A stretch of 64,000 nucleotides of DNA from contig CM074520.1 of assembly GCA_037379345.1 (NCBI GenBank), positions 21,989,488 to 22,053,487 of the forward strand. The letters run 5' to 3'. The translations under genes were made by a program, and so were the position numbers. The number at the start of each line of letters is the position of its first letter. The first letter of the stretch is position 1. Shown piece after piece: positions 1-64,000 of this stretch. The notes below the pieces were generated by a model. It saw only the letters and a list, made by a program, of their open reading frames with translations, made no database searches and was not told the DNA's origin. Source of the DNA: Perna viridis (taxonomy: Eukaryota).

Positions 1-699
1 ATTTTAGATTTGCACATTTATTGAGAAAAGAATATATGCAAGCGCAATCCTCTATATATACCTACCATCCACTAAACAATCCTCGAGTGTCAAAGGGAGC
101 CGAGTTTTGAAGTCTACCTGTCCTTTTGGAGTAAAAATTACGCAATATAATAATATACAAATTTGGATTCATTCCAGATACTTAAATTCGGTTGATGAAA
201 AGTTTCTCCTATTATGATCTTAGAAAATTTCCTATTAAGTACTTGAGCCACTCCTAATATTTCGTTAAATTCGGACTTAAAGGTTAAATTGTCAAACTTC
301 TGTTCGGCAACTTCACTGCTTAACAATATTTACTCTTAATGAGTAATTTGGATTATATCAAAAATAACACATGAAGCGTAGTAGGTGATTCAAGTCTTAT
401 ACTAATGTACAAAGAAATGATTAAAACCCACGAAATTGTCATGAAAAGACCATTGGTGAACCGCTTCATTGAAATATAATATGATTAAATTTGGGAATAG
501 TGTCAAAATTTTTCAATCATCTGCATTACTCAAAGACAACTTTCAATGCTAGTTAAGATTTCCCGTTGTTCGATTATATTTTTTGTCATTAGTCTCAAAG
601 CAGTGAGGTTCGAAACAGCAGCTCGAATCACGCGTAAGAGGAAGCAGTGACGTTTCACAGTTTGTTGAATCGTAATATCTACTCATCGTCCTTTTACAT

Positions 700-815
700 T
701 TTAAGTAATAGTCTACATAAAATTCAGACACTGCCAATGGTAAAGTGATTCATGGTGAAGAAAAACCCACCAAACAAACGATGCCTTTTAGGTCTACATA
801 TGCTATACTTTCACT
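700..815. repeat. Interspersed repeat fragment, second copy at ~53860-53976
   Basis: aaattcagacactgcca(a/g)tggtaaagtgattcatggtg...gtctacat(a/t)tgctata shared in direct orientation. Confidence 0.7.
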
Positions 816-2096
816 ATGGCCAAAAACAAATATCAACTGTGTTGTAAAATATGAACAATTGTTCAAAGCATAGTAAAATCTATAAATATACGTGACGCTG
901 CGAGTTGTTAATTCTGTTGGTTTTTCGGACATATTTATATCCAGAAAACTATGTCCACACTAAAAAAACAACTTCATATTTTCACATATGATACACATAG
1001 TTAAAATGAATGTAACAACTAAAAATGAAGTTGTCACTTTGGTGTGGTCACCATTTTTTATTGAAAATATGACCAGAAAGTGAAAAAAATACAAAATAAA
1101 CAGAATATATAATGTTTTGCAAAAATCCAAGCAATTACAAAAGTCTTTTTAATGCAAGAATTTAAAGTCTATATATGTTCTCAGATGTTATGGATCCATT
1201 TTTGTTTACACTTGATGATATGAAGTATTTGTATTTTAGACCAATAAAAGCCCTCAATACTCCTGTAAACAATCCCAATATCTACTGATAACTTGATGCA
1301 AAGGACGAAGAGACAGATACAAATGTATCACCATAAAAATCCATAATGTACACAGCACATACCAAATAATGGAAAATAAATTATCTGAACACATTTTTTG
1401 TGGTTAAACGAACCAAGAACTTATGGAAATATTTTGACAACATAATATCTTAGTCAATGCAACTAACAACTGGTCCGTTCAAGCCTACTCGACAACTTTA
1501 CTGTTTTTTAACGCACCTAAATATGCCCGATAAACTTATAAATTGAAGAAATAAAATTGCTCATGTAAATAAATGCAATGCAACTGAGCCAATTAACAAA
1601 TTGTTTTGTTTAACGTAAGAAATAAGCTTAATTCCTTTAATCTGAATCATGCCAATGCGTGTTTAAGGTTCACAGATTCAGTAGTTTCTGCTTTTAGAGA
1701 ACTAAGTTAATTCAATTTAATAAAAGCACCAAACGTTCATTCATTTTCAAAGTCCCAAACGACCAAAAAATCTACGTCTATTTATAAAAAATCCATTATA
1801 TGGTTTGTTGTGTGCAAATAACAGTTAAAGCGTGTTAAATTCGTGCATTAGTATGTAGAACAACACAAGGGAGCGTTGAGAACTCACAGTTATTTCTTCG
1901 GCATCCTATTAATGTTCAGGTATGTAAGTTTGGTTCTAAATTTTAACTAAGATATAATATTAAAACTCGCATGCATTATATTCAACGTTATATCCTGTAA
2001 AACGAACATGTTAGTGCACACTATTGCAATACACTTCTTGTCACTTAAATGTGCTTTTAGCGTCCAACCAATTTGGAAGAGGTGAAAAAATAGTAA

Positions 2097-5000
2097 TCAG
2101 TGAAGTTTTTTCAGAGCATCGACTTCCTGAAAGTTTTGGACACACCACTGTCTTGATTTATCATCACCAAACGAAAATGTGAACATACTGTTTATAGGTA
2201 TTTTTGAATAATTATAATGAAATGAATAATAGTCATAAAATAGTAAATATTATTGTATAGCAATACAAGGCAACCTCAGCGTGCATTAAATTTCCATATA
2301 GCACTAGTGCAAATATACTTAAGCTAAAATTTGTGACATTATCCGTGACAAAAGTCCATTTTAATCAAGACTAAATTATATTGCCATACAATAAAATGTA
2401 TATTGCATGAATACTGGGGAATATTATCCCTCGTAGAATGTATGTTGCATTCGTTAACTCGTGCAATATAAAATTCTATTCGAGACAATATTACCCAGCT
2501 CAGTATTCATGCAATAACTCTATAATATTACTATTTATGAAAATTTCATTTCACAAAAAAATGAAAAATATGATAGCCTTTCACTAACAAAAATATAAAG
2601 TTCACAGTTTTAATTTCCCTATTTAACAAAGGTGTATTCCTAACTTTACAGAAAGTTATACAAAATTTGACACGATATCACCAGGCCATATTCAATATTA
2701 AGATAAAGTTTTGGTTTAAAGTTTTATCATAAAGTTTCAAAAATAGATTGTATATAAGTGTCCGTCTAAGAACTACAACCCTATGCAGAACAATTATAAT
2801 TAGTATTGATATAAAAATGTTAACTAATTGGTTCAATACTGTGGTCGCTTTGAATCAAATTGCCTTATCACAAACACTTTACGGGTTTTAGAGAAGTAGT
2901 AACCGATTTTATCGTGTCAAATTAGAGTGTGCAGATTTCTCACCTATTCCAAATGATTGACGAAGCCCAATCGAATTCCTAGAACAGCATTAAAACTGTA
3001 TTGCAATAGTAATCCATCATTAGGATTCCGTTTGTGACAAGACAATTCGAAATTAAACCCGTAAAAGGTAGACATTCCTGCATAAATTGGTACCGAGTCA
3101 TCCTTAAAAGTTTGTTTTTGAAATAAAACACTCTATGAAAAGTTCCATAAAAATGTCGGACTAAATGTGTACAATGGATGATAAGTTACGCTTCATATGA
3201 AACTTATCCCACATTTTACAGCAAACTAAGGACTATTGACAATAATCAAGGAAATGTTTTAGGGATGAAAATGGTATTCAAATAAGGACTTATTTATCTT
3301 TAGAAACTTTAATCTAAAGAGATGTTTGTATACATATATGTTTATATGCAACCCGAATTTCCCTACCTCGTCACTATCCGTATTTCCCTTTTTGTCTCCT
3401 CTACTTGACCTTGACTTTGATGCTGATCCATCCTTGTGTTTGAACCAAGAATCTGGTACTGGTTCAGGTGAACCTCCCTAGTTAAATGAAAGTTATATTG
3501 GAATGGAGTTCAAGAGGTACAAACCACAGAAGGAGTACCTTTTTAACCACTACTAAGATTTAGTTAGTCGTCTTTGTAAGAATAATGCAAATTCTGTAGT
3601 ATGAGATACAACTCAAAAAAGGCCAGTCATTTTTAATTTTTGTTATTAACTTAATTTATAGGTCTATATTATTCATTCCAAACTGTCTGCTCTTTGGAGA
3701 TACTCCATATTGAAAATCCAACAGTTTCTATTGTATTTTGTGTCATTTACAGAATTATCTCCCTAAATTTTGAATTCTACATATAATTTTTATCCCCTAA
3801 GAACAAATGTTATATGAAAAGCCACATGTTAATTTCTGTTTCCTATAATATTTTAAACAAAATATCCAAAATAAAATATGTAGGCTTTCCTACAATAAAT
3901 CATATTTTGCACGATTCTTAGCTGGAGCACTACTTAAACACGATGTAACGCACCAGAAATAAAAATCATGTAACTGAAATGACATTAGGGTAGGAGATAA
4001 ACTGATACCCCGACACAGGAAGAACTGGTTTTAAAATTATATACATGTATCTATGAAAGCTATAGATTTGACATGATAGTGTATACATTAATTGTATGTA
4101 TTTTGAGAACCCGTCATATTCCTTGTAGTATCCCCTAATACATGAAAAATACATTGGCTTTGCATTGTTCAACTTGAACACTGACAAAATGTACAATATA
4201 ATTTAAGAGCAAGGTAAAAAAAAGCAGTCATTGATATCTACATACTCTCTTTTTCTCCAACGGATGTCGCAATTTTGGCAACTTTTTCTTTCTCTTTGAC
4301 GTTCCTAAATCTCTGTTAGTAACACGGTAAATTTTCTCTCTAAGCATACTTTCATTTTTCTTGAGATTTGTTTTACTGGTATTGATAATTTTTGTTTCAT
4401 CTGGAATGAGTTGTTCGACACTGTTCTTGTCTTCTGTTTCTTTTTGATCAACTTCCGGTGTTTCTATGTTTGGTAATGACGTAGAGTCATTGGTTCTACT
4501 GGTTTCTGGTACTTCCTGAATCGGCGGTGTTGATGTATAATCTTCATCTATGATTAATGGATCAACTTGTTTCTTTTTCTAAAATAGTAAATTTGTTTTC
4601 ATGACTTATTCAGTTTCTTATGTTTTGTCAAGCTGTTTCCTGCATAAAAAATACATGTCTTTATTTACTGGATATACTATATAATTAAGAACGTGTCTTA
4701 CTAGTTAAAATTATACTCTCTTACTAGTTCGCAATGTCAAACTGTGACTAAGAGCTATTTAAAAAGAAAACATGAAATTGCAGCTTAGTCACAAAACAAC
4801 CTTGATTTTACTATGAAAAATATGACCAAATATGAAAAAAGCGAATAGACGGACTGTCGAACTGGCATTATTTATCACAAATTGATGATTTTCTCATTAC
4901 AGAATTGTTATAATTCTTACATGTATGAGTTGAACACAACTGTTACAGGACAGCTTCGATACATACATGTACTATCAAATGAACTTCTTAATTTATTCAC

Positions 5001-8000
5001 AAATTTTACAAAACAAACGCGTATTGCTCCATCATGCAAATACAGTACATTTGAGCCACAGCTTGAAATTATAATAATTAAAACAAATTCCAGTTAAAGA
5101 AAGATCCCGTTTTGGAATATTGTTAATATTGTATACAACACACTTACTGAAAAAAAAATCAAATGAGTGACTGATATTGGCTGTCTTGTTTTTCTATCTT
5201 TTCATCAATGATAAAGAACTGTATTGGTCCTGGCAGATTAAAGTAATTTGAAATTTTTAATTTGGTAAGCAATTGTCAAGATTGCAAACCAGTTAAAACG
5301 CTAATTTACGTCCGAGTTTAAAATTAGTTTTTCTTACCGAACATCCAAATAAAATGAAAAGGTCCATATCTTTTCATTATAAATGTGCACTTGTTACTAT
5401 GAAAATATACGTGATCTCGAATCTTGAAGTAAGTCTTTGGTAACGTTTATGGGAAGGACGGATGATGACATAACTTTTGAAGTCACGTGACTTAATTATT
5501 CAGATTAATATCGATGAAAAATAATTCGGATTATACTCCTGGTAAACCATACTCTTAAATTTGTTATTGGACTTGTAGTAATAGTATGACATTCCAATGC
5601 ACTGAACCATTAAATGATGCTAGATGTATATATTCTTTCATCTTATTATGCCAGCCTACCAGTTTGTTTTCTGTTCTTTCTTTTATGAATACTTATTGTA
5701 GATTAATCATACACAATATACTTGTAGGTACATGTATGTTCGTATTTTATTAGTTTGTTTTTTGTTTCTTTTTGGATTTCCAAAATGTATTCTCTTGGCT
5801 GCTATTTTTTTTTAAAGTAAACAAATTAGAGGAGCTACTGTCCTTACTTTCTTTAAAAAAAGAATACCTGCTTTACGTTACCTACATGTATATAACAAGG
5901 GTGTTTCGTAGTATATGCGGTATTTTTGTTTGTTTGACTACCATATCAGCACACACATTTGCCAGCATTTCATTAATTTCAGATTTCGGTATGTTGCTCG
6001 GTCTTCCGAATGTGAACCCGGATTGTTGATTCAATCCTCATCCCATCAAAGACTTTAAAATTAGCAGTCACTGATTGGCCGCCATGCAGTATTTAGGGGA
6101 TAAAGTGACACTTGGTGGGGCCGGGATTAGAATGAAGTATCTGAGTGGAATGGCAATGCCTACCTGTGGATTGTAGCTAATTTGAGCTGGTCCAGTCAAA
6201 ATCCGGCTCAGCGTGTCGGACTAGTACTAGAATGGTAAAATGTTCCCGCCCTAAAATTCATGAAATATCTTCCAAAGGACGTCATTTGTCTCTCTGTTTT
6301 TTTTGGGGGGTCTCCTTCTATAAACATTTCTCGTGGGCGATAGATATTTTTGACTTAAGAGTTTTGAGTTCTTAGTATTAAACATTTAAACAATGAATGA
6401 TGGGAGAATTACAATGGAGCTTTAAAATAAGCTTTAATATGATTAAAACTGCACTAAGAACAACTTTTACTCTACATTTTTAAGACGTTTTACCTTAATT
6501 ACAGGTTCTTTTTAAATAATTGTTTAATATGATGCATTATTACAGTTTAAAAATAACTGGGTTGAATAAATCCAAGCATTTGTGTATTTCGTGAAATAAA
6601 CATTAAGTTAAAAGAGATTTTCATATTTGATTGGTACAGAAATTAAACATATCTACACATCGATTAATTTCGAAAGGTTTGTTATTTAGCATTGTAATGA
6701 AAATACATCGAGAAATGCGAAACGAATTATACAATGAACAGTCAAAACCTCTCTTACAATTTGAAATTTCCTAGTACGCACAATATACACCATAAAAAGT
6801 AATTACTACGCTTCTAAACGAGATGGATAACAAGCAAGACTATGAAGTTAAAGGGTCTAATGTCACATTTCTATTTCTCGTTTAGAGCCCCGTGCGGGCC
6901 CGGGTGTCAAAAAAATAGTCACGCAGCAGTACTAAGCTTGTCGTAAGAGGCGACTTACATTTTGTAATAGTGCTCAGAACCCTGGCTGGGGACCCCCGGC
7001 ATGCTTCATGCTGGGGTCGTCAGCCCATAATACGGAAAACCTGACTGCAAACCATAGTGGTGAAACGTATTGGGAAGGATGCCACGTTCATCGCACGCAA
7101 AAAACCCGTCTGTAGTATTCTCTTGGAGTAGGAACCATTGGGCTCCGCCACAGGAGGTTAAATTGCCCGACCTTACCCCCCTCTCCCTATTTCCAATGGC
7201 AATCAAAATTTGTCGACCCCATTATCCTTGTGTCCCATCCCATTTTTCATTTCATGTTCATTTTATCACCCATCTCACGTTCATGTTCGCCTGAATACAG
7301 CTATAATATTGCTTCTCGGGCGTTAAATCCCAACAATCAATCAATCAATATCTTTCAGAGATCAGAATTGACAGCAGACTGCCATTCTATGGATTATAGC
7401 TTAGCTGCTTCCATGGTAAATAGTTCTATTCACATTCACGAGTTCAATTTATCGAAGTATAGATTATTTTTCAATTTTTCAAACGAGAAATGCAAGGAGG
7501 TACAACGTAATTATTCCATGTTCATGTTACTTACGATATGATCAAGATTTAATTAAAATTTTCTCATTCGATATTAGTTTACACAGTACATAGATGCTTT
7601 GACTTAAAGTAGATATTTACTCTTATCAATGAGACAAGATGTTCCAAATTCAAAAAGACCGCCTATATATCGGTCAAAAAACGACAAAATCATCGAGATA
7701 GTTAGAGAACCAAGTAAGTATGATGTTTAACGATCAAAACACAATGTGTTCGTTTTACATAAGGTTCACTATTTGTTAGCGATTATATTTAGTAAGTAGA
7801 GTGATAGCGTAAAAGCGTTTCAAAACATACCCGGAAGGACCTGGACTTAGGACGAATCTTCAAAACGTTTATCCTAGTTCCGAATACTAACTTTTCATCA
7901 GTATTACCATAGCAGTCCTAGAAAAAAGAATAAGGGTGGTTTCTATGGTAACGGTAAAATGCTGAATGAAACCAGACGAATAAGAAACTAATGAAAATTT

Positions 8001-11000
8001 CTCTGCTTTTTTTGTCCTTAATCCTTTCTCTAAACACAACAAAATTTATTTACGATAGCATTCGAAAAGTAACAGAGAAACAATTTAGTCACTGTGAATG
8101 ATTATTAGTAAATTGCTTTAAACATCATGATTAAGTTTGAATATTAAGAAATAATAAAAACTTCTTCACTTTAGCCGCTGTCCTTCTATTTTAACAAATG
8201 AAGTGCAATTAAAACAGGGTTCACATTAGTGCCTTTCAATGTGCAGAAAATGGAAAAGATCATGGTTACGTTTAGTCTATTATGTCAGATTTATTGTTAT
8301 GTTTTAGATGATATTACAAAGGTTTCTCATTATAGGGCTTGTAAATCTCGTCTTTCATTTATTCGTGATCCAGAAATTACAGATACTGTTGAAGAAACCG
8401 ATTTCATTTAATGTGCGATACGATGCATATAATGATAAAATTTCCACGTGTATAACTACCACACTTATAACAATGTTGAAATAGTTGAGCGTAATATTTC
8501 TATCGTCATTTTTGCGTTTGAGAGGATTGGATTCGTCGGAAAGTTTGTAATCTTCCATTAATCTATGCTTTTAAATGGGAGTTTGTGACATACAAATGTA
8601 TTCTCATGAATTCACATTGTCACATGACGAGATTTACAAGCCCTGTAGGCAAGAAAGCAATTGGTGTTAATGATTCTCTTACTGGTTTCTGTCTTGTGCC
8701 TTTCCTTGAACTTCCAGGGCGTCCGCGTCTGAAAGAAGCACTTTTCTTTCTTTTCACTTTCTTTTTATTCAGTTCCTGACCAGTTTGTGTAGCATCAGAA
8801 TGCTGGTCTGGCAATCCAGTCGGAGCCGGAAGTACGGGTGCCATCACAACAACATCCGGTGGGTTATCCGTTTGTGTAAGTTCACTCAAATCTCCAGTTT
8901 GAGTGGACTCATCTTTTTCGCCTAACAAATCAACATTGTCATCATTGTTTGTCAAACTATCTATGACTATTTGAGGTACAGATTGGTGTGTAATTTGCTG
9001 TTCCCTTTTTAAGAACTCGGCGTTTTTATCAAACCCTGAACCATTCTTCTGCTCATTCTGACCATCTTCGTCTGAGTCGGAGAAGTCACTGCTATAATCG
9101 CCGGGTTCAGACATTTCTGGGAGAGATTCAGCAACCATCGTTCCTCTTGTTGATGGATTGATATCCAACATGATCGACGACTCGCGTCTTACAGACCCTG
9201 TAGTCGCCGTCGACTCCGGTCGGGACGGTTTCTCTTCAATAGTAATTTCAAGACTTCTTGGAGTGTCATGAATAGTTTGGATCGTTGTTTTCTCGTCAAT
9301 ACGAACGCCATTACTTTTGCACATCCGCTTGTTTCGGATTTCCCCGTTTGCGTACTTCCGGTCCGGAGGTGGTGTAGGTACCTCTTTGTGCTCTTGGTAG
9401 TATTTATAATTTTGATGCATTTTATATCCAACGATTAGAATGACAATAATGAGTAATACTGGAACAATGACACCAACTACAATGGCTGCGGTGTAACTTT
9501 TTTCAGCTGCTGGTTCGAAAGTAGCTAAAAAAAATAATGTAATTTTTATCTAGCTTCAGTATATTTTAATCCAACTTTACGTGTTGTTTAAACTTAACAG
9601 GAGACGGTAATTTAAGAAAATCTTGGTGCTTCGCCCCCATCACATTGTCAATCCAAAGAAATGGTCGAAATTGATCGTGTGCGTAGCGAGTAAAGGATTG
9701 TGAACACAATTTTTCCAGTTTTCAGCAAAATTGCAACTTTTACAAAAAAATACACTCCTTCAGACGTTCACGTTTCCCATTTTAGCGTTCGTGCATCGTT
9801 TATCGTGCGTTTCCACATCGTTTTGCGTTCGATTAAACGCACGATAGAAGCGTTCGTTGAATCGCACGATAGAAGTGTTCGTTTATCGTGCGTTTGGGTA
9901 TCGTACGTGCGGGAAACCTAAACGTCTCAAGGAGTGTAATAATTGCCATATGCGAAGGATATACAATGGTTCTTTTTTTTATCATACATTTTTCAGAATA
10001 ATGCAAAGAGCAACATTTCACCCTGTATATTAACCTCAACACGTTAATACAACAATATTTGATATAGTGAATATGTGAAAGAGACAACAACCCCTACGGG
10101 ATGAAAACAAAGTCAGCTCAAGGCCCTCCGCGCGTCTTCAATGAATGACGAAGAAACCCTCCCACCACAAGGCAAGCTGCAGCTGGCCCTAAGAAACAGA
10201 ATCACAGGTAGCGCAAAACAGTTGCTTCCATATACTCCAGCGACATGAAAGTAAACTGAAAGTGAAAACGAAACAATACATACAATGTACAGAGGCCGTA
10301 AAATCCTGACTTGTGATAGGCGCAAAAAATACGGCGGGGTTAAAGTACTTTAGCATGATCAAAACCCTCCCCCTTTTAATCTCACCACTGTGAAAAAAAA
10401 TTGTATAATTAGATACACCTAATAATCAGTTCAAAAAGGTCTGATTACCTTGTTAAAACAGTGAGAAATAAAGAGACTGATTATACGTTACACAAATGCA
10501 CAAACAAATGACTACTAGTAGGTAATTAACATACATTTACCAGGTCTCCAGACCAGTTTAAACCTACAAAAATTTATGCCCTCAACGTGCTAGTATATAA
10601 AATCAATCCTAATGCTTCCAATGCCAGGTTGAAAACCATGGTATATCATAAATCATACAATAAAGTTTCAACCTGTGTCATGTCAAAAACTTTTAAAATG
10701 TAGTGTGTTCGTTTCTATGAGCGAATCAATTTTAATACACAAAAATGTTATCTTTAATGATTTGACAACAAGATCTTAACCACATCTCTTTCGAATAGGC
10801 TTATTCAATCTTAATACAAACTTTCTATCAATATTAATGAAAAATACAACATATCCAATATCATAAGTCAACACAAAATAGATAGTGATTCTTAAACCAG
10901 CCCAAAAACAAGAAAAGTCAATTTCGTGATATGATGCATCTGTCAACATGTATTATATATAGGGCAAAACTTTGCCTATTGTATTTCAGGAAAAAAATGC

Positions 11001-14000
11001 TTATCAAAATAAAAGGCTCACTTTTCTTTATCATTTCCAAGTGGTAATCATTAAGACAGCCATCATTTATTTATCTGTAAATATTGCAGTTTGCTGAAAT
11101 CGTCGAAAACTTTGAGTTCACGATCTTTAACTTGCTCCGCTTTCAATCTAGCTATAATATTTTACATATATTATCGATCTCTTCACGATCATTTCTCTCG
11201 GTTGAGAGTGTAATAGGTGGGCTTTGATAATCCACAATTTGCAATATCTCAAAAGTAAATGTTTCTATTGAAAAAAAAAATACTCATTCGCCTTCAAGTT
11301 TCCCTTAATTCAAAGCAAAAGCAAGTATGACACTGTAAGTAATGTATACTTACGACAGCTTTCTGAAATGACAAGATAAGAAAAATATTTTAATCGTATA
11401 ATTAAAAGCTTTTAAGTTCTATAATGAATAAAGACAGATACTGTATAGATTTATTTGGTTTCGTAGATTAAGACACGTGTTAAGATTCATGACATACATA
11501 TATATAGATACAGTGATGTAGCACTAAACTCGTTATTGATCAAACTCTTCATTTGTATTATTAAAAAATGAAGTTTTGATTTTGAAAAATTCATACCTTA
11601 AAGAATTGAAATGAAACGTGGAGAATGGTTAATTTATTATAACGGTCTTTAAAAATACGATGTACATGCATATATGTAAACACCCATTGTCTAATGCCTA
11701 ATGTTGTAATGACTTAGAAAAGAAGCGATAGAATATGCATAATAAAAAGTTAGTCATACATGTAGATTCTGGCAACAGAACGTAAGTATAATGTACATGT
11801 ATATAAAGACTTTCTACCAATACACGGATCACTTAACAGATGAAGATAATGCGGAATGCGCTGACTACATGTAACTATGGGGAGGAGGGTTGACGTCTTT
11901 TACTTTACTTTCGGTTCGGGTCTCGCACGGACGGGAAAAAAAGAATAGACAGATTATTAATCATACAAAGCAGCAGATGAAACATGAAATTAAAACAAAG
12001 ATAAGAAAGGGGGTTCCAGGCTATCTTTTTCCTTCTCATTTTACAGTAAAATGGGAGGAGTAGTTCCAACTCCTGGAATCCTGCCCAATTGATCCAAAAC
12101 TATCAGTGATTTTAAAACAGACCTTGTAATGTAAACTCCATAGATGCTCCTGGAGACACCACAGATTTTGATGTTTGGCTGGAATGGCAGTTATTAGGGT
12201 GTTGTGTGACGTAACGGATGTTGTTTTCTGTTGTTAGCACCTGGTGAGATAAGAACAAAATAATAATGCATGTTTTATTTTCTTTTTTTTTTCGAAATGC
12301 GTATCGCTTAAGACTAAGAATTAACGCACGTGACGCTGTGTAACCTAGGCCCGACATCGTAACAAAAAGCGATGTCTGCTAGCTTCTCTTGGATTGTTTT
12401 CCTCACATTCACAGTGCCAACTAAGATTTTTTTTTCAATGTTGCGAGGGGGATTAGCGATTTATACGTCAAATCATTCACAAAGATCTAGCATTTTTCAA
12501 ACAAATTTGGACAAAGTAAAACGTGTTCCGAAAATAGGTAAGAAAAAAAGGCGCCATCTGTTCCCTTTATCGACCAAATGTAATAGAAAAACCTTACCAA
12601 ACACGTTATTCTGTACGTTGTGCTTTCGTCGGTCGTAGCGTCCATATTAAGAACATGCTGGTAAACATAAGAACCACCGGATGATGCATATAGACAACTC
12701 AATTCTCCGTCAGCTGTAAACAACAATGATATTTGCTCAAAAATATTGTTTTGATTTGTGTAATTCCAAAACATAAAAAACAAAGGAGCACATTCTAAAT
12801 CAAGAAAAAATGTACTGTTTAATATGGAAATTGACATGAATGATCCGAAACAGAGATGGACAGACTTTGTTATCTAATGCTTTGTTCTTTTTATGTATTG
12901 TTTAATTGTTTAGAAGTAATGCACATTCCGTATGAATTATCAAATTCACTTTACATAGATCAAAAAGGTCGCAAGCATTCTCAAGGAGTGTTCTGAATTG
13001 CATTCAAATGCGAATTAGAATTTGCATAGCGCTAACACTGAATGGTGTATAATTTGCATTCTGAAAATGATCTGCACTCAGATGATTGTATGTGCAATTC
13101 GTTGATTCAATTCGAATCCATTCCAATTAGAGTCTTTAGAACGTGTGAGTGCAAGCGATTGTGGACATGAATTCCCATTTGATTCACACTGAATGCGCAT
13201 TTTTATGTATATGGGAACGAATTTAACTTTTTGTATCTTTTTATCAGTATCAAAGTACTTACATTAGTTTCAAAACAATGGGGAGCAAAATAAAAAATTT
13301 CCGTCCCTTACCAGAGTACATAATGGGTTCAGAACACGCTGTATAATTATAACTAATTAAAGTTTTGTCGGTACAGCTATCTGCTCCGGAATCTGTCCCA
13401 CATGACGTCACACCAGCGTTACTTGTAAAGGTGTATGACCATTGGCCTTGAATTGATGACGTGCATGTAGACGCTGCTTGCGAAAAATATCCTGAAATTA
13501 TGAATTGCTAAAAATCAAATGTTCCTGTATTGGGTATATTCTCTGAAATCTATACATTGTTTAGTGTATAGACAATATAAAATTGTGTTGTTGCTGAAGA
13601 AACAGTGACAAAATTTGTGAAATTATTTTCAAACTTAGTTAACTCGTTATTCTAAACAACCTTACGAGCTTACAAAAATGTATAAATTTGTTCATGTACA
13701 AGAAAATTTTAGTTTTCTTGATTATTACTTGAACTAGTATTCGATTTGTATGTGGAGACAGATTCTAGGATGAAATTTGAAATAGGCCGGAATGAAATTG
13801 TCCAGATAATGTCATCCCTCATATAAATCTAGGTGTTGCTTCCTAAGCATTGACTCTAGATTACAGTGACTATTGCTTCCTAAGCACTGACTCTAGATTA
13901 CAGTGACTGTTGCTTTCCAATATTAACTTTTTATTTTGTGGTATTCTTTACTAGCGGATTGTACGAACAATCCGTACAATCCATGTTTGTATTGAATTGT

Positions 14001-17000
14001 CATTCATATCATGTATACCTTGTTGCACCAGCATGTAGTACGATCCTGCTGCGTAACTTGTTCTATCACAAATGTCATTGAGTGATACGGTTGCTGTCTC
14101 GGCCACTTGTTTCATTCTCTCGTTACTTAATGTTGCATCTTCGGCTGTAATAGATTTATTCTTTGTTTTGTTTTAATTTTTGACAATATTTCATAATTTC
14201 TACAGCTACAATATTGTCTACAAGAGGACTCCGCCATTGCTTAAATTTCCTTATTCATTCTTACATGCACTATTTGTTTTTGCAATCATACATTCTTGAC
14301 TAGTTTGATAGTTTTAGGCAGTCTGATGTGCAAAAAATCAGAACTAATATTAAACATATATTTATATGTAATTAGACAACGTTAAATCTTATAGCCTTAT
14401 GATATACTTTGAAGAGAGTCTAGACTGTTTATGTTAAAGCAGTCAGTTATTTTTCCTCTGAAGTTTCCAATCCAACCAAACTCGCAATTAGATCCAAGCT
14501 ACTGGACATTAACTTTAAATTTTGTTATATTTTCTTTATCTAAAAAAATTTCGCCTCTGGAAGTAATAGCTATTACCTGACTGTTCGTTATCAAATCATG
14601 AACATCTTTTTTTATACAGACGTATAAATGATGCCAGATGCTTGTTAAATATGAGTTTACCAGGTATACTTTATGACGTTTCCAAACTTATTAACTTTCT
14701 CTACAACAGATGTGGCTCGAGTTAGGTGTTCCAGTAACAGTTGAGTTTCTAGTCAACTCGAGATGTTATTTTTAGCAATTTATCAGGTGGTTATTCTAGT
14801 TGAGTTAAAGTTAGTGTTAAATTCGAGTTGAAGGTAGAGTTTTGTTTTTATAAAACTGGCATAACAATGATTTTACTTACTTGATCCTTCGTAGTAGTAG
14901 TATTGGTAGTCGTTGACTCTGTAGAACTCGTAACAAATGTACGCTCGAACTATATTTCCATGTTGCGTAAACGTTGATGACCTACAAAGAAAATGCCGAC
15001 AAAACTAAAGTACAAGTCTCTATAAGAATTAGACAGTGAATGAAAAACATGTATTCAATTTTTTTCTACAATTTTGCCGGATTCTGGAAAAAGACATATA
15101 CTGAATTCCATATTCACAACTTTTGTTTCATTTATACTATTATGGTCTTTCCCATCTTCCAAGTAACTAAATCAGGCAGCAAGCTTCAGTCATGAAAACA
15201 ACATTTATATTGAACAAATATATTCTTAACAAATATTCAAAAAGTGAAGTCAGTGATGGTAAAAAATATAACCTTGCGACATATTTAGAACCGGAGGCCA
15301 TATAGCAATCGAAGCTAAGTGTTCCGAACGGTATAGTAGAATAATCCGATATTGTACTTGATGTGACTGGCAGGGACCCTTTGTCCGTAGAAATCCATGT
15401 ACCACTGTTTAATGGGAACACACATGCTGCAAAAAAGGAAAAATAAGCTTGTAATTTTTTTTAGGTAAGTTTTGTGTGTGATAATTCACAGCCACAGTGA
15501 CAACTGTTCTGGCATTGTAAATGAAACGTGCTACACTACGAGCATACAAAAGTTGTAGGGTATACGAAATTTCAAACGCTATAAAAGTTAGGTTTTAATT
15601 GATGCTTCACGCGATTTGAAATGATAACGTTACGGTGTAGATCAAGTCATACACGACCGCCCGAACGGGGATTCCAGGGCGGATCCAGACATTTTGAAAA
15701 GGTGGGTGCCAGCCAGGGTTCCTCAGAAAAAGGGAAGATATTCTTGTCAATTTTACACATAAAAATGACAAATTTTCCAATAAGGGGGTGGCAACCCCCT
15801 ACATCACCTCTGAATCCATCACTGGGTTCAGATAGTAGATTTCTTAGTCCAATGTAGTTCATGTTCAAGAGCACGGCCACCCAAAATAAGCTTATCCATG
15901 ATCATCTTGACCAAAGAGCTTGTTTATATTATGTCCTACTAGCGGCTTGGTTGCTCTGTTGATGATCAGGCCTAATCCTACCCAGACCCCACTTTGGTCA
16001 GGGACATGGAGTCTGATCGAGAGCCTTTCCCATTTCTACTCGCCTTGGAAGGACGCCATTTGAAGTCTAGAAGCTCGGTATCTTCATTTCATTTTTTATG
16101 GAGACGTTTTTTACATTAGTAGTACCACTAACGTCCGATCCTTTCCACGTCTATGGTATGATTATATATATATATATTAAATTGATGAGAATCCTGCCAT
16201 TTGATTGGTTTGTTGACAAAAATTAACATTGTTTCAATTGTATAAACTAACTTGCTATTTAGGCCACGCCCACCTTTTACGGAACTACTTTTTGTTTGTT
16301 AACATCCGAAACAAAGTTTTCAGTCACATTATAACGTTGAAACGTTTTTGTGACAATAAATTATTAACTAACTTTATGTCCGCCGTGTTTATGTCAATTC
16401 CTGCTTTAATAACTGTGTCTTCAATTTCGGAAAATAACTGAACATTTCCCAGTGATGAAATGTCAGCGTCTTGCCGCTGATTTTAAAATGGCAACCAATT
16501 TGTTTACTAGAATTACTGCACGGCGGGAAAATTAAAGTTGCTGTTTTCAGTGTTAATAAAAGTGATGGATATATCATTTTTAAAAATTTTTAATTAAAAT
16601 ATAATGAATGTAATCAATTTCTGATTAGTTTATACGCTTTAACCTAATTTGGGTCCGTTTACGCGGAAACATATATATATAAACGTCTCAGAATGTGACG
16701 AGTCTATTCGCTACATTGCTCTATCGGATCAAGTTGATACGGGGAAGATAAAGTAAACTTATAGATAGGAGGGTCTGAAAAATTCCTGACGACGTTAGAA
16801 CTGATATTGATTTGTTGTGACATGCATCATTAATTTGATCCTCTATCCTACATAATAACACTTAGATGAACTGTCCCGTACTACCATACATCGTGTACGA
16901 AGTCAGAGCCCTAGATTAATCCTACGAGGAGGAATGACCCGGCCAGCGAAAGTTATATTTATATATAGACTAGCTGGCCAAGTGGTCTAGGGCGCTGGAC

Positions 17001-18906
17001 TTCGTGCAGGCGGTGTTGCCATAGATGTCGCAGCGGTATGAGTTCGAATCCCGCGGAGGGAACGACCAAAAATTTGCATCTCAAATTTTACAGTTCTAAC
17101 ATCGTTGGGAATTTTCCCGTACTACCATACATCGTGTACTACGTTACAGCCCTAGATTAATCCTACACGGATGAATGACCCGGTCAGCGAAAGCTATATT
17201 TAATATATAGCCTAGCTGGCCGAGTGGTCTAGGGCGCTGGACTTTGTGCAGGCGGTGTTGCCATAGATGTCACAGCGGTACGAGTTCGAGTCCCGCGGAG
17301 GGAACGACCAAAAATTTGCATCGCAAATTTGACAGTTCTAACATCGTTGGGAATTTTTCAGACCTATCTATCTATATATATATATATAACAAGTATGTTT
17401 TTTTTTTAAATATCACTGAAACTGCTGAATCCGTTTTTTGTGGAACAAAAATATTGCAAAATATTCGAAGTGATGAAACAGCATCTACCTCTGTGTGAAG
17501 AAAAATAAACCACGTACATGTAGTGTCCAGTCATCACTGATCATTCATCTCATAAAACACTGTGATATTGCTGTCTACATGTATGCGGCAGGGGTGTGGT
17601 GTAAAAAAGGTTCTTCATTGCTCCATTACCGTCATTCAAAGGGTGTAATATGTTATACTCACAAGATGTCAGGTGTGGATCCAGGATGTCGGGTTACGGG
17701 TGGAATAAATAGTATTAAAAGCCGGACGAACCGAGGTAAGATTTTTCATTTAGAATTTGTGAAAAATCAAGAATTCATGCTAAAATATATATTCTAAATT
17801 TTAGAGAGCGTATTTCCGACACGTCTCTCCTTAAATACACCCCTGGATGTGATGTTTTTTACTTAGCAACAAAACGTTGCTTACACATATTTTGTATGTT
17901 TTATCATTTCCAGGAGGCGATCCAGGATTTTATGAAGGTTGGCGTTATTACGAGAATCAGTAAAAAAGGAAACCAGGTCATAACATGTTTAATGAATGAA
18001 TATGGTACAATATTTAGTAGATTGCAATAGTTATTTTTTCTTTAAATTAGGGAGGCATACGCCTATTACGTCCTCACCTGGACCGGCCCCTGATTTCATA
18101 CGCAATCTTATGAGTAAAAATAGTTTGATGTAAACATTTATCCCTCTCAAAAGTATACAGATCCGGGTTGGATATGGAAAGTGCTAGAGTAAAAAAGTAT
18201 ACCATAAAACTGTACCTCTCTCGAGCTCGTAGGTCCAAAAATATACATCGTGTTACTGAATTTATATTTTCTTGTAGGAAATCTACAGTAAATGAAAACA
18301 ATTCTGCGGTGCCATGCATGGGCGTAGCTAGGCCTGTTTTATTTGTACGCAAAATTACGGCGAGGGGTCTTGGGGGGTGGAGTCGCTCAAGGCCTCCGGT
18401 GAGTCATTGCATAAAACCTTTATTTCATCTTTAAAATGTTTGTTTTTGTTTTTGTTACTTTTTCCGAAAGTACGCAACTGCGTATTTGCGTATAGGCAGC
18501 TACGACCCTGCCATGAACTAAAAGTATTCAGTTTGCAGGGAATCCTTTACAGTTATATATGTACATGTAGTATATTTCATAAAACGTTATAGAATGTAGA
18601 TTTATAAAGGTTCTTACAACGCATAAAAAAATAAATTACGAGCCTCTGAGTTTAAGTAGTTTAGTTGCTGTAGGAATATAAACATTCTCTGGAGAGTGGG
18701 AAAAAGATAATAACAGACAATTCAACGATCACGAAAGTACTAACAATCTACATGTAATCATCGAAAAACGGGGTACATGTATAATTTTTTAGGGGGGTGA
18801 AAGTTGACTTACCTGTGACGTCATGATGGCCGTGATAGAAGATGAAAAAGAAGCACCAGAGTATCCACAAATGGTGGGAAAACATATTATGTTGGGGATT
18901 CCACAT
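2097..18906 (-). CDS. Uncharacterised type I single-pass membrane protein (~798 aa): signal peptide, Cys-rich ectodomain, TM helix, long low-complexity cytoplasmic tail
   Basis: Phase-consistent GT-AG exons: 18813-18906 (MWNPQHNMFSHHLWILWCFFFIF..), 15273-15426 (ACVFPLNSGTWISTDKG..), 14881-14981, 14019-14144, 13312-13491, 12598-12713, 12123-12240, 11354-11362, 8683-9524 (TM AAIVVGVIVPVLLIIVILIVGY), 7831-7917, 4246-4578, 3367-3477, 2944-2978, 2097-2187 (..EVDALKKLH*). Total 2397 nt. Exons 1-9 are well supported; the last five rest on open frame and splice phase only. Confidence 0.75.
2401..2516. mobile_element. Short fold-back (palindromic MITE-like) element
   Basis: tattgcatgaatactg ... cagtattcatgcaata perfect 16-bp inverted ends with further internal complementarity. 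Confidence 0.7.
3559..3937 (-). mobile_element. ~400-bp TTAA-flanked non-autonomous DNA element, family A copy 1
   Basis: Family termini TTAAGTAGC..TAAGAATCATGCAA are imperfectly inverted; aligns with four other copies in the window. Confidence 0.85.
5985..6230 (+). mobile_element. Degenerate tRNA-derived MetaSINE-like SINE
   Basis: caaagactttaaaattag..gagtgg..gcctacctgtggattgt..gcgtgtcggactagtac resembles the bivalve MetaSINE body as recalled; related copies at ~36 kb and ~49 kb. Confidence 0.6.
6887..7349 (+). mobile_element. SINE-like retroelement family B (non-tRNA structured head, (CAAT)n tail), copy 1
   Basis: gccccgtgc..cgggtg..cttgtcgtaagaggcgact head; 3' agctataatattgct..cgttaaa + (CAAT)n; homologous to the 21, 28, 33.7 and 61.6 kb copies. 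Confidence 0.85.
8333..8645. mobile_element. MITE with ~19-bp TIRs and TA duplication (Tc1/mariner-like)
   Basis: TA-[tagggcttgtaaatctcgtc ... gacgagatttacaagccctg]-TA. Confidence 0.85.
9751..9938. mobile_element. MITE with ~18-bp TIRs and CGTT-rich interior
   Basis: tacactccttcagacgtt ... aacgtctcaaggagtgta. Confidence 0.7.
11354..11362 (-). CDS. 9-nt microexon of the membrane-protein gene (adds E-S-C)
   Basis: Minus strand catttcag|AAAGCTGTC|gtaagt; phase 1/phase 1 fits the flanking exons; supplies the 12th ectodomain cysteine. Confidence 0.7.
13836..13916. repeat. 37-bp tandem duplication (about 2.2 copies)
   Basis: ttgcttcctaagca(t/c)tgactctagattacagtgact repeated. Confidence 0.9.
15675..15824. 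mobile_element. hAT-like MITE, 5-bp target duplication (gattc/ggttc)
   Basis: cagggcggatccaga ... tctgaatccatcactg termini. Confidence 0.7.
16681..17372. mobile_element. (TA)n-embedded fold-back element with tRNA-Leu-like Pol III cassettes and a 241-bp tandem duplication
   Basis: Units start at 16874 and 17115, each with A box tggcc(a/g)agtgg and B box gagttcga(a/g)tcc; 16681-16803 is the reverse complement of the element tail; both ends lie in TA repeats. Confidence 0.8.
17670..17845. mobile_element. hAT-like MITE, 5-bp target duplication gatgt
   Basis: gatgt-[caggtgtggatcc ... tacacccctg]-gatgt. Confidence 0.75.
17911..18092. mobile_element. hAT-like MITE, 5-bp target duplication atttc
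   Basis: atttc-[caggaggcgatccagg ... cctggaccggcccctg]-atttc. Confidence 0.75.
18317..18510. mobile_element. hAT-like MITE, 5-bp target duplication ccatg
   Basis: ccatg-[catgggcgtagct ... agctacgaccctg]-ccatg. Confidence 0.75.
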
Positions 18907-19598
18907 AAGTTGACAACATCAAACTTTCCATACTACTTCATGTATATCAATTGATTACATTTTCCACTTTTCAAAGCTTGAATTTCAATTTAAGTTACAT
19001 TTTCGGCCATTTTCTTGTCAACTTAGAGATTGTTACGGTGGATAAACAATACAATTTACCAAGACGAAATATTAATCTAAGCCGATTAAGGAATCGGGAC
19101 GAAATTATATGTTGTTCTAGATTAGTGTATTGGATTAAGAATTTACAAAGAAGGTCGATAGTTAGAGAACACTTAAAGTATTTGGTCACTACCACCTGTG
19201 TGTGACTACTGGTAAACTTAAATTCAATAACATATTTCACAAGTGATAGTTGGATATAGAAATGCTCGGTTGATAACACGGCGTTTCCTGGCAATGAATT
19301 TACGACGTGGGGCTTTTTAGAAAGCAACAGTCGAACAAGCAGTGTTCCTGTTTCTCAAGCAGATTTGGCAAGACTTATTTGCGTTCAACCCAACGGCTTA
19401 TTAACCGGTTTTCATATACACTGTTCGGTCGGATTTGATTTCGTTAATTATGTTTTTTTCCATAAAGTTTTATTTGTGTGATTGATTTTCATTTTTTTAG
19501 GGAAAGGAAAAATGGAAGGGCAGGGAAGAATGTCAAATAAGACATCAATTAATTAAAACAAAAAGAATAAGAGTTATTGTCTCTTAGCTATTGACACA

Positions 19599-20567
19599 CT
19601 AACAAGACTTTTTACTCCCAGTCTTTTGACGAAATTTGTCACTAGCAAGAACATATATACTACATAAACTGACTACAAACAGTAAAACTGTAGATACACC
19701 AAGTTTTGACGAGTTCTGATCAACATAGGAAACGTTGCCTTGTTCAATTTCATAATGAACCGCATTAATTTGAAGAGTCTGTGTAATTGTCGCTATTACG
19801 TGGAACATTTGATGGCTCTGTCCAATAATGTCAAAAGATCCGGGAAATAAAAGTTCTGGCACGTGGCATGCGTACGCCAGTGCTTCTAGGGTGAAGGTCA
19901 AATAGATCCAGTTATAACGCCAGAGTGACGTAGTGTTGGTAACATCGCCGTGAACGTACCGCCAGTATTTTCCAGCAACTGTCGATGAAATGAGGACCCC
20001 ATGTAACGCATATACAAAAATAACAGTCCATTTCCGAGGTAGGTGCCCAGATGTCTCACCAAGATTTAGTTTAAGAACACACATAGTTATAAATTCCACC
20101 AGACAAAAAATCCAGTGGATTACAAAATAAAATGGTGCAATTACTTTATAGGTAGTTTTATCTGAAAAATATTGAATTGCTATTAGACCAGTTACGTAGC
20201 AATACATGATTACTCCGGTATAGTCTAACAGAAACAATATTCGATGAACATACGCGCTTTTAGTATGAAAAATATGAGCAATCACGCTGAAAGATGTTGA
20301 TAACAAACAGCAAAAAGAGAAGATGAGAACAGTTCCACATTGGATATCAGTATATGAATTACAAGTGGGGGCATAATGATATAATAGTAGGAAATGCCAC
20401 ACAAATGCGAAAATATGTGTCCAGATATTAAGAGATTCGTTGTGCATTCGAAAAATGCTGACTAGATAAAAGTTCCATTTTTGGCCAATTTTTCGGTATC
20501 CTGAGAGTACTCCTGGTTCGCGTAAAGAATATGGAACATCTGAATAATTCATAGTAATCTTTCCCAT
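19599..20567 (-). CDS. PAQR family (HlyIII) membrane progestin receptor-like 7TM protein, intronless CDS, ~322 aa
   Basis: PAQR motifs intact: GYR..HNESLNIWTH, SVIAH, LDYTG, PELLFPGSFDIIGQSHQMFH. First ATG at 20565-20567 (the track start is a GTG). Strong acceptor ttttcttttctttgcag just upstream of 20642 implies an upstream UTR exon. Exact paralogue (PAQR5-9) not assignable. Confidence 0.93.
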   Translation of the reverse strand: MGKITMNYSDVPYSLREPGVLSGYRKIGQKWNFYLVSIFRMHNESLNIWTHIFAFVWHFLLLYHYAPTCNSYTDIQCGTVLIFSFCCLLSTSFSVIAHIFHTKSAYVHRILFLLDYTGVIMYCYVTGLIAIQYFSDKTTYKVIAPFYFVIHWIFCLVEFITMCVLKLNLGETSGHLPRKWTVIFVYALHGVLISSTVAGKYWRYVHGDVTNTTSLWRYNWIYLTFTLEALAYACHVPELLFPGSFDIIGQSHQMFHVIATITQTLQINAVHYEIEQGNVSYVDQNSSKLGVSTVLLFVVSLCSIYVLASDKFRQKTGSKKSC

Positions 20568-20976
20568 CTTTTCCACGTCTCTGTCTACTGATCACAGCTA
20601 ACAGAGCAAAGATTCGTCCTGTTTGTTCAAAGAGAGCAGCTCCTGCAAAGAAAAGAAAACTGTTGTCTTAAAATCTCAGATAACACAACAAATAGAAAAT
20701 CTCTGCCGTCTGGTTTTCTTGTAAGCTTTGTCATCAATTCATTTCTAATAAGTTAAGAAGATACCGTATTCGAAGATTGTATACTTTCAAACAACACTAC
20801 AAAGGATGCTAATTACTGTTATGTGGTGAAAACCAGGCGCAATAGGTGGCGAAATACGAAACTGTAAACAACTGGCGACACATTGTTCAACTATTAAAAT
20901 ACAAGTCCAGAAAAAAGTCAACCAAATAAATAAAGGAGCTGGGCATTCCACTATTTCAAGTGTTTAATCCATTGTT

Positions 20977-21490
20977 TGTTTGTTTGTTTGTTTGTTGGGG
21001 TTGAACGTCCGAGCAGCAATATTTCAGCTATATTCAGACAATGAACATGAAATGGATGATGTAATGAACATGAAATGAAAAAAAAAAGGATGGGTCACAA
21101 GAATAATAGGGTCGACAAATTTTGATTGCCACAGGAAAAAGGGGGGATGGGTAAGATCGGGCAATTTAGCCTCCTGTGGCGGAGCGCAAAGGTTCTTACT
21201 TCTATCGAATACCCCAGCAGGGTTCTTTAACGTGCGAGGAACGTGGCATCTTTCCCAACACGGTGCATCACTATGGTTTGCGGTCAGGTTTTCCGTATTA
21301 TAGCCTGACAACCCCAGCATGTAATACGCCAGGGGTACCCCATTCCACCACCTGGGGCACACATCCAAGTTGCTCTGTGGGCAGAGCGCCTAGCCCCCGG
21401 CTAGGGTTCTGAGCACTATTTAGTCGCCTTATACGACAAGCTTAGCGCTGCTGCAGGCCTATTCCTTTATCACCCGGACCTGCACGGGGG
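20977..21490 (-). mobile_element. SINE-like family B, full-length copy 2, (CAAA)n tail
   Basis: 9-bp TSD tccattgtt at 20968-20976 and 21491-21499. Confidence 0.92.
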
Positions 21491-21961
21491 TCCATTGTTC
21501 TGAATATATCGTTTATTATGATGTTATATAAAGGGTACAATATTTTACAACGAGCATAAGTAACGCTCCAAGATTGGAACATCATAGTAAGCTAACCAAA
21601 GATAAAAAAAAACGTGCACAGAATATAACGAAAAACTCCTCCAACAAATTATAAATAAAACATTAAAAATTCTAACACTGACCAATGGTTAACTTTGTTA
21701 AGTCCAATCGAACCGAAATATTTAAAATTCAAAATGAAACAATTATTTCAATCTGTGTGATGTGCAACGGAGAATAGTGTTAAATAAAACTATAGATCTT
21801 TATCCTGTGATGCTGGGATCAGTCAACAGATGGTCGTGAGAAAGTCTATGCATACAACAGGGCACTTAATCCCGATCTAGATAACTACCATTTACTATTT
21901 ACTGACCTATAATTAACCCAAGAAGTAATAAAATATATCAATAAGAAGTTACAATAATCTA

Positions 21962-22255
21962 GGAAAGACGACGGTCATTTGATTCTGAGAGGGGAGCCTG
22001 GCAAATAAGGGGTCAGAATATTTATTTTTTGAAATTTTGAACGTCAGAAAATTTATTTTAAACCACATCGGGGCAATATTATTTATATTTCCATTTCACT
22101 ATATGAAGTATCAGGACTGGGGTCAGAATATTATTTTTTTTCTAGGCGGTGTAGGCCAGAGTATTTATTTTCAACGTTTTCAGGGCCAGTATATTTATTT
22201 TTGTCCCCAAAATCTGCCAGGCCCCCACATTAGAATCAAAATGGCAGTCCCTTAA
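21962..22255. mobile_element. MITE with ~40-bp imperfect TIRs, right end in cccTTAA
   Basis: gacggtcatttgattctgagagggg..cctggcaaat versus atctgccaggccccc..agaatcaaaatggcagtcccttaa. Confidence 0.6.
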
Positions 22256-22633
22256 TCATGACTCTTGGTACAATATCTGTTTTTCGAACTATTTTGAACA
22301 TTTTCAAATACATATTAAATTCTGAATATCTGGTAGCAATGTTTCTAAATATTACTATACAAATTAATATGGCATGTTTAAGTATCAGTTCATTTAATAT
22401 CAGACACTGTCAATGATACATGTATAGAAGTCATTCATAGTGCAGAACAAACGCTGCTTTTTTAATGCACACACACTGTATATAGTTAGCTTACCATGAT
22501 GCTCCGCTCTTGTAACGTCGAGCGTTACTTATGCTCGTTGTAAAATATTGTACCCTCTATATAACATTATAATAAACGATATATTTAAAACAGTGGATTA
22601 AATACTTGAAACAGTGGAATACTATATATATAT

Positions 22634-22869
22634 AGCCTAGCTGGCCGTGTGGTCTAGGGCGCTGGGTGCAGGCGGTGTTGCCATAGATGTCACAGCGGTA
22701 CGAGTTCGAGTCCCGCGGAGGAAACGACCAAAAATTTGCTTCGCAAATTTGACAGTTCTAACATCGTTGGGAATTTTTCAGACCCTTCTATAAGTTTACG
22801 TTATCTTCCCTGTATCAATTTGATCCGATGGAGCAGTGTAGCGAATAGAGTCGTCACATTCTGAGACGT

Positions 22870-22870
<1 letters not shown>
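22634..22870 (+). mobile_element. Second tRNA-Leu-like element in (TA)n, same family as 16.7-17.4 kb; followed by (GT)n
   Basis: gcctagctggccgtgtggtctagggcgctgg..gagttcgagtccc..; tail 22753-22870 is inverted relative to 16681-16803. Confidence 0.85.
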
Positions 22871-22908
<38 letters not shown>

Positions 22909-24119
22909 TCATGTCTTTTCTGTATATAGATCTGGATTTGGGAGACAACCATACATTCCTCTCCCATTTTAACCAACCATCTTAACAGGTGAAACACTTG
23001 AATGAAGACCAAAAAAAATTGTTATGTGCATGTTTCTATATTAAAAATACGAGTGCATTTGGCGCTTAATTGTCTGATCGACTGCTACTTAATACATGTA
23101 TTTCATACTTTGTTTACCTTTAACAACTAAGCGTGACTAGACATCATTGATGGATATAGGCTATAGGTGTACATGCAGTGCAATTATGTCATACCTGAAA
23201 GATTTTTTTATCAAATTTAAAGAATGTATAAATACATATATTAAAGCCTATATATTAAATTAACTTTTTACGTTACTGCTAGAAAGTGATAGATTAAATT
23301 TACGTTAGCCTGCCACGTATTAATTTCTAGACTCCTGTATTCTTCAACTGAAAACGTAAGGGATGGATCCAGAAATTAGTAAAAAAAGGTGTATTCTAGG
23401 CTATCATAATGCTCATGTTTGTCAAAGTTTGTTCAAAATAAAAACAAATCAATCAATAGGATCCCCCCAAAAACACTTCCCTGGATCCTCCTGTTTAAAA
23501 GGTGTACAACTTACCTTCATATCCATTTCAAACCAGTTTCTATTCAGGCAACACTGGCATACATGTATACATGTACACCTATAACCTATATCCATCAATG
23601 TACATCAAAACACACGGTCTCTTTAACACGGATGTATTAGATCAATAAAATATTGTAATAAGGAAAATAAACATTATTTATTTATTGGATCATAGAGCAA
23701 CATATGACGTGTTATATATACATGTACCATGTTATATAACGATATATTTACGTGCTATGTTAAATAACGAGTTTTACTGTAAGTGGTTCTTTCTGAATGC
23801 GTAAAATCAATAAAAAATTGTTATTTATCACTCAAAGATATATAGAACAACAAACTACAATCCCAAGTTAACTTAACTAATGGTTTTTACTTTTGCGAGA
23901 ATGTGAAAGAGAAATAATTATTATATTTAGTTTATACAAACCAATATCGAACCCTTCACACCAATGTCATACAAAATTCATGCATCTATCTAATTTAATG
24001 GATGATTTAATAAAACATTAGTAGGGTCATGTTATGTTCTTAATAAAACTTAAGTTGGAGCGTAGCTAAAAAAAGCATTAGTTCATGGGCTGGGGTTTAA
24101 ATTTACCGTGCCGTCAAAT

Positions 24120-37598: not shown

Positions 37599-40022
37599 AG
37601 GGGAAATATAAAATGTGGCTTTCTAAGGTTTAAAATGAAAATTTGTGCTGCGTCTAATGAAATGACCTTGAAAGAGACATGCTAATGTCAGTTATCTTTA
37701 GTCCTATTTTGTAATCTTAAGTATATATAAAAATGTATAAGTACATTCTGCATCTTAACAACCCTAGCCACGTAGCAATCTAGCAATGGGTAAATAAAAA
37801 AATGTCAAGGCTACGAATGATATTAAACTTATAGATTTATGTGTGAAGTTAACTATATTATATGTTAAAAAGAAAGACAAAGGTCATTGTACTGTAATTT
37901 TAAGCGTATAGAAACCTTGCAGGAATCCTGGATTGAAGACAAAGAGCCACTACAGCATACTCTCGTCATGTGACTAAGAAACACGGATTCCCCCTCACTC
38001 GGGGTTGCCGAACAGAACTGAAAGTCTCCGATATGGCATAAATTATCACGCTATTGGATCAGCATACCATATTTGAAATAATTTTCACCGATTGTTTAAA
38101 TTTTCATCTGACAAAAGTTTATACAACGTATTTTACGACACTACATGAACATTCAGACAGTCACTTGATCTGAGGTAGATATGCGACCAAGCCGTAAATC
38201 TCCGATACGGTATAACTTGCGTACCAAATTTCAACTTCTTCTAGTGAATTGATTCCAAGTTTTCGCTGACGTAAATTTATGGAACGTGAATTGACGAAAA
38301 GCAGTAAAATTTTAATCGTAAAGTTAAGTAACTATCAATAATATTTGATTGCAATAAGCGAACCAGACTAGAAAAAACATGAATCTACTTTGAGTAAATA
38401 TAATTTAGGTACAGCGCACAGATCCAATATATGCAATTCCTGTGTACATCTGTTACATAGATGCTAAGACATGCAAAATGCGTCAATACTAGGACAATAT
38501 CCAAGTACATGGACTTCAGTGAAAACAGAAAACAGACGATATTAATTCACAATAAACAAACAGAAGAAAATATACAATTACATATAGAAAAAACTGAAGA
38601 TAAGGAAAACAAGGCACCAGACAAAAAATTAAAGCACTAACAATGCGAACTCACACAAAACAAAAAACAAAACAAAACAAAAACAAACAAAACATGAGTG
38701 ACATCAAGTACACTGGGAATTTAAGCATATTCTGCTCCGTCAGCCACATCCGTCATATTGCGAGTTTGTAAAATTCGGTAAGAGTCTAGCTACAATAATG
38801 TAGCTCCTCCGACTTATTCTGTAACAAAGAGGTCCCACAAATAACAATGGAGCAACTCCATGTGTGGTTCACACATAGGCAATACCAATTTGCAAAGTAT
38901 CATGATGTATACAATAAAAAAAATCGCATAAATAAAACATTACTAATAAGCATGAATGCAGAGCCACCACATGCTTTACAATTGTTAGGAGATCAAGAGC
39001 TACACATGGTTATAACATGAATCAAGCTTTTCATGATTGGCATATGTTCAATTAGCAATGTTTTGATTATTTTAATGGGAGAATAATTTTTCCCTTATTG
39101 GTGATTATCATGTGTTACTCTACGTCTTCATCCAAAAGAAAGCTGTTTTATCAATTCTTTCACCTTTTCGTGAAGTGTATAAAATGCAGTATACACTACG
39201 TGTAGTAAAAATAAAAGCAGCGTTTTGCTGACTTCAAAATATAGCTAAATATAACTCTTCAAGCCCAGAAAGTGGTACTTATGTTACTTTTTATCTAACT
39301 CCAAAACGAAGCTTGTATACCAATTTTTCATCTTCTTATGGACTATAATAACGGCAATAAAGACTTCATACAAGTGTGGTTCGGTTACATTTTAAAGGTT
39401 CGGACTTTTAAAGACCTGAAAATGTTGCGAATGTTAAGTATTGTCTACATCCAAATGAAGCCAATATATTTATTTGTTCATGTTTTAATTGAACTGTACT
39501 AACAGCAATAAAGATTGTATGTAAAAAATCCCATATGGATACCAGCCTGGTGCACCAAAATTCTTCATGGACTAGACAGGCCCTTTTTGGTCTACATATA
39601 TAATATAATAGTTCTGTAAACACATCTAACAAGATGTGTAAAATGTTACCATTTGATGGATTAGACACAGACGCTCAGAACAGTAATTTTAAAAATCATT
39701 GACCGAAAATCTATTTCATATATTTTCTTCAGAATTCTAAACACCTATGGATGAAAACCACTCCTCCATATTGTTTTTTTAGCCACCATTCACTCAAAAC
39801 TTATGTTCTTTTAAAAAAAGCAATAAAATGATATTTCGAAATATGATATTTCAAATAAACAGAATAAAGTACACAATGAAAGCATATTCTATAAATCAAT
39901 TTTTATTGACAACCATCTGTTTTAGGAATATTCAATATAAAGCAGATTTTCATGCAATTTTTTTTTCCACATTTCATACATAGTAATGATGATTTAGGTC
40001 ATTAAAGTGATTCTTATTTTAT

Positions 40023-40425
40023 TTAAGTAGCATTCCAGCTAAGAATCATGCAAAATGTGATACATGGTTGGAAAGCCTACATATTTTTATTTTTGATATT
40101 TTGTTTAAAATGCTTCAGTAAACAGAAATTAACACTTGGTTTTTTGTATAACCCATGCTCATACGAGATAAAAATTGTATAGAATGCACTGTAGAATTCA
40201 AAATTAAGGGAGATAACTCTGTAAATGACACTCAAATATAATAGAATATATTGAATTTTTAATGTTGATTATCTCTTAAGAGCAGGCAGATTTGAATGAA
40301 TAATTACACATTTCATAATATAGACCCATAAAACAACTTAATTACAAAATAAAAATATGCAGCCTTTTTTTAGGTATATCACATTTTTCAGATTTTGCAT
40401 GATTCTTACAAAGACAGCTACTAAA
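40023..40425 (+). mobile_element. TTAA-flanked family A copy 2 (DDX41 3' region)
   Basis: ttaagtagcattccagctaagaatcatgcaa ... ttgcatgattcttacaaagacagctactaa. Confidence 0.88.
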
Positions 40426-40867
40426 AAGAATAAAGTTACTATCATTCAAAATTGAATACACATTAATACCAGTAAAACCTGTATCTTTAGTATCAAATGT
40501 TTCCATATCATTTAAATGGATATGTTACTAAACAACTGAGAAAATAATGAACTGGTAGCTTGTGTATGATAGTTATATCATTTTTTATCAGTCTACATGG
40601 TCCCTGCCATATTACAGTTTGCCTGTTCAGTCTATGAAATTTACACTTAGTAGGAGGAACTGAACTTCATTTTAATTTGAATGTTTAAGTAACACTTCCA
40701 GTAGCAAAGAAGTTCCTATCTACTAATATTCTGAGCCTGTTCAGTAAACAAAAAGATTAGACAAGTCTCATTAATCAGCACTGCCTCTGGCCCAGGAGTC
40801 AAAAAGTCCAATAGTACGAGTCAACTAGTTACATATGTAAGTAACAGAAATAAGCTGACAATGAGCC

Positions 40868-62282
<21,415 letters not shown>

Positions 62283-62520
62283 AATGTTCATTCAAAATCA
62301 CTACGCCATATCTTTAAAAGAAAGTAAATTCAAGAATTTAGTTCAAATGGTGATATCAAAATTGTTATATGAAAGAACTCTTTTTTACATCTTCTTAATT
62401 CAGTTGAAACATCTTTTCGTGAAAACAACGTTCCGGAAATGGATAAAAATATCTAAAATTCACCGAATTCCCGAGTGACTCTGAAATAAAATCCGAAGTA
62501 GTATGTGCGAAAATGAGGAA
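62283..62520 (-). promoter_or_regulatory. Putative DDX41 promoter/5'UTR
   Basis: Directly upstream of the candidate ATG; locally more CpG; YY1-like ATATGGCG (~62305-62312, minus) and ETS-like TTCCGGAA (~62431-62438). Motif-level evidence only. Confidence 0.3.
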
Positions 62521-64000
62521 CCTAGAATATAAGTATATTTATATGAAATTCCAATATCTTCTTTGTATTAGTGTCAAACTGCTAGCAATATATACAGAAT
62601 ACGGAAATTCAATATTCTAAACCATGGCACATGAGTCGTATCGAAATCATTTTTAAAGAAGGATTTACCCAATTAAGGATTTTTTAAATTAAAATATGGC
62701 AAGAAAAATGGGCATAAGTTATTTGTCTTTGTGAATCAGTCAGTAATTGACGCATAACAGCAATGAAAATCAAAAAGGAAAAAGACATCTCTATCTATAT
62801 AGTTACAGGGAGGAAAAATGATAAAATAAAATAAAATAAATATCAAGAGGACGGCTTGGGGGATTTCTTCAAATCTACATATTTATTTTCATCATTATCT
62901 CTTACATACATCAAATCAAATTATTTGTCCCCCCCAATCTCCGAGACAGAAATATTTTATTTTCATGAAAGTTGGAATTAAAAACATTTATCTTCAAATT
63001 TATTCCCTGTCTCAATAATCAAATGGTTCCTAATTTGCAAGCATGTGTGAAAATGCAACAATCTCAAATTGAAACCAAAACAAAAAATGTATTCATTCAA
63101 ACCATCCTAAAATCAAAACTATTCTTAGTGAGCATGGTCACAATACCCAGTTGTTCTCTCTATAGAGTCTGGTCCCTATATACCCACTATAGTGGTCTGT
63201 AAAAATCAATCCCAATAATGATCCAAGCTTTAATATCTACTAATCTTTTTTTTTAATATAAGGAAATCGGTGAAAATAGAGTAGTGCTATCCAGGTGAAA
63301 TTAACATGCTTTAGCTGATGGACACACAGACTACAAACATATAACTCCCAATCTGATGTGTGGGGTATAACTAGAACACCATTAAAATATTTATAACGCC
63401 TTAGCAGCATTTGGTACCTTAGTCAATAGCCTTACTATTGTTGAAACCAAAATTCCTGACAATGTTATATTAAATAGACAAACTGTAATCTTCATACCGG
63501 CCAAATTAAGTATGCAAAAGGGGAGGGGATATAAAAATTCAAGAATATTGACTACTGGGTTTAAAATTAAAGTTAATTTTATTGGTAACTCATTTAAATT
63601 TAATGTATATATAATCCACATATCATGCCAATATCCCACTTACATTTACTTCTAAGTATATTTAGGAAAACTTAATGATGTGGAATAATTATGAACAATC
63701 ACCACTAGGAAACTATGATGATTTCTTCTGTTACAGGGTAGGAATTAGCAACATGGTGTGGTGTCATAAGCATAATAAGAATTTAACTTAAATCTGTCAT
63801 TATAGGCAATTTGATTAAGCATATCTTAAAGTGGAGGGAATACTAGTTTGGATTTTTTAATGAAACAAGGTCAGGAGTTTATGCTTCTTAGTTCCACCTA
63901 GACAAAAAAGGTGCATTCATCTTACTTAAAATTACCGTCACAATTGAGGAACAAACTATACATCCGTGGTAGAATCTCTTCAGCATCTGCGTATGGAGTT

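Follow-up and report, generated by a model that had tools for sequence, protein, structure and literature searches.

HDV-like ribozymes free the R2 and L1Tc retroelements from read-through transcripts, and the flavivirus and LT classes of exoribonuclease-resistant RNAs (xrRNAs) contain pseudoknots. Roles in processing as well as in exonuclease resistance have been attributed to the HDV folds of R2 (PMC12222951, in the sections consulted). According to the consulted part of PMC10520033, known Xrn1-resistant RNAs lie in 3′ UTRs, near stop codons and in repeats, and Xrn1 halts one nucleotide before their first hairpin. A head of ~70 bp is common to Nimb-17_LMi, I-3_DR, RTE-9_CPB and the mollusc "LP" SINEs (Matetovici et al. 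2016, PMC4758252). In the consulted text and supplement of that paper, LP stands for "LINE promoter" and the LINEs said to bear the head are Nimb elements and a single RTE; the body of Sgl_LP is in part Nin-DC, and the scallop MESC SINEs are also of LP type. A promoter role is proposed there for the LP head, which is likened to the ingi/L1Tc 77-mer, with the statement that experiments are needed.

An LP-type SINE family in Perna viridis

We analyzed a stretch of 64,000 nucleotides of the P. viridis genome (the window), which holds five copies of one SINE family:

20977..21490, minus strand: full-length LP-type SINE copy of ~515 bp, with head, body, Nimb-like tail and (CAAA)n
21499-21491 and 20976-20968: TSD of this 21.4-kb copy, AACAATGGA, 9 bp
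21489..21490, minus strand: 2-nt leader before the first stem, the 5′ end of the SINE according to the TSD survey below
21220..21235, minus strand: Nin-DC-like motif gcacgttaaagaaccc in the SINE body, its first 12 nt being the motif of Lottia_Nin and Lsa_Nin in the consulted supplement of PMC4758252
33689..34204, plus strand: second full-length copy, with a 14-bp TSD, TTGTATATAATGTA
6887..7349, plus strand: older copy with an internal deletion, head intact, without a clear TSD
28166..28690, minus strand: older copy without the start of the first stem (P1)
61642..61704, plus strand: 5′-truncated, tail-only copy with a 13-bp TSD

The original prediction described TSD-defined full-length copies that begin exactly at a 5′ head without A/B boxes. 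Our results showed that this description holds for the 21.4-kb (9 bp) and 33.7-kb (14 bp) copies only, since no TSD of at least 7 bp flanks the 6.9-kb copy and the first stem of the 28.6-kb copy is missing its start. Within their first 200 nt, the four copies indeed have neither an A box nor a B box, and no tRNA gene was found in the window. The family thus lacks the combination of tRNA-like head and A/B boxes that marks tRNA-headed SINEs. The Deu/Nin-like motif predicted in the body is present at 21235-21220, and the likeness of the body to Nin-DC consists in this 12-nt identity (motif comparison only).

From sequence comparison, the head is the published LP head and the SINE a further LP-SINE. 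The scallop SINEs in the consulted supplement of PMC4758252 bear the same head (CCCCCTGCAGG...AAGAATT...CGTAAGAGGCGACTAA, matched by eye), and we also found it at the 5′ end of a two-ORF LINE, L283. With the LP-SINEs of that paper, as far as consulted, our family also shares variable TSDs and a 3′ tail of short tandem repeats and, judging from the 12-nt motif, possibly a partial Nin-DC body as in Sgl_LP. In the same sections, the LP head appears as a presumed promoter, without a structure or viral copies, whereas here it is a covarying double pseudoknot, occurs in the 3′ UTRs of RNA viruses and has apparently been swapped for an HDV-like head. The sequence proposed as novel was therefore already in print, and what is new is the fold and the viral copies. 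An exact match to an already characterized motif, which was to have counted against the prediction, exists in part as the published LP head, and Rfam has none. Our literature search, with subscription papers, Repbase and figures outside it, returned no published description of the double-pseudoknot fold or of viral copies, and a literature text search with the head motif strings in DNA and RNA letters gave no match. In the consulted supplement of PMC4758252, the Snail domain family includes a snail SINE, Pan_3, that likewise shows the half of the head with the hairpin and UAA.

We counted 6,317 exact occurrences of a 27-mer of the head in the 723-Mb genome (0 for the reversed control), which puts the family at no fewer than 6,317 copies. 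To define the 5′ end, we surveyed 152 distinct heads, 110 of which had a tail in range; a TSD of 9–18 bp was present in 76 of these 110. The leader between TSD and P1 measured 2 nt in 51 of the 76 copies, 1 nt in 10, where it overlaps with the last base of the TSD, and 3 nt in 4, with 11 scattered. In total, 61/76 copies begin 1–2 nt ahead of the first stem, in a survey that leans to young copies because loci were chosen by similarity to the head. The 2-nt leader is fixed whatever the flank, and is C-initial in one subfamily (CC in 18/24 copies). The tails are (CAAA)n or (CAAT)n. Contigs of four presumed RNA runs cover the SINE and are uninformative on transcript ends or strand.

The genome also contains a head-to-tail SINE array with a period of 504 bp (G000:C1:9834484-9839015, L034-L037) and an array of ~3-kb units (G000:C15:5527000-5573000), in which the SINE head of each unit stops right after UAAA. 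Some elements begin with a duplicated head (L091:1371-1519, L320 and L050), among them a metagenome repeat and P. viridis copies. Within the window, an intronless 330-codon frame at 19599-20591 (minus strand) encodes a domain of PAQR-type membrane proteins, HlyIII. The 21.4-kb SINE is ~390 bp upstream of this frame on the same strand, and its head may fall within the transcript of that gene. A second interspersed family of ~400 bp has five copies (3551-3938, 40004-40427, 42132-42520, 42995-43430 and 49004-49412). Palindromic, MITE-like stretches lie at 52830-52955, 30185-30463 and 2401-2516, the first of which gives a weak, chance-level Rfam miRNA match.

Fold and covariation of the head

Judged from its pattern of base changes, the SINE head is a conserved double-pseudoknot RNA module that makes up the first ~80 bases of the element. 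In the 21.4-kb copy, its parts are:

21473..21488, minus strand: P1 hairpin CCCG/CGGG with loop U + GCAGGUC; 87.5% of cells paired, double-sided change in 2/4 pairs, one C-G pair invariant in 18/18
21460..21464, minus strand: linker with the conserved motif (A)GAAUA; all 18 aligned rows have AGAAU, and this copy has G in place of the first A
21453..21459, minus strand: P2, first pseudoknot strand GGCCUGC, whose partner is the P1 loop; double-sided change in 7/7 pairs, 87.3% paired
21439..21452, minus strand: P3, 3-bp helix of AGC (21452-21450) with GCU (21441-21439), enclosing the 5′ strand of P5; 90.7% paired
21420..21438, minus strand: invariant U, P4 hairpin GUCG-UAUAAGG-CGAC and UAA
21412..21418, minus strand: 3′ strand of P5, UAGUGCU, pairing with AGCGCUA (21449-21443) as the second pseudoknot; variable in sequence and length

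The CCCG/CGGG stem, the 7-bp AGCGCUA/UAGUGCU stem, the GUCG/CGAC hairpin and the UAA had all been predicted and are found at 21412-21490 on the minus strand, as is the pseudoknot between the P1 loop, UGCAGGUC, and the complementary downstream GGCCUGCA. The earlier model was correct in these helices and incomplete in that it missed P3. In P3, the 3 nt that follow the P2 strand pair with the GCU that opens the GCUU segment, which turns the 7-bp stem (P5) into a second pseudoknot. The P4 hairpin stands as described, but its loop, given as UAAGAGG, reads UAUAAGG in the 21.4-kb copy; UAAGAGG belongs to the 6.9-kb copy. The family majority is UAAAAGG, and the linker of the 21.4-kb copy is GGAAUA. 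The A-U to G-C compensatory change reported for the 6.9-kb copy is present there and in 6/187 ungapped heads of the P. viridis genome, a recurrence that may reflect a single event because the copies are related.

Single-sequence folding of the 21.4-kb copy performed no better than chance (z -0.30), so that support for the fold comes from covariation. A search keyed on the 18-nt P4 hairpin alone returned at least 120 metagenome loci and 5 viral contigs; among the metagenome matches listed, nearly all are repeats of many families with eukaryote-like flanks. We aligned 18 representatives, one per family or virus among the matches listed, leaving out near-duplicates and two loci (L111 and L133) which afterwards scored >50 bits. 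Since the P4 hairpin was the search key, its own invariance is partly circular. All 5 viral matches of the key bear the whole upstream fold, which lies outside its constraint.

Covariation across subfamilies, which the original prediction had named as a check, is strong in these 18 diverse copies by shuffle statistics. Pairing reached 90.7% of cells compared to 70.9 ± 1.7% in shuffles, and 64 cells had a double-sided change compared to 22.5 ± 4.0; the shuffles ignore relatedness among rows, a concern that the spread over viruses and unrelated repeats limits but does not remove. Sliding the partners out of register lowered pairing to 32–45%. The count of pairs with a double change is less clear (11 vs 8.9, with 37/500 shuffles as high). 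For P3, 52/60 pairs form in 20 representatives compared to 36.0 ± 3.1 in swaps (0/5000 as high), with variants AGC/GCU, CGU/GCG, UCC/GGA, CUC/GAG, GCC/GGC and others, the 3′ side being GNN before the invariant U. The summed helix length of P5 is 86, compared to 67.8 ± 4.2 in swaps (0/2000 as high), and P5 is weak (2 bp) in 2/18 rows.

Rfam gave no match to the head at E≤1 for the window or at E≤5 for four viral loci, so that it matches no twister, pistol or hatchet model there, and its topology appears to differ from these classes. A fold other than canonical HDV had been predicted, and indeed none of the 18 heads fits an HDV-like descriptor of our own (nested P1-P2-P3-L3-P1.1-P4, C in J4/2) at the 5′ end, while 2/18 fit it loosely at inner starts. 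As described in the consulted parts of PMC5786205 and PMC12222951, the HDV-like ribozymes of R2, RTE and ingi/L1Tc resemble the head in forming a small double pseudoknot at the 5′ extremity of non-LTR elements across unrelated LINE clades, and in a hairpin followed by CUAA. They differ in helix order: the head is without the P3/L3/P1.1 arrangement, and it also occurs in viral 3′ UTRs.

LINE and viral carriers of the module

LINE L283 carries the head at its 5′ end, followed by a gag-like ORF1 and an ORF2 with APE, RT and RNase H, as in an autonomous I-group element. It comes from the assembly of a bivalve symbiont, where it presumably represents host DNA. These data do not support an origin from Vingi/RUDI, as originally suggested: L283, the only LINE in which we found the head, is a two-ORF element encoding APE, RT and RNase H, and PMC4758252, in the sections consulted, puts the head on Nimb and one RTE. 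Vingi has a single ORF and no RNase H, unlike L283 (compared by ORF layout only).

Using the L283 endonuclease as query, we identified a young two-ORF LINE family in the P. viridis genome (L265-L282, e.g. C9:2999650-3005730). It is I-group and Nimb-like, its copies are ~98–99% identical, and the 1247-codon ORF2 frame is intact in many of them; its tail is only loosely like the SINE tail. In 12 full-length copies inspected, this LINE starts with a different head, which fits our HDV-type descriptor, as do 9/1000 shuffles. Rfam gives no match for this LINE head, so that the HDV-like call rests on our own descriptor. Some 155 nt further downstream, a short stretch resembles the 5′ half of the LP head (score 26; 4/1000 shuffles as high). 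After this putative remnant comes a counterpart of the UTR segment that in L283 sits immediately behind the head (score 60 vs 22.8 ± 3.5, maximum 38 of 300). The P. viridis LINE thus probably retains a decayed LP-head remnant downstream of its HDV-like head. We infer that the HDV-like head was gained and the LP head decayed, an order of events drawn from two elements only, and the apparent swap suggests that both heads do the same job. Among the 113 P. viridis loci fetched as exact hairpin matches, a search that may miss diverged carriers, no autonomous LINE had the LP head.

The module is also present in the 3′ region of six distinct RNA viruses (7 contigs, one junction being seen in two separate assemblies, L069/L072). 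It lies 6, 11, 24, 74, 101 or 123 nt behind the last ORF, thus in 6/6 viruses, and its last copy is 14–119 nt from the contig end; none is ahead of an ORF. Tandem copies occur in 2/6. The proteins of these viruses include RdRP_3, RdRP_4, Peptidase_A21 and noda- and S-domain capsids; L068 has no Pfam match and is RdRp-like by motif only. By their proteins, the carriers belong to different, unrelated groups. Because pairing is conserved in RNA-virus genomes without a DNA stage, the module must function at the RNA level. On a 212-kb DNA-virus contig, a copy lies between two genes, ~150 nt before a large ORF, and may be an inserted host fragment.

Five looser viral patterns yielded mostly chance matches inside phage genes: 22 loci with 8 carrying the motif (1 new), 8 loci with 7 known, 8 loci with 3 chance matches, and no new contig for the other two. 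No annotated phage matched the head. Six matches were obtained among 185,579 prokaryotic genomes, and a bacterial home was rejected: L198 is without the upstream fold, and the remaining matches (L200:1-560, L202, L199, L201 and L203) are surrounded by eukaryote-like DNA or sit at the end of a contig next to CA repeats. These five repeats resemble those of eukaryotes and probably entered the prokaryotic assemblies as host DNA or chimeric contig ends.

Candidate functions of the head

We propose, with about even confidence, that the LP-type head blocks 5′-to-3′ exoribonucleases (Xrn1/Xrn2) and would thereby fix the 5′ end of read-through transcripts. The SINE would be transcribed from flanking host promoters, Xrn1 or Xrn2 would degrade the host read-through RNA and arrest at P1, and the trimmed RNA would start at the first base of the element and stay protected there. 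A Nimb-like LINE protein could then copy the trimmed RNA via its tail. In viruses, the block would leave a protected 3′-UTR decay product, like flavivirus sfRNA. The same function has to make sense at the 5′ terminus of a retroelement and at the point where a viral 3′ UTR begins. Of the functions considered, an exonuclease block suits these two settings best; the original prediction, which offered self-cleavage and an internal promoter, had left it out of account. The head is kept by many non-coding repeat families (among the matches listed) as well as by a coding LINE.

The viral 3′-UTR position, the tandem copies and the fixed 2-nt leader match known Xrn1-resistant RNAs, as far as these are described in the consulted part of PMC10520033, and so support the exonuclease block. 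Like the viral xrRNAs of that source (flavivirus, xrRNA-LT and coremin xrRNA-C), the module is compact, repeated, shared by unrelated virus groups and close behind a stop codon: it lies at the start of the 3′ UTR in all six RNA viruses, in tandem in two. It differs from them in topology and in being carried by cellular retroelements too, and it matches none in sequence, in Rfam models or in the coremin consensus as given in the sections consulted. Coremin xrRNA has a YGAD/YGNNAD first hairpin and a spacer, where the head has a 7-nt loop, UAARAGG, on a distal hairpin. The missing Rfam family match and coremin loop consensus speak against the exonuclease block, as does the lack of a LINE with the head in its own genome (113 loci).

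The exact 5′ end of the SINE copies is equally predicted by self-cleavage or an internal promoter and in this respect also counts against an exonuclease block. A new class of self-cleaving ribozyme, cutting ~2 nt before P1 and freeing the element from read-through transcripts, is the main rival, though we consider it rather unlikely. The fold is a compact double pseudoknot, and its many unpaired invariant positions (AGAAU, loop AGG, UAA) would suit a catalytic or protein-binding site. The apparent swap for an HDV-like head in a related LINE, with its modest remnant match, fits a ribozyme at least as well. The consulted text of PMC4758252 draws the ingi/L1Tc analogy, and linear RNA viruses carry active self-cleaving ribozymes (PMC13725137). 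In the part of that source consulted, however, these are located for the most part ahead of ORFs or in 5′ UTRs and only as exceptions in 3′ UTRs, whereas a cut at the head would detach the 3′ end of all six RNA viruses from the coding part of the genome. Moreover, the bases around the presumed cut vary freely and the head does not fit the HDV descriptor. A Twister-like cut at UAA was rejected, as it would remove the 5′ half that the copies retain.

A translation element appears improbable. The head would then be a cap-independent enhancer or ribosome-binding fold in the viral 3′ UTR and the LINE 5′ UTR, kept by SINEs to reach ribosomes making the LINE protein. 3′ CITEs are typical of tombus-like viruses, in which the head has a 3′-UTR position, and its invariant loop bases, its place 5′ of ORF1 in L283 and the DNA-virus copy ~150 nt before a large ORF agree with such a role. 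However, the head is intact in many non-coding families, and translation alone does not explain copies that start exactly at it. An internal DNA promoter, as proposed in the consulted text of PMC4758252, would agree with the 5′-terminal position of the head on LINEs and SINEs. With an incidental RNA fold, it is highly improbable, given that four helices show compensatory changes and that RNA viruses, whose genomes pass through no DNA stage, conserve the head. In the elements, the head may have an additional promoter role beside its RNA role. The L1Tc 77-mer combines promoter and ribozyme activities.

Returning to the exonuclease block together with the ribozyme, we consider it rather probable that the head represents a new double-pseudoknot RNA class of one kind or the other, a module moving among animal retrotransposons (Nimb, RTE and SINEs), several groups of unrelated RNA viruses and a large DNA virus, and that the SINE is promoter-free, harvesting host transcripts via RNA decay. 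Either main outcome, a host-encoded new xrRNA class or a new ribozyme class, would be notable; if the exonuclease block is true, cellular mobile elements would for the first time have an exonuclease-blocking RNA class of their own, with thousands of copies per genome. A ten-year-old untested "promoter" is recast as a structured RNA, whose function is within reach of two cheap assays on an 80-nt RNA. The head could also supply a small 5′-stabilizing RNA for RNA-templated gene insertion. For the elements themselves, the module would offer SINEs a propagation route without Pol III and would reveal module exchange between retroelements and viruses.
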